Source of the DNA: a plasmid
DNA length: 64,000 bases
Strand: one strand, 5' to 3'
Sequence record: NZ_CP021276.1
Shown here: piece after piece, positions 1-64,000 of the stretch
How positions within the stretch are numbered: the first letter of the stretch is position 1
Layout of the letters: each line of letters starts with the position of its first letter
The notes under the pieces: generated by a model
Seen by the model: the letters and a program-made list of their open reading frames with translations, nothing else
What the model was told of the DNA's origin: nothing
Databases searched by the model: none
Made by a program: the position numbers and the translations under genes

Positions 1-687
1 TCAATATATCCTGCACCCACATTGGCATTATTGCGTTCTAATGCCTCAACCACATTGTTTAAGCTTAACCCATAACGAACCAGTTTCATGGGATCTGGAG
101 TGATGTGAAATTGTTTTTCATAACCCCCAATGGTGTTTACTTCAGCCACTCCCTCTACATTACGCAGTTGCGGCTTGATAATCCAATCTTGAATGGTACG
201 CAGTTCCGTTGGATTGTAACGTTGACTTGCTGGTACATTGGCTTTATTGGTTACCGTGTACATAAAAATCTCACCAAGCCCTGTAGAGATTGGGCCTAAA
301 GTGGTTTCTACTCCTGGTGGGAGCTTGTCTTTTACCTCCTGCAAGCGCTCATTAATTAATTGACGCGCAAAATAAATGTTCGTGCCATCTTTAAAGACCA
401 CCGTGACTTGCGATAGTCCATAACGTGATAAAGAACGAGTGTAATCCAGATTAGGCAACCCGCTCATAGCCAGTTCAATAGGGAAAGTAATTCGTTGCTC
501 CACCTCAAAGGGTGAATAGCCTGAGGCTTGAGTATTGATTTGCACTTGCACGTTGGTGATGTCAGGTACCGCATCAATAGGCAAACGTTGAAAATTATAC
601 ACACCATAAAGAGCAATGATTGTCGTAAATAATAAGACAAACCATCGATGTTTTAGGGAAAAACGAATTATTTTTTCAAGCATTACC
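1..687 (-). CDS. czcA: Heavy-metal RND efflux transporter (CzcA/CusA/HelA family), N-terminal part; gene continues beyond window start
   Basis: Reverse-strand ATG at 685-687. Translation MLEKIIRFSLKHRWFVLLFTTIIALYGVYNFQRLPIDAVPDITNVQVQINT... matches RND N-terminus (TM1 plus periplasmic loop). Follows the MFP gene in the same operon. Confidence 0.85.
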
Positions 688-692
688 AATCC

Positions 693-1952
693 TTAGTGCT
701 CGTGGCTTGCGCCATCCTTTCCTAACTCTGCTTTCATAAAAAAGCTATTATTGCTGACATAGCGCTGGCCTGCATCAAGCCCCGAAACCACTTCGACCCA
801 TTCATCATCCCTTTGGCCTAAAATAACAGGCGTTGCCTCAAAATAATCTCCTTGCTGGATAAAAATTACTTCTTTCTCATCCATGCGCTGAATAGCCGAC
901 AAAAGTATGGCAACTGGAACCGTTTTTTCTTTAATGGTAATTGCGGCATTAATGTACATCCCAGGCAACCAAACACGAGGCTCATTAGAAAGAACTGCTC
1001 GTGCGAGCGTTGTTTGACTGTCTTCAATGCCTAAGGGCGCAATGTAGGAGATGGTGCTGATGGATTTTGGTGTTCCTTCATCTCCAGTTACCACCACACT
1101 CATTCCTTGTTTTACTAAAGGCACCTCTTTACGATATAAGGTAAAATCAGCCCACACAGTAGCCAAATTAGCCACTTCATAAATAGGTTTGGTGCTTTGC
1201 GCAAGCTCCCCATTGGTTGCGTATTTTTGCACGATGGTTCCGCTCATGGGTGCATTAATTGTATAATTTTGTAAACTTTCGTTACTCTCAATCGTAACTA
1301 ATACCTCCCCTTTGGTGACTTCATCGCCTAAATTCTTAGTCATTGATTTAATAATGCCTGAATAGCGTGCATAGATGGGAGCTAAGGTGTCTCGATTGGG
1401 AGCAATTTTACCTACGACTTTAAGTTGAGTTTTAATTGTTTGGCTTTGTGCCTTAGCCGTTTGAATGTCTGCCGCTTTTAGAATGGCTGGCACCATTTTA
1501 ATGCGGCCTTCATAAGTCGCATAATGCCAGGTATAGCGTTTATCCTGAAGCTCTAATTGAATGCTCACATCAAAAGAATGAGGCTCTTCAATCACCTCAA
1601 CGCTTTGTAAAAAATTCTCGACAGGAGTGAACGCAATTGCTTCTTTTTTATCACCAAATCGCTTTAACTGAACGGTCAATTGCGCTTTCCCAGGCGCGAT
1701 AGGCTCACCATTCTTATACAAATAAGCGCGAAAATGCGGTGGCATGCCCCGTTCAAAAATTAAAAACTCAAGGGCTATATCTTCATCCTTAAACAAACGC
1801 CCACCTTGCGGACCCTTTTCCATGGTTTCTTGATGATTTTTTTCTTCATCGCCATGGGATTCTTCATTTGTTGCCCATAACGAAAAGGAACTCAACCCCA
1901 ATAACAGAATTATAAAGGGCATGCAGGATAGGAATGGCTTTAAAACTCTCAT
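693..1952 (-). CDS. czcB: Membrane fusion protein of heavy-metal efflux system (CzcB/CusB/HelB family)
   Basis: 419 aa with signal/TM and a His/Glu-rich N-terminal metal-binding stretch (ESHGDEEKNHQE). Biotinyl-lipoyl and beta-barrel MFP-like regions, C-terminal HEH. Overlaps the upstream OMF gene by 4 nt. Confidence 0.85.
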   Translation of the reverse strand: MRVLKPFLSCMPFIILLLGLSSFSLWATNEESHGDEEKNHQETMEKGPQGGRLFKDEDIALEFLIFERGMPPHFRAYLYKNGEPIAPGKAQLTVQLKRFGDKKEAIAFTPVENFLQSVEVIEEPHSFDVSIQLELQDKRYTWHYATYEGRIKMVPAILKAADIQTAKAQSQTIKTQLKVVGKIAPNRDTLAPIYARYSGIIKSMTKNLGDEVTKGEVLVTIESNESLQNYTINAPMSGTIVQKYATNGELAQSTKPIYEVANLATVWADFTLYRKEVPLVKQGMSVVVTGDEGTPKSISTISYIAPLGIEDSQTTLARAVLSNEPRVWLPGMYINAAITIKEKTVPVAILLSAIQRMDEKEVIFIQQGDYFEATPVILGQRDDEWVEVVSGLDAGQRYVSNNSFFMKAELGKDGASHEH

Positions 1953-3196
1953 TTACTCTCCTTAGAAGGCGCTAATCCTAAAAGCCCGGTCAGTTGAATT
2001 AAGGCTTTATGATAATCAGCATGAGCTTGTTGGTAATGACGCTCTTCTTCATACAACGAATTAAGGGCTGTGGATAATTCAATATACGTATAACGTCCCA
2101 TTTGGTAGCCATCCTGTGCCAATTTGATTGATTTACGCGCCAAAGGTAATAACGAATTCGTCACCAAGCTCGCCTCATAATGACTTTGTTCGGCTTGTAG
2201 AAAAGCCCCATAGACATTTTGACGCACATCAAGGCGTGTACCTTGAAGCTCATGAGCCGTTTGGGTGTATTGTGCCTCAGCGGTTATGATTTTTCCTTGA
2301 TTTCTATTGTAAACAGGGACTTCTGCAAAGGCTGAAGCCACTGCGGCATTACTGCCATCATCAGAGAAATGACGACCGCCTAATTGAATGTTTAAATCCG
2401 GCCACACAGATTTTTTAACTGCAGTAATAGTCGCACGCTTGGCGTGTAATTGCTGTTGAAGCTGTACTAACTGAGGGCTTTGCGGTAATTTTCTAAGTAA
2501 CACAGCCCAGTTCAATGTCACTCCAGGAAGACCTTTATCCACTAATTGTCCATCAACTCGTAATCCATCACCTAATAGACGCGCCAATTTCGCACGCTGA
2601 AATAATGCATCCCTTGCAGCTTTATTTTCTTGAATACGCGCTTCGCCTAAGCGCACCTGGGCCAAACGTAAGTCTAATTCCGCTCCAGCGCCTGCCTTAA
2701 CTCGACGCTCGATTGCGCTTACGATGTCTTGATTGAGGCGAATAAGTTTTTGGGTGACTTGATGCCATTGACCCGCATAAAGTGCATCCACATAGGCCAC
2801 ACCAACTGCCACATAAAGTATCGCTTTTTGTACTTGAATTTGGGCAAGAGAGGCTAAGTAATCTGAATAGGTTGCTTTTTTCAGATACTGCAACCGATTA
2901 CCCAAAGGGATGGGCTGGGTCACTGATGCCGTAGTTTCTGCCGCCTCATAACTTGAATAACTCCCCGAGCCGCCAAAGTTTTCTGCGGTTAAAGTCACTT
3001 GAGGATTGGGATAAAGCCCACTTTGGATAAAAAAACCGCGCATGGCTTGTGCTTTATCTATTTCGGCCTGTAATTCGGGATTATTGCGATAAGCAATGCC
3101 CAGGGCTTGTTTGAATGTCAAAGGGGTGGCCGCGAGTGCCTCACTCGCTACAAGGCTCATTGCACTCCACACAACATAATAAAATAAATAACGCAT
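1949..3196 (-). CDS. czcC: Outer membrane efflux factor (CzcC/HelC, TolC family)
   Basis: 415 aa with signal peptide. Two-repeat OEP architecture, typical of the first gene of czcCBA/helCBA operons. Confidence 0.8.
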   Translation of the reverse strand: MRYLFYYVVWSAMSLVASEALAATPLTFKQALGIAYRNNPELQAEIDKAQAMRGFFIQSGLYPNPQVTLTAENFGGSGSYSSYEAAETTASVTQPIPLGNRLQYLKKATYSDYLASLAQIQVQKAILYVAVGVAYVDALYAGQWHQVTQKLIRLNQDIVSAIERRVKAGAGAELDLRLAQVRLGEARIQENKAARDALFQRAKLARLLGDGLRVDGQLVDKGLPGVTLNWAVLLRKLPQSPQLVQLQQQLHAKRATITAVKKSVWPDLNIQLGGRHFSDDGSNAAVASAFAEVPVYNRNQGKIITAEAQYTQTAHELQGTRLDVRQNVYGAFLQAEQSHYEASLVTNSLLPLARKSIKLAQDGYQMGRYTYIELSTALNSLYEEERHYQQAHADYHKALIQLTGLLGLAPSKESK

Positions 3197-3364
3197 TCCC
3201 TACCCTATCAAATCCTTGTCAAACCTTTCGTTCCAGTGTACCTTGATTTTGGGCCTTGATACACCTTATTGCTAAAAAAACCAGAAAATCATAGCATTAA
3301 GTCACTGAAATGATTACCAAACTGGTATACACTGATCTTTATAATCCATTAACTTGTTTATCCT

Positions 3365-4099
3365 ATGCACCTACGATTATTATTTGTTTTTTTAATAATC
3401 TTGACTGCCGAACTTAAGGCTCAGTCATTAACTATTGGAATAGTAGCGTATGACCCGCCGTTTTCAATGAATGCCGACAAAAATCATTTCTTTGGATTTG
3501 ATGTTGAGCTCATAACAGAGCTTTGCAAGCAAATTAAAGCTCAGTGTCAATTGAAACCCATGCTGTTTGACGAGCTGTTTACAGAATTAAAAGCGAGTAA
3601 AATTGACTTGGGGATAGCGGCAATTATCATCACCGACGAACGACAGAAAACCTTTCTCTTTAGTCTTCCCTATCTGGCAAGTGCAGCACGTTTTATGACC
3701 ACAAAAAACGACTCAATTACATCTCTTAAAAAACTCAACAATAGATCAATAGGCATTATCAGAGGCTCTCTCTTCAAACAACTCATTACTCAGAAATTTA
3801 AAACCAATAGGGTTAGAGAATATCCTTCAACTAATCAACTCATCACTGCCTTAAATCAACAGGAAGTGGATGCCTTGCTTATGGATGACTTTTCGGCTGA
3901 TTATTGGATAGCCAATAATAACACCTTGTTTAAAGGATTAGGTAAACCCTTCCCCGTCGGCATCGGTTATGGAATCATGGCCAAAATGGATTCTAAGATG
4001 CTAATGAACCAAATCAATCAAGCCTTAAAACATATCGAAAAAAATGGATTTTATTTATCTTTATATCAAAAATATTTTCACACCATACCCATGCATTAA
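3365..4099 (+). CDS. Periplasmic solute-binding protein, family 3 (amino-acid ABC transporter type)
   Basis: 244 aa with signal peptide. SBP_bac_3-like motifs (IGIVAYDPPF, GFDVELITELCKQ). Confidence 0.6.
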   Translation: MHLRLLFVFLIILTAELKAQSLTIGIVAYDPPFSMNADKNHFFGFDVELITELCKQIKAQCQLKPMLFDELFTELKASKIDLGIAAIIITDERQKTFLFSLPYLASAARFMTTKNDSITSLKKLNNRSIGIIRGSLFKQLITQKFKTNRVREYPSTNQLITALNQQEVDALLMDDFSADYWIANNNTLFKGLGKPFPVGIGYGIMAKMDSKMLMNQINQALKHIEKNGFYLSLYQKYFHTIPMH

Positions 4100-4151
4100 A
4101 ATATGAATCACTAACGGTTATCTTAATGTCAATTTTTTAATTTAATTCGGT

Positions 4152-4322
4152 TTAGTGGTGTCCGTGACCATGACCACGCGGGTGATACCCACCAAATACA
4201 CGTTTAGGCTGTTTATTGTTTTTTGAATCTTCCTTATTAATAGAAGAAGCGCAGGAAGCCAACAAAAACATTAAAGAAATGAGCACTAATACATATGGGG
4301 TTACCAAACTAGATTTTTTCAT
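4152..4322 (-). CDS. Small lipoprotein with C-terminal His-rich tail (HPRGHGHGHH)
   Basis: 56-aa ORF, not in the ORF track because it is under 60 aa: MKKSSLVTPYVLVLISLMFLLASCASSINKEDSKNNKQPKRVFGGYHPRGHGHGHH. Lipobox LLASC. Confidence 0.45.
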   Translation of the reverse strand: MKKSSLVTPYVLVLISLMFLLASCASSINKEDSKNNKQPKRVFGGYHPRGHGHGHH

Positions 4323-4488
4323 CATTCGCATCCTTGGAATAACTCACTTGCTGTTATTTTTTAATATCATTATTATGGATGAAATAAAAGTAAATTGTAC
4401 TCCTTTGGTTTTATATTCATTCAATATAAAAAAAACGGAGTTAAATTGATGAAATTTTATTCCCGTCAACACCGCACAGGAGGCGAAT

Positions 4489-4935
4489 ATGAAAAAAGAG
4501 GTTTTTATTTCAATCTGTGGCGGCCTTATTTTTTCGTTATCCACACAAACAATCCTGGCCGATGAAATTCCCAGTCGCACCTTACCTATGTCTGAAATCT
4601 TGAAAATTCTACAGACTCGCGGTTATAGCGTAATAAGAGAAGTTGAATTTGATGATGGTTTATATGAGGTGGAAGCCTTTGATGAAAAAGGGATTCAGCT
4701 TATTATTCGAATGAACCCAAATACAGGGGACTTTATCAACACCAATTTAAAAACCAAGAAATACCCCATCTCAATGCTTGAAGCGGCGCAGAGAATTGAG
4801 GGCGCTGGCTATCATACTATTTTCAAAATTGAAGCGCACGGCAGTCAGTATGAGGCAAAGGCCCTTGGTACAGAGGATAAAAAAATTAAATTACGCATCG
4901 ATGCTAATTCTGGCAAAATATATATCCTTGAATAA
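4489..4935 (+). CDS. PepSY domain protein (two PepSY repeats), secreted
   Basis: 148 aa with signal peptide. Two repeats of the YEVEAxDxxG...IxxxTGxI pattern. Confidence 0.6.
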   Translation: MKKEVFISICGGLIFSLSTQTILADEIPSRTLPMSEILKILQTRGYSVIREVEFDDGLYEVEAFDEKGIQLIIRMNPNTGDFINTNLKTKKYPISMLEAAQRIEGAGYHTIFKIEAHGSQYEAKALGTEDKKIKLRIDANSGKIYILE

Positions 4936-5181
4936 GAGAACTAGAGTTATTAATTCTGCAACATTTAAAATTTTTCAATAAATAAAACAGCCAACCTATT
5001 TAAGTTAAGCTTAAAGAAATTTAAGACTTGACATCCTCTATCCTTATCCCAAGAGCCATCACGAATCAGCTGATGCCTGCAATGCTGCCTGTTTTTTAAA
5101 TCCAAGGAAGGCTTAGCATGCACAAGATAAATATAATGACGTCATAAGAGATTTTCCAATCTAATATTTTAGATTTTTGCA

Positions 5182-5544
5182 TCAGGGCGCAAGTTCCGGA
5201 GCGCTAGGCCTAACAATACTGAGCGTAATAAGGGCTGCAAGATTTGCCATGATGCCAATCATCAAAAGAGGTATGGTGAGCACTGCACCTGCGGTAATTT
5301 TTTGCCACAAGGGAATTTCATTCCAAAACCTTGCAGCACGAGAAAGCCAACTAGGATTGTTATTCATTGATTGAATCAGTTGATTTAGATCTACTTTGAT
5401 TTTTTGTATTTTATTTTGAGTCGTTATAATCTTCTCAAAATGTTCTTTATCTTTTTTTGTTTTCTGAGCGAGAGTGTCCTGCTCCATATGTTCTGATTGA
5501 TGGATATCAGAATTCAACACAAGTTCCACTTTTTGATACGACAT
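5182..5544 (-). CDS. Hypothetical membrane protein
   Basis: 120 aa, C-terminal hydrophobic helix, no recognisable domain. Confidence 0.3.
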   Translation of the reverse strand: MSYQKVELVLNSDIHQSEHMEQDTLAQKTKKDKEHFEKIITTQNKIQKIKVDLNQLIQSMNNNPSWLSRAARFWNEIPLWQKITAGAVLTIPLLMIGIMANLAALITLSIVRPSAPELAP

Positions 5545-6099
5545 AATTCTTCCTTACAACGAATGAGTCATCCACTTTTTTTAAATCGAAATGGTGTCAC
5601 CTGATCATTAGGTTAACCTTAAGATAAGCAGGGTGACGGATAACCTCTTAATTATTGAGTTAATTACCAGTACCTTTTTTACGTATTGGATTGAGGTGTA
5701 TCTTCGGTTTTTGAGGTACCGTATAAAAACCCTGAAAATAAGGTCTTAAGGTTGCTCATTGAGGGGGAAAATTGATTTTTAATATTCAGAATGTTACTCA
5801 TTACCACGTTTCCTTAATTTGGTTTGAAACAACAATCAACCGGGCGTTTTTCCTTCGAACGGTTAAATCTTGATCATTCTATCGAATAAATTATGTTCAG
5901 TCATTCTTTTTTAGTGACTCACTATTCTTTATCTACTTGCCGCATTAAGGTTACCTGAATGGATATTTTTTAGTATCCCATCAACCACCAAGAGGTTCGT
6001 TTTCATCAAAATACCCAGGCGCTTTTTAAATGAATATTGAGATAATTTTTATCTTGTTCTTAACTCTTTATCGGTACTGCCTTAATTCAATCTATTCAC

Positions 6100-6520
6100 A
6101 TAGTTATCCCCTAAAATTGTGGATAAAAGAATGTTTTAAATTTGACCACCTGCCTTTGATTTCGGAGCTTAGGAGCATTTAATAGTAATGAGCGAAGCGA
6201 ATTCATTTAAAGCAGTTTAAAAGAAGGATTTAGATTTGTGCCTCGTCATTCATCGCTCAGTCGCAAAAAATAAAAATAACGGAGTATTTTATTAAGAACA
6301 ATGAGGAACGGAGCGAGCTTGCGAGTGAGTAGTCATTGTTCTTAATAAAATGCGGAGTTATCTTTTATTGCGATTGAGTGATGGGTGATGAGGCAATCGA
6401 TCTTTAATTATTGCTTTGTTTGTTTTTTTATTTGATTATTGGCCATAGGCCAATTCATTATTATTAATTATCCACAAGGATGTTCTGTGGATAATATTCA
6501 AGAAGGTTTAAATGGGACTA
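6100..6520. other. Candidate replication origin (oriV): three perfect DnaA boxes TTATCCACA, AT-rich tract, palindromes
   Basis: TGTGGATAA at 6120-6128. TTATCCACA at 6470-6478 and its inverted copy TGTGGATAA at 6488-6496. AT-rich run 6410-6470, palindrome ATTGGCC-ATA-GGCCAAT. Located immediately downstream of repA. Confidence 0.5.
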
Positions 6521-6790
6521 TAAGTAAGAGCAGACACTTAAAAGCTATTCTATAAGACACTTAAATTTCATTATAGCAAAATATGTACAGTGGATTTTAT
6601 TAAAAGTGATGGTTTATTCCATGTAATTCACATGTTTTGCAGGTGATGAATGCATTTTTTCTACTCTAATTATAGATAATGATACAAATTTGAGTTTGTG
6701 ACGCCTTTTAGTGGTGTTGTGGGTATAGAGTAGGGTTAGAGGATCATCTCTGATAAACAAAGGTAAGGTATTAAGGTGGGTTGCAGCGCC

Positions 6791-7627
6791 CTATTCCTGA
6801 AATTTGTGACGGCGTAAAAGGGATTCGCGTCGTCTGCGCTCTTTTTCGCGCGCCTGCTCTTCGGTTTTCTGCTCCAACTTAAGCATGTCTTTCATTACAT
6901 CAATATGGGTTTTAGCATTCCCTTTTGGAGCTATAAAATCAAGAATGTTACGTGCGGCAGCCTGAGACTCCTGAGCATTGGCAATAAAGATGCTTCGCTT
7001 CTTATTAAGCCGTTTACGCGCAAGAGCGCGTTGTGCCGACAGTGCCTGAAGATTAATGTTGCATGCTTTAAAAAAGGCGGGCGTTAGGCATTTTACCGCG
7101 GCAAGACCAATAAAACGCTCTTTACCTTCCTCTAGTTTAACATCAAAACGCTCAATCATTTTTAAATAGCCTGCACGAACCAGTAATTTAATAGCGCGTT
7201 GTGCTCGCTTTAAACCAATTCCTGCCTTATCAGCAAGAAATTCGATGGTAAGGGAGCGAAAGCCTTCACTTGCATGAGGTACACCCACCCGAAGGCTTGC
7301 CAGTTCTGTGTAATATAATAAGACCTGAGCAATGCTTGCCAAAGCCTCACGTGCCTCAGAGCGCTGCTGGCGCGTTGAGTTGCGGCGCATACGGATTTCT
7401 TTAAAATAGGATGTGGGTAGCCCATAGTAACGCCGCCAGGCATCAATCGCCCAGGTAATTATTTTGGGGCGAGCCTTATGTTCCTGTGGCTTTTGAAAAA
7501 AACGTGGGGACTCAGGATCATGGCCGCACCAGTTCCCCTGACGCACCACCCCTGCCCTTCGAGAGCTGTAGTCTGTTGATTTCTCAATGAAATCAATGCA
7601 ATCCATCACTAACGCACTTTCTTGCAT
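6791..7627 (-). CDS. repA: Plasmid replication initiator RepA (IncFII RepA1 / RepFIIA family)
   Basis: 278 aa. Architecture and local similarity to IncFII RepA1 (LKRAQRAIKLLVRAGYLKMIE ~ ITRATRALTFLSELGLITY; basic C-terminus). Confidence 0.6.
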   Translation of the reverse strand: MQESALVMDCIDFIEKSTDYSSRRAGVVRQGNWCGHDPESPRFFQKPQEHKARPKIITWAIDAWRRYYGLPTSYFKEIRMRRNSTRQQRSEAREALASIAQVLLYYTELASLRVGVPHASEGFRSLTIEFLADKAGIGLKRAQRAIKLLVRAGYLKMIERFDVKLEEGKERFIGLAAVKCLTPAFFKACNINLQALSAQRALARKRLNKKRSIFIANAQESQAAARNILDFIAPKGNAKTHIDVMKDMLKLEQKTEEQAREKERRRRESLLRRHKFQE

Positions 7628-7721
7628 GCGTAAAATACCCTTAGCGGTAGCTAATTATTGACTAATCAATTACTTAACGCTAAGATATAATTGTTCAGGT
7701 TATACTTTAGCGTTAACCGGA

Positions 7722-7750
7722 AAAGCCCGCGCCAACGGGCTTTTTTTTTG
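7722..7750 (+). terminator. Rho-independent terminator on the strand opposite the repA leader (candidate end of antisense copy-control RNA)
   Basis: GCCCG-CGCCAA-CGGGC stem followed by a T9 run. Preceded by inverted repeat TTAACGCTAAG...CTTAGCGTTAA (7678-7720). Confidence 0.45.
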
Positions 7751-7848
7751 TATTTAAACTCATTAGTCCAAAGTTATCGTTTATTATTAAACCAGTCAAC
7801 TTCTTTTTTTTTATAACCACTTGAAATAATGGATTATTTTGTAATTTA

Positions 7849-8225
7849 TTGGTTCACATTCGGTTCACGTTTTTTCAAGTGAAATGGTTCACAATTAGTT
7901 CACGAACTGCTTGAATATCTACACTGATATTTGTACCACTGAAGCTCATATTCGGCTCACACTTTTGATTTACATGACTCTAAATTAGCTAATATTTAGA
8001 TCTAAATAATGGTACACAAACGGTTCACATAAATGCAGGAGGCTCTTTATTTAATTAGATCAGTTCGAAAACATACCCAATCAGAATATGCAGTTCACGA
8101 TTAATTCAGATCATATTTTCAATTTTAATCAAATACAGAAATGGAATAGCCTAAATGATTTTACTTAAAGGTTCACAAATGGTTCACGTTAAATGATGTT
8201 TATTGGTTCACAAAAGGAACACAAA
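7849..8225. repeat. Iteron array: about 11 copies of (G)GTTCAC(A/G), mostly in pairs spaced 11 bp
   Basis: GGTTCACA/G at 7850, 7861, 7886, 7899, 7954 (GGCTCAC), 8010 (GGTACAC), 8021, 8091, 8170, 8181 and 8204, with a degenerate copy at 8215. Confidence 0.8.
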
Positions 8226-8351
8226 ATAACAATTAAATATATAAAAAAATATTTTATGTATTTTAGTAACTTTATCATTGACCTAAAGAAGTGAGTATGC
8301 AATTGTATGTATTAATACAATAATAATGAAAAAACATACAAGGCACGAATA

Positions 8352-9401
8352 ATGGAACAATTAAGCTGGACTAACTCAGACATTCGTAAATTATTTAAAA
8401 TGGATAATCGATTCAAATCAGTTCAGACATTATATAACGCAGAAGATCGAGGAGAAATACCTACAGCCAAAAGAGAGGCTAGAGGGAAAGTTTCAACTAG
8501 AGTATGGGACTTATATCAACTCCCTGAAATTGGTAAACGATTCGGCTTTTTGAAACCACCAATACAACAAAAGATACTATGTAAATACATGCAAAAAGGA
8601 GGAGTTTACAAAACAACTTCCAGCTATAATGAGGCACGCACTTTAGCACTTAATGGCATTAAAACCATTTTAATAGGCTTGGATCCCGAATGCTCTGTTT
8701 CTGATATAATAATTCCTCAGCAAGAACTTAATAGACTTGATGATTTTGAACAAGCAAAAGGTCTATTTCATTTTTTTGTCGAAAATACGCCATTAGATGA
8801 AATCATTCGTCCCACATCATTACCCACCCTTGATTTCATACCTGAAACACATGATTTGGTAAAATTAAACAAATGGATGTCCTTTGAAAAACGTCGCGAA
8901 TATATTTTTCAGGATAAGTTAATTCCTCTCCTATCCAAATATGATGTCATCATTTTTGATAATAGTCCTACATGGAATCATCTCGTTGAGAACTCAATTT
9001 TAGTTTCTTCATCAGTTATTATGCCATTAGGATGCAGCCTCCTCGCCTATAATGCATCCGCTACTAATATGCAAAACATATGGGATTTTCAAGATGTGAT
9101 GAGGCTAACAAACCAAGGATTAATAATGTTTAGCACGGCTCTTGAGCGAAGCTCTCTTAGCCAACAAATCAATGCAACCTATCTAAGTCGTTATGTTGAC
9201 TACATGATAACAACCCCCATACGCAAGTCTGTAAAATGGGAAGAAGCTCTGATGTCTAAACAGACTATTATAGAATACGCTCTTGGATCTTCTCAAGCAG
9301 AAGAATACTACCATCTAGTTTCTGAGTTATGGGCTAGGGTCAATAATAATGAACATAGCTTTGTCGATTTATTACTAACTAACGAGCTAGAGGCTATCTA
9401 A
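8352..9401 (+). CDS. parA: Partition ATPase ParA, type Ia (SopA-like) with N-terminal HTH extension
   Basis: 349 aa. Deviant Walker A KGGVYKTT (SopA-like), ~100-aa N-terminal extension. Stop overlaps the start of the next gene (TAATG). Confidence 0.75.
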   Translation: MEQLSWTNSDIRKLFKMDNRFKSVQTLYNAEDRGEIPTAKREARGKVSTRVWDLYQLPEIGKRFGFLKPPIQQKILCKYMQKGGVYKTTSSYNEARTLALNGIKTILIGLDPECSVSDIIIPQQELNRLDDFEQAKGLFHFFVENTPLDEIIRPTSLPTLDFIPETHDLVKLNKWMSFEKRREYIFQDKLIPLLSKYDVIIFDNSPTWNHLVENSILVSSSVIMPLGCSLLAYNASATNMQNIWDFQDVMRLTNQGLIMFSTALERSSLSQQINATYLSRYVDYMITTPIRKSVKWEEALMSKQTIIEYALGSSQAEEYYHLVSELWARVNNNEHSFVDLLLTNELEAI

Positions 9402-18487: not shown

Positions 18488-19048
18488 ATGGATACTTCAT
18501 TTCGTGATAATGCGATTGCAAAAAACAGACTGTTATTCAAGCTGACACTGATTTGGGCGCTATCGAGTACGTTTGCAATTATTGTCCTTTGCGCCTTAAA
18601 TTTTTATACCTTACTGCATAAGCAGGTTCACTGGCTTCCAGTGTGTACTGGTCTAGAGTTTAGCATTGGTGATAAAGGCTATTCACCCGAATACCTGAAA
18701 GAAATGACGCAGAAAGCTGCTGACTTACGCCTGACCTACAATCCTGAGACCATTGATGCACGCTACACCATGCTGTCTCATCTGATTCCAGCGAAATACC
18801 AGGAATCGTTTTCCAAACTATTGGATGCCGAGCGAAAAACAGTACATGAAAAAAATGTAAGCTCAGTTTTTTATGTTGAAAAAGTATCCGTGGATGTCTC
18901 TAAAAATCAAGGTCAAATCGAAGGGCAATTGTATCGCACAAGCCATGGGCTTCAATTAAAGCCACAACACAAAATGTATCGAGTGCAGTTTTCACATCAA
19001 TCAGGCCTTTTAAATCTTGTGTCCATTCAGGAGATACACCATGACTAA
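18488..19048 (+). CDS. traE: TraE pilus assembly protein
   Basis: ~187 aa, N-terminal TM, synteny. Confidence 0.65.
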   Translation: MDTSFRDNAIAKNRLLFKLTLIWALSSTFAIIVLCALNFYTLLHKQVHWLPVCTGLEFSIGDKGYSPEYLKEMTQKAADLRLTYNPETIDARYTMLSHLIPAKYQESFSKLLDAERKTVHEKNVSSVFYVEKVSVDVSKNQGQIEGQLYRTSHGLQLKPQHKMYRVQFSHQSGLLNLVSIQEIHHD

Positions 19049-19775
19049 CTCAATTTATGATCAAGTTAAAAAAAACATTCTTCTTATAAGTTGTTTGTGC
19101 TCAGGAATTGTTTGTGCAAGCACAGCTCCTTCGGTCATCGCTTTTGAAGAAGGAGAGCAGTTTAATCTGACCTTATCGAGTATTAACTTTAATCGTGTGT
19201 TTGTTGAAGGGGAATCGATCACTAAATTAAGTTACCCAGAGCATGCTATTACAGTAGATAAAAGTGAGATGGATAACCCTGAAAGCACGGATTCTTCGGT
19301 GTATATAAAGCCCAATTTTCAAGTTCCCATTACCCTGTTCCTAACTACAGATAAAGGACATCACGTATCACTTACCCTGACACCTGATGAATCGGTTGGA
19401 AAAACCTTAAGGCTTGTGCCGCGCGCTCAAACAAAATTGAAATTTGTGAAACTGGATACCCCTGATGCCAGTGAAGTAGATGAGGCAATCGCTGCCATGA
19501 AAGCAGGGGAGACCCCCAAAGAATTTAATGAGAAACGAATTACTCCACGTTCTTTTTACATTAAAAAAAACATTAAGGTAACTCTTGAAAAACAATATCA
19601 GGGGAAGCGTTTCACCGGCTTTATCTATCGGTTAGAAAATACATCAAATCATGAGCTGGCGCTTACAACCGCCTTATTTGCCCATAAGGACGCAGAATCC
19701 CTGTCATTAAGTGATGAGGCGCTCCCACCTAAAAAAATCGCTTATTTATATGGGTTATACAGCAATCAGGGATAA
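19041..19775 (+). CDS. traK: TraK (secretin-like T4SS core component)
   Basis: ~245 aa, signal peptide, synteny traE-traK-traB. Confidence 0.65.
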   Translation: MTNSIYDQVKKNILLISCLCSGIVCASTAPSVIAFEEGEQFNLTLSSINFNRVFVEGESITKLSYPEHAITVDKSEMDNPESTDSSVYIKPNFQVPITLFLTTDKGHHVSLTLTPDESVGKTLRLVPRAQTKLKFVKLDTPDASEVDEAIAAMKAGETPKEFNEKRITPRSFYIKKNIKVTLEKQYQGKRFTGFIYRLENTSNHELALTTALFAHKDAESLSLSDEALPPKKIAYLYGLYSNQG

Positions 19776-19815
19776 ACCAGAAGCTGCTTAAAATGAGTTG
19801 GAAGGAGAGTAGGTA

Positions 19816-21282
19816 ATGTTTAAAAAAATAAAACAATGGTTGACGCTAAAACCTCAAAACGCCAATAAACTGGCCAAAAAGGAACAATTGAAGCACGCAG
19901 CCATTTTATTACTGGTGGGTGGGGCATCCTATGGATTTTATTGTTACTCATCAGCTGAGAAAAAAAAACCAGTCCACCAGGAAGAAGCTCCGTTCGAGAG
20001 TATTTTTGAAAGTACTTTTAATCAGGGCAGTGACGAAGCACTCCTTCTGCAACAGCAGCAACAAATTGATTCTTTAAAAGAGTTAGTGGCAGAACATCAT
20101 AAAAAACAGCAGGAAGCAGCACCTGTGAAAACAGAAAATTCGGAAACAAAAGCTTTGATCCAGGCCATGAAAGAACAGCTTTCACACCTTGAAGAAGAAA
20201 ATAAAAAAATGAACGAACAATTACAGGTTGCACTGGTTTCTACCCGTCAGGCAAGCCTGGTCACCGTTAGGCCGCCAACTCGTGAAGAAATGGAAGCACA
20301 GCAAAAGAAAAAGCATCAGGCAGAGCGCGAACTGCTCGCAAAATCAGGACTGGAAACAGTGCAATTTAACAACCGGAAGAAAAAAAACAAGGAAGTGCGA
20401 ACCTCTAAAAATTATGTTTGGGCGGGAACCTTTGTTGAAGGGGTGTTGCTGACTGGGGTTTTAGGTGATGCAGGAATAAACGGCTCAAAAAACATGGGAA
20501 CTGCTTTAATCCGCCTTACCAGCGGAGGAATCATGCCCAACAATCAGCGTTCTCATCTGGAAGACTGTGTCGCCCTGGTATCCACTTATGGTGATTTATC
20601 AGGAAGTTCCGTGGTGATGCATTTAGAAACACTGTCTTGCGCAGGAAACAACATCAATTTTGAACAAAAGGCCTACGGCTCTGTATTTGATTTGGATGCC
20701 ATGCAGGATTTACGCGGAACATCCATTCTAAAAACAAAGCCGCTCTTAACCTATTCGGCAGCGGCAGGCATGCTGGCAGGATTTGGTGATGGCTTAAAGA
20801 ATTTAAATACCGCTCAAACAATCAATCCGGGGGCTGGCACCATTACGACCTACGGGCAGGCATCAACCCTTGCTCAATCGGCTGCTGGTGGTGCGCTTAG
20901 TAATCCTGCCAATCGTATTTCAGACTATGTAATGCGCATTGCTGATATTTATCATCCACTGGTTGTGGCACGTGCGGGTCGTCGTGTGTCCGTTTTATTT
21001 ACTAAAGGCTTTTGGATAGACAAAGAACATCAGGTGTACGAGTCAGGACGCGCTATCAATGAAGGACATGCCCAAAACGAGTCTGGGGTTACAACCACTG
21101 TAAGCCGTGCCTATGAATTAAATACACACCCTGTGAATGGCGCTTCATTGATGCAGTCCAATAATCAAGAGCCCATGGTTCAAACCGTTAATCCTGTTGA
21201 GAATCCCCTCTTAAATCAACCAGGACAACCCTCTACCCCATTATTTTCAACCGTACAAAATGAGGAGCCACTTCATGACTAA
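19816..21282 (+). CDS. traB: TraB (VirB10-like T4SS core protein)
   Basis: 488 aa. TM, coiled-coil and conserved C-terminal domain. Confidence 0.75.
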   Translation: MFKKIKQWLTLKPQNANKLAKKEQLKHAAILLLVGGASYGFYCYSSAEKKKPVHQEEAPFESIFESTFNQGSDEALLLQQQQQIDSLKELVAEHHKKQQEAAPVKTENSETKALIQAMKEQLSHLEEENKKMNEQLQVALVSTRQASLVTVRPPTREEMEAQQKKKHQAERELLAKSGLETVQFNNRKKKNKEVRTSKNYVWAGTFVEGVLLTGVLGDAGINGSKNMGTALIRLTSGGIMPNNQRSHLEDCVALVSTYGDLSGSSVVMHLETLSCAGNNINFEQKAYGSVFDLDAMQDLRGTSILKTKPLLTYSAAAGMLAGFGDGLKNLNTAQTINPGAGTITTYGQASTLAQSAAGGALSNPANRISDYVMRIADIYHPLVVARAGRRVSVLFTKGFWIDKEHQVYESGRAINEGHAQNESGVTTTVSRAYELNTHPVNGASLMQSNNQEPMVQTVNPVENPLLNQPGQPSTPLFSTVQNEEPLHD

Positions 21283-21502
21283 ACCTCTATTTTTATTGAG
21301 TACCCTTTTCTTAGTGTCGCAGTTATGTGCCTGCTCGAAATCCATCCTCGACAATCAGGATGCAAGATGTCCTTTTTCTGACAGGGGTGGTTGTCAAAGT
21401 ATGGAAATGGTGAATCGTATGGTGCAGGAAAAACGCTATACACCCGATGGTCAATTCGTGCAGCAGGCAAGAATTCAAGATCTGTATTCAGATTATAAAT
21501 AG
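21275..21502 (+). CDS. traV: TraV lipoprotein
   Basis: Lipobox LCAC, synteny between traB and traC. Confidence 0.55.
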   Translation: MTKPLFLLSTLFLVSQLCACSKSILDNQDARCPFSDRGGCQSMEMVNRMVQEKRYTPDGQFVQQARIQDLYSDYK

Positions 21503-21530
21503 GCGCTGGCACGAATACAGGAGAGAAGCC

Positions 21531-24080
21531 ATGTTTACAAACGCTATAGAATGGGTCCAAGATACTTATGAGTTGCTAAAGGAGACCTGGAATGACAAAG
21601 GGCTAACGGGCAATGAATCCGATTTTGACCTCAAGACACATCAATATCCTTCGTTTACTGAAAAAATACTGCCTTATCAATATTTTGATGAGGAATCGAA
21701 GCTATTTTTTAACGAATACAACGCAGGATTAATTTATCGCATTATTCCTTTAACAGGTGCGAATGAACACATAGCGGAACAACTGGATACGCTGCTTCAA
21801 TCTAAAGTGTCGCATGAGTTCACCTTGCAGTTGATTTGCGTCAAACACAATCAAGTTGGGAATGATATTGAAGCGTTTACTTCCCAGTTTGCAAAAAGCG
21901 AATTTGAAAATTTAAGCCTGTTAGGAGATAACCTTAAGGCCTTTTATCAAAAAGCCGCCATCCATGGTTTTAAAACCAACACGATGCTTGCACCGCGATT
22001 AACGCATACAGATTGCTATATCGTTATTGATAAAATCAAAAAAGAGTCCGAGAGTGATTTAAAAGCCTGTTTTGGCCAGTTTCGCGTTTCGTTTGAAGCA
22101 TCCTTAAGTGCTGCAAAAATTGGATTCAAGCAAGCGGATGCAACTGATTTTTTGCATTTGCTTCACTTTTATCTGGATAATTGCCCTGATGTCATTACTC
22201 CACGCCCTGTGATTTATGATAAAACCAAATTACTCAAAGAGCAGGCACTGTCTCATGACTTTGATATTGAATTTAAAAATAATGAAGTAGTGATTCAAGG
22301 AGTTAATGAATCTGGGCGTATTTATGAAACAGCCGTATCAGTTCTGACCATTGATCGCCTGCCTCGCCAGTATTGTTTATGGGAGAACATTAATAATACC
22401 AGCAATATTTTTCATCCTGATAAAAGAATATCCTGCAATCACATCATCTCGGTCATCTATCTGGTCGAAGAGCAAGGACGCGCTCAGGGTAGGGCGAATC
22501 GTAAAACCCGTGATTTGGATAAAAAATCTAAAAGTGATTACGCATTAAATGTGGCGGGAACGGAGGAGCAGGCACGGGTATGGCGTACCTTTCGTGATGA
22601 TTTATCCTCACAAAAGACTCGCTCTGTAAAGATGCTTTATAACGTGGTTCTTTTTTCAAGACCTCATGAGAAAGAGCGTGATGTAGAAGCTGCTCGCACA
22701 GTATTTGCGTTTAATGACATTAAACTGGCATTGTGTAAACGCATGCAATGTCCCTATTTTTTAGTCTCGATGCCGTTTTTTTTCACAGGAAATCTGGTTA
22801 AGGATTTTTCTCTTCCCACAATGATGTGGCCAATTTCTTCATGGAATGCAACTCAATACATGCCCATTCTTTCTGACTGGCGCGGAGTAGGTAAGGGTAT
22901 CTTGTTGCCTACCATGCGCGATCAATTTGCCTGCATCGATCCTTTCTCTGGTGTATTTGGCAGCAATTACAACATGGCTGTCACCGGAACCTCGGGCGGT
23001 GGAAAAAGCTTTTTTATTCAGATGCTGATGCTCAATATCCTGTTTAATGGCGGAGATATTTTCATTATTGATGTAGGTGGGAGCTATAGAAAACTGTGTG
23101 AGGCGCTCGGTGGGACTTATCTTGAGTACAGCAATTTGGCGATGAATCCCTTTACCCATGTAACGGACATTTTACGGGAGATTGATGATATTATTGCCTT
23201 GTTTGAATTATTAACCTGCCCTACCAGCGGTGCTACAGATGACGACCGAGGCACTTTAAGAGAAGCTATTTTAACTGCTTTTGGAGCAACTCAGAATCAA
23301 ACGCGCATTGATGAGGTTGCAGGAGTCTTATTATCGTTGTACGAGCACGACCGCGAAACCTATCCTACAGCGCGCATTTTGTCTAAGAACCTCCAGCGTT
23401 ACTGTTCTGCCTCAGAGCATGGCAAAGCGTTTAATGAACCCTCTCAGCTATCACCTGATGCCCGTATGATTGTAGTGGACTTGAAGGAAATTGAGGACAA
23501 TCAAAGTATTCGCGCCCCGGTTCTTCTGTACGTTATTTCCCAGTTTCAAAGACGTATGTTCAACTCAGACAGGAACAAACAAAAGATGTGCATCATTGAT
23601 GAAGCCTGGTCATTTTTTACAGGGGATTTAATTGCGGTCAACTTTATTACCAAAGGCTTTCGTACTGGTCGGCGGCATAAAGCATCATTTGTCACGATTA
23701 CCCAGGGTATTGAGGATTATTTCGAATTTTCAGAAGCGCGCGCCGCCTGGGAAAATTCCGCATTAAAGCTTGTTTTTTTACAAGAGGAATCACCGCTTTT
23801 AGAACATCAAAAAAAGCATGAGACTTTTTCAGACTACGAGATGACTATTCTCAAATCATTCCCGATAGCGAAAGAAGCGGGTTTTTCTCAAGTCTTGCTG
23901 CGTGCTAATGGTATTTCCTCCTTTCATCGCTTGTTTGTTGATCCGTTTACTCGCGTGCTTTTATCTTCCGATGGTGATGATTATCAGGCAGTCATTAATT
24001 ATGTGGCACAGGGACTGTTATTTCTTGATGCCGTATCGCAAGTGGCAAAGGAGCATTATGGGAGGGCTTATGCAGCTTAA
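21531..24080 (+). CDS. traC: TraC (VirB4-family T4SS ATPase)
   Basis: ~850 aa. Walker A GTSGGGKS. Confidence 0.9.
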   Translation: MFTNAIEWVQDTYELLKETWNDKGLTGNESDFDLKTHQYPSFTEKILPYQYFDEESKLFFNEYNAGLIYRIIPLTGANEHIAEQLDTLLQSKVSHEFTLQLICVKHNQVGNDIEAFTSQFAKSEFENLSLLGDNLKAFYQKAAIHGFKTNTMLAPRLTHTDCYIVIDKIKKESESDLKACFGQFRVSFEASLSAAKIGFKQADATDFLHLLHFYLDNCPDVITPRPVIYDKTKLLKEQALSHDFDIEFKNNEVVIQGVNESGRIYETAVSVLTIDRLPRQYCLWENINNTSNIFHPDKRISCNHIISVIYLVEEQGRAQGRANRKTRDLDKKSKSDYALNVAGTEEQARVWRTFRDDLSSQKTRSVKMLYNVVLFSRPHEKERDVEAARTVFAFNDIKLALCKRMQCPYFLVSMPFFFTGNLVKDFSLPTMMWPISSWNATQYMPILSDWRGVGKGILLPTMRDQFACIDPFSGVFGSNYNMAVTGTSGGGKSFFIQMLMLNILFNGGDIFIIDVGGSYRKLCEALGGTYLEYSNLAMNPFTHVTDILREIDDIIALFELLTCPTSGATDDDRGTLREAILTAFGATQNQTRIDEVAGVLLSLYEHDRETYPTARILSKNLQRYCSASEHGKAFNEPSQLSPDARMIVVDLKEIEDNQSIRAPVLLYVISQFQRRMFNSDRNKQKMCIIDEAWSFFTGDLIAVNFITKGFRTGRRHKASFVTITQGIEDYFEFSEARAAWENSALKLVFLQEESPLLEHQKKHETFSDYEMTILKSFPIAKEAGFSQVLLRANGISSFHRLFVDPFTRVLLSSDGDDYQAVINYVAQGLLFLDAVSQVAKEHYGRAYAA

Positions 24081-24435
24081 CCGATTCAAAACCATGCACT
24101 GGGTCTTTGCAGGAATTGGCGGATTAATTGGAATCCTGGCGGGTATTTGGGTGATGTGGCCTAAGTCTTTACCTCTTTTGGTGGTTGACATGAATCGTGC
24201 CATTGAAGCGCCTTCGGTAATGCTTGCTCGCTCCAAACTGACTCATGAAGAACAATTAAAAATAATGGAGCGCTTTTCACGCACCCTCCCAGAAGTCATC
24301 AAGGATTATGGGGCGTCACATCAGGTAACCCTTGTGAGTGCGTCCGTATTGTCGAGTTTTAAACCGTCCCATGTGGATGTGACGGATGAGCTTATTGCCT
24401 TGACCATAACAAGGATAAAACATGAAGCGCGCTAG
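24070..24435 (+). CDS. trbI: TrbI-like inner-membrane protein
   Basis: ~120 aa, single TM (MQLNRFKTMHWVFAGIGGLIGILAGIW). Synteny traC-trbI-traW. Coordinates follow the ORF track. Confidence 0.45.
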   Translation: MQLNRFKTMHWVFAGIGGLIGILAGIWVMWPKSLPLLVVDMNRAIEAPSVMLARSKLTHEEQLKIMERFSRTLPEVIKDYGASHQVTLVSASVLSSFKPSHVDVTDELIALTITRIKHEAR

Positions 24436-25056
24436 TAAACGATTTTTTCTCCTTATTCTATGTTTTTTCTGTCTATTAGAACCTGTGGGTCATGCAAAAA
24501 ATATAGGTCATTATGGTCAGACATTCCCTGTCAATGAAGAGGATATAAGGAAAGTCATTATGAACAAACTCTATGCATTGCAGCAAAGCGGTGATTTAGA
24601 GCATGTTCAACGCGATTTAGAGCAGAAAGCCGCACGTCAGGCGATGAGGCCAAACCCTTTAGCATTGAGCACGACTCGCAAGCCTAAGACGTTTCGCATT
24701 TCACCGGCAGTGACTGTATCTCATGATGTCTGGACACCTGATGGACATTTAATTGCAAAAGCAGGAACTCGGATCAATCCATTTGAGCGTGTTCACTTCC
24801 TTAAAACCCTGATTTTTTTAATGCAGATGATGCAGGACAGGTTGCCTGGGTTAAAAAACATTACACCGACTTTAAGCACGTTAAATTTATTTTGACCGGT
24901 GGGGATGTTCGAGTTGCTGCAGAGCTTTTTGGTCGAATTTATTTTGATGTGAACGGCATCATTTCATCCAGGCTTCACCTTCAACACGTTCCAAGCATAG
25001 TCAGCCAGGAAGGTCTTGATTGGCAGGTTAAAGAAATTGGAGTGAACGATGAATAA
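24422..25056 (+). pseudogene. traW: traW (pilus assembly), reading frame interrupted by a -1 frameshift in a T7 homopolymer at 24813-24819
   Basis: N-terminal part (frame 2) matches F TraW to ...FLKTLIF. C-terminal part (NADDAGQVAWVKKHY...YFDVNGI...) continues in frame 1. Confidence 0.65.
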
Positions 25057-26026
25057 ACGACTTTTCTGTTCAATTGCTGCAGGCTTATTCTTCATCTGTT
25101 CATTGCACGCATCGCAGTGTAAAGGGCATTTTGTCAATCCTATAACCGACATTTGCTGGGATTGTTTGTTCCCATTAACCATTGGCTCCTCCGAAGTGGT
25201 AAAGAGCCAATATCCTGATACGAAAAACCCTGGCAACCCTATCTGCTCCTGCCCAAACAAATTACAACTTTTAGGAGTTACTATAGGTTATTGGGAACCC
25301 TTTGCGTTAGTGGATGTGACACGAAAGCCTTATTGCATGGTGAATCTTGGGGTGCAATTGCACATTAAAGATCAGGGGCTGGGTGGTTCACAAATGCCTG
25401 ATACCGATGGGCGGGGCGCATTTTATTACGTGCATTGGTACAAATACCCACTGATGTATTGGCTGCAGGTACTCACTTCCATCGGCTGTATGGAGACAGA
25501 AGATTTCGATGTGATGTATTTGAGTGAACTTGATCCAACATGGAATGACTCTGAGTTTGCTTTTGTTCTTAATCCTGAGGCCACTTTATTTACCACACCG
25601 CCAGTGCGTGCGTCTTGTGCTGCAGATGCAACCAAAGCATTCGCAGGGACGGCCATGGATTCTTTATTCTGGTGCATGGGCGCTCAAGGTTCCACCTATC
25701 CTCTCAATGGTTTTGTTGCCAATCAGGCAAGTCCCATTAGTGCCGCAACACTTCTGACAGAACGCACCGACTTTAAGCTTCATCGCCTTGGAGCAATTAA
25801 AGATTCCGTTGGTAAAGATTGGCCTGCACTTTGTAGCACCTATCGCTCTTCCATTTTACCTAAAAGCCGGTATCGCTACCAATTAGTCAATACATTGCCT
25901 GATGCAAAACGCTGCCAGCCCTTTGGCCGTTCAGTCATTACCTGGGAGGCCGGACATACCTATCCTGGGGATGGGGATAATTTTGGTTTCATGATTTGGC
26001 GCAAGAGAAATTGTTGCTTTTTATAA
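25049..26026 (+). CDS. traU: TraU
   Basis: 325 aa, signal peptide, Cys-rich conserved TraU pattern. Confidence 0.8.
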   Translation: MNKRLFCSIAAGLFFICSLHASQCKGHFVNPITDICWDCLFPLTIGSSEVVKSQYPDTKNPGNPICSCPNKLQLLGVTIGYWEPFALVDVTRKPYCMVNLGVQLHIKDQGLGGSQMPDTDGRGAFYYVHWYKYPLMYWLQVLTSIGCMETEDFDVMYLSELDPTWNDSEFAFVLNPEATLFTTPPVRASCAADATKAFAGTAMDSLFWCMGAQGSTYPLNGFVANQASPISAATLLTERTDFKLHRLGAIKDSVGKDWPALCSTYRSSILPKSRYRYQLVNTLPDAKRCQPFGRSVITWEAGHTYPGDGDNFGFMIWRKRNCCFL

Positions 26027-26037
26027 GGAGGCCTTTC

Positions 26038-26703
26038 ATGGCGCACTACATTAAAATCATTATTCTGTTTCTAACTGGGATTGGCGGATGCTTTGCAAAC
26101 ACTAATGATGAGTTAAGGCATTATCAAGAGGAGGGGGCTCACCAGGTATCAACCATTTCGAATAAGACAATTGAAACGTTAAAGCGCACGTCCTCACGGA
26201 ATCAATCAGAGCACCAATTATTAATTGATACACTCATGCAACGCAGCACAGACGGTTTACAAAGCAATCAAAAACCGCAGGGAGCTGAAGGTGCCATTTT
26301 ATTTGTATCCTTTTCCATGCCCGACTCACTTTTATTTGCATTGAGCGATGAAGCAGCACGGTTTCATATTCCCGTGGTCATTAATGGGTTAGTGGATGGT
26401 GATTTTAAACAGACCATAGAAACATTTAAACGTCTTAATAGCGAAGCCAAAAAGCAGCATTTGAACTTTAAGGGAATTTCTATTGATCCAGTCTGGTTTA
26501 ATCAATTCCACATTACAACGGTTCCAGCGCTTGTAGTAACAGAGCCCTCCAGGTCTTGCGGTTCAGGGCAGCCCTGCACCAATCAACCGTTTGATGTAGT
26601 GTATGGCAATGCAAGCATTAAAAAAGGACTCGAGCTCATCGCCCAGAAAGGAGACGCAGGAGCGACATTAGCGGCCACCATTTTGGAGAAAGGCCATGTT
26701 TAG
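26038..26703 (+). CDS. trbC: TrbC
   Basis: ~220 aa, signal/TM, synteny. Confidence 0.55.
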   Translation: MAHYIKIIILFLTGIGGCFANTNDELRHYQEEGAHQVSTISNKTIETLKRTSSRNQSEHQLLIDTLMQRSTDGLQSNQKPQGAEGAILFVSFSMPDSLLFALSDEAARFHIPVVINGLVDGDFKQTIETFKRLNSEAKKQHLNFKGISIDPVWFNQFHITTVPALVVTEPSRSCGSGQPCTNQPFDVVYGNASIKKGLELIAQKGDAGATLAATILEKGHV

Positions 26704-28507
26704 AAGTTTGTTGACCATCGCCTGTATTTTTGGTTTTTGCACTTTCTCGGCTGCCAATACAACAGCCCAAGACTTTCAGAAATTAAAAGAATACGCAAAA
26801 TCTTTGGGGAATCAACCACTGAGCGCCATGAATGAATTTAAGCCCCAGAATACCTTCAAAGACTATACGGAAACTCCCTCGCAATCGCTTCATTATCAGG
26901 GGGTTGAAACTGAAAAAACCGATTTAAGTACCTTTGCTGCCAATGCCTTACACAATGATGCCGGTGGACGTACTGTGACCGAGCATTTTGGTCAGCGCCA
27001 ATTTGAAATCAATACCAAAAATGAAGCGATTAAAAACGCTAAATTAATTGAAGAAGAAAGTTATGCCATTACTCATGGACAATCCAATGAGCGAGTCAAA
27101 TGTGATGAAAAGCCACAGGCTTGTGAGATTAAATCGCATGAGGAAATCTGCCATACATCAAGGCAATTACCCGAGCAGCAGTGTTTTAAAAAACGTAAAG
27201 TAACCGTGAACACCGAGCGCTTAAGTCAAAGAGCTGATTTTGAGGTATGGGTTCATAAAAAATGGACGGGGCTTATTGCGGTTAATCTTATAACGGGTGC
27301 CATGACCAATAGCGCAGGCGGGCACTTAACCAATCCTGTGAAGTTAAATCATCCCTGTGAAGAAATGAAAGCCACGGTTCACTCCATTTTAAATAATGGT
27401 GGTTCTGCTCATTGGGTGCATGTTGTGGGACTTCCAACCTGCCAGAATGGAGGCGTAATCACCTTGTATATTTCAGATAAGTTCAGTCGCTATTACCCAA
27501 TTCAGGTGGCATTGACGATTAATGCCCATTCCAAATCCTATGTGGAAGAAGAGCACTGGGATAATGAATGCGCCACTCTTGAGACAAACAACCTATGTCA
27601 AAAAACACAAGAGCAGTGTACTGATTCCAATCCAACCCGTGTCATTAATGGTCTGCCCGTCACCCGTGATTGCTGGGAGCTTAATGCACAATACCAGTGT
27701 GCATCCGCTGCAGCCGATGAATGTAAAACGCAACGGGAAAAAGGATGCTTACAGGCAAGCTCGCGCTGCACATTAATGAACAATAATACCTGCTCGCTCT
27801 ATGAGCAGGTATATCGTTGCGATGAGACAGTCTGCCCACAGCCTGTGGCCTGTGTGCGAGATCTCTTTTGTGCCGATGGAGACTGCACGGAACATGCAGC
27901 AACTCAGAATGATGGTTTTGGAGAGGCCATGGCACCCATGGCCGTTGCAGGGGCTGCTGGCGCTGAGTTTGGAAAAACGCAGGCTACCTTATTTTCAGGC
28001 CATCCTGTGCAGTGCAAAATCTGGGTTTGGGACATTATTGATTGTTGTTCGAATGAAGGCTGGGCTGACAAACTCCATATCGATTTGTGTCGTGAAGAAG
28101 ATAAGGCTTTAGGCAAAGCCAAATTGAATTACCTGGCTCATTATGTAGGCGAGTTTTGCAGCCAGAAAGATCCCATTTTTGGCACCTGTCTGGAGCACAA
28201 ACGCACCTATTGTGTCTTTGACAGCAAAATGGCGCGCATTATCCAGGCCGAAGGACGTTTAAGACAATTAAATCCCAACGCTTTAGGAGATGCAGAGCAT
28301 ACACGCTGTGCGGGGCTCAGTGTGAATGAATTACAAAGCCTTGATATGGGACGCATCGATTTTTTAAACCCTGTGTATCCATTTCCCCAGGGACAGCCAA
28401 CAAAAGAAGCAGGAATTGTAGGCGATGTCGTTTTAAATAGCCCCGACGCTTCAAAAACCATGGATGAAATCAAACGGCGAGTCCAGAAAAAGGCGGAACA
28501 AAAATGA
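26696..28507 (+). CDS. traN: TraN (Cys-rich outer-membrane mating-pair stabilisation protein)
   Basis: 603 aa, signal peptide, many Cys. Confidence 0.8.
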   Translation: MFRSLLTIACIFGFCTFSAANTTAQDFQKLKEYAKSLGNQPLSAMNEFKPQNTFKDYTETPSQSLHYQGVETEKTDLSTFAANALHNDAGGRTVTEHFGQRQFEINTKNEAIKNAKLIEEESYAITHGQSNERVKCDEKPQACEIKSHEEICHTSRQLPEQQCFKKRKVTVNTERLSQRADFEVWVHKKWTGLIAVNLITGAMTNSAGGHLTNPVKLNHPCEEMKATVHSILNNGGSAHWVHVVGLPTCQNGGVITLYISDKFSRYYPIQVALTINAHSKSYVEEEHWDNECATLETNNLCQKTQEQCTDSNPTRVINGLPVTRDCWELNAQYQCASAAADECKTQREKGCLQASSRCTLMNNNTCSLYEQVYRCDETVCPQPVACVRDLFCADGDCTEHAATQNDGFGEAMAPMAVAGAAGAEFGKTQATLFSGHPVQCKIWVWDIIDCCSNEGWADKLHIDLCREEDKALGKAKLNYLAHYVGEFCSQKDPIFGTCLEHKRTYCVFDSKMARIIQAEGRLRQLNPNALGDAEHTRCAGLSVNELQSLDMGRIDFLNPVYPFPQGQPTKEAGIVGDVVLNSPDASKTMDEIKRRVQKKAEQK

Positions 28508-29286
28508 GATTATTCACTATTATTTTAATGTTACTTTCCATGCCGGTCATGGCTGATTTAGTAAGTCCACCCGCTCATGGGTTTCATTGGTACAGTACAG
28601 AAAACAAAGAGCATCAGGTGAAACCTGTTCAAAATCCAAAGGTATCAAAGCCTTCGCTGACTCCTTATGAGCAGCTCATGGAAGTCCGCAAAGCCACAAT
28701 GAATAAGCTCGCAACGGCATTAATTGCCCCATCATTTGATGCAACCTATGAGTACATGAAAGCCCAGCAGGTGTATGCCAAAAACAATCAGAAATTTGTC
28801 CAGTACTGGCAACAGGTTCTGTTGTCTCATCCTGAGCTGGATCATTCCTTAAATTTTCCAACCGACAATACGGCTGTGGCCATTCGCAATGATTCAATGA
28901 ATCTTTTAATGGAGAGGGTAGTCAGAGAAGGGGCGAAACGTTATGGATTAATCCTTTTTTACAAAGGGAACAGTTCCATTTCGCAAAAATTCATCACTCA
29001 TCTTGTTCCATTCGTCAATTTGACCCATTTTTCCATGATTTCAGTCACGACAGATGGGCAACCTATTGAAGGTCTGCCTAATCCTAAAAACATACCTCTT
29101 CATGAAATACAAAAAACAATGAATTTGCAGTCACGCTACATGCCTGCACTGTTTCTTGTTGATTTAAAAACACAACACATGTCGCCCTTGTCCTACGGAT
29201 TTGTCTCCACAACCGAATTAAAGGAACGTCTGCTGGATGTGGCGACTCATTACAAACGATACAGCTATGAGGGGTTTGAAGCATGA
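28504..29286 (+). CDS. traF: TraF (thioredoxin-fold pilus assembly protein)
   Basis: 260 aa, signal peptide, synteny. Confidence 0.7.
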   Translation: MRLFTIILMLLSMPVMADLVSPPAHGFHWYSTENKEHQVKPVQNPKVSKPSLTPYEQLMEVRKATMNKLATALIAPSFDATYEYMKAQQVYAKNNQKFVQYWQQVLLSHPELDHSLNFPTDNTAVAIRNDSMNLLMERVVREGAKRYGLILFYKGNSSISQKFITHLVPFVNLTHFSMISVTTDGQPIEGLPNPKNIPLHEIQKTMNLQSRYMPALFLVDLKTQHMSPLSYGFVSTTELKERLLDVATHYKRYSYEGFEA

Positions 29287-29777
29287 TTGTTCGCATCATT
29301 TTTTTACTGCTTTTTTCTGTAATTAGTCCTTTGCACGCCAATGTGGCAGTTGAAGAACTCAATGCACTGTTATTGAAAAAGCAAGCCCCTAAAGCTTTTG
29401 CACAAAAGGAATCAGCTGAAGCTAAAGATTTATCCAAAAATTATTATTTTGCATTTATTTATCGAAGCACCTGCCCACATTGTAAAAAATTCTCCCCTGT
29501 ATTAAAGGATTTTTCAGAAACATTCCATATTAAGGTTCGTGCTTTTAGCCTGGATGGAGAATCCCTGGATGGACTCGATACCACACCATTAACCCCTGAA
29601 CTTTTTCAAACGTTCTATGTATCAGGAGGGTATAAGCCTACGGTTCCCGCCTTGTTTTTAGTCAATCGACATACCCTGGAAGCCTACGCTGTCTTGTTTG
29701 GAGAAGCAACTCCTTATCAGCTGGCACAAAGAGTTCATGAATTAAAGCAACACATTGAGGAGAAATTTAATGATTAG
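29283..29777 (+). CDS. trbB: TrbB (DsbC-like thiol-disulfide isomerase)
   Basis: 164 aa. CPHC active site. Confidence 0.7.
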   Translation: MIVRIIFLLLFSVISPLHANVAVEELNALLLKKQAPKAFAQKESAEAKDLSKNYYFAFIYRSTCPHCKKFSPVLKDFSETFHIKVRAFSLDGESLDGLDTTPLTPELFQTFYVSGGYKPTVPALFLVNRHTLEAYAVLFGEATPYQLAQRVHELKQHIEEKFND

Positions 29778-31152
29778 AGCTCTTGTGCTAGCCGTTGTTG
29801 CGTCTTTTACTTGCGTGGCAGGAAATGGTATTCATGCATCAGCCAGTGCCGATTTAAATCATTTTTTTAATAATCTTGGTTATTCTGCGAATGTCACAGG
29901 TAGCCATTCCTATGAATCACAGGCAGCAGGATTTGCATCATTAGGCTCAGTCTATGCCAGAAATCAGGTGCGCTCCATTCAGATAGCTCACGTTGATGTA
30001 CCTGGTTTTCGCTCAGGATGTGGCGGAATTGATATTTTTGCAGGTGGTTTTTCCTTTATTAAATCAGAGCAGATAGTTTCATTTATGCAGAACATTTTAA
30101 GTAACGGGGCAGGCTATGCAATGAACCTGGCACTCGAGACCGAGCTGCCTGAAATTGCTCATGCCATGCAGTACATGCAAAAGCTGGCAAATGACATTAA
30201 TGGAACTAATTTTAATTCGTGTGAGATGGGAGAAAATCTGACTGCAGCGCTTTATCCCAAAAATAGAGCGGCACATCAGCGTTTGTGTGAGGACATCGGG
30301 CGTAACCGTAATGTATACACCGATTGGGCAGAAGCCCGACATAAATGTTCGACAGGAGGGGAGATTGAAAAGCGATTAGAACAGGCAAAAAACGATTCAG
30401 AATATAAAGACAGGGCTCTTTTGAATACCAACGTAGTTTGGGATGCATTACAACTGAATGAATTCATCAAATCAGATACAGAAATTTCAGAAGTCTATAT
30501 GTCAATTTCAGGAACGCTGGTATTTGATGCCAAAGGAGGGATGCAAACGTATCCCTCTTTAGCGACTAATCAGGATTTTGTAAAAGCCTTGCTTTATGGA
30601 GGCAAATTGCCCAGCTATAAATGTACTGATTCGAATAAGCCGATGAAATGTGTTGCCATCAATGTGAAAGGAAGCCAGGAGATTAGCAGTAAAGACGCTC
30701 TGGTATCTCAAGTACAGGCCATCCTGCAGGGAGTTTATGAGAATATCAAATCAGGGACAGCCTTAACGCCCCAACAAAAAGGGTTAATTGAACTCACCCA
30801 GCCGTCCGTATTTCAGCTTATTTCAGCCAGCGCACAGCAGAATATTGGCATACAAAGCAGTTATGAGCTTGCCCAGAGTGTAGCAACGGATTTGCTTGCC
30901 CAATATCTTGCAAACTCACTTGAAGTGATTCGAGCATCCCTTGCAGGGCGTGATATAGGAAATGCCCATGAAGAAAAACTATTTAAAAATCTGCAGGTTG
31001 CACAACAATTTGTAGATAATTTTAATAGCGAATCAAGAGCACGTTTTAATGCGGCACTGACCACCAATCAATTGGTTCAAAACAACGTGAAGCAGGCACT
31101 GAATGCCCTTAATCCCATCTTAAGACAATCCTATACCGGAGGCGCACAATGA
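29755..31152 (+). CDS. traH: TraH
   Basis: 465 aa, signal peptide, synteny. Confidence 0.8.
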   Translation: MRRNLMIRALVLAVVASFTCVAGNGIHASASADLNHFFNNLGYSANVTGSHSYESQAAGFASLGSVYARNQVRSIQIAHVDVPGFRSGCGGIDIFAGGFSFIKSEQIVSFMQNILSNGAGYAMNLALETELPEIAHAMQYMQKLANDINGTNFNSCEMGENLTAALYPKNRAAHQRLCEDIGRNRNVYTDWAEARHKCSTGGEIEKRLEQAKNDSEYKDRALLNTNVVWDALQLNEFIKSDTEISEVYMSISGTLVFDAKGGMQTYPSLATNQDFVKALLYGGKLPSYKCTDSNKPMKCVAINVKGSQEISSKDALVSQVQAILQGVYENIKSGTALTPQQKGLIELTQPSVFQLISASAQQNIGIQSSYELAQSVATDLLAQYLANSLEVIRASLAGRDIGNAHEEKLFKNLQVAQQFVDNFNSESRARFNAALTTNQLVQNNVKQALNALNPILRQSYTGGAQ

Positions 31153-34034
31153 GCCCATTATTAATCTATACCCCACAAAATGGGATTTATTTAAAAGAGC
31201 TGCTTGATGGTATGGCCACTTTGCTTACTGAATCTACCTTTAGTACGGCGTGTGACATTATCATGATTCTATCCGTTAGTATGGTCGGTTATCAGTTCGT
31301 GATGGGGAAAAAGCTCGAATCATTAACTCGCTTTATGCTGACCACCTTTTTAGTCATGTATTGCGTGCTGGGCATTAAAGTGCCTGTGGCTATTATTGAC
31401 ATGCAGACAGCCGAAGGAGCAGGAGAAGCCTTAACGGTTGATCATGTACCTCTAGGCGTTGCTTTACCTGCCTCATTGATTAGTGGCATGGGGTATGGAA
31501 TTACGACTGCCTTTAGTGATGTATTTCGCATGCCAGATAGCCTTGAGTACAACAAAACAGGAATGATTTTTGGTGCAAGGACTTGGCTTGCAGCAACTCA
31601 GACAAGGCTCTCCATGTCGCCTGATTTGGCACAAGACCTATCGTCCTATATCCGCCAATGCGTGTTTACGGCAAAACTTTTGGCAAGCCATCAATTAAGC
31701 CCTCAAGAGCTGACCCAAAGTGCTCATCTTTCTAAAACCTATTTTGAGGAGCCATCACCCATTTATCGGGTGATTCTGCACAATGGAGTCAATTTAAGTT
31801 GTGGTGATGCGGCAGCCAATTTGAAGACTCGACTGCCCATTGCAGCGAAATTGGAGTTGGAGCGTCTTAATCATCTGGTAACCACAGGCGCTTTAACATC
31901 ACGCAACACAGACAGCAGTTCGTTGCCTGGCGAAAAGACTTTTGGTGACAGGTTGGAGGCCGCTCATAAATATTACATGAATATTACCGAAGATGCTGCC
32001 GAAACACTCACCCAAAATATCTTAATTAATGCGACCCGAGATGCCGCAGCCGATGCTTTTGCTTTTTCAGGAGCTGATGCTGCACTCATGAATTACACCA
32101 ATACGGACAGCACCCAAAAAATGCACATCGCTGAAGCCAATAGCTTTTGGCTTGCAGGATTTCGCCTGCCTTACTATATGACCGTGATGTGGATGTTGAC
32201 GCTGTGTATCTTTCCATTAGTCGTTTTGATTTCATTTTTTCCGACCCTGAGTAACGCTTATTTCCTGTGGGTGCAATCTCAAATCTACCTTTGGTCATGG
32301 CCGCCGATGTTTATTATTTTTCATTGGTTTGTTTCAATGGCCTCAAGTACTACCATCACTTTGTTTGGTCAAAAAACAGGAGGAGTGACCTTCTCTAATA
32401 TCGATTCATTAGCCAGCATGCACAGTAATTTTGCCTATACGGCAGGTGCATTGGCTGCAAGTGTTCCAGTTATTGCCCTGTACATCACGAAAGGATTAGG
32501 ACAGATTTTAAGTACATCCTCCCAGCATTTTGGTGGTATGGCACAATCTTTGTCAGTCAGTGAAGCGCAATCTGCAGCTGCAGGTAACATCTCAATGGCA
32601 AGTTACAGCGGTTGGAATATGAACTATGAAAATACCAGCGCCAATAACGTTTCGGCTAACAAGCACGATACCAATTGGACTAACATGCATGGGATGCACA
32701 CGGAACAATTGGGAAGTGGTGTGCTTAAGACTACCACAAGCCATGGGGATGCTGTTTTTGACGTAAATCCTGGGATGTCACGAGGACCCGTACACATTTC
32801 AGATACAAAGGCCTTAAGCGGCTCTTTAAATCAGGCTTTTGAAGAATCCAGACAGGCTGCAGCCAATGAAAGTCAGCATTATCAAACGTCCTTGTCCAGT
32901 TTTGCGCACAGTGCCGTGCAGTTATCTAAAATGCAGGGTCATGATATGCGTTTGGGCGATGGAGTGTCTGAAAGTGAATCCGGTCAATACAGCCAGGCAT
33001 TATCGACCATGACGCATATTGCCTCGGATGTAGCTAAACGCGAAGGGATAAGCCAAGAGGATGCGCTGGCTCATATGACCGCTGCTGGATTAAATGTCCA
33101 CGCCGGAGTTGCAAGTGAAAAAAGCATACTGGGAAGCATTGGGCGGTTTGCTTTTGGAGCAACAGGAGGTGCTGATAGCCATGCTAAGTTCGATCGGTCA
33201 TCAACAAGTAGTGATCGTTACCATGAAGGGACGGACAGCAGCATGTCAGCGAAGGAAGCAGAAGACTTTAATCAGGCGCTTAATTACGTGAGTCAGTTTG
33301 CACAAAACCATCATTTTGATAACAGCCATTCGGAAGGGGCAAGCCTTTCGAATCAAATGGGTACCGATTTAAGGGAGGCGCAAACGGCAAGCCAAAACTA
33401 CGATGCCTCGATGTCTAAAGCCGCTCGCATTAGCACGGCCAAGAGTTATGTGGAATCAAACTCCGATCAGATTACCACCGATCTTAATCAGGCATTTCCT
33501 GGTTTTGTGGCACACCGCATTGGAGAGAAGGCACGAGATGAATTGTATTCCAATCCTTCAGATCTGGCCTCATTAAAACAATTACAAACGCTAGCTAATG
33601 AGTTTATCAGTGAACAACGAGAAGGTTTAATCGCACAATACGGCAATGCTTCTAAAAATGCTCGGATTGACTCCTTTTATCAGGATGCAGCAAATCCATT
33701 AAGTTCAAAAGAATCACAAATGAGAGCTGACTACCACAAAAACAGTAATGCATTGGAGGATTCTGGAAGGACTATGGGAGTTGGCATGGATGCATCAAGA
33801 GCCAAAAGTATGCAGCAAAAAATTAATAATCAGGTAGATGCGGCGGTAAATAAAACAAGCAGTGGAGGAGGGCGTTTAAAGAGTCAATACCAGAAAGCGG
33901 TTGAAACAACAAACAACGATGTAGGCGAAGGTAAAAAACTGGGGCAAACCAACGTGGCCATACCCGCCTATTTTACTAAATGGGTTGATCATCATGATAA
34001 ATCAGCCCCAAAGAAGGAGCTTATCCATGAGTAA
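31149..34034 (+). CDS. traG: TraG (F-type mating-pair stabilisation / entry-exclusion determinant; VirB6-like N-terminus)
   Basis: 961 aa, polytopic N-terminal half, large periplasmic C-terminal half. Confidence 0.85.
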   Translation: MSPLLIYTPQNGIYLKELLDGMATLLTESTFSTACDIIMILSVSMVGYQFVMGKKLESLTRFMLTTFLVMYCVLGIKVPVAIIDMQTAEGAGEALTVDHVPLGVALPASLISGMGYGITTAFSDVFRMPDSLEYNKTGMIFGARTWLAATQTRLSMSPDLAQDLSSYIRQCVFTAKLLASHQLSPQELTQSAHLSKTYFEEPSPIYRVILHNGVNLSCGDAAANLKTRLPIAAKLELERLNHLVTTGALTSRNTDSSSLPGEKTFGDRLEAAHKYYMNITEDAAETLTQNILINATRDAAADAFAFSGADAALMNYTNTDSTQKMHIAEANSFWLAGFRLPYYMTVMWMLTLCIFPLVVLISFFPTLSNAYFLWVQSQIYLWSWPPMFIIFHWFVSMASSTTITLFGQKTGGVTFSNIDSLASMHSNFAYTAGALAASVPVIALYITKGLGQILSTSSQHFGGMAQSLSVSEAQSAAAGNISMASYSGWNMNYENTSANNVSANKHDTNWTNMHGMHTEQLGSGVLKTTTSHGDAVFDVNPGMSRGPVHISDTKALSGSLNQAFEESRQAAANESQHYQTSLSSFAHSAVQLSKMQGHDMRLGDGVSESESGQYSQALSTMTHIASDVAKREGISQEDALAHMTAAGLNVHAGVASEKSILGSIGRFAFGATGGADSHAKFDRSSTSSDRYHEGTDSSMSAKEAEDFNQALNYVSQFAQNHHFDNSHSEGASLSNQMGTDLREAQTASQNYDASMSKAARISTAKSYVESNSDQITTDLNQAFPGFVAHRIGEKARDELYSNPSDLASLKQLQTLANEFISEQREGLIAQYGNASKNARIDSFYQDAANPLSSKESQMRADYHKNSNALEDSGRTMGVGMDASRAKSMQQKINNQVDAAVNKTSSGGGRLKSQYQKAVETTNNDVGEGKKLGQTNVAIPAYFTKWVDHHDKSAPKKELIHE

Positions 34035-34650
34035 TGAAGAAATGAATTCACAAGAATTAAAAGAGGCCATCGCCTTGGATATAGAAACATTAAAAACATT
34101 GGACGTGGATATTATGCCGGCCAAGGAGTATTACCAGGCGAACAGGCGTTTGTTTTTGCATGTTTTTTTTAAACTATATGGAACAATACTTCTAGGATTT
34201 TTACTTCCACTTCCTTTTTATTGGAAGGTGTTGATGGTGGAGACTTCAACACACGAGCTCATCTACATTTTTTTCTGGCTGCCATTAATGGCTTTAGGAC
34301 TATGCCTTTTTGTTTTTCTATTCATTTACAGCTCATTAAATCAATACATTTTGATTGACTATCAATTGAAACACAAACTAAGAACAGGCTCATTGATTGT
34401 AAAACAAATAAGGCGGGCTGGAACTATAGCTTATCGAATATTTGCAGGGCTTGTTTTGATTCCTTCACTGTTCTTGTTTCCCAGTGCAGCCTTCTTCATA
34501 TCCTTTGGCGCTTTTTTCATCAGCGGGATTTTATCGAGCATCCTTGTTGAAATGGAGCTCAACAGGATAGGAATCAGTGCTCTGTTTACTCTCATAAAGA
34601 ATTATTTTGATAAGGACAAAAATACCAGTGCGGCAATACCCTTAAAATAA
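34027..34650 (+). CDS. Polytopic inner-membrane protein, candidate TraS-like entry-exclusion protein
   Basis: ~207 aa, 4 TM. Overlaps the traG stop (ATGAGTAA). Positional analogy to F traS. Confidence 0.35.
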   Translation: MSNEEMNSQELKEAIALDIETLKTLDVDIMPAKEYYQANRRLFLHVFFKLYGTILLGFLLPLPFYWKVLMVETSTHELIYIFFWLPLMALGLCLFVFLFIYSSLNQYILIDYQLKHKLRTGSLIVKQIRRAGTIAYRIFAGLVLIPSLFLFPSAAFFISFGAFFISGILSSILVEMELNRIGISALFTLIKNYFDKDKNTSAAIPLK

Positions 34651-34739
34651 ACAAAACACATCAAAAAGAATAATTTTTAACCACAAATACAAGCAGTGGA
34701 AGCCGCTGCTTTGCCCAAAATAAGCAGGAGGAAGATAAA

Positions 34740-36593
34740 ATGAGCAATGAATCCAATTACAAACATTATACCCGGGGAGGTCAGATCTCATTCCATAATC
34801 TGCGGATGTGGTTTCAGATTAACAAAGCACTCTTTCATGTTTACTTATTCATTTGGGCAGGGTTAAGCATTGTATTGACCTGTATCTTTGCGCCACATGG
34901 AATGATAAGACAGACGGTGTCCTATCATGCGGCTCATTTTTATCACCTGGCAGGGGTGCCACATGTATTTTCTATCCCTGTTAAAGGGGGGTATGCATCA
35001 CAAACTGTCGAGCAGCTTCTCCACAATCACTATTTTTCTGCAACCTCAGATCGTTTACTGACCCTGCTGTTACAGTCAACTCTATGGAGTTTTCCCTTAT
35101 CGTTGATTGTGGCACTTTTGGTGAGCCGATATTTCATTTATCGAGGAAAGGTACAAACACAAAACCAATTTATACGAGGGGCGAGTTTAGTCCCATCAGA
35201 AACACTTAAAAAACAGATAATAAAGCAAAGAAAAGCATCTGATTTACATCTTGATGGATTCCCTCTTTTGCAAGGCTCAGAGGTACAGCATTTATTAGTA
35301 CATGGTACGGTCGGTATGGGAAAAAGTCAGTTCATCATGAAATTGATGGATTGTTTACGTGCGCGTGGCGACCGAGTCATTGTTTATGATAAGGGGTGCA
35401 CGTTTACTCAGGCGTATTTTCAGGAAGGTCATGATGTCTTACTCAATCCTTTTGATGCACGCTGCGCTAATTGGGATTTATGGCTGGAAGCCCCAAAAGA
35501 TGAATTACTGGAAAATATGGCAGAAAGTCTTATCCCTATGCATGGAGAAAACGATCCGTTTTGGGTTAATGCAGCACGTACCGTGTTTGCCTGTCTTGCA
35601 AGTCAAATGCGTGAGGATAAAGAACGTTCCTTATCCAAGCTGTTAGGGTTACTTGTAACTGGCGAGTTTAGCGAGTTGGAACCTTATCTCAGCGGTACAG
35701 CCGCAGCGACTTTGGTCAGTAATAAAATAGAAAAAACAGCCATCTCCATTCGCTCTGTCATTACAACCTACCTTAAATCAATGCAGTCGTTAAATGGGCT
35801 TGATGAGTCTGGGAAGCCTTCCTTTTCCATTCGTGATTATCTGTTAAATAAAGATTTGGAGGGCTGGCTTTTTATATCAAGCAATGGGGAACAACATAAA
35901 TCTTTAAAGCCGTTGATTTCGATGTGGATTGCCATGGCATCACTGACACTCTTAAGTTTGCCAGAAGACGCGAACAGGCGAATTTGGTTTATTTGTGATG
36001 AATTACCAAGCCTGCACAAATTACCCTTATTGGGTGAAACCATTGCTGAAGTCAGGAAATTTGGCGGCTGTTTTCTTCTAGGAATGCAGAGCTTTAGTCA
36101 ATTGGAGAAGGTATATGGGCGTAGTGGGGCAGCTGAAATTTTTGATTTGCTTAATACCCGAGCCTTTTTTGCAAGTCCAAGCCATGAAATGGCGCAACTT
36201 GTCAGTAAAGAGCTTGGGGATGAAGAAATTGATGACACCCGAGAAAATTACTCTTATGGAGCCAACTCCATTCGTGACGGTATTTCATTAGGAAAAAACC
36301 GTATAACACGCCCCTTAGTAACCTATCCTGAAATTATGGGACTTGATCCGCTTACCTGTTATCTGCGATTGCCTGGTCAATACCCTATTACAAAGCTGGA
36401 ACTTCATTATCAAAAAAGAAGTATAAAGGCCGCAGGTTTTTTACCTCGTGCCATACCGTCCCTTCCTCCGTGTGATGCAAATCTCAAAAAAGGTTCTGCT
36501 GTTAATGAGCCCACCAGCGGTCGTTTTGAGGTGCAAGCGCCAACCAACATCAAACGTATCGAATGCGAGTCCGATAGGGAATTCATTTTTTGA
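34740..36593 (+). CDS. traD: TraD type IV coupling protein (VirD4 family)
   Basis: 617 aa, N-terminal TMs. Walker A GTVGMGKS. Confidence 0.9.
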   Translation: MSNESNYKHYTRGGQISFHNLRMWFQINKALFHVYLFIWAGLSIVLTCIFAPHGMIRQTVSYHAAHFYHLAGVPHVFSIPVKGGYASQTVEQLLHNHYFSATSDRLLTLLLQSTLWSFPLSLIVALLVSRYFIYRGKVQTQNQFIRGASLVPSETLKKQIIKQRKASDLHLDGFPLLQGSEVQHLLVHGTVGMGKSQFIMKLMDCLRARGDRVIVYDKGCTFTQAYFQEGHDVLLNPFDARCANWDLWLEAPKDELLENMAESLIPMHGENDPFWVNAARTVFACLASQMREDKERSLSKLLGLLVTGEFSELEPYLSGTAAATLVSNKIEKTAISIRSVITTYLKSMQSLNGLDESGKPSFSIRDYLLNKDLEGWLFISSNGEQHKSLKPLISMWIAMASLTLLSLPEDANRRIWFICDELPSLHKLPLLGETIAEVRKFGGCFLLGMQSFSQLEKVYGRSGAAEIFDLLNTRAFFASPSHEMAQLVSKELGDEEIDDTRENYSYGANSIRDGISLGKNRITRPLVTYPEIMGLDPLTCYLRLPGQYPITKLELHYQKRSIKAAGFLPRAIPSLPPCDANLKKGSAVNEPTSGRFEVQAPTNIKRIECESDREFIF

Positions 36594-36607
36594 TAGGGGA
36601 ATAAATC

Positions 36608-39600
36608 ATGTTAAGTCTGCGAGTCAAACCAATTAAAAAGCCTGGTTATTATTTTGATCAGGAAAATTATTATTTTACGAACCAATTGGTTACCCAATGG
36701 GTTGGATTAAGTGCTGCACGTCAAAATCTTTCTGGAGAAGTTAACGTAAAAACCCTTGAGTCTCTTGTCAGTGGCGAATTACCAAGCGGTGATGTGATTA
36801 AAGGCTTGAAATTAACTACTGGTGAAATAAGCAAGCGAGGCGGCTATGATTTAACTTTTTCTGCCCCAAAATCCGTATCCTATCTTGGGCTGGTCTGTGA
36901 ACATAAAGAATTTATTGATTTGCACCTCAATGCGGTAAAGACAGTCTTAAAACTGATTGAAAAAGAGGCGGCACAAGCGCGCAAATCAGGAAAAGAAGGC
37001 ATGGAATATGAAAAAACGGGGAATCTTTGTTTTGCTGCCATTCTCCATGATACCTCCAGAGAGCTTGATCCTCAGCTTCATGTGCATGCATTGTTGATGA
37101 ATTTCACCGAGCGGCTGGATGGCAAATGGCGTGCTTTGGCTTCTGATATCAGTCGCAATAATGGCACCATGGAGTGGATTATGGATAATCAAATCTTTTT
37201 GGGTCTTGTGTACCGCTCTGAAATGGCTCTCGGTTTAAAAGAAATGGGGCTCGAAATAGAGCATACGGGTGATGCTCATGGTCTATTTGAAATCAAGCAT
37301 TTTGATAAGGCATTGTTGGAGCAAATCTCTAAGCGCCGTGCCCAGGTTGAAGAACATATTAAAGGGATGCACTCTAATTCATTAAAAGCGTATGACAGGG
37401 CGACTCTGGATTCAAGGAAATCAAAGGAAATGGTTTCTCCAGAGGAATTACGCACACGATGGAGCGCTGAAAGTGAAGCGTTGGGCGTTAATCCAGCCAC
37501 CTATCTTGCCACCTTAAAAGAAAAAACTAAAGAATCGCATACACCAAAAGAAACCATGTCCAATAATCAAGAACTCGATAGAAGTGTTCTTGACGCAATT
37601 GCGCATTTAGAAGAAAAAAAACTAACCTTTACCTATCAGGAAGTATTACAGACGAGCCTTTATTTTTCCTTAGGTGAGCAGGGCTTTGAAGCACTGATGG
37701 CACGGATTGATAAAGAAATTGATGCACAAAATCTGATTGCTCTTAATACAGAAAACTTCTCTTTTACAACGAGTACGCTCATTAACAAGGAACAAGAACT
37801 CATTAGAAAAATCGTGAACTTCACACCCCAAAAAAAAGGCATAGAACGCAATACGGATAAGGTTTGCAAACTCACTGATAATGAGTCCATTCAAAAAGCA
37901 GTAACTCAAGCCTTATTTTATAAAGAAGGGGTTGTGCGCATCAAACAGCAAAGTGCTACCTCGCGTGAGCTCTTAAGTACTTTAATTGATTATTCACAGG
38001 ATTCAAAAAAAATTCGTATTCTTTGTCCTTCTGCTTATTCTGCGCGGACGATGAATAAGGACATGACCCAATCAGCGCCTACCCTGTGGCAATGGATTTT
38101 ATCTATTGGAAAACAGGATTTGTGTGAAACAGTTGCGGGCTTTAATTATCGCCATCGTTCAGAGCATAAATTACCTTTTTTTAACAGTAAAAAGGAGCGC
38201 GAGGTGCTGATTGTGGATGAATCACAGCGTCTTACTCCTGACGAGATGAATATTTTATTATCTATTGCCGATAAGCGTAGTGCCAAAGTCATTTTGCTGG
38301 AAAAATCACAATCCCTTTCTGGTTTTAAATCCGATATTCCCGACTTGCTGAATAAAGCCAGCATAAAAACATTTGAGGTTGATGACAGGAAAGCGCCTGC
38401 CACCAACATCAATCTCATAGAAGAAAAAACGATTGAAGGGCGTATTCTAAAAACAGCACAAATGTACAGTAACTTACCGTTGAACCAGAGGCAGAATACA
38501 AAAGTATTAACTGTCTCAAAGCTCGAAGCGAAAGAGGTCAATGAAGCAATCCGTAAGCAGTTAAAAGAGCACGGGGAGATTTCAGTAGATGAAAAGAGCA
38601 TCAATACGTTAACCCCTATGTCCTTGACCTTAAGTGAAAAAAAAATGGCCAAAAGTTATCAGCCCGATTGGGTATTAATCCAGAACACCCGTACAGAATC
38701 AAAAAAATTCACGGTAATCGGTGTCAATGAAAAAGACAATCAATTGATTGTTCGGAATCATAACGGGGTAAGATCACAACTTGCTGCTAAAAATATTACA
38801 GATTCCACGCAGGTTTATGAACAAACACCATTATCAGTAGGTATAGGAGATCAATTAATTGCTACGGGCAGTTTATCCTTTGAAGGATTAAAAATCGGTA
38901 ACCAATATGAGGTCACTGCATTTACCCGCCATGGAATAAAAATAAAAGATGGAAAAAGAACTATTCATCTTATCACGAGTAACGAAAAGCATTTCCCATT
39001 GAGCCATGCCTATGCCAAAACCATTTATTCTGATGATTTTAAACCCGTGAAACAAACCATTATGACACTACCGGCCTATGCGCTCAAACAAAATACCATG
39101 TCGGTATTATGCGAATCGAGTAAAGAAGAATTAATGATTATTACGGATGATGTGGACAAGGCTAATCGGTTTGCAATGAAGACTGCAGCAAAATCCTCGG
39201 CGATATCGCTGACTTTGAATGCTGCCAAAACCAATCATGGTGCACAAATTATTGACCATAGAGCCACGACTGATCTGCTCACTTCACTGGAGCAGGCCTT
39301 AACTATTTTAACCTCGGAAAAACCTCAAAAAAGTGATGCAGAAAAAGCGCTGAACTTTGCAATAGCCCATCTTTCAGAACGAGAAGCAGCCTTTACTCGG
39401 TCAGATTTGCTTAAGGTTGCGCTCACTCAGGCTATAGGAAAAGCAGGACTTAACGAATTAAATAACGTCCTGGATAAGGTCATGACTAATGGGGATTTAA
39501 TATCAGGGGGGAACGAGATTTTGACCACCAAAGAAGCGGTGGCATTTGAAGAGTCGATTATCAAGAATGTTAAAGCAGGTATTAACACCATAAAGCCGCT

Positions 39601-42445
39601 AATGAGTGGTGATGAAGCACGAAAACAATTAGAGCCCACACACCTTACCAAAGGCCAAAAAGAAGCATGTGAGTTAATCACGACTACAACTGATCAGTTT
39701 ATTATGATTCAGGGTTATGCAGGAACAGGAAAAACAACCATGACTCGAAGTGCGATTGACACCATCAGGCATGTCCAATCTATGACTCATGAAGAGGTGA
39801 AACTGATTGCGGTCGCGCCCACGCACCAGGCTGTAAAAGAAATGAGGGCGCTGGGAATTGAAGCGCAAACATTAAAGAGTTTTCTTATTGAACAAGAACA
39901 GGAAGTGACATTAAGCAAAGAAACACTGGTGCTGCTTGATGAATCTTCTATGGTCTCTAATCGAGATTGCGCAAGCCTCATCCAAAAAATCCATGATTCG
40001 GGCGCTCGTTGCGCAATGCTTGGCGATATTAGCCAGCATCAAAGCATTGAAAGCGGTAAGCCAAGCAAGATATTGATTCAGGAAGGAAGCATCAAGGTGG
40101 CCTGTATGGATGATTTGGTACGACAACAAGTCATCGAATACAAAAAGGCAATCGAAACATTAATCACGGGGGATATTGATAAGGCGTTGGCTCAGTTAGC
40201 GAATCAACCCTTAGACTCAATCACCCGAACTAAAGCCGATAGTCCTTACTACAACATGACCTCTTCAATTATTGAAACAGGCCATTCGACCCAAGCGTAC
40301 CTGCAACAAGAACACACTCAACAAGAATCGAAAGAACCCTTCCAGGAAGAATTAAAGGAAAAAAGCCCGATAGAAATGGCTGTAGGAGATTATTTATCAC
40401 GGACACCAGCATGCCGTGATAACACCATTGTTATCATTCATGAAAATAAAAAAAGGGAAGTTGCAAATGGTCTGATTAGAAATGCACTGATGAAAGAGTC
40501 TACCATAGGCCTTGAAAACAAAGAGTTCCCGCGGCTACTAAGCACGAATTACACCACTGCAGAGCTTTATTATTGTGAAACGTATCGGGATTGCTTAAAA
40601 AAGAAAGAAGAGTATTTTTTAAAGAAAGGAGAGCACTATTTCAAAGTGGTTTCGGTAGATGAGGCAGCGAAAGTAGTGGTATTAAATGATACGAAAGGAA
40701 ATAAATGCCTCTTTGTTCCTGAAAAAGAAAATAAAGACTGGAAGATTGAATTGTTTCAATCCATGCCAGGAAGAGTTTCGGTGGGTGAAAAAATTCATTT
40801 TAAAAAATCTGATAAGACTTTGGGACGTTTCGCTAATGAAAGGGTGCAGGTGACGGAGGTAAACGATGAGTCATTTACCGTAAAAGACAGTAGTGGCGTG
40901 GCGCACGTTCTGGAAAAAAAACAGATGAAGGATTCCCATTGGGATTATAGTTATACTGCTACCAGTTATTCAATTCAAGGGGCTTCATCCCCATTTGTTA
41001 TTGGAGTTGCTGAAACTAAAAATGCTCAAGTAAACCATCTGCGTTCATTTTATATCATGGTAACGCGAGGTTCCTTGCATGCCATGATTTATACGGACGA
41101 TCATAAAAAACTACGAAAACAACTTCGTGTTACTCCTGAAAAAACTTCTGCATTGGAATCGCTTGGCCTCCTGCATACCCCAATAAAGTCCAAAACTCCT
41201 AATGAGCAACCAAAATCACTCAAGCCAATGCATGGTATGCCCAAAATAAAGAACCAGGAACCTCGCTATGATGCGAATATGCTGTCACAAAATTTATCCG
41301 ACCAGGCTGAGCTCGTGATTGAATCACTACTTGGAGAGCCCAATAGAGCGCTTTCGTCAAAAACAGAATATCGATATGGTACTAAAGGCAGCTTAAGCAT
41401 CTGTTTAAGTGGAGAAAAAAGAGGAGTTTGGCATAACTTTGAAACAAAGGAAAAAGGAAACATGCTTCATTTGATTCAAAAAACATTAAATCTAAATTTT
41501 AAAGAAAGTCTTGAATATGCTGCCAAATTCACAGGTGATGACTTAAAAGAACGTATTAAATTAGCAAGCAAAAACCCTAATAAGATTCAAGCAATCGATT
41601 CTGATAAGAAAAGAAAAACATCAGATTATGGACTGCAATTAGCACGAGAATCGAAACCCATATCAGGCACAATAGCAGAGCGGTATTTAAAAGAAATCAG
41701 GAAAATTCATAATGTGTCTGGAGAAAATATTCGCTTTCATCCTCATGTCTATACTAAAGATACCGAAGAAGTTCGCTACAGGCCAGCACTATTGAATATT
41801 GCGCGGGACAAAGACAATAAAGTAGCCTGCGTTGAAGCAGTATACCTGGATAATGACACAGCAAATCAAGCAATAATGAAGATAAAGCCTAAGAAATCTT
41901 ATGGATTAAAAGCAGGCGCTGGAGTCATATTAAATGAGGGGAAAGGACATGAAAGTGTCACCTATATCGCAGAAGGTGTAGAAACAGGACTAAGCATCAG
42001 AGATGCAGTTCAAAATGAACGAGTTATAGCGACACTAGGGAAAGAAAATTTTGTAAATATCGATATGGCTTTGCTCACCGATAAAATAGTCATTTGCATG
42101 GATAATGATGGAAAACCCATTAAAGAGGACAGGGTAATTATTCAAACCATTGAACGATTGAAACAGCATGGAAAAACCGTAGAAATTGCCATTCCTCTGC
42201 GTCAAAAAGACTTTAATGATGTGATTAAAAGCGGGGGTATACAAGAAGTAGTTGATACATTAAATAAATCAGTTAGTGTCGATAAACTGATTGGAAGCCC
42301 CAATAAAACAGATTTGAATCAAGATCAAATTAAGAAGTGCCTTGATACCATTTCACGACAGATGAACCTTGAAATTCCTGAAATTAAAAACAATTCAATT
42401 GATAAATTGAAAACCCTTCAGCGAGAAGAAATGGAAATATATTAA
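36608..42445 (+). CDS. traI: TraI relaxase-helicase (MOBF) with C-terminal TOPRIM/primase-like extension
   Basis: 1945 aa. N-terminal TrwC/TraI relaxase (GYDLTFSAPKSVS, HDTSRELDPQLHVHALL). Helicase Walker A GYAGTGKT. Last ~400 aa carry TOPRIM-like E (YIAEGVETGLSI) and DxD (VICMDNDGKP) motifs. Confidence 0.85.
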   Translation: MLSLRVKPIKKPGYYFDQENYYFTNQLVTQWVGLSAARQNLSGEVNVKTLESLVSGELPSGDVIKGLKLTTGEISKRGGYDLTFSAPKSVSYLGLVCEHKEFIDLHLNAVKTVLKLIEKEAAQARKSGKEGMEYEKTGNLCFAAILHDTSRELDPQLHVHALLMNFTERLDGKWRALASDISRNNGTMEWIMDNQIFLGLVYRSEMALGLKEMGLEIEHTGDAHGLFEIKHFDKALLEQISKRRAQVEEHIKGMHSNSLKAYDRATLDSRKSKEMVSPEELRTRWSAESEALGVNPATYLATLKEKTKESHTPKETMSNNQELDRSVLDAIAHLEEKKLTFTYQEVLQTSLYFSLGEQGFEALMARIDKEIDAQNLIALNTENFSFTTSTLINKEQELIRKIVNFTPQKKGIERNTDKVCKLTDNESIQKAVTQALFYKEGVVRIKQQSATSRELLSTLIDYSQDSKKIRILCPSAYSARTMNKDMTQSAPTLWQWILSIGKQDLCETVAGFNYRHRSEHKLPFFNSKKEREVLIVDESQRLTPDEMNILLSIADKRSAKVILLEKSQSLSGFKSDIPDLLNKASIKTFEVDDRKAPATNINLIEEKTIEGRILKTAQMYSNLPLNQRQNTKVLTVSKLEAKEVNEAIRKQLKEHGEISVDEKSINTLTPMSLTLSEKKMAKSYQPDWVLIQNTRTESKKFTVIGVNEKDNQLIVRNHNGVRSQLAAKNITDSTQVYEQTPLSVGIGDQLIATGSLSFEGLKIGNQYEVTAFTRHGIKIKDGKRTIHLITSNEKHFPLSHAYAKTIYSDDFKPVKQTIMTLPAYALKQNTMSVLCESSKEELMIITDDVDKANRFAMKTAAKSSAISLTLNAAKTNHGAQIIDHRATTDLLTSLEQALTILTSEKPQKSDAEKALNFAIAHLSEREAAFTRSDLLKVALTQAIGKAGLNELNNVLDKVMTNGDLISGGNEILTTKEAVAFEESIIKNVKAGINTIKPLMSGDEARKQLEPTHLTKGQKEACELITTTTDQFIMIQGYAGTGKTTMTRSAIDTIRHVQSMTHEEVKLIAVAPTHQAVKEMRALGIEAQTLKSFLIEQEQEVTLSKETLVLLDESSMVSNRDCASLIQKIHDSGARCAMLGDISQHQSIESGKPSKILIQEGSIKVACMDDLVRQQVIEYKKAIETLITGDIDKALAQLANQPLDSITRTKADSPYYNMTSSIIETGHSTQAYLQQEHTQQESKEPFQEELKEKSPIEMAVGDYLSRTPACRDNTIVIIHENKKREVANGLIRNALMKESTIGLENKEFPRLLSTNYTTAELYYCETYRDCLKKKEEYFLKKGEHYFKVVSVDEAAKVVVLNDTKGNKCLFVPEKENKDWKIELFQSMPGRVSVGEKIHFKKSDKTLGRFANERVQVTEVNDESFTVKDSSGVAHVLEKKQMKDSHWDYSYTATSYSIQGASSPFVIGVAETKNAQVNHLRSFYIMVTRGSLHAMIYTDDHKKLRKQLRVTPEKTSALESLGLLHTPIKSKTPNEQPKSLKPMHGMPKIKNQEPRYDANMLSQNLSDQAELVIESLLGEPNRALSSKTEYRYGTKGSLSICLSGEKRGVWHNFETKEKGNMLHLIQKTLNLNFKESLEYAAKFTGDDLKERIKLASKNPNKIQAIDSDKKRKTSDYGLQLARESKPISGTIAERYLKEIRKIHNVSGENIRFHPHVYTKDTEEVRYRPALLNIARDKDNKVACVEAVYLDNDTANQAIMKIKPKKSYGLKAGAGVILNEGKGHESVTYIAEGVETGLSIRDAVQNERVIATLGKENFVNIDMALLTDKIVICMDNDGKPIKEDRVIIQTIERLKQHGKTVEIAIPLRQKDFNDVIKSGGIQEVVDTLNKSVSVDKLIGSPNKTDLNQDQIKKCLDTISRQMNLEIPEIKNNSIDKLKTLQREEMEIY

Positions 42446-42519
42446 AATATCTTTAATTGATTGAGCATAGGAATTTTATATGAAAAAAATGTGTGGAATA
42501 ATCTCTCTAATATTGATAA

Positions 42520-42903
42520 ATGGAGGTATCATTCTACCTTATTTATGTCTATGTATTAGTAGCTTGTTCCACCAAAATGAACAACCTATTACAGGTTGCT
42601 TATGAGCCATCTGGAATGCAAATGTTTTTTTATTTTATATCGCTCCCGTTTTTTATAATTTTAGCAATATTAAGTCGTATTCATTGTTTTTATTATGATG
42701 TAAAAAATGGATTAGCGTTTTCGTTGTTATTGATTTGGTTATTGTATTTTTTATTTATCGAATATATTGACCAAATAGTTCATTTTCCCAATGGAAATGA
42801 ACTATTTTATTATGGTAGTTTAGCTATTTCATTAGGGGCATTTACTTTAATTGGATTAACTACCTATTTCCAATTAAAACAGTTAATGTCCGATTCTAGG
42901 TAA
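42520..42903 (+). CDS. Hypothetical membrane protein
   Basis: 127 aa, 3-4 TM, AT-rich. Confidence 0.35.
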   Translation: MEVSFYLIYVYVLVACSTKMNNLLQVAYEPSGMQMFFYFISLPFFIILAILSRIHCFYYDVKNGLAFSLLLIWLLYFLFIEYIDQIVHFPNGNELFYYGSLAISLGAFTLIGLTTYFQLKQLMSDSR

Positions 42904-42967
42904 AATTTTTAGAGTAAAAATTATCTTTATTACTTTCAATTTAACGGCAAGTACTATTTTTTATAAC

Positions 42968-43336
42968 TTAATTATTGATAAATCCTTCAATGAAATTATC
43001 TACCTTTTTCTTCAGTTCTGCGATATGTTCTTCGGCATTATTCGAATCACTTTGAAGTTTGTTTTTATCATAAACACAACGAAAAATATCAGCACTGATT
43101 CCCAGCAATCTTAAAAGATGGGTCGTGTGTTGACGATTTAACTCTTCCTCTTTTTCTAAGCGTCTTTTTTCATCCTCGCTTATCACTGGATTATCTTTAT
43201 TATGGAGATAAACCTTTATCCCTAATTCAATCATTTCTTTCATTGTTTGAGACGATGAATCATGCCCTTCATCTTTTTTAATGGATTCGAGCTGATCAAT
43301 AATTTTTTGATTTAAATAACAATAGGCCTTGGGCAT
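42968..43336 (-). CDS. Hypothetical protein, RHH-like N-terminus (candidate relaxosome accessory/regulator)
   Basis: 122 aa. Beta-strand/helix pattern AYCYLNQKIIDQLESIKK. Adjacent to the oriT-like region. Confidence 0.3.
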   Translation of the reverse strand: MPKAYCYLNQKIIDQLESIKKDEGHDSSSQTMKEMIELGIKVYLHNKDNPVISEDEKRRLEKEEELNRQHTTHLLRLLGISADIFRCVYDKNKLQSDSNNAEEHIAELKKKVDNFIEGFINN

Positions 43337-43623
43337 AAAATCCTCTTTTAAATTTATAATACAGGTTCAGTGCACTGATTTTGGCTAGTTGAGAATAATT
43401 ATATCATTTAATTATAGGGGTCGAATAGGTGTGTATCTTTGTTTAATAGAGGTTTTTTATTCATTTGCTAGGTGTGGATTAGGTGTTGATATTTTATAAG
43501 TTATTGATTAATATTAAAGAGTGGATGCACACCCATATAAAACAGAGGTGTTGGCAGATTTAAAAATGCTCATCTTCACGTAAGTTATTGAATAATAATA
43601 AAATGTTTTAAGCAATAAACATT

Positions 43624-43638
43624 GCGAGGGGTGTGTTC
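43624..43638 (+). other. oriT nic-like sequence GCGAGGGGTGTGTTC (F-family consensus GCGTGGGGTGT|GGTGCT), preceded by short hairpin
   Basis: Read directly. Upstream IR AGCAATAAACATTGCG. Cluster of AGGTGT repeats at 43427-43555. Confidence 0.45.
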
Positions 43639-43790
43639 TTTTTTAATTTAATCATTCTTTTTGTATGGGCATTTAACTGGGAATTTTAGTATTATTTATT
43701 TAAATTAATATTATGAAAAGCGCATAATAATTGCGTGCTTGTGATTCACAGTATTCTCTTAACCATTTACTCAATAGGGATATTTATATC

Positions 43791-44102
43791 ATGAATATAT
43801 TAAAAAGATTTCTGAAAAAAATTGCTAAAATCATTCATTTTAGACCCTATAGTGAATGGACTGAAGAAGAGAAGGCTGTGTATGCTAAACGGCATTCTTT
43901 TCATTCTTACTCTAAATCAAATGATACAAAAATTAATCCTGCAAGCGGCCTGCCAATGATTGGTTGTCTGGATGTAAATGGCAATACATTTGGATCTAGC
44001 AGTTCATTTGATGATTATCATAGAAATCATGACAACAATTATCGTATTTATTCATCTACAAATTATTGCAATAGTTATGATCCGTTTGCCAATCGCTATT
44101 AA
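43791..44102 (+). CDS. Hypothetical protein
   Basis: ~103 aa from an internal ATG. Low complexity, AT-rich. Confidence 0.25.
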   Translation: MNILKRFLKKIAKIIHFRPYSEWTEEEKAVYAKRHSFHSYSKSNDTKINPASGLPMIGCLDVNGNTFGSSSSFDDYHRNHDNNYRIYSSTNYCNSYDPFANRY

Positions 44103-44169
44103 TTGTTTCGATTTTTATTTTTATGCCCTATTTTTACTGATATAGTAAACTAAATTTTTTATAAGATTT

Positions 44170-44406
44170 ATGGTAATTTTGGAGAATCCCATGGCTTTAA
44201 TCAACGCAAGAAAAACACCTGAAAAAGAAAAAATTAAAATCGAAATAAACAAAGAAATATATTCGGAAATTAAAGAATATTGCTCATGGGTTGGTATTGA
44301 TGATATTAGCCATTTTTTTGAAGAGTCATCAATTATGATTTTCTCTAAAGACAAAGAATGGAAGCAACATCGAAAAGACAAAAAACTGAATAACGAAACC
44401 GTCTAA
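44170..44406 (+). CDS. Small hypothetical protein (possible RHH fold)
   Basis: 78 aa. Overlaps an opposite-strand ORF, so uncertain. Confidence 0.2.
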   Translation: MVILENPMALINARKTPEKEKIKIEINKEIYSEIKEYCSWVGIDDISHFFEESSIMIFSKDKEWKQHRKDKKLNNETV

Positions 44407-44580
44407 TGTTTATCAGATAGGGACTTACTTTTGAAAAAATATCAGCAACATTTTATTTACCTTTCCTTTTTTTAATTGCGTATAATATTCCTTCCAATAA
44501 AAGCAGAAAAAAAGAGCTGATAGGATAGCTGAATCGATAAGAAAAAAAGCCCATGGAATTTGGGCTTTTTTATGGGAATT

Positions 44581-44979
44581 CTACCCTAATTTAATCAACT
44601 CCCAATCACCAAAGTACCCATCTTTGGTTTTAATTAAATCTTCATAAACACGCATCTCTAAACCATCAGCAATCTCATCCCACCCTGTTACTTCCCTCGC
44701 TATATTAAAATACTCATCATTAATAAAAAACACTCTGGGAACTCCGTATGTCCAGATAATGCCATCAACACCAAAAAGTGTTGCTCCTTCAAAGCCCCAA
44801 TCATCCATTTCTTGTTCTGGGGTATTGCGTCCGTGGTATAGTCTTAATTTCATCAAATGTTCCTTTAATCTTGCTGTTGTTATCACGCTATTTTCAGGAT
44901 GAGGCAAAGGGATTTTTCTTTGCCTCTTAAAAAATTCCGTTACCTTTTTATTTCCATCATTTTTTCGGTTAACGTCCAC
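44581..44979 (-). CDS. Hypothetical protein, operonic with the DUF932 gene
   Basis: 132 aa, overlaps the upstream gene. Confidence 0.35.
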   Translation of the reverse strand: MDVNRKNDGNKKVTEFFKRQRKIPLPHPENSVITTARLKEHLMKLRLYHGRNTPEQEMDDWGFEGATLFGVDGIIWTYGVPRVFFINDEYFNIAREVTGWDEIADGLEMRVYEDLIKTKDGYFGDWELIKLG

Positions 44980-45821
44980 AATGCTCGATTTAATTTCACA
45001 TTTTGATCAATGGCTTTTACTTCTCTCGTTTTTGTTCGAGTGGTGTATCCGTATTTATTTAAACGATGGCCACGGATACCCCCTTTAATTAAGTTTTCTT
45101 GCAGGACATTAAACACCGTAAACAAATCATTATCTTTTTGATCAACATAACGCCTTGGTTGCAATAAACGCTCAGGAGCAACGATCATTGCACCCTCATC
45201 ATTAGAAAATTTTAGAGAATGGGCAGCTTCGGCAAAAATCATCTTTTCAGTATCGTTTAAATGAATTGAAGCCATATCATCTGATACATCGAGCATCTTG
45301 TTTGCAGTTTCAATCACTTTATAAGTGCCTTCAATAACATTTCCAACAACATCCCCCTGATGTTTAATTCTGATTTCGTCATACGATTGCCCAGCAATCA
45401 TTCCATTACCACACACAACCCGAAAAAGACCCGCCATTAGACGATAAGAAGACAGGCCATCATGAGAATTGATAAGAACAAGTTCTGGATAAAGTCCCTG
45501 ATTATTTTGAATGACATCATGGCGTTGAAAACGAAGCATGTGTTTTGCAAATGCTTTCGATTCTTCACTCAGGCTTTTAGTCTGAGTTGCCCAAGTTGGA
45601 AAAAATCCTTCTGACATTAATTTTTCAATGATTTGCTCTGTTGAGATTGGTGAGTACTGAGCACTTGTTTTGTGGGAACTTTCTTGTGTAAATATGGAAG
45701 GGGCTAATTTAAATAGTTTTTCTTTTGATAAAATGGGTAACATGATGTTTTCTCCTATGTTTTTACTATTGTTCTCAAGGAACAAATACAGTATCTCAAA
45801 AAAGCGCGTAATCGTCAACAA
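44940..45821 (-). CDS. DUF932-family protein (phage/plasmid-associated, common in ICEs)
   Basis: 293 aa, pattern recognition of the DUF932 family. Confidence 0.45.
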   Translation of the reverse strand: MLTITRFFEILYLFLENNSKNIGENIMLPILSKEKLFKLAPSIFTQESSHKTSAQYSPISTEQIIEKLMSEGFFPTWATQTKSLSEESKAFAKHMLRFQRHDVIQNNQGLYPELVLINSHDGLSSYRLMAGLFRVVCGNGMIAGQSYDEIRIKHQGDVVGNVIEGTYKVIETANKMLDVSDDMASIHLNDTEKMIFAEAAHSLKFSNDEGAMIVAPERLLQPRRYVDQKDNDLFTVFNVLQENLIKGGIRGHRLNKYGYTTRTKTREVKAIDQNVKLNRALWTLTEKMMEIKR

Positions 45822-45934
45822 TTATTATAAAATATATTTATAAAAAATATTTACCAAAAATGTTGATATTTATTGCTGCCCTTGTTATATTGTTCTTGTC
45901 CCAATGACACATAGTAAAAACATAGGAGAACACA

Positions 45935-46258
45935 ATGACTATTCCAGAAATTATCCAGCAACAATTGCTGCGCACGAATAAAGCGATTGTTTGGTCTTGG
46001 GGCGTATCTAAATGGTATGAACTATCATCTAATGCACTTGCAATAAGAGTTCATGCGCGTTATTTAGATGGTTTTGTCTGTATCGAGTTGGATGAGGCGC
46101 AAGACTTATACAATATTTCCTTTTACCTTAACCAAGACTTCTCAGACATACTGGTGTGGCCAGTGATACCCTATAAACCGATGAAAGGAGTCTATTGCGA
46201 TCAACTGGTTGAATTCATTGATAACAGAATAGAAAGAATACCCGATTATAAATACTGA
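45935..46258 (+). CDS. Hypothetical protein
   Basis: 107 aa. Confidence 0.3.
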   Translation: MTIPEIIQQQLLRTNKAIVWSWGVSKWYELSSNALAIRVHARYLDGFVCIELDEAQDLYNISFYLNQDFSDILVWPVIPYKPMKGVYCDQLVEFIDNRIERIPDYKY

Positions 46259-46310
46259 CTATTGCCCTACTTCCTACCGTGGGGAGTAGGCCATTAACAG
46301 GAGTAGATTC

Positions 46311-47129
46311 ATGAAAAAATTATCGTTTGCCGTTAAAGCAAACATGAATAAACCACCTAGGGTTCACGTGCAATCAGCCGATAAAAAATCAACTTATGGC
46401 TCATTTCAAGCAAATAACTGCGATGAATTCGATAGTTGGGACAAATTAAGCCAGGACGAAGCCATTGAATTAAAGCACTACATGAATAATCTAGTGGCTA
46501 TTGAGCATTACTTTTCCACAAAGGCTCTGTCCGAACAAAAAGATTTTAGGATCCGATTACCCGGTAGTTTTATTGATGCGATTGATGAACTAAGCAAGTT
46601 ATGTTTTGAAGAGCACATCGACTTGAATGTTTATGATGCCATGATAAGTGCCGCTATTGGGCAACTTAAAATAAAGACAGCAAGCCTTCCTGATGAAAAA
46701 AAACAGCAAGCGCTTACACTGCTTAATCAACTAGGATTATCTGAAAATGTAAAAACAGATGTTTCCTTGAAAATACAGGCGGTATTCTCTGAATTATTAT
46801 CCATTCATAACAAATCAGAAAAACTGCACCAAAAAGCCAGGATGCTTTTTAATAAAGATAAAAGTATTGCTCCAAAAACTATTGAGGAAATCGCAAAAGG
46901 TGAACTATCAACTTCCAAATGGTTAGTGGCTTGTGCTGTAGAGATTTTACTGGAAGAAAAACCAGATATAGTGCAAAAAATATTAACTGAGGACGATATC
47001 TTGTTTTTGTGGGCTAATCCTTTACTAAAAAATCATAGACCGCTCAAGGAACTGCTCGATAAACTAGAGTCGTTGAGTAACTCGGAAACGTTAAGCAATA
47101 AACTAAAATCCATGATTAATTTTAGTTAA
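46311..47129 (+). CDS. Hypothetical protein (possible cargo/effector)
   Basis: 272 aa, no domain recognised. Confidence 0.35.
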   Translation: MKKLSFAVKANMNKPPRVHVQSADKKSTYGSFQANNCDEFDSWDKLSQDEAIELKHYMNNLVAIEHYFSTKALSEQKDFRIRLPGSFIDAIDELSKLCFEEHIDLNVYDAMISAAIGQLKIKTASLPDEKKQQALTLLNQLGLSENVKTDVSLKIQAVFSELLSIHNKSEKLHQKARMLFNKDKSIAPKTIEEIAKGELSTSKWLVACAVEILLEEKPDIVQKILTEDDILFLWANPLLKNHRPLKELLDKLESLSNSETLSNKLKSMINFS

Positions 47130-47167
47130 ATACTTTCCAAATTATCACATTTATGCTATAAATTATT

Positions 47168-47521
47168 ATGAAAATAAAATTTTACCAAAAACAATCGGGC
47201 AAAAACCCCGTGGCGGAATTTCTAAATGATTTGCCGTCCGATGAAATCGCGCGACTTGCTGGTTGTTTAAAGAGTGTTGAAGAACTGGGTTTTGATAGCC
47301 CAAGGGTACAATTCAGGCAAATAAAAGGCTCGCTTTGGGAAATTAAAATTAAAACATCGCGCAGTGGTTATCGGTTTTTTTATGTGTGCATCCAAAAAGA
47401 AATCATCGTTCTTTTACATGCCTATAAAAAACAATCACAAAAAGCGCCAAAGCAAGAAATTGAACTGGCTGAAAAACGAATGATGGAGGTATACGAGAAT
47501 GAAAGCACTTACCTTAAATGA
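47168..47521 (+). CDS. higB: HigB-like toxin (RelE/ParE superfamily, Gp49/DUF891 type)
   Basis: 117 aa. N-terminal pattern KFYQKQSGKNPVAEFLNDL. Followed by an overlapping HTH antitoxin. Confidence 0.5.
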   Translation: MKIKFYQKQSGKNPVAEFLNDLPSDEIARLAGCLKSVEELGFDSPRVQFRQIKGSLWEIKIKTSRSGYRFFYVCIQKEIIVLLHAYKKQSQKAPKQEIELAEKRMMEVYENESTYLK

Positions 47522-47789
47522 ATTTATTGACGATAAAATCAATCAAGATGAAGAATTTGCCAAGCACTATGAACGTGAGCAAATTATTAATAATATAGCA
47601 GTAATGATTGTAAATGCCCGTAAAAAGCGACATATGACACAATCTGAATTGGCCAATAAAATTGGAACCAAACAATCGGTTATTTCTCGCCTTGAAAGTG
47701 GCAATAGTTCATTTATTCCCTCATTAGAGACCTTGGTGAAGGTTGCTGATGCGCTGAACATGCACTTAAAATTGCAATTACAGGCCTAA
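47499..47789 (+). CDS. higA: HigA-like antitoxin, XRE-family HTH
   Basis: 96 aa. HTH RKKRHMTQSELANKIGTKQSVISRLESG. Confidence 0.55.
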   Translation: MKALTLNEFIDDKINQDEEFAKHYEREQIINNIAVMIVNARKKRHMTQSELANKIGTKQSVISRLESGNSSFIPSLETLVKVADALNMHLKLQLQA

Positions 47790-48817
47790 TTGGATTAATT
47801 GGTAAATACATATTATCTAAAACAAGCCATGAATATTCATGGGCTTTTAATTTAATTCTCTGAACCTTCATTATTAGCGATTCAACGTTGTGGTCAAATA
47901 TAGGCCAGTTATTTAACGTTGATTACATTAAAGTCTGATTATCTATATTAAAAGATCTAAGATGGTTTTGTAGTTAATGTAGTCAACGTTTTCATGCAGG
48001 ATAACAGATCTTATTTAATATTTAATTAGGAACTTAAAAGCATTAAATAACTAAATCAAATTAGGGAAAATATACTCCGTTCGATATAGAACGGAGTAAG
48101 CAGTTTAGCAACGTATTAAAAATCTCCAGCACTCGAGCCCATAATCATGTGCATCAAGATATCTATCTGAATTCTTCACACGTCGATGACGACAAAATAC
48201 CCATTTAAAACCACTGGGTGGTGGTATCAGACTATCTTTAGTCATTATTAATCCTATTAATTAATTTATTTATTAATAGTTGACTTTTGACCCACAGATA
48301 CCTATAATCATTTTGTCTAGAAATTATACAGAAACCTGCGGGGTTAAGCCAACAACCTTGGTTTAATTTCGTTATGTCATATATACCCCCTTATTTTTGT
48401 ATTAATGCTTATTTGCAAAATAGATATGGAAATACAGGGGTGTTTTTTAGGACAAAGAAATTCTACGTAAAAAGCCTGAGTGGGTTTTACAACTAGAGAA
48501 GATCTTTTTAAATGATCTTTTTTATTAAGAAGATACAGCTACTAATATTTTTATTCCTTGAATATTACTGTTCGCACAAATTGGACACAACTCCCTAACC
48601 ATATACTATATTTATAGCACAACAATATACAAACCGCCAATTAATTGGCCAAATTTATAATGTAAAAATTATTGGCTTTAAGTAACATATTGATTATTAG
48701 ATCTAAATAAGCCGAAGTTATAGAAAAAACCTATTATTGAGATAACTATTTATCACAGTGATTGCAGGTAGTATTTAAATAAACGTCTATTAATCCCAAG
48801 TCAATTTATGTCTATTC

Positions 48818-50494
48818 CTAATCTTTTACCCTTATCTCATTTAAACGAGATTCTTTTGCTATTTTTTGCAAAGCAAAGTGAACTTTTTCTGATATTACTC
48901 GGTAACTGTCTTTTGAATTACGTGAAGATATAAATATCGACAATCCTCTGTAGTATTTATCTATCTGCCCCCTCTTAAGAGATTTGAAAAAAGTATAGTA
49001 TTCTTCAATGGTTCCTGAAGCCAAGGCATCCTCATGTTCAGATGACCAACTATTATTGTATCTCATATGTTCAATTGCCTGGACAAGTGATATTTCAGGC
49101 TTAAGCTTATTATTTAACGCCTCAATAGCATCCTTGAATTGCTCATCTTTTAGCTGATTAAAATAATAACAATTATCACTATTAATAATGATTTTATTCA
49201 CACTAAGGTAGTGAATATAATCATTCATTATTTCTTCAGCGAGAGCATTTTGCTGAATTTGCCTAAAAATTGAAATAATATAATCAATGTCATTGATTGA
49301 CATACATTGTTTGTATTGAAAATATCCCGATTTTAAATCCTCGATAACCTGCTGTTCATTGTCATTAAAGCCATCAGACAAAGAGTCCCAAATATTGTAA
49401 GAAGCCTCTTTTTCCTTATCCTTAATTATTTGGCAGTTAACATTTTTTACTTCGGCAACTAGCTCTTGTTCATTAAAAAATCCAGTTTTAACACCCTGAG
49501 CCATAATAAAATCAAGGTTTGTCATTCCATAAAAAAGGTATTTATGAAGAAACTCTTTTTGCTCCTTAATGTTATTAATACCTGAATCGTTTGATGAGAA
49601 CAATTTCGGCAAGTCTTTTCCTTTTTCAATCAAAAAATCCAAGGTGGGTATATGCTCACCGACAATGTACTGACAATAAGAAAATAAACAGAGAGATTTA
49701 ATAAGCTTATCCCATGTCTCATCCTCAAGGTCGAGAACTATCGCTTGAAGATTTTCAGATAAAGTATTAATTGTTTTAATGACACGCATATTTGTCAGAT
49801 TGAGGCTCTTGAGATAACTTGCAATTAATTCTTTATGGGGATTGGTTTCAGGAATAATAGAGTTGCAACATTCCATTGAGGATACGTTCAACTGTACACG
49901 CTTATCTATCACTTTTTCATTAAGCTCGCTGAATTTATCATCATTCATTTTGTCAGAATTATAAATAACGATTATTTTGCAGTTTCTTTTTTCTTTTAAA
50001 AAATTGATATATCCCAAAATCTCATTAACAGTTAAAGATTCTCCTTTTCTTTCAATGTCATCAATACATATTACCGCATCTTTAATAGCCATGCTCATTG
50101 CATGATCTATAAGAGGACTAAACGATTTTATCCAAGGTAAACATTTTGCAATCGTTGGGGCTTTTTTGTTCCAATATCCTTTTTTCCTCATCTCTATCGT
50201 AGAGGATAAATTACTGATAAAGGTTTTTATAGAAGGTTCGTTTTCGCCAATTAAATCAGTACTGATCATATTTTCAAAAACTGATGTTTTCAGGCTTGCG
50301 AGTGAATTGATACCAAATAGTGACACATATGAATATGATTTGTAGCAGTCAGGAATCATTGTACGTTTGTTTTTGATTACGTCATTCCATATGTAGGTTT
50401 TTCCTACACCCCAACTACCGTATACGGCAAGAACTTCTGAACTTTTTAATTCTAAAAAAGCACCTATATTTTTCTCGATGATATTTCTTGACAT
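48818..50494 (-). CDS. KAP-family P-loop NTPase
   Basis: 558 aa. Walker A GSWGVGKT typical of the KAP family. Confidence 0.6.
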   Translation of the reverse strand: MSRNIIEKNIGAFLELKSSEVLAVYGSWGVGKTYIWNDVIKNKRTMIPDCYKSYSYVSLFGINSLASLKTSVFENMISTDLIGENEPSIKTFISNLSSTIEMRKKGYWNKKAPTIAKCLPWIKSFSPLIDHAMSMAIKDAVICIDDIERKGESLTVNEILGYINFLKEKRNCKIIVIYNSDKMNDDKFSELNEKVIDKRVQLNVSSMECCNSIIPETNPHKELIASYLKSLNLTNMRVIKTINTLSENLQAIVLDLEDETWDKLIKSLCLFSYCQYIVGEHIPTLDFLIEKGKDLPKLFSSNDSGINNIKEQKEFLHKYLFYGMTNLDFIMAQGVKTGFFNEQELVAEVKNVNCQIIKDKEKEASYNIWDSLSDGFNDNEQQVIEDLKSGYFQYKQCMSINDIDYIISIFRQIQQNALAEEIMNDYIHYLSVNKIIINSDNCYYFNQLKDEQFKDAIEALNNKLKPEISLVQAIEHMRYNNSWSSEHEDALASGTIEEYYTFFKSLKRGQIDKYYRGLSIFISSRNSKDSYRVISEKVHFALQKIAKESRLNEIRVKD

Positions 50495-50518
50495 GGTTTT
50501 TTATCTAACCCATAAGTA

Positions 50519-50923
50519 TTATTTATGACTTTCTATATAACTAAGTGCTGCATCTGCTAAAAATGAAGAGCGATTTTTTACTGCATGATTTTTAGAATAT
50601 AAATCAATAAGATTTAATACGCGCTCTGGAATAGTGATATTGATGCGTTTTGATTTACCTGATATTTGACTTAAATCAATATCAATAAATGCCCACACTC
50701 CACCCTGAAACTCTTCCTCATTTATCCAATGATCAATTGTAGAACCTACTGGTATGGACTCATTGTCCATTAACAACCCTTCTAAATGACATTCAATTGC
50801 CTCAATGACGTTAGTTAACGCCTCATCATAAGTAGCTCCAGCAGAATAACATCCAGGAATATCTGGGACACTTACGCCATAATCACTGTGCTCGTCTTTA
50901 TGTATTACTACAGGATATCTCAT
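50519..50923 (-). CDS. hicB: HicB-family antitoxin
   Basis: 134 aa, RNase-H-like N-terminus plus RHH C-terminus. Overlaps hicA. Confidence 0.65.
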   Translation of the reverse strand: MRYPVVIHKDEHSDYGVSVPDIPGCYSAGATYDEALTNVIEAIECHLEGLLMDNESIPVGSTIDHWINEEEFQGGVWAFIDIDLSQISGKSKRINITIPERVLNLIDLYSKNHAVKNRSSFLADAALSYIESHK

Positions 50924-51117
50924 TTTATATCCTCCTTATTAATTCCAGCCTGTTTAAAAATACTAGCTACCGTTTTAACGGGTAAATCTTTTTTAGGATG
51001 AGGCACAGTCACCCTACCCTTTTTTGTTGGATGCTTAAATTGGCAATGACTCCCTTTCTGGTGACACTTCACCCAACCATCGCGTTCTATTATTTTTATT
51101 ATTTCTGCGCTTTTCAT
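50920..51117 (-). CDS. hicA: HicA-family mRNA interferase toxin
   Basis: MKSAEIIKIIERDGWVKCHQKGSHCQFKHP... matches HicA/YcfA. Confidence 0.7.
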   Translation of the reverse strand: MKSAEIIKIIERDGWVKCHQKGSHCQFKHPTKKGRVTVPHPKKDLPVKTVASIFKQAGINKEDIK

Positions 51118-51166
51118 ATCTTTAATTATACACACTATACACACATATTCAAGAAAGCGAGATTAA

Positions 51167-51192
51167 TATCACAAGGGTACACCCTTGTGATA
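51167..51192. promoter_or_regulatory. Perfect palindrome TATCACAAGGGT-AC-ACCCTTGTGATA (12-2-12), candidate serine-recombinase crossover site
   Basis: Read directly, ~110 bp upstream of the recombinase start. Half-site TAATATCAC repeated at 51261-51269. Confidence 0.45.
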
Positions 51193-51299
51193 ATTTTTAC
51201 CTCTTCTTAAACCCCTCTTTTTTTTCTATCAATAGAGTTTTGTTTTTATTTATGATACGGTAATATCACTGTGTTTAAATTTTATTGATAGGAAAATTC

Positions 51300-52184
51300 A
51301 TGGCGCTTGTTGGTTATGCTCGCGTTTCCACCATTGACCAAAATTTGGATATTCAACTTGCTGCTTTAAAAAGCGCTGGATGCAAAAAAATTTTTTCCGA
51401 GAAAAAAAGTGGTACTTCAAAAAAAGACCGAACTGCTCTGGATGAATGTATGGAGTACATTCGTGAAGGCGATACTTTGGTAGTAACCCGAATTGACCGA
51501 TTGACCCGAAGCATTTTGGATTTGCAAACCTTACTGCATTATTTGAAAGATAAGGAGATTAATCTAAAAGCGCTAGAACAACCCGTGGATACCTCTAATG
51601 CTTCCGGTAAATTCTTTTTGGATATGCTCGGTGTTTTTGCTGAGTTTGAAACCAATCTTCGCCGTGAACGACAGCTCGAAGGCATTGAGCGTGCCAAGCG
51701 CGAAGGCAAGTACAAAGGCCGGAAACCCACTGCACGCTCAAAAACCGATGAGGTCATGAAGTTAATCAATCAGGGGTACACACGCACCGCGATTGCTAAA
51801 AAACTCAACATGGGAATTGCCTCTGTTTATCGTATCCTTAAAACTCATCGCCAGGATAATCCAGAAAAAACAATTCCAGGAAGCCAAGGAACTCAAAAAA
51901 TTGCAGTCGTTGAGGTTTGGTTACGAGTAGAAAACAACAATAAGTTTGTGCGTGGAAAAAATGAATCCAGACGCCAAATCGAGCAATACTGCTTTTCATC
52001 TTTTGATATGGTGAAAAAAGACAAGGATGGCTGGGAGTACATTTTGAAAGTTCCCTATACCAATGATAAAGACTTGGATAAAACTCTTTACGATGTGATG
52101 CATGAGGCCGAATCGATTGCCGATTGTCGCAATGGATTTACTGAAATGAGCATCATAGAACCTGCAACAGGTAAATCCTGGTAA
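51300..52184 (+). CDS. Small serine recombinase (resolvase/invertase family) with ~110-aa C-terminal extension
   Basis: Catalytic motif LVGYARVSTIDQ, HTH near aa 160-180, then an extra C-terminal domain. Stop overlaps the next start (TAATG). Confidence 0.8.
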   Translation: MALVGYARVSTIDQNLDIQLAALKSAGCKKIFSEKKSGTSKKDRTALDECMEYIREGDTLVVTRIDRLTRSILDLQTLLHYLKDKEINLKALEQPVDTSNASGKFFLDMLGVFAEFETNLRRERQLEGIERAKREGKYKGRKPTARSKTDEVMKLINQGYTRTAIAKKLNMGIASVYRILKTHRQDNPEKTIPGSQGTQKIAVVEVWLRVENNNKFVRGKNESRRQIEQYCFSSFDMVKKDKDGWEYILKVPYTNDKDLDKTLYDVMHEAESIADCRNGFTEMSIIEPATGKSW

Positions 52185-52645
52185 TGAATCCCTGGTTCAC
52201 CACCCTGCCCTGGGTTCTTTACCTTAACTTTAAAACAAAAGCGTGTTTTCATAGCGCCCGTTTTGAAAAGGCAACACGCTATTATGTCATTCGCCTGGAA
52301 CAGGATTTATTAGGTGACTGGACGCTTTGCGTATCCAATGGACGGATCAAATCAAGACTAGGACAAAGCCGTATTATTGCTTTTGAATGCTTTGCTGATG
52401 CTTGTGAACACTTTTGCCTCATGGCAAAAGAACGAAATCAACGCGGTTACCATTTGGTATCCTATGATACAGAGGATCTTCTATATCAAACCATGGTGCT
52501 ATGGGCATGTATTACAGAAAAGCCAGTGACCGCACAAAAAAGAAAGACTACAACACATAAGAAACGAGTTAGATCACCATCAAGACCAACTCCAGAGGTT
52601 CAATATCCAATTCATGATATTTCTCAAATGTCGCTGATTTTTTAA
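52184..52645 (+). CDS. WGR-domain protein
   Basis: 153 aa. RYYVIRLEQDLLGDWTLCVSNGRIKSRLGQ...KERNQRGY fits the WGR pattern (W replaced by N). Confidence 0.5.
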   Translation: MNPWFTTLPWVLYLNFKTKACFHSARFEKATRYYVIRLEQDLLGDWTLCVSNGRIKSRLGQSRIIAFECFADACEHFCLMAKERNQRGYHLVSYDTEDLLYQTMVLWACITEKPVTAQKRKTTTHKKRVRSPSRPTPEVQYPIHDISQMSLIF

Positions 52646-52662
52646 AATTTATTTTACGAAAC

Positions 52663-54030
52663 TTAAGATATCCGTTGGATTGCCCTGCTATTCAAACCAT
52701 TGGAGTGATTTGCAAGCCAGTCCTCATCCAAAAAGCATGATAATTGCTCACTATCAAATCTTGACTCATCCTGATGCTTAAACCATTCATAAATCACAAA
52801 GCGTTGATAAGCTGCATCGAGGGCATACACCCCACACTCTTTAGGCGTATTATTTAAATAATCAGAAGCTTGTAGTACAGCCGCAAGGACTAAAGAGCGC
52901 GTCAACTGAATATCATTTGCAGGAACTGACTCTCCAGTCTGATCAAAGTTAACAGGAAACCCGCCTCGTATTAAGTGAATCGATGCCCCAAGCTCAGTCT
53001 TAAACTCAATATCATCCATTGGATCAAACAGTGCAGGTGCTTGTTGATTGATCATCTGGAGTAATGATAAATACTCTTTATCCTCAGAGGAACAACTAAT
53101 CAACGTTTTATTTCGGGTAGCTAGCCTTAATTGTTCTAATTGCCCCTCAGAAATATCGCGACCACTGCATCCAAAAATGTAATCGGCAGAAGCAATGAGT
53201 GCGCTCATCTCATTGGTAAAAATGATATTTTTTTTATTATCAATGAAGACCTGCTGCGCTGAATCAATGTCATGAACGACTAATCGACAACCTAATTGGT
53301 GCAATCGATTAACAACGGCTTTTCCTATTGAGCCAAGACCAACAACACCAAACACAAAATCATTAATATTCTCGGGTAAATAAGACACTATTTTATTAAC
53401 TACAGCATCAGCAATCAGAGGAGACTCTAAAAATCGTTTCGCGGCACTATTGGCTACATCAATAACAGGAATGGGTGGAAGTCCTTGCTTCTTGCTATTG
53501 ATAAATCCAGCAGTTGTTTTTTCTATCCCAATAATTTTATAGTGCTCAAGGAGCATTAAAGGCAAATAGGTGATTGCATGTCCGCCATGATCCATAATGA
53601 GAATTTGTTCCACCTGCGCATCAAGTTTTTCTACCACTTTTGCCCAGAGCCAATTGATGTCGCGAATAAAGCTATATGAATATTGCCCTATTCCAGTTTG
53701 CATCGAACAAGGCTGATAATGAACCCCTTTTTGTACCAGAGCAGAAACAACAGACTCACACTCAGAATAGCGCTTTCCTAAAACAAAGAGATGTTCCGGT
53801 TTTGCTCCCAGGTGAATTAATGCATCAATGACATTAATTGAAGTTTTTAAAGGATGATGAACATAAAAAACAGCGGTTTTATTTAAAATACCCGATTTAC
53901 CGTCCTTGCAAGCCTTTGCCAGAAGTGCATCTAAAACAGGCAAGGAAGTCTTGGAACAAACAGAGCTGTAACTTGTATCAATAGGGTCTAATTCTTTGTT
54001 CAATTCATCCTTGTTAAATAATTGCATCAA
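52663..54030 (-). CDS. NAD(P)-binding Rossmann-fold protein (2-hydroxyacid dehydrogenase / SAH-hydrolase-like nucleotide-binding domain), function unknown
   Basis: 455 aa. GVVGLGSIGKAVVNRL...VVHDID dinucleotide-binding motif. Confidence 0.4.
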   Translation of the reverse strand: MMQLFNKDELNKELDPIDTSYSSVCSKTSLPVLDALLAKACKDGKSGILNKTAVFYVHHPLKTSINVIDALIHLGAKPEHLFVLGKRYSECESVVSALVQKGVHYQPCSMQTGIGQYSYSFIRDINWLWAKVVEKLDAQVEQILIMDHGGHAITYLPLMLLEHYKIIGIEKTTAGFINSKKQGLPPIPVIDVANSAAKRFLESPLIADAVVNKIVSYLPENINDFVFGVVGLGSIGKAVVNRLHQLGCRLVVHDIDSAQQVFIDNKKNIIFTNEMSALIASADYIFGCSGRDISEGQLEQLRLATRNKTLISCSSEDKEYLSLLQMINQQAPALFDPMDDIEFKTELGASIHLIRGGFPVNFDQTGESVPANDIQLTRSLVLAAVLQASDYLNNTPKECGVYALDAAYQRFVIYEWFKHQDESRFDSEQLSCFLDEDWLANHSNGLNSRAIQRIS

Positions 54031-54218
54031 TTGCCCCTGTTAGTTAGACCACCAAAAGAGCCTTATTTTAGTTTATTTTTTCATCATATACAACATTTTT
54101 TAGACAGAAATTATTTTGCATTGGTAATATATTCTATAAAAACAATAGGTTGTGAATTAGAAACCTATTGACTATTCTTAAGTTAATAATGAGCGCCTTT
54201 TTCTTGCGGATTTAATAA

Positions 54219-56354
54219 ATGAAAAAACCAGAAAGCAACAATAAAACTCAAGACACCCTGCTTCGAAAAATTAAAGAGCAAGAAGAAATTATTGAAGAAC
54301 AAAAGAATAAAATAACGGAATTAGACACAGAAAATTTCCAATTAAAAAACCTCATTGATAATCTTCCAGGAGATATTTATTGGAAAGACACAGAGGGAAT
54401 TTGGTCAGGGGTTAATAAGCGAGGTGCACAAAGCCTACTACAAATAGGATTTATTCGTGATCGCTCTGATGTCATAGGAAAATCTGATTATCAATTATTT
54501 AGCAAGGAAACCGCTGATGAATACAGAAAAAATGACTTGGAGGTTATGAGCTTAAAAACGGAGATGACTCGCGAAGAAATTAATCAACTGCCTAATGGGG
54601 AAAAAATAATACAACTCTCAAGCAAAAGACCATTGTGGGATAAAGAAGGTAATGTAGTCGGGGTTGTTGGTAATACCATTGATATTTCTTACTTAAAAAA
54701 AATTGAAGCCGATTTAAAAACGGCTATGGAGAAAGCGGAAGCCGCAAGCAAGGCCAAAACCGAATTCCTTGAGAATATGCGCCATGACATCCGTACGCCA
54801 TTAACTGGTATTGTGGGTTTTGCTGATTTACTGAAAATGGAATCAGATAACCCTCACATTAAAGAATACTCAGAGAACCTGGTAGCATCGAGCCATGCTC
54901 TATTGGATTTATTAGATGAAGTGCTTGAAGCGATTCGAGTAAGTTCAGGAGAAATTCCAAAACTCAAGAAAAAATTCAGTCTCGAAAAAACATTAAGTCA
55001 GGTAATTGAACTCAATCGTGCACGATCCTTAGAAAAAAAACTGTCCTTAACTCTGAATCTGGATAAGTCCATACCCAAATATGTGATTGGTGATAAAGTT
55101 CGCCTACACCGTGTAGCTCTTGAGTTGGTTGCCAACGCACTGAATTTTACCGATAACGGCTTTGTTACCCTCAATGCTCTGCTTGCCAAAAAAGACGAGG
55201 GGAAGTTGGTATTAAAACTTATAGTGGAAGATTCAGGGATAGGCATTCCTAAAGACAAACAACAAGAAATCTACGTGCAATTTAAACGACTTACCCCATC
55301 CTATCAGGGCATTTATAAAGGTGCTGGGCTTGGTCTTTCAGTGGTCAAACAGTTTGTTGATGAAATGGGTGGTGAAATTTATGTGGACAGTGAGGTACGG
55401 TGCGGCACTACCTTTACTTGCCTTATTCCTCTACAAGAACCGTTGCTTGACGATGCCACAGGTATTGACTCGGAGATGGAACACATTGTTGACACACCCT
55501 TAGAAACAACCTATGCCCAGGAAATTAAACCAAGCGTTGAATCGAAACAGTGCCATGCATTTCGTGTTCTGGTCGTTGAAGATAACCCCATTGCCCAAAC
55601 GGTTGCTAAAGCGATTCTCGCGCAACTGCACTGTGATACAGACATAGCGGACACGGGTAAAAAAGCGGTAGAACTATGGAGAAATGGCCAATATAATCTC
55701 ATTTTCATGGACATCGGATTACCCGATATGGATGGTTATGAAGTCACCCATCAAATCAGACTGCACGAAATAACCCAAAAAACACACAGCCCTATCATTG
55801 CCCTTACAGCCCATGCCGGTGATGAAAACAAACAACGCTGCATAGAAGCCGGAATGAATGCCGTTTTAACCAAGCCACTAACTGCGAAAAGTTGTACCGA
55901 TATACTTGATGCATTTATTCCGGGTTATCATCAACAGAATAATACACCTAAAGAAATCGCCTATCGTTCTGAATTACCCCAACAGGATGAATCTTTGTTT
56001 GAATTGACCCCCTACTCTATTCTGGATGTTGAAGAAGGAATTAAAACTACCGGAACCATTGAGGCACTCGCCGAAATGCTGCATTTTATGGTTCATGACT
56101 CACTTCTTCCTGATGTTAAATTAATGAAACAAGCTCATGATGCAATGGATTGGGATAAAATCCAACAATTAGCCCATAAAATCAAGGGTGGTGCCGTCTA
56201 TGTCGGTACAGTAAAAATCAAAATGGCTTGCCAATATCTGGAGAGATATTGGAAATCTGGGCAACGTGAGTTAATGGAACCACTTTATCAACAAACAATC
56301 AAAGTGATCGATGAGAGCATTCAAGAAATTAATCTTTGGTTAAAATCCCATTAG
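54219..56354 (+). CDS. Cytoplasmic hybrid sensor histidine kinase (coiled-coil, PAS, HisKA, HATPase, REC, Hpt)
   Basis: 711 aa. H-box MRHDIRTPL. G-box GAGLGLSVVKQF. REC VLVVEDNP...FMDIGLPDMDG. Hpt HKIKGGAVYVG. No TM segment. Confidence 0.85.
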   Translation: MKKPESNNKTQDTLLRKIKEQEEIIEEQKNKITELDTENFQLKNLIDNLPGDIYWKDTEGIWSGVNKRGAQSLLQIGFIRDRSDVIGKSDYQLFSKETADEYRKNDLEVMSLKTEMTREEINQLPNGEKIIQLSSKRPLWDKEGNVVGVVGNTIDISYLKKIEADLKTAMEKAEAASKAKTEFLENMRHDIRTPLTGIVGFADLLKMESDNPHIKEYSENLVASSHALLDLLDEVLEAIRVSSGEIPKLKKKFSLEKTLSQVIELNRARSLEKKLSLTLNLDKSIPKYVIGDKVRLHRVALELVANALNFTDNGFVTLNALLAKKDEGKLVLKLIVEDSGIGIPKDKQQEIYVQFKRLTPSYQGIYKGAGLGLSVVKQFVDEMGGEIYVDSEVRCGTTFTCLIPLQEPLLDDATGIDSEMEHIVDTPLETTYAQEIKPSVESKQCHAFRVLVVEDNPIAQTVAKAILAQLHCDTDIADTGKKAVELWRNGQYNLIFMDIGLPDMDGYEVTHQIRLHEITQKTHSPIIALTAHAGDENKQRCIEAGMNAVLTKPLTAKSCTDILDAFIPGYHQQNNTPKEIAYRSELPQQDESLFELTPYSILDVEEGIKTTGTIEALAEMLHFMVHDSLLPDVKLMKQAHDAMDWDKIQQLAHKIKGGAVYVGTVKIKMACQYLERYWKSGQRELMEPLYQQTIKVIDESIQEINLWLKSH

Positions 56355-56453
56355 TCAAGTAATACACAGTTTAGCAACCTTCGTTATGAGCACCTCAAAA
56401 GTTAATATTTCCATAATAAATTTTAATTACCCCATTCATTATAATAAAATCAC

Positions 56454-56669
56454 TTAAGACTCCGTTGATGTCGATTTTTTATTTCTATTTAATTGTTCTT
56501 GTTTTCTCAAATAGATTTCTTGCCTGTTAACAGTCACCTGTTTAGGTGCATCAATTCCCAGTTTAAAATTTCCAGGTTCCTGGGTTTTAAAAGGGGTAAT
56601 CACCACCTTTTGATTATTCTCCAACGTAATAATTAACTCAGATTCAAAGGCTACTGTTCTTATTTCCAT
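56454..56669 (-). CDS. CsrA-family paralog (second copy in window)
   Basis: 71 aa. ...GIDAPKQVTVNRQEIY... CsrA signature. Confidence 0.7.
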   Translation of the reverse strand: MEIRTVAFESELIITLENNQKVVITPFKTQEPGNFKLGIDAPKQVTVNRQEIYLRKQEQLNRNKKSTSTES

Positions 56670-56716
56670 ATTGATTTACTCGTTTTAGTTCAAAATAATT
56701 GCAAATAAAGCAGCTG

Positions 56717-57295
56717 TTATACTACAGCAACCATCGGAGTCCTATGGGTAGAAGCAGGAAAAAATGGAGGTTCTTTTTTTATAGCATAAAACCCATTAAC
56801 GCTTGGCTTTACACCATCAAACGATTCCTGCACCTCTTCGGGTTGAACCACATCAATTTGTTCCAGACGAATAATCTGTTGTTCCTGCCGGTCTAAAAGC
56901 TTGCGATATCTCTGATTACTTTCTTCTAATTGTTTTGTAACAACAGAGAGTTTGCGTTCGGCTTCGCATATTCGCTCCGCTACCTGATCAAAGCTCTTTT
57001 CTTTATTAGTCAGGAATTCATTGAGTCTTAATTGAAATGAGGTACGTTGCTCTTCATCTGCTATGACGGTTTTTGATAGGGCTTCTACTGTACTTCTTAG
57101 AACAAGGGACAGTGTTTGTGCCTGATCAACCTCTTTACTCATTTTTACTTTAACTTCATCAAGCTCTTTAATTTTTTCAGATAACTGATTCTGATTGTCT
57201 TTATATGCCAGGACAACCTGCTCTAATTCCTTTTGAGTGTTTTCTAAAACTTGAGACTGTTCCTCAATAGAGCCTTTAAGCGTTTTGGCAGTCAA
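56717..57295 (-). CDS. Coiled-coil protein (TTG start in track; frame stays open upstream to ~57636 without ATG)
   Basis: 192 aa, heptad-rich. The upstream in-frame extension is also coiled-coil. Confidence 0.35.
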   Translation of the reverse strand: MTAKTLKGSIEEQSQVLENTQKELEQVVLAYKDNQNQLSEKIKELDEVKVKMSKEVDQAQTLSLVLRSTVEALSKTVIADEEQRTSFQLRLNEFLTNKEKSFDQVAERICEAERKLSVVTKQLEESNQRYRKLLDRQEQQIIRLEQIDVVQPEEVQESFDGVKPSVNGFYAIKKEPPFFPASTHRTPMVAVV

Positions 57296-58283
57296 TTCGA
57301 GTTCAATCTGAGTTGCACGCAGTGCCTTTTCGGTGTCATTAAGCTTACAGATTTCTGATTTTAATGTTTTAATTTGCTCACAAAATTGATCTACATTTTG
57401 GGTTAGGCGCGCATTTTCTTTCTGAAACGCATCGATTTCAAGAGCTAATTGTTCGCGTAAGAGATCTAAAGTTGAAATAACCGTATCCAGCAGGTCAACA
57501 AGACTTGAAATTCCTGCGTTTAACTGTTTGGTGTTGTTTGTGTTTTGGTTTTGATGATTTTCAAGAAGGATGTGACTTACCGCATAAATAATTCCAGTAA
57601 CAGGCGTAGCGCTCCAGAACTTGCGCCCTGATGCAAAAATTTAAAATATCAGACTGGGAAGTCTCCAATAACATCATTATATTTATCTTGTGCATCAGCT
57701 AAGCTTAATTTTGAATAAATTTCTAACGAATCTCTTTTCGCATGTTCGGAGTAAGGTTGGATAAAAGCATCATCAATATTTTTTTTTCTTAAGCCAAGTA
57801 AACAAAAAGTGTCTTAATTTATGTAATTTTAACGGCTACCCAATTATATTGTTGTTTGTCATATACTTATCAAGATTAGATAAAAGTAGATAAAAAATAA
57901 AAAGCAGGATTGAAGTGTATGTACGTTAATTGGATCAAATAGATCATTAAACATACATGGTCGATTGAAACGAACGCCAAGGTATATCAGTATTTAATTT
58001 GAGAAATATCTTACAAAAAAATAAGCAAACAAATCAATTTATTTTATTAATATAAAGCTACAATGTAATTGTTTGGCGCAGCTGGATTGTTGACAGGATG
58101 TTGAAACACTAGCGAGATCAAGGATGATCTCAATTCAATGGCAATCACAGCTGCGCACAGGCACAACTATGACTTCTATGTATACAGGACGTCCCTTGGT
58201 TAGCTCACTACAGAATTTAATTCCACGCACAACAAAAAAGACCCAGAATTCAGCTTAACTTTTAATAATGAGATTACAGCTCT

Positions 58284-58709
58284 TTACCCAACTAACTCTT
58301 TAGCCCTATCCCAAATATGCATCAACTCATTAAGGGATAGACCCTCAAGGTTAATCAATTCACGTTCCTCAGCAATCAGTTTAACCGCTCGTAATCGTCT
58401 TTCAAATTTAGTCAGCGTTTGTCCAAGTGTTACTCTTGGGCTTAACTTACAAAAAATACACAGCGAAAACACTGCGTGGAGTAAATCACCAATCTCTTCT
58501 TGCAAAGCAGTTTGATTTTCTTTAGAACTATCATGATTCAAGTGCTCCTTGATTTCATCACACTCACTGTGAATTTGATTCATGATTTGGTCTGCACTTT
58601 GCCACTTGAACCCAAATTGGGAGGCTTCTTCTTCCAGAGCGCTAATTTTATCTAAAAGTTCCATGTTCAACCTAAAAGAGATTTGACTAATATTCTTAGA
58701 AGTACGCAT
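58284..58709 (-). CDS. MazG-like nucleoside triphosphate pyrophosphohydrolase domain protein
   Basis: EEIGDLLHAVFSL motif. Likely start at the internal ATG (58664). Confidence 0.55.
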   Translation of the reverse strand: MRTSKNISQISFRLNMELLDKISALEEEASQFGFKWQSADQIMNQIHSECDEIKEHLNHDSSKENQTALQEEIGDLLHAVFSLCIFCKLSPRVTLGQTLTKFERRLRAVKLIAEERELINLEGLSLNELMHIWDRAKELVG

Positions 58710-58725
58710 TAGAATGATGCCATAC

Positions 58726-58980
58726 TTACTTAAACAAATCAGAATGAGATCCTGTTCTTGATAATCTTAACAACTGCACACAATCATCTTTAATGATTTT
58801 ATAAATTAAAAGCCAATCAGGGGTTATATGACACTCACGATAACCATGCCAATCTCCTGAAAGATTATGATCTTTATGCTTGGGATCTAAAATAGAATCT
58901 AAAAGATCTTTATTTTTCCTCTGCTTTACTATCTTTTTAAGATCACGCTTAAATTGAGTAGCCAGTTCTAATTCAAGCAT
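58726..58980 (-). CDS. yafQ: YafQ-family toxin (RelE superfamily)
   Basis: GYRECHITPDWLLIYKI...RTGSHSDLF matches E. coli YafQ. Confidence 0.8.
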   Translation of the reverse strand: MLELELATQFKRDLKKIVKQRKNKDLLDSILDPKHKDHNLSGDWHGYRECHITPDWLLIYKIIKDDCVQLLRLSRTGSHSDLFK

Positions 58981-59308
58981 TATCTATAGAATTCCAAACA
59001 TCCTTCATTGTTTTAAATCGTTCGCCCTTACCTGACTCAAGCTCTTCAATTGCATCAAGCGTCTTTTTGTTCGGTATTTTTACATCAAATGGAAGACCAT
59101 TTTGAAGACATACTTGACTATAGAAAAGCCGAATAGCCTCAGCAGCAGATAAACCTACTTTATGTAATATCTCTTCCGCCTGTATTTTAAGAGCAGGCTC
59201 AATACGAGCATTAATTGTCGCCGCCTTATTCATGATATTCACTCCAATACTTTTCATAATTAAATTGTATAACAAATGCGTTACATTTTCAATGTTTGTT
59301 TTACACAA
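58973..59308 (-). CDS. dinJ: DinJ-family antitoxin
   Basis: INARIEPALKIQAEEILHKVGLSAAEAIRLF matches DinJ. The true start is probably an internal ATG (~59233). Confidence 0.75.
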   Translation of the reverse strand: MCKTNIENVTHLLYNLIMKSIGVNIMNKAATINARIEPALKIQAEEILHKVGLSAAEAIRLFYSQVCLQNGLPFDVKIPNKKTLDAIEELESGKGERFKTMKDVWNSIDNA

Positions 59309-59634
59309 AGAGGCGTCTAATTACCGATAATCAAGTTGGCCTATGGCTCCTCATAAAAACATCGATTCTGGCCCCACTTTAATCTCGCTCCTTTAAGTAT
59401 CCCTCTGTAGTAATAACAATAAAATAACGTATATTTTATAATTACGTGAAATACATCATGAAATAATTAGGATAGAAGTCGCAAATAAGTATGCCCATTA
59501 TTTTGAGACAGATTTGAAGCCGTAACCTAAACACAGTGTGATTAAGTCAAGACCCGGTTGCTCGACTTTAACTACTCGTAAAAAAAGATTGTACCTGACA
59601 TTGAAATATTAGAATTTTCTAATATAATGACCCT

Positions 59635-59949
59635 ATGAATACATTAATAAACACTAGCCTTGAAGTGATGAAAAATAATGCTTCTAAGGCTGAACAATTA
59701 CTTAAACTTTTAGCCAATTCCAAAAGGCTTCTCATTCTATGCTATCTCCTCAAACAAGAATGCACGGTTGGCGAACTAGAACCCCTTGTCGGTTTGTCTC
59801 AATCTGCGCTTTCACAGCATTTAGCTAAAATGAGGCGCGAAGGTGTACTTTCGGTAAGAAAAGAAGGGACTCGAGTTTATTATTTTATTAGCAAACCCGA
59901 AGTGGAAGCTGTTTTATCAACGCTTTATTTAATTTATTGCAAAGAATAA
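59635..59949 (+). CDS. arsR: ArsR/SmtB-family metalloregulator
   Basis: 104 aa, wHTH (LSQSALSQHLAKMRREGVL). Confidence 0.75.
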   Translation: MNTLINTSLEVMKNNASKAEQLLKLLANSKRLLILCYLLKQECTVGELEPLVGLSQSALSQHLAKMRREGVLSVRKEGTRVYYFISKPEVEAVLSTLYLIYCKE

Positions 59950-59997
59950 AAATCGCTCCATTCATTAGAATACTCTAATGTTTTAAGGATTTCTGTC

Positions 59998-61398
59998 ATG
60001 TTATTAAGTAGTATTACCCCAAGAAAACACAGTGCTTTTATTATTGTAATAAGTGCACTGTCGACTTCTCTTTGCGCAGGCTCGGTACCCATCTCATATT
60101 CTAAAGCGATTCAGCTTGCGCTCGCTAATAACCCTAAAATCCATGCGGCAAACGCTTCAATAGAAGCAGCGGTCGGGGCCTCAAAGCAAGCAAAAAGTAT
60201 GAGTTGGCCACAATTAGACCTTGAGGTAAGCGGAGCAAGGACTGATAATCCGATGTCGGTATTTGGTTATAAACTAAGTCAAGGGAATGCCAGTTTTGCT
60301 GATTTTGGCGCCAATCAATATACTGGACTAAATACCTTATATACCAAGCCTCAAGCATTAAACCACCCAGGATATTATAGTAATCTGGATACTGCGTTTA
60401 AACTAAGCGTTCCTATTTATACTGGAGGAAGAATAAAAGCGCAGCAAGCACAGACGCGTGCTTTAGTTGCATCCGCACAACGTGGCAATCAACAAGCTCA
60501 AAATCAACTGGCGTATGAAGTCTATGTGTCCTATGAGCGTTTTTTAACAGCCAAGGAACTGGTAGGCATCGCTGAAAGACAGGTTGCTCGAGCAAAGGTG
60601 TTTCTGTCAACAACCAAGGACCTAAAAAAGCAATCTATTACCCTAAATAGCGATGTATTAATGGCAGAGGCTTACTTAAACAGCTCTCTTCTTGGTTTAT
60701 CTAATGCAAGAATTCAAACAGAAGATGAACTTGATGGCTTTAGAACGTTGCTTGGTAGTCCCGAAAGCACCTTTATACCAAGTCGGCACACAACCTTGAG
60801 TGCAAAGACAAAACTCAACTTTTTATTGATGACACGAGCAATCAATGATAATCCATCAATTAAAACCCTTCATGCACGTCTTCAAGCAGAAAAAGCGGTA
60901 ATTGCTGCCTCTTTGGCACTCTATAAGCCCCAAGTGTCGATGCAATTAAGACATGATTGGAATGGCAATACCATAGGTTCAGGCCTTCCGTCAGATACGA
61001 TTGCGCTAGGTGCTAACTGGACTTTATTTAGTGCGGGCGAGCGCGCTGGCGCTGTCCAGGTAGCAAGTGCAAATGCAAAAAAAATTCAATTTGAGCTTGA
61101 TGAGCAACGAAATCAGCTGCGATTACAATTAAAGCAAATACGGCGTGCCGAGCAACAAACTCTTTACGAGTTGCAATTAAGTCGACAAACAGCAGAGAAA
61201 GAAGAGGCAGTAATTCAAAAACTAAAGCAGCGATTTGGTCGTGGGTTGGTTCCTCTAAGTGCTTTATTGGAGAGTCAGATGAAACTAACGCAGAGTAAAG
61301 CACAAGAACTGCAAGCGCTTCATCAATCAAGAGTGCATCAAGCCCATTGGCTGATGCTCAGTAATCAACTAATTTCTAAAGCGATAAAAAGCGCATAA
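59998..61398 (+). CDS. czcC: Outer membrane efflux factor (CzcC/TolC family)
   Basis: 466 aa with signal peptide. Same family as the gene at 1949-3196. Confidence 0.75.
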   Translation: MLLSSITPRKHSAFIIVISALSTSLCAGSVPISYSKAIQLALANNPKIHAANASIEAAVGASKQAKSMSWPQLDLEVSGARTDNPMSVFGYKLSQGNASFADFGANQYTGLNTLYTKPQALNHPGYYSNLDTAFKLSVPIYTGGRIKAQQAQTRALVASAQRGNQQAQNQLAYEVYVSYERFLTAKELVGIAERQVARAKVFLSTTKDLKKQSITLNSDVLMAEAYLNSSLLGLSNARIQTEDELDGFRTLLGSPESTFIPSRHTTLSAKTKLNFLLMTRAINDNPSIKTLHARLQAEKAVIAASLALYKPQVSMQLRHDWNGNTIGSGLPSDTIALGANWTLFSAGERAGAVQVASANAKKIQFELDEQRNQLRLQLKQIRRAEQQTLYELQLSRQTAEKEEAVIQKLKQRFGRGLVPLSALLESQMKLTQSKAQELQALHQSRVHQAHWLMLSNQLISKAIKSA

Positions 61399-61399
61399 A

Positions 61400-63175
61400 T
61401 TGATTGTATACCAGGAGACTATGGTGAAGGATGTGTTTTATTCCAAAAATAAGCTCAATAAAGCAGGGCAATTGGCGCGAACCTTTATTCAATCCAAGCT
61501 GACTCTGTTACTGATTGTTGGTATTCTGTTGTTTGGCGTACTTGCCCTAGAACGCACCCCGCGAAGCTATAATCCTGAAATTATTGTTCCAGCAGTAACT
61601 ATTTCTGTGAGTCGCCCTGGTAGTGATAGCCAAGAAATGCTACATCAAATTGTTCGCCCACTAGAAGGGTTGATGGCCTCTATTTCAGGCGTTGAGCATA
61701 CTTACGGGATGGCCATTGATGATAGTGCTATGGTTACGGTTCGCTTTAAAGTGAATGAAAATGAAGAGGCGAGCTTGGTTAAGGTCTATAACCAAATCAA
61801 CAGCAACATGGATAAAATGCCCCCGGGTACTTTAATGCCTTTAATCCGCTCTATCAGTTTGTACGATGTTCCACTAGTGACACTGACATTACATGCTAAA
61901 GGCGCAAATCCAGTTGACTTACGCACGCTTGCCGATAAAGTCTTGGAGGAATTGCGCACCGTACCCCAAGTTGGGAAAAGTTGGGTAATGGGTGCATCAC
62001 CTCAGGCTATTCGTGTCTGGCTGAACCCAAAGCACATGGCAGAGCACGCCATTTCAATTGCCAACATTCAACAAGCCTTCTCTGTTAATAACATCAGTCT
62101 TGACGCAGGAACATTAGAGCATGAATTAAGTGAAACATCTCTTCGCATCGAGGGCTCACTCATTTCCAATCAAGACTTAGCCAACATTATTATTGGAACT
62201 GATGGGGCCAAACCTATTTTATTAAAAGATATTGCGACTATTGAAAAGGGGCCTCAAGATGAAACTATTGCGTCCTATTTTGCCTATGGAGCACACGGCC
62301 CATTGAAGAATGCAGATATAGAACCTGCAGTAACCATTGCTCTTGCACGTCAAAAAGGAAGCAATGGTGTTGATGTAGCAAAAGCACTTTTGAATAAACT
62401 TGAGCAATTACAAAACAGTCAGCTCATTCCAAAAAATATAGATGTCTCAATCACTCGCAATTATGGAGATGAAGCTAATGATGCAGTGAATACTTTGGTC
62501 GAGCACTTAGGGATTGCGATTCTAAGTGTCGTGGTATTGCTGATGGTGTTTTTAGGATGGCGCGAAGCATCAGTGGTTGTTTTTTCTATTCCCTTAATTT
62601 TGTGCCTAGTACTTGGTATTGGCTGGCTATCAGGCCAGACTATCAATCGAATTACTTTGTTTGCGCTCATTCTTTCATTAGGCCTCTTAGTAGACGATAG
62701 CATTGTGGTGATTGAAAACATTCACCGCCATATTATTAAGGGAGTGCAAAAAAACTTTACCCGTTTAGTTATTTATGCAGCCAATGAAATTGGTAAGCCA
62801 ACGATTATTGCTACCTTTACAGTGATGCTGGCGCTACTGCCTATGGATTTTGTAGGTGGAATGATGGGGCCGTTTATGGCGCCTATACCTTTTAATGCGC
62901 CATTGGCAATGATTGTATCCCTCTTTATTGCCTATAGCGTGGTTCCTTATCTTGCTTATCGTTGGTTAAGAACTAAAGCTAAAAAACAAATGAATGAGCA
63001 TCATCAAAGCCATAGCACCTGGTTGCAGCGAGCGTACCTTGTATTATTCAAAGGATTACTTTACTCATCGAAAAAACGACATCTCTTTTATTTGATTATT
63101 GTACTATTGCTCTTCGCGGTATTACTCCAACCTGCCTGGCAATTTATTCGCCCTGCAGGCCTAGTGTGTACGTAG
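61400..63175 (+). pseudogene. RND efflux transporter truncated after ~TM7 (591 aa of an expected ~1050); no MFP gene present
   Basis: AcrB/CzcA N-terminal half (PAVTISVSRPGSDSQEM..., TM4 motif LLVDDSIVVIENIHRH). No continuation in any frame after 63175. Confidence 0.7.
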
Positions 63176-63336
63176 ATCCTGTTTTCGGTCAACATTAGTT
63201 CCCACTTTAAAATTGTAGTTGTCATTTGTTGCCATTTCGCTTACTATCCTATCCAGTTTAAGGCCAAAAATGACCATAATTTCAGGCAAATAGTTCCGCC
63301 TCTAAGCATTATGGGAACTATTAAAGGACCATAGAA

Positions 63337-64000
63337 ATGAGTGATACCAAAAAAATCCGAAAGCCAAAAACAGATACCATTGCTCACCACAATAGCCCTG
63401 ACTTGCTGATTAAGGAAATCAGCATACTTATTGACGAAGCAAAAAATCATGTTGCTCGTGAGTATAATTCTACACAGGCATTGCTCTGTTGGCTAATTGG
63501 TAAACGTATTGATGAAGAGGTTTTAAAATCAGAACGAGCGGAATATGGAGAGACTATAGTCGCCTCATTGTCCACACATTTAACTCATTCATATGGAAAA
63601 GGATATAGCCGACCTAATTTATTTAGAATGATCCGCTTTGCTAAATTCTTCCCAAATCGAGAGATTGTCTCAACACTGTCGAGACAATTGTCTTGGTCTC
63701 ACTTTATTTTAATTTGCGGTATTGATGATGATTTAAAGCGAGACTTTTATGCTGAAATGTGTCGTGTTCAGCGCTGGAGTGTTCGCGCATTACAAAAACA
63801 ATTAAATGGAATGCTGTACGAACGAATAGCACTCAGCAAACAGCCAGAGAGTGTAATTAAATCTCAATTAGACACATTAAAAGATAATGACCTAATGACA
63901 CCAGAGCTCACTTTTAAAGAGCCCTATTTTCTCAATTTTATTGGCGCACATGAGTATCAATCTGAAGAAGATCTAGAAAATTTAATCCTGAATAATATTA
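63337..64000 (+). CDS. DUF1016/YhcG-family protein (PDDEXK nuclease-like), 5' portion; runs off window end
   Basis: MSDTKKIRKPK...YGETIVASLSTHLTHSYGKGYSRPNLFRMIRFAKFF matches the DUF1016 pattern. Not in the ORF track because it has no stop within the window. Confidence 0.6.
   Translation, partial: MSDTKKIRKPKTDTIAHHNSPDLLIKEISILIDEAKNHVAREYNSTQALLCWLIGKRIDEEVLKSERAEYGETIVASLSTHLTHSYGKGYSRPNLFRMIRFAKFFPNREIVSTLSRQLSWSHFILICGIDDDLKRDFYAEMCRVQRWSVRALQKQLNGMLYERIALSKQPESVIKSQLDTLKDNDLMTPELTFKEPYFLNFIGAHEYQSEEDLENLILNNI

Follow-up and report, generated by a model that had tools for sequence, protein, structure and literature searches.

The C-terminal ~390 residues of TraI, the relaxase-helicase encoded in the 64,000-nucleotide stretch of plasmid DNA that was analyzed (record NZ_CP021276.1; hereafter the window), are predicted to form a DnaG-type (Toprim) primase that is catalytically competent and belongs with the Sog/TraC conjugative primases. 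We place the probability of this reading at about 60%. The assignment is favored by Pfam matches, AF2 modeling with Foldseek comparison, a PDB profile search, an hhalign alignment to Sog, residue conservation and selection. A plasmid context with no other primase, and the precedents of Sog, TraC1 and MobA, also speak for it.

Domain layout of TraI and its C-terminal module

The traI gene is the final gene of the F-type tra operon of a Legionella conjugative plasmid, typed in PLSDB as MOBF/MPF_F, and its ORF is 100% identical to RefSeq traI of the L. pneumophila plasmids NZ_CP021278.1 and NZ_CP015952.1. Besides the primase module, the protein comprises a MOBF relaxase and two helicases, one vestigial and one active (SF1B); its relaxase-helicase part was matched by TrwC, MobF, AAA_30 and TraI_2B (E 6.3e-13). 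The features are located as follows.

36608..42445, + strand: traI, 1945 aa (ORF list and translation, TIGR02760 match, RefSeq label traI)
36650..37480, + strand: TrwC-type (MOBF) relaxase domain, aa 15-291 (Pfam TrwC E 2.4e-68, NCBIfam MobF E 3.6e-69)
39641..41152, + strand: active helicase region, aa ~1012-1515 (Pfam AAA_30 at 1012-1200, E 1.7e-46)
41153..41281, + strand: Pro/Lys-rich linker from helicase to primase module, aa ~1516-1557
41282..41572, + strand: zinc-less homolog of the DnaG-type zinc-binding domain, aa ~1559-1655, including the conserved block at aa 1588-1623
41624..41929, + strand: N-subdomain of the DnaG RNA-polymerase domain (Pfam DUF7146), aa 1673-1774, E 1.6e-17
41963..42238, + strand: Toprim domain, aa 1786-1877 (Pfam Toprim_3 E 2.8e-14)
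42239..42442, + strand: low-confidence helical tail, aa 1878-1945, last residues REEMEIY (pLDDT 52-78 over the final 50 residues)

A preliminary description of this DNA had proposed a TOPRIM/primase-like domain at the end of TraI on the strength of three peptide strings, YRYGTKGSLSICLSGEKRGVWHNFETKEKGNMLHLI (aa 1588-1623, nt 41369-41476), YIAEGVETGLSI (aa 1786-1797, nt 41963-41998) and IVICMDNDGKP (aa 1827-1837, nt 42086-42118), and all three lie within the single 1945-aa ORF. Its starting point, 41230, corresponds to aa 1541 in the post-helicase linker and is two bases off the codon register; the module proper extends from about aa 1558 to 1880. Compared with the TraI of pLELO, aa 1516-1580 retain 51% amino-acid identity with a dN/dS of 0.33, versus 0.08 in the flanking domains, and the linker is, on this comparison, fast-evolving.

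The HMM search that had been suggested for the C-terminus returned DUF7146 (1673-1774) and Toprim_3 (1786-1877) above their thresholds, a match far beyond chance, and thus bore out the proposed domain type. Structure prediction, likewise suggested, gave an AF2 model of the module with a pLDDT of 89, for which the top 32 Foldseek matches were all DnaG, T4 or T7 primases (best E 6e-11). DnaG primases were also the best matches in a PDB-sequence profile search with the module, while a single-sequence phmmer search against PDB gave no meaningful match. The fold is that of a full DnaG-type primase rather than a bare Toprim domain.

The catalytic Glu and DxD named in the preliminary description are both intact. 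The Toprim positions comprise E1789 (nt 41972-41974), D1832/D1834 (nt 42101-42109) and D1868/N1870/D1871 (nt 42209-42220), so that the Glu, the DxD and the motif VI acids of a Toprim primase are all present, preceded by a basic N-subdomain in which Y1693, R1698, R1709 and K1762 are near-invariant (DUF7146 region). E1789, D1832, D1834, D1868 and D1871 were each at least 98% conserved among ~197 homologs. In the profile search the acidic residues fall on motifs V and VI of DnaG, and hhalign pairs them with AEGYATAA/DND/DFND of Sog. A Toprim domain might instead serve as a nuclease or strand-transfer domain, acting in second cleavage, termination or DNA processing rather than polymerization. We regard this as highly improbable, as the match covers the whole DnaG architecture (zinc-binding domain, N-subdomain and Toprim; 200-230 aligned residues), no characterised protein is closer in sequence than the Sog primase, and cleavage and joining chemistry already resides in the TraI relaxase domain.

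The conserved block YRYGTKGSLSICLSGEKRGVWHNFETKEKGNMLHLI is a DnaG-like zinc ribbon, an identity that the preliminary description had missed. Zn_ribbon_DnaG matched TraI below threshold (Pfam, aa 1603-1647, E 0.022). All four zinc ligands are lost, the CHC2 ligand positions being occupied by Y/G/N/T, and the module accordingly has no intact CHC2 zinc-binding domain; the loss spans the whole family of module homologs (~197 homologs). In DnaG and T7 gp4 the zinc-binding domain is required for template recognition. The ligand-free domain counts against a primase reading of the module.

Selection, alternative roles and proposed delivery

A DnaG-like fold can survive without primase activity, as in Twinkle. 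The TraI module could similarly be mainly structural, ssDNA-binding or protein-docking, with priming dispensable or absent and the fold an evolutionary relic like that of metazoan Twinkle. Possible partners would be relaxosome proteins, the coupling protein or the T-strand, by analogy with the binding of TraM by the F TraI C-terminal domain. The family-wide loss of zinc ligands is consistent with such a role, as is a conserved peptide motif at the end of the tail: 33 of the 80 fused homologs have [DE][RKQ][ED][ILVM] within their final 8 aa, compared with 0.5% of background 8-aa windows. TraI proteins of Vibrio, Shewanella and Photobacterium keep the module although its Toprim Glu and DxD are gone, and in Piscirickettsia TraI the Glu is replaced by Lys. 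Retention of the module with dead catalytic residues in the former three suggests that it also has a non-catalytic role, possibly its main one.

Against this stands the retention of the acidic site and the basic N-subdomain residues, all of which are kept in Legionella lineages and in ~98% of the 200 best homologs. Relative to pLELO TraI, dN/dS was 0.082 for the module, 0.083 for the helicase and 0.062 for the relaxase, with values of 0.06-0.07 in the catalytic subdomains of the module. Identity to the distant pLPP-type TraI was 38% in the module, and 36% and 34% in the relaxase and helicase. The module is as well conserved as the other two domains in this comparison and is under strong purifying selection. 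Such a degree of catalytic-residue conservation is not expected from a purely structural role, which is therefore disfavored and which we consider unlikely.

If the module is a primase, it might work on the donor side or for vegetative replication instead of in the recipient, perhaps as a C-terminal product translated on its own from an internal start codon. Such separate products have precedents in RepB', encoded within mobA/repB of RSF1010, and in the short versions of Sog and TraC. Neither the window nor the rest of the plasmid yielded a second primase by annotation or search, and no Rep is annotated on the plasmid outside traI, both of which would fit a replicative role. Met1558 also lies exactly at the module start, where a separately annotated protein of 388 aa begins in some Legionella records (P0001), and alpha-proteobacterial plasmids often carry free-standing homologs of ~300-350 aa. 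However, Met1558 lacks a usable Shine-Dalgarno sequence, the nearest AGGA ending 19 nt before its ATG (41279), and the fusion is maintained across 80 independent protein clusters. In the established rolling-circle model, moreover, the 3'-OH at nic starts the replacement strand in the donor and no primer is needed. We judge a donor or replicative role to be quite unlikely, though likelier than a nuclease role.

For the favored reading, a catalytically competent conjugative primase, we propose that TraI, covalently attached to the 5' end of the transferred strand, would enter the recipient and thereby deliver its primase in cis. Entry is suggested by analogy with the relaxases of F, R1 and R388. 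Inside the recipient the primase would prime the incoming single strand with RNA, so that complementary-strand synthesis could start without recipient DnaG or RNA polymerase. With the primase tethered to its 5'->3' helicase/ssDNA translocase, TraI could be a primosome that moves along the T-strand. The module adds a folded domain of ~45 kDa that would need passage through the T4SS, which counts against delivery.

Conversion of the transferred strand to duplex in the new host is partly understood and is a step that limits plasmid host range. With a predicted DnaG-type primase beside a 5'->3' helicase, TraI offers a clean, genetically tractable system in which point mutants at E1789 and D1832/D1834 are feasible, and thus a possible means of learning whether priming delivered by a relaxase has a part in establishment. 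The relevance is highest for Legionella and other intracellular bacteria, in which such plasmids and ICE-like elements spread.

Distribution of the fusion and the C-terminal domain of F TraI

The preliminary description regarded the relaxase-helicase-primase arrangement as unusual, a view that is not sustained. TraI scored 1188 bits against the NCBIfam model TIGR02760 (TraI_TIGR; curated cut-off 929.85), with aa 13-1930 aligned to model positions 15-1912 of 1960; as the alignment runs end to end, the model itself includes the C-terminal module. Long relaxase fusions made up 80 of the 199 collected module homologs, dozens of TraI clusters of 1900-2100 aa have the same fusion, and module-bearing TraI proteins occur on plasmids of Legionella, Piscirickettsia, Vibrio, Shewanella and Photobacterium. 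These fusions were revealed by an exhaustive representative search; a word-indexed homolog search gave only proteins of <=656 aa. Rickettsial cases are also published. The arrangement is thus widely catalogued in databases and is not new, and we found no open-access paper linking MOBF/TrwC-type relaxases with Toprim. The fusion is common on environmental and pathogen plasmids but is labelled only 'relaxase/helicase', so that annotation under-reports a third, predicted activity.

The statement that classical F TraI lacks the primase held in part. The TraI of F/R1 (MOBF12), encoded like Legionella traI after traD in an F-type operon, is collinear with our TraI through the relaxase and the vestigial and active helicases to aa ~1515 (PRK13709, 774 bits; aa 12-1515 aligned to model positions 14-1462 of 1752). 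Beyond that point F TraI ends in the non-catalytic TraI_C (PF07057, structure 3fld) and a disordered tail, whereas Legionella TraI ends in the primase module, which replaces the F domain and gave no sequence match to PF07057. The F domain may nevertheless be a vestige of the N-subdomain of the module. Hhalign between the two gave E 0.03-0.05 (probability 1-2%), a reciprocal HMM comparison 5.8 bits, and the F-domain HMM scored 1.4 bits on the whole TraI of the window. Only a few homologs exceeded shuffled controls with this HMM (P0044, 16.3 bits versus a best of 8.4 in 20 shuffles). At the level of sequence, the evidence for homology is weak and uneven. The F domain is essential, binds TraM, and was called a novel fold in 3fld; we found no open-access paper linking it with DnaG.

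Taken together, we tentatively suggest, at somewhat less than even odds, a portable ancestral primase cassette of long relaxase-helicases that decayed stepwise, from intact in Legionella, through dead but kept in Vibrio, Shewanella and Photobacterium, to a vestigial DnaG N-subdomain in F/R1 (3fld), with intact TraI acting as a self-delivered relaxase-helicase-primase primosome on the T-strand. Were the F domain indeed a decayed copy, evolution would account for the presence, in the relaxase that has been studied most, of a domain that is essential yet enigmatic.

Comparison with known primases and relaxases

The TraI module shares only 13-18% sequence identity with DnaG, T7 gp4 and T4 gp61, and differs from them in lacking zinc ligands and a DnaB-binding C-terminal domain. 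It is joined to an SF1B helicase, whereas DnaG-type primases partner a hexameric SF4 helicase.

By sequence, the module is homologous to the Sog primase (IncI1 R64/ColIb-P9), its closest characterised relative, to whose N-terminal primase region it aligned over 190 columns (hhalign probability 93.8%, E 1.8e-7) with the shared motif order YL..RGI, AEG.(A/E)T, DND, DFND. Similarity to TraC was weak (hhalign E 0.0012, probability 19%), with EGYATA of R751 TraC aligned to AEGVETG of TraI. Sog and TraC1 (IncP RP4/R751), like TraI, carry Pfam Toprim_3 and the order YL..(R/K)GI, AEG(Y/V)(A/E)T(A/G), DND/DDD, DFND, and all three proteins are encoded on conjugative plasmids. Unlike TraI, Sog (with LPD7 and DUF5710) and TraC (with ArdC-N and a zincin peptidase) are separate proteins with no relaxase fusion, and DUF7146 and the zinc-less domain were not detected in either at the thresholds used. 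Both are conjugative primases sent into recipients as separate proteins (PMC7213743), as the preliminary description had said is normal for such primases. A relaxase-linked primase was already known from MobA.

Rickettsial TraA_Ti proteins (Rickettsia bellii, Orientia; RAGE) combine a relaxase, an SF1 helicase and a C-terminal Toprim primase module (PMC4564193, 2015), the same domain order as in TraI, and a Toprim region is described in RAGE TraI (PMC10732058). DUF7146 and Toprim_3 are both present in two Rickettsiales homologs (P0038, P0044), and the module of a MobA_MobL-type protein (P0065) is 44% identical to that of TraI. The TraA_Ti relaxase is MOBQ-like (MobA_MobL) rather than TrwC/MOBF, and the helicases are only ~25% identical. 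The primase domain was claimed to be unique to rickettsial relaxases (PMC4564193); this is ruled out by the presence of the module on other relaxases in our homolog searches.

That a relaxase can deliver a primase linked to it is already an established notion for the MOBQ relaxase MobA of R1162/RSF1010 (as cited in PMC12857230), and conjugal mobilisation was reported to need this linked primase (Henderson & Meyer 1999, as cited in the same paper). MobA-RepB' resembles TraI in being a relaxase covalently linked to a primase, a pilot protein with its own priming function, which in TraI is predicted. MobA has no helicase, unlike TraI, and RSF1010 has an additional, free form of its primase that is translated from an internal start; inspection of start sites gave no evidence of such a start in TraI. 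By its structure, RepB' of RSF1010 is not a Toprim/DnaG-type primase.

The predicted C-terminal primase module of TraI

A C-terminal TOPRIM/primase domain had been proposed for TraI in the preliminary description, and the whole of that finding lies within one gene, the last of the F-type tra operon, immediately 3' of traD. This traI is 100% identical to traI of the L. pneumophila conjugative plasmids NZ_CP021278.1 and NZ_CP015952.1, both typed in PLSDB as MOBF and MPF_F. The three strings quoted earlier were all recovered from the protein, at aa 1588-1623, 1786-1797 and 1827-1837.

Features of traI and its product (domains from Pfam)
36608..42445, + strand: traI, single unbroken ORF, 1945 aa
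aa 15-291: TrwC relaxase
aa 667-744: TraI_2B
aa 1012-1200: AAA_30 helicase
aa 1603-1647: DnaG zinc ribbon, sub-threshold, E 0.022
aa 1673-1774: DUF7146, E 1.6e-17
aa 1786-1877: Toprim_3, E 2.8e-14
42425-42442, aa 1940-1945: extreme C-terminus ...REEMEIY, with the peptide [DE][RKQ][ED][ILVM]

Alignment to the F-type TraI model PRK13709 ends at aa 1515. TIGR02760 (TraI_TIGR, 1960 positions) covers aa 13-1930 with 1188 bits against a cut-off of 930 bits, and the C-terminal region is therefore already part of a curated family model.

The structure prediction suggested in the preliminary description was carried out with AlphaFold2 on aa 1558-1945, using 44 homologs (mean pLDDT 89). The top 32 Foldseek matches were all DnaG, T4 or T7 primases (best E 6e-11). 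DnaG primases also ranked best when the PDB was searched with the module's sequence profile, the DxD falling on motif V and DFND on motif VI. From these structure and profile matches, the module has the complete DnaG layout of zinc-binding domain (ZBD), RNA-polymerase N-subdomain (Pfam 'DUF7146') and Toprim, the sole missing part being the helicase-binding C-terminal domain of DnaG. The conserved block noted earlier (YRYG...NFET...) corresponds to the zinc ribbon. Neither the window's module nor about 175 homologs have zinc-liganding residues at any of the four CHC2 positions; a true CPFH...CFAC ribbon is kept in a few stand-alone relatives, such as the homolog P0054.

Residues E1789, D1832, D1834, D1868 and D1871, together with N1870 and G1790, were at least 98% conserved among about 197 homologs, as were Y1693, R1698 and K1762 of the N-subdomain; R1709 was about 90% conserved. 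When compared with pLELO traI (87% identical), dN/dS was 0.082 for the module, 0.083 for the helicase and 0.062 for the relaxase, with the linker (0.33) and tail (0.22) evolving faster. In a comparison with the distant pLPP-type TraI of Legionella, conservation of the module (38% identity) was on a par with that of the relaxase (36%) and helicase (34%).

The module profile matched the N-terminal primase region of Sog (R64) with 93.8% probability (E 1.8e-7, 190 columns), pairing EYLTRKGI with RYLKEIRKI, FAEGYATAA with IAEGVETGL, CADNDH with CMDNDG and TDFNDL with KDFNDV (Sog first). R751 TraC carries Toprim_3, and its EGYATA and DDD align with the module in the same order, with a weak score. 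The preliminary observation holds, and the primase assignment is well supported, being borne out by the Pfam domains, the DnaG-type structure matches and the homology to Sog.

The C-terminal part might also be translated as a separate product. A stand-alone protein of 388 aa (P0001, 'Uncharacterized protein conserved in bacteria') is annotated in some Legionella records; its start corresponds to Met1558, the opening residue of the module (window 41279). The window shows no Shine-Dalgarno sequence at a workable spacing from this ATG. At the extreme C-terminus, 33 of 80 fused homologs have [DE][RKQ][ED][ILVM] among their last 8 residues (for example EREIY, DREI and EKEIY) versus 0.5% of background 8-residue windows, and this peptide could be a signal for docking or translocation.

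Distribution of the module, with its probable exchange and decay

When 1.84 billion representatives were searched exhaustively with the module (HMMER), 3644 proteins matched at E <= 1e-3, of which 296 reached E <= 1e-30. At least 900 residues precede the module in 80 of 199 collected homologs; these 80 have a typical length of 1900-2100 aa and carry the module near residues 1550-1950. Among the examples scanned with Pfam, P0059 and P0062 read TrwC+AAA_30+DUF7146+Toprim_3 and P0065, a metagenomic MOBQ-type relaxase-helicase, MobA_MobL+AAA_30+DUF7146+Toprim_3, the domain order of the rickettsial TraA_Ti type. P0065 (aa 954-1307) shares 44% identity with the window's module (41177-42262), while the helicase domains of the two proteins are only about 25% identical, which points to exchange of a primase cassette between relaxase families.

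By tblastn, the module was found in 560 records of sequenced plasmids. It lies within annotated traI in Legionella, Piscirickettsia, Vibrio, Shewanella and Photobacterium, within mobF in Cysteiniphilum, and as a stand-alone 'toprim domain-containing protein' on Rhizobiales and sphingomonad plasmids. On Agrobacterium pAtK224b (L009, 4317-5510) a DUF932 gene neighbours one such stand-alone toprim gene, beside a ParB-like gene and close to a T4SS cluster; the window has a DUF932 gene at 44940-45821 (-), about 2.5 kb downstream of traI. Such a neighbourhood may reflect a recurrent establishment-gene set.

Three Legionella lineages, Cysteiniphilum and Sog retain the Toprim catalytic residues. V. 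vulnificus, Shewanella and Photobacterium have other residues in place of the Glu and DxD (IISTSIEN / IVLNQGNH and similar), and Piscirickettsia has Lys in place of the Glu.

TraI genes that keep the module with altered catalytic residues
L010 2378-8152: V. vulnificus traI, residues replaced
L013, L014, L012: 3' ends of Shewanella, Photobacterium and Piscirickettsia traI, residues changed

Judged from these substitutions, the module has probably lost catalysis in these lineages yet been retained, which argues that it also has a non-catalytic role holding it in place.

Foldseek also matched the module model to the F TraI C-terminal domain (3fld; E 0.02, probability 0.84). An HMM of F-like C-terminal domains gave hits among the module proteins that all share one register: 16.3 bits for P0044 and 8.8-9.3 bits for three further proteins, versus at most 3.1 bits for reversed sequences and 8.4 bits for the best of 20 shuffles. 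In this register F 'LLADNMQ(D/E)GVRIAR' lies over module 'YIAEGVETGLSI'. The window's own TraI gave no match in that register, and profile-profile and reciprocal scores between domain and module were not significant. Given this mixed support, we judge the case for a relationship to be suggestive, with the odds about even. Should the relationship hold, the 'novel fold' of F TraI would be a vestigial primase subdomain, and 'classical' TraI a decayed form of the three-part enzyme rather than its predecessor. The degeneration series and this possible link are the most original outcomes of the analysis.

Proposed function and comparison with known systems

The fold, intact acidic centre, purifying selection and Sog homology were established here for a plasmid without another primase: on the whole 73.6-kb NZ_CP015952.1 (L001, L003, L004) no other primase is annotated, nor any replication initiator, SSB or PsiB. 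That plasmid also carries several toxin-antitoxin pairs and two csrA-like genes in the vicinity of the tra region; one immediately precedes that region, and the other follows traI at a distance of about 14 kb.

As the T-strand's pilot protein, joined covalently to its 5' end, TraI would bring the primase along into the recipient, where the primase would start complementary-strand synthesis without relying on host enzymes. Because the TraI helicase translocates 5'->3' on ssDNA, a polypeptide that combines it with a primase could work on the entering strand much as a lagging-strand primosome does. Relaxase-delivered priming has reportedly been shown genetically for MobA-RepB' of R1162; the logic is the same as that proposed for TraI, which would use a Sog/TraC-type enzyme.

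Transfer into recipients is known for TraC1 and Sog (PMC7213743). A C-terminal Toprim primase was described in 2015 in Rickettsia bellii TraA_Ti and then thought to be rickettsia-only (PMC4564193), and a Toprim region is listed for Orientia RAGE TraI (PMC10732058). A recent T4SS review describes MOBF relaxases with helicase domains and some MOBQ relaxases with a primase domain required for transfer (PMC12857230). In the open-access literature, nothing was found on a Toprim primase of TrwC/MOBF relaxases or of Legionella TraI. The relaxase-helicase-primase arrangement, initially set apart from classical F TraI, is already known: it is common, modelled in the curated family TIGR02760, described in a sister relaxase family, and shares its idea with MobA-RepB'.

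Follow-up and report, generated by a model that had tools for sequence, protein, structure and literature searches.

Where on this plasmid does conjugative transfer begin? The stretch that we analysed, hereafter called the window, comprises 64,000 nucleotides of the plasmid record NZ_CP021276.1 and contains a complete F-type tra set, while its oriT region carries no annotation in the RefSeq records. A preliminary description, made from the letters of the DNA, had placed a candidate oriT immediately downstream of traI. This wording is too loose, since traI ends at 42445 and about 1.2 kb and two genes intervene before the site. The assignment itself agrees with all the sequence-level tests (relaxase, TraM homologue, core, hairpin covariation, phased repeats and IHF-like sites), and positions 43398-43643 very probably represent the oriT of an F-type Legionella plasmid with a MOBF relaxase and an MPF_F pilus. 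The annotation is sound, yet ordinary: this is a known kind of system.

The region 43300-43800 is 100% identical to L. pneumophila plasmids typed as MOBF/MPF_F. In the literature searched we found no earlier description of this oriT, although Brassinga et al. 2003, who reportedly dealt with the F-type island of Philadelphia-1, may mention a putative one. The same literature yielded no report of experimental nicking or mobilisation for this plasmid family. A conjugation frequency of ~3e-6 has been given for pLPL, a related Legionella F-type plasmid (PMC6744872). The features on which our analysis draws are listed in Table 1.

Table 1. Features of the candidate oriT region and of the genes associated with it, in coordinates of the window
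Feature	Position	Strand	Basis
traD coupling protein, C-terminus ...ECESDREFIF	34740-36593	+	Pfam TrwB_AAD_bind 5.6e-119
traI, MOBF relaxase-helicase, 1945 aa, extra C-terminal DUF7146 and Toprim	36608-42445	+	Pfam
traM-like gene, 122 aa, reading away from oriT	42968-43336	-	Pfam, NCBIfam, profile
Candidate extended -10 of the traM promoter, TGATATAAT, adjoining the first repeat pair	43398-43406	-	Inference from sequence
Repeat pair 1: 43416-43421 (AGGGGT) and 43427-43432 (AGGTGT), 11 nt apart	43415-43440	+	Direct-repeat search
Repeat pair 2, TAGGTGTGGATTAGGTGTTGA, units at 43470 and 43481	43469-43494	+	Repeat search
Distal IHF-consensus site, AATCAATAACTTA	43497-43509	-	Exact WATCAANNNNTTR match
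Inverted unit pair, GAGTGGATGCACACCCAT	43519-43536	.	Inverted-repeat search
Single repeat unit, AGGTGTTGGCA	43546-43556	+	Repeat search
Proximal IHF-like site, TAAGTTATTGAAT, one consensus mismatch	43581-43593	-	Direct repeat of the distal site, 91% identity
Hairpin GCAAT-AAAC-ATTGC	43612-43625	+	Sequence, conservation, compensatory variants
GCGAGGGGTGTGTTCTTTTT	43624-43643	+	Read from sequence
Predicted nic core, GAGGGGTGT before and GTTCTTTTT after the cut	43626-43643	+	F likeness, uniqueness, conservation
Second conserved hairpin GCGCA-TAATAAT-TGCGT, then GCTTGTGATT	43720-43746	+	Repeat search, conservation
First gene on the predicted leading side, 103 aa	43791-44102	+	Syntenic in most relatives
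71-aa protein, probable ribbon-helix-helix (RHH) fold	44191-44406	+	AF2 model, Foldseek
DUF932 gene facing oriT	44940-45821	-	Pfam DUF932 2.6e-38

An oriT of this type should be accompanied by its relaxase. Pfam identifies TrwC (2.4e-68), AAA_30 and TraI_2B in TraI, and the N-terminal 330 amino acids match F TraI (1p4d, 2e-44) and TrwC of R388 (1omh, 2.3e-44) equally well. Residues Y14/Y15 and H147/H158/H160 align with Y16/Y17 and H146/H157/H159 of F, and counterparts of Q193 and R201 of F, whose roles have been established (PMC3245843), are kept. To judge by this alignment, the cognate MOBF relaxase is encoded by the same element and its active site is intact. The last residue of the coupling protein TraD is Phe, preceded by an acidic stretch; the corresponding residue of F TraD, Phe717, docks into TraM (PMC7555446).

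The likeness of GCGAGGGGTGTGTTCTTTTT to the F nic region, noted in the preliminary description, is borne out, with 16 of the 20 positions identical to the F plasmid record (GCGTGGGGTGTGGTGCTTTT). F reads GCAA...TTGCGTGGGGTGT up to the cut and GG after it, while the sequence here reads GCAAT...ATTGCGAGGGGTGT and GT; the stem base GCAA...TTGC is common to both. The core TTGCGNGGGGTGTG is present as a single copy in the window (0 matches in 100 shuffles, 0 expected by chance), and the search elsewhere in the element, which covered what the matching plasmid NZ_CP015952 has beyond the window, revealed no second copy. From the predicted nic to the ATG of the traM-like gene there are 298 nt, compared with 322 nt in F, and strand and polarity are alike: as in F, the core lies on the strand opposite to that coding for traM, which reads away from oriT.

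We compared the region with that of about 35 related Legionellaceae loci, in which the flanks have diverged and TraM identities are 30-65%. The sequence GCGA(G/C)GGGTGT is unchanged in all of them (28 distinct sequences), and no other block of the intergenic region is as well conserved in these diverged loci as the core. The base following nic (+1) is either G or A. Those bases that F cannot do without (T-1, G-2 and G-4) are retained in GAGGGGTGT and the G that follows it (43626-43635), as T43634, G43633 and G43631. An invariant core with a variable +1 position agrees with mutagenesis of F, in which T141', G142' and G144' proved critical and G140' tolerant (PMC2504302). The nick is predicted between T43634 and G43635 on the + strand; this exact position is taken from the analogy with F and from one natural junction. 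In the locus concerned (L029), homology stops after GAGGGGTGT (that is, after GGGGTGT) and is followed by a truncated dehydrogenase gene, which is what breakage and rejoining at nic would leave; the locus is a single metagenome-assembled contig, possibly a chimera, and the junction is ambiguous by 0-2 nt. Metagenomes were also scanned with the pattern GCAAN{4,6}TTGCGAGGGGTGT. Of the 80 loci returned, about 73 lie in unrelated, GC-rich DNA and match by chance, and only L043, L107, L073, L090, L050 and L109 were useful.

The short hairpin reported to precede nic is real. It consists of GCAAT (43612-43616), the loop AAAC and ATTGC (43621-43625), with a 5-bp stem, and its end is separated from nic by 9 nt, the same distance as in F. 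Its folding energy is weak (-3.6 kcal/mol, z = -0.5) and, by energy alone, is the same as that of shuffled sequences. Since energy could not separate it from the shuffles, we used comparative data. Relatives carry the stem variants GCCAT/ATGGC and GCAG/CTGC. Stem cells are paired in 75% of cases, compared with 27-40% in slid controls, and two pairs are altered on both sides; these figures are derived from related sequences and include two double changes only. A candidate substrate oligonucleotide for TraI(1-310) is AAGCAATAAACATTGCGAGGGGTGTGTTCTTTT.

Upstream of the hairpin lies a series of accessory repeats. They had been counted as five copies of AGGTGT located 70-200 bp upstream, and both figures need correction. 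There are four exact copies on the + strand (at 43427, 43470, 43481 and 43546), and the repeats extend from 84 to 219 nt upstream of the predicted nic. The hexamer itself occurs 23 times in the whole window (both strands). A fifth unit (43416-43421) is degenerate here, where relatives have AGGTGT or GGGTGT; a sixth has the opposite orientation (ACACCC, 43529-43534). In the related loci these 11-bp RGGTGTGGATT units keep set offsets from nic, and 62 spacings equal 11 nt. The units of pair 1 are found at -219/-208 in most loci and those of pair 2, a block unchanged in alignment A1, at -165/-154 in nearly all. The inverted pair has a constant position (-106) and forms a perfect palindrome, GGTGTGGATCCACACC, in L036, while the single unit is located at -89 in close relatives.

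Two kinds of exception bear on the role of these repeats. L073 and L109 have the same hairpin and nic with repeats of another type (GGTGCA...TGCACC) and, in L073, where the gene is visible, the N-terminal domain of TraM also differs. In this comparison the repeats go with TraM, not with TraI. In addition, L050 has no neighbouring traM gene and still retains all the sites, so the repeats are more than a traM operator.

Two IHF-like sites are also present, at positions where F has IHFa and IHFb (F positions from PMC12117103). The distal site is present in 21 related loci at -138/-139, with constant consensus positions and variable N positions. For the proximal site, 31 of the 33 distinct loci have the pattern YAA-N4-NTGAWW at -55/-54, again with variable N positions. 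On these sequence grounds the proximal site would be the counterpart of F IHFa, which spans bp +23 to +60 (PMC12117103). Both sites are consensus matches in AT-rich DNA, and binding of IHF to them is a prediction. At the far end of the region, the block TATATCAT is unchanged in alignment A1. A promoter scan yielded no excess of sites over shuffles, so that the candidate -10 of traM is assigned from conservation; the scan missed it because there is no -35.

The two small genes flanking the region had been described as RHH-like and as possible accessory factors of the TraY/TraM type. Both exist, and the minus-strand ORF at 42968-43336 is more than 'RHH-like': profile comparison favours a TraM homologue. 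Its alignment with Pfam Tra_M runs end to end with a score of 26.5 bits, just below the cut-off of 27.7 (E = 7e-6). It also matches NCBIfam TraM (E = 0.0025) and its family profile finds pED208 TraM (3on0) at E = 1.2e-5. Most of its homologues bear a precomputed PF05261 assignment and the UniRef name is 'Relaxosome protein TraM'. The AF2 monomer model has the secondary structure strand-helix-helix followed by two long helices. A Foldseek search of the PDB with this monomer gave no informative matches, as one would expect when a protein is oligomeric and all-helical. The protein resembles TraM of pED208 and F (PF05261; PDB 3ON0, 3OMY) in length (122 aa compared with 127 aa), in its N-terminus (MPK...Y.N, with the RHH strand) and in aligning end to end with the NCBIfam as well as the Pfam model, whereas sequence identity is very low. 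The DNA motif reportedly given in the structure paper on pED208 TraM is GANTC, which is presumably unlike the GGTGT units found here.

The second flanking gene (44191-44406) plausibly encodes an RHH protein. The AF2 model contains an extended segment and helices at 21-34 and 39-52 (core pLDDT 84-91). The top 16 Foldseek matches are all RHH proteins (Arc, ParD, AtaR, NikR), with non-significant values (E >= 1), and a Pfam search of this protein was without match. Its proposed role as an accessory factor fares less well. Around several related oriTs the gene is not encountered over a distance of 2.7 kb, and its absence near many of them makes it unlikely to be a core factor. It could be an analogue of TraY, though one that is not always present. 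Relaxosome assembly in F needs TraY, for which no Pfam or NCBIfam match was obtained in this element. Two ORFs upstream of traA were considered as TraY and rejected: they have signal-peptide-like N-termini and look exported.

On the predicted leading side, the longer ORF form of the first gene matches the C-terminal half of Pfam TraS (30.4 bits). The F leading region includes a DUF932 gene at the same place and in the same orientation relative to oriT-traM. The statement that the layout differs from that of F is thus correct for the operon and incorrect locally, where DUF932, oriT and traM are arranged as in F. Rather than heading the tra operon in the same orientation, the oriT-traM module here follows traI and has the opposite orientation to traA...traI, so that the strand predicted to be transferred is the one that is sense for the tra genes. 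This is usual in the Legionella relatives; in the distant relative L073, traI and traM are co-oriented. An Rfam scan of the whole window matched 0 families at the gathering threshold and, consequently, no FinP or RocR-type RNA at that threshold.

Could the same observations be explained without an oriT? One might see in the region no more than a promoter and its operator, serving the traM-like gene, with a coincidental likeness to nic and an oriT elsewhere (for example, upstream of traT/traA). The repeats on the traM side do adjoin the candidate -10, and sbmA and sbmB of F are also promoter operators (PMC7555446). However, coincidence is difficult to reconcile with a core that is unique in the window and the remainder of the plasmid when none is expected, and that is conserved above all other intergenic blocks. 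L050, with all the sites and no traM, and the L029 breakpoint at the core both argue in the same direction. We consider this explanation highly improbable. Nor is it credible, except at very long odds, that the region is an iteron-type oriV with DnaA-box-like units. There is no adjacent initiator gene; parA and a likely rep lie about 35 kb off (window 6.8-10.7 kb). The repeats co-vary with the N-terminal domain of TraM, and in relatives the region is flanked by traM and traI (in L050, no traM is beside the sites). These points outweigh the phased 11-bp direct repeats, the AT-rich surroundings (GC 0.30) and the IHF-like sites, all of which are also typical of an oriV. Part of the unit, TGTGGATTA, is identical at 8 of 9 positions to what we take to be the reverse DnaA box. 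A reading of the repeats themselves as DnaA boxes was rejected, since their invariant bases are GGTGT and not the DnaA-box positions.

A different question is whether the oriT is correct and the cut lies elsewhere. The second hairpin is located at about +95 to +103 in nearly all related loci, with one pair changed from A-T to G-C. The hairpin ends in TTGCG, after which come N4 and TGTG, and its distance is constant in nearly all relatives. This site looks like a degenerate copy of the first and could be where the strand is cut (after ...TTGCGTGCTTGT and before GATT), or both could be cut, one for initiation and one for termination. That the first cut has been positioned only from F and one natural junction leaves some room for this. 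On the other hand, the second site has no equivalent of F G144' and no GGGG run, the stems do not vary in step (L028 has GCAG/CTGC at the first site and the usual GCGCA/TGCG at the second) and L029 breaks at the first site. Cleavage there is therefore improbable in our view. A broader proposal is also doubtful: that Legionellaceae have a TraY-less F-type relaxosome, in which TraM iterons and two IHF bends replace TraY, and that the second hairpin with its TGTGAT, about 100 nt 3' of nic, is a second recognition site for relaxase or primase (perhaps for the Toprim domain of TraI) or a second cleavage or termination site.

Returning to an F-type oriT cut at the first site, our analysis shows sequence features, their conservation and homologies of the proteins; how the site would be nicked and bound, and in which direction transfer would run, we infer by analogy with F. 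A TraM-like tetrameric RHH protein would bind the phased RGGTGTGGATT units (two direct pairs, one inverted and one single). The repeat pair nearest to traM would overlap the traM promoter, probably for autoregulation. IHF would introduce bends at two YAA-N4-TTGAW sites (about -55 and -138 relative to nic). The trans-esterase domain of TraI would bind to the GCAAT/ATTGC hairpin and GAGGGGTGT of the + strand, cut between T43634 and G43635 and remain linked to the 5' G. Transfer of the + strand would proceed in the 5' to 3' direction, toward higher coordinates; the recipient would receive the DUF932 side at the start and the tra operon, traM and the hairpin at the end, when hairpin and core would be available for rejoining. 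TraM would probably couple the complex to TraD via the C-terminal tail (...EFIF).

The closest models are the oriT of F and its MOBF12 kin (R1, R100 and pED208), which comprises nic, the TraI hairpin site, IHFa/b, sbyA/C, sbmA-C and traM. Apart from the core and the position and polarity of nic, likenesses to F include the comparable positions of the predicted IHF-type sites, repeated putative accessory sites extending up to the traM promoter, DUF932 on the leading side and the domain order of the relaxase, including the 2B/2B-like domain. The differences concern the stem (8 bp in F and 5 bp here), the sequence of the accessory repeats (here RGGTGTGGATT), the extra C-terminal Toprim of TraI and the absence of traY and traJ; lvrR/lvrA/lvrB/csrA-type regulators precede the tra operon here. 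The oriT of R388 (IncW, MOBF11), with TrwC, the RHH protein TrwA and IHF, shares the relaxase fold and a hairpin 5' of nic. R388 also has a single accessory protein beside oriT, combining RHH and tetramerisation functions, with no separate TraY, as appears to be the case here. Its nic (..GTCT before and ATAGC after the cut) is unrelated, its oriT heads the trwABC operon and the mating-pair system here is of F type rather than P/W type.

These results provide a base-precise candidate oriT and nic for conjugative plasmids of the pLELO/pLPL type and for related integrated elements, by which metal-efflux and toxin-antitoxin genes, as well as functions that silence transformation, are spread among species of Legionella. 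In Legionella genetics, some 420 bp of this region could act as a mobilisation cassette, and the invariant 23-nt hairpin-nic signature could be used to find mobilisable elements with an 'orphan oriT' (for example, L050). The current understanding of conjugation is unaltered by the result. From Enterobacteriaceae to Legionellaceae, the F-type module of nic and hairpin appears to have remained almost constant, while the accessory-site module and the layout of the operon have been exchanged.

Over 43300-43800, four complete Legionella pneumophila plasmids (71-77 kb) match with 100% identity, and identities of 68-96% (the query being partly covered in some) were obtained for plasmids of L. longbeachae, L. 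sainthelensi, L. anisa, L. antarctica and L. lytica. Typing classified 15 of 17 matching plasmid records as conjugative with a MOBF relaxase and MPF_F system, and the window itself includes a full F-type set of transfer genes, traT/traA through traD and traI. Our analysis supports the reading of the region as the oriT, of the F family, of a conjugative plasmid from Legionella. The comparison set comprised five diverged plasmids, 29 loci obtained from species-representative genomes with a TraM profile and a few real matches from a metagenome scan; a clear footprint was already visible in an alignment of six plasmids.

Features of the oriT region and of related genes (window coordinates; offsets are relative to the predicted nic)
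Feature	Coordinates	Strand	Remarks
102-bp unit x 8.2	9521-10353		92% matches; within 426-aa ORF directly 3' of parA
lvrR/lvrA/lvrB/csrA-type regulators (lvrRABC-like set)	13422-16100		XRE-type regulator, 'Vir protein', small ORFs, csrA; upstream of tra operon, before traT and traA
traI	36608-42445		1945 aa; TrwC-type relaxase domain (2.4e-68), TraI 2B/2B-like domain, helicase, C-terminal DUF7146 + Toprim
DUF7146 + Toprim_3 module of TraI	41624-42238		residues 1673-1877; primase-like
traM-like ORF	42968-43336	minus	122 aa
Exact AGGTGT units	43427, 43470, 43481, 43546	plus	within 125 nt
Degenerate unit AGGGGT	43416		AGGTGT or GGGTGT in relatives
Distal IHF-like site	43497-43509		exact match to WATCAANNNNTTR
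Inverted repeat unit	43529-43534		sixth unit
Hairpin 5' of nic	43612-43625		GCAAT 43612-43616, AAAC, ATTGC 43621-43625
nic 20-mer	43624-43643	plus	GCGAGGGGTGTGTTCTTTTT
Second hairpin	43720-43746		GCGCA-TAATAAT-TGCGT then GCTTGTGATT; 86-112 nt 3' of predicted nic
First gene on predicted leading side	43731-44102		matches Pfam TraS (entry exclusion) over its C-terminal half, 30.4 bits, above cut-off
71-aa protein gene	44191-44406		fold probably RHH
DUF932 gene	44940-45821	minus	faces oriT

The preliminary description had pointed to a resemblance to the F-family nic region, and this holds: the 20-mer is identical at 16 of 20 positions to that of F, where the strand complementary to traM reads ...GCAAAAACttGTTTTTGCGTGGGGTGT|GGTGCTTTT. 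There is a single copy of the core TTGCGNGGGGTGTG in the window, and 0 of 100 shuffles produced a match. In the proposed search for further copies, looser patterns revealed nothing comparable elsewhere in the window, nor in the part of the matching plasmid NZ_CP015952 lying outside it. GCGA(G/C)GGGTGT is invariant across 28 distinct related sequences; the +1 base is mostly G (A in three loci) and positions from +2 onward vary freely. This fixed GGGTGT with a variable +1 agrees with mutagenesis of F, in which T141', G142' and G144' (-1, -2 and -4) proved critical and changes at G140' (+1) were tolerated (PMC2504302). The predicted cleavage site is the + strand bond 43634|43635.

The short hairpin noticed before nic is indeed present, and is unremarkable on folding energy alone (-3.6 kcal/mol, z = -0.5). 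It is retained in every related locus, with loops of 3-6 nt and variable sequence, and includes stem variants changed on both sides (GCCAT/ATGGC in locus L024; GCAG/CTGC in L028, L035 and L036). Pairing was observed in 75% of cells compared with 27-40% in slid controls, with two pairs changing on both sides; this count used an ungapped alignment, which penalises rows with other loop lengths. We infer the exact bond; in a less likely reading the strand is cut elsewhere within the oriT, the second hairpin with its TGTGAT being a candidate. This second site resembles the first (stem end TTGCG, N4, TGTG), looks like a degenerate copy of it and is conserved at approximately +95 to +103 in nearly all related loci, one pair changing from A-T to G-C.

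Five AGGTGT repeats had been reported upstream. The repeats are present, although only four are exact, the fifth being the degenerate AGGGGT; counting both strands, the window contains 23 copies of AGGTGT. The unit consensus is wTAGGTGTGGATT, in which GGTGT is nearly invariant, with offsets fixed in most loci (-219/-208, -165/-154, inverted -106, single -89) and 62 observed cases of 11-nt spacing. An independent repeat search found the pair of 26-nt copies as well as a direct repeat of 22 nt that contains both IHF-like sites. The distal site lies at -138/-139 in 21 loci and a YAA-N4-NTGAWW element at -55/-54 in 31 of 33 distinct loci, both with fixed consensus positions and variable N positions. 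The predicted site order is collinear with the F relaxosome map, in which IHFa covers bp +23 to +60 from nic, a TraY train (two direct and one inverted) +61 to +90 and TraM at sbmC +93 to +117, with sbmA and sbmB overlapping the traM promoter (PMC12117103, PMC7555446). A conserved TGATATAAT on the traM strand adjoins the traM-nearest repeat pair and is a candidate traM -10 element; a promoter scan did not call it.

Two flanking RHH-like genes had been proposed as TraY/TraM-type factors. Judged by its sequence, the first is probably traM: the protein aligns end-to-end with Pfam Tra_M (E = 7e-6; 26.5 bits, below the cut-off of 27.7) and also with NCBIfam TraM, its N-terminus MPKAYCYLNQKIIDQL aligns with MPKIQTYVNNNVYEQI of pED208 TraM, and a profile from 18 family members matches pED208 TraM (3on0) at 1.2e-5. 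Most database homologues carry PF05261, and some have the UniRef name 'Relaxosome protein TraM'. The predicted secondary structure (extended N-terminus, two helices, then two long helices) fits TraM; a fold search with the monomer model gave no useful matches. The window TraD ends in ...ECESDREFIF, and F TraD docks into TraM through its acidic tail and terminal Phe717 (PMC7555446). The TraM-like protein is also the favoured repeat-binding protein, since the kind of repeat differs together with the TraM N-terminal strand in locus L073 (contig Ga0209319_1000226). In both L073 and locus L109 the hairpin and the GAGGGGTGT| core are unchanged and the repeats are of another kind (GGTGCA...TGCACC palindromes); the TraM of L073 shares only ~30% identity, and its N-terminal strand (MSRFTVTLTDE) is different. 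The second flanking gene, encoding the 71-aa protein, is a less favoured source of the binder because many loci with GGTGT repeats lack it within 2.7 kb.

The layout had been described as different from that of F. This is true of the oriT-traM module relative to the tra operon, since it follows traI and is inverted with respect to traA...traI; locally, the DUF932 - oriT - traM module is arranged as in F. The F nic is 322 nt from the ATG of traM, on the strand that does not encode traM, and 5' to 3' on that strand runs away from the gene; here T43634 is 298 nt from the ATG (43336), again on the opposite strand. The hairpin end is 9 nt from nic and the stem base is GCAA...TTGC in both, and in both a DUF932 gene on the leading side faces oriT. 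The tra genes would still enter last, as the sense strand, provided that the + strand is transferred. The inverted post-traI layout is the norm among Legionella relatives; in the distant L073, traI and traM are co-oriented, as in F. The first leading-side gene is syntenic beside oriT in most relatives and its product has no obvious membrane segment.

Could the region be only the traM promoter? This would leave unexplained the uniqueness and invariance of the core as well as two further loci. L050 (contig Ga0214166_1004271, 4951 bp; nic at 2086, reverse-complement orientation) has the repeats, IHF-like site, both hairpins and nic with no adjoining traM gene, which argues that the sites are maintained as a cis-acting unit and not merely as a traM operator. 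Its flanks carry an HTH-like ORF and a RelB/YafQ-like toxin-antitoxin pair, and it may represent the orphan oriT of a mobilisable element that relies on Legionella F-type plasmids for transfer. In L029 (contig JAJZSG010000001.1), similarity to its closest relative, L032, covers traM, repeats and hairpin as far as GAGGGGTGT; it breaks off at ~2157/2158, at the predicted nic (0-2 nt ambiguity), beyond which lies a 5'-truncated short-chain dehydrogenase gene, represented by its 3' half. This single junction is what relaxase-mediated breakage and joining would leave, but an assembly chimera in this metagenome-assembled genome could also account for it. A vegetative replication origin is unlikely, because parA and the likely rep gene are ~35 kb away and the repeats follow TraM. 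The array 3' of parA, each unit of which holds CGGTTCACAAA sub-repeats, could be centromere-like, located within the partner gene, or could encode a repeat protein.

TraI retains the catalytic YY and His triad in alignment with F TraI. Among the residues that determine F versus R100 specificity (PMC3245843), the equivalents of Q193 and R201 are retained and that of E153 is Asp. The F plan (trans-esterase, two helicase domains, C-terminal domain; PMC12117103) is without the DUF7146 + Toprim_3 module; such a relaxase-primase fusion would reach the recipient joined to the transferred strand. Neither annotation nor profile searches detected traJ or traY in the window, their place being taken by the lvrRABC-like set. 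A second csrA-like gene is annotated in NZ_CP015952 (record 52070-52285), corresponding to approximately 56456-56671 if the 4386-nt offset found at 43300 applies.

A catalogue of F-type tra regions in Legionella is available (PMC3218107), and 'Five Shades of F' places pLELO-like plasmids in MOBF12 outside the enterobacterial groups, with organisation and regulators not shared (PMC5102898). Conjugation of pLPL, an F-type plasmid, occurs at ~3e-6 (PMC6744872), and ICE-βox, likewise F-type, is also transferred (PMC4010831). The oriT is defined in none of these studies, and RefSeq records annotate its flanking genes as hypothetical. Compared with F, the operon context of the predicted oriT is rearranged, its accessory sites have a different motif and no TraY is recognisable.
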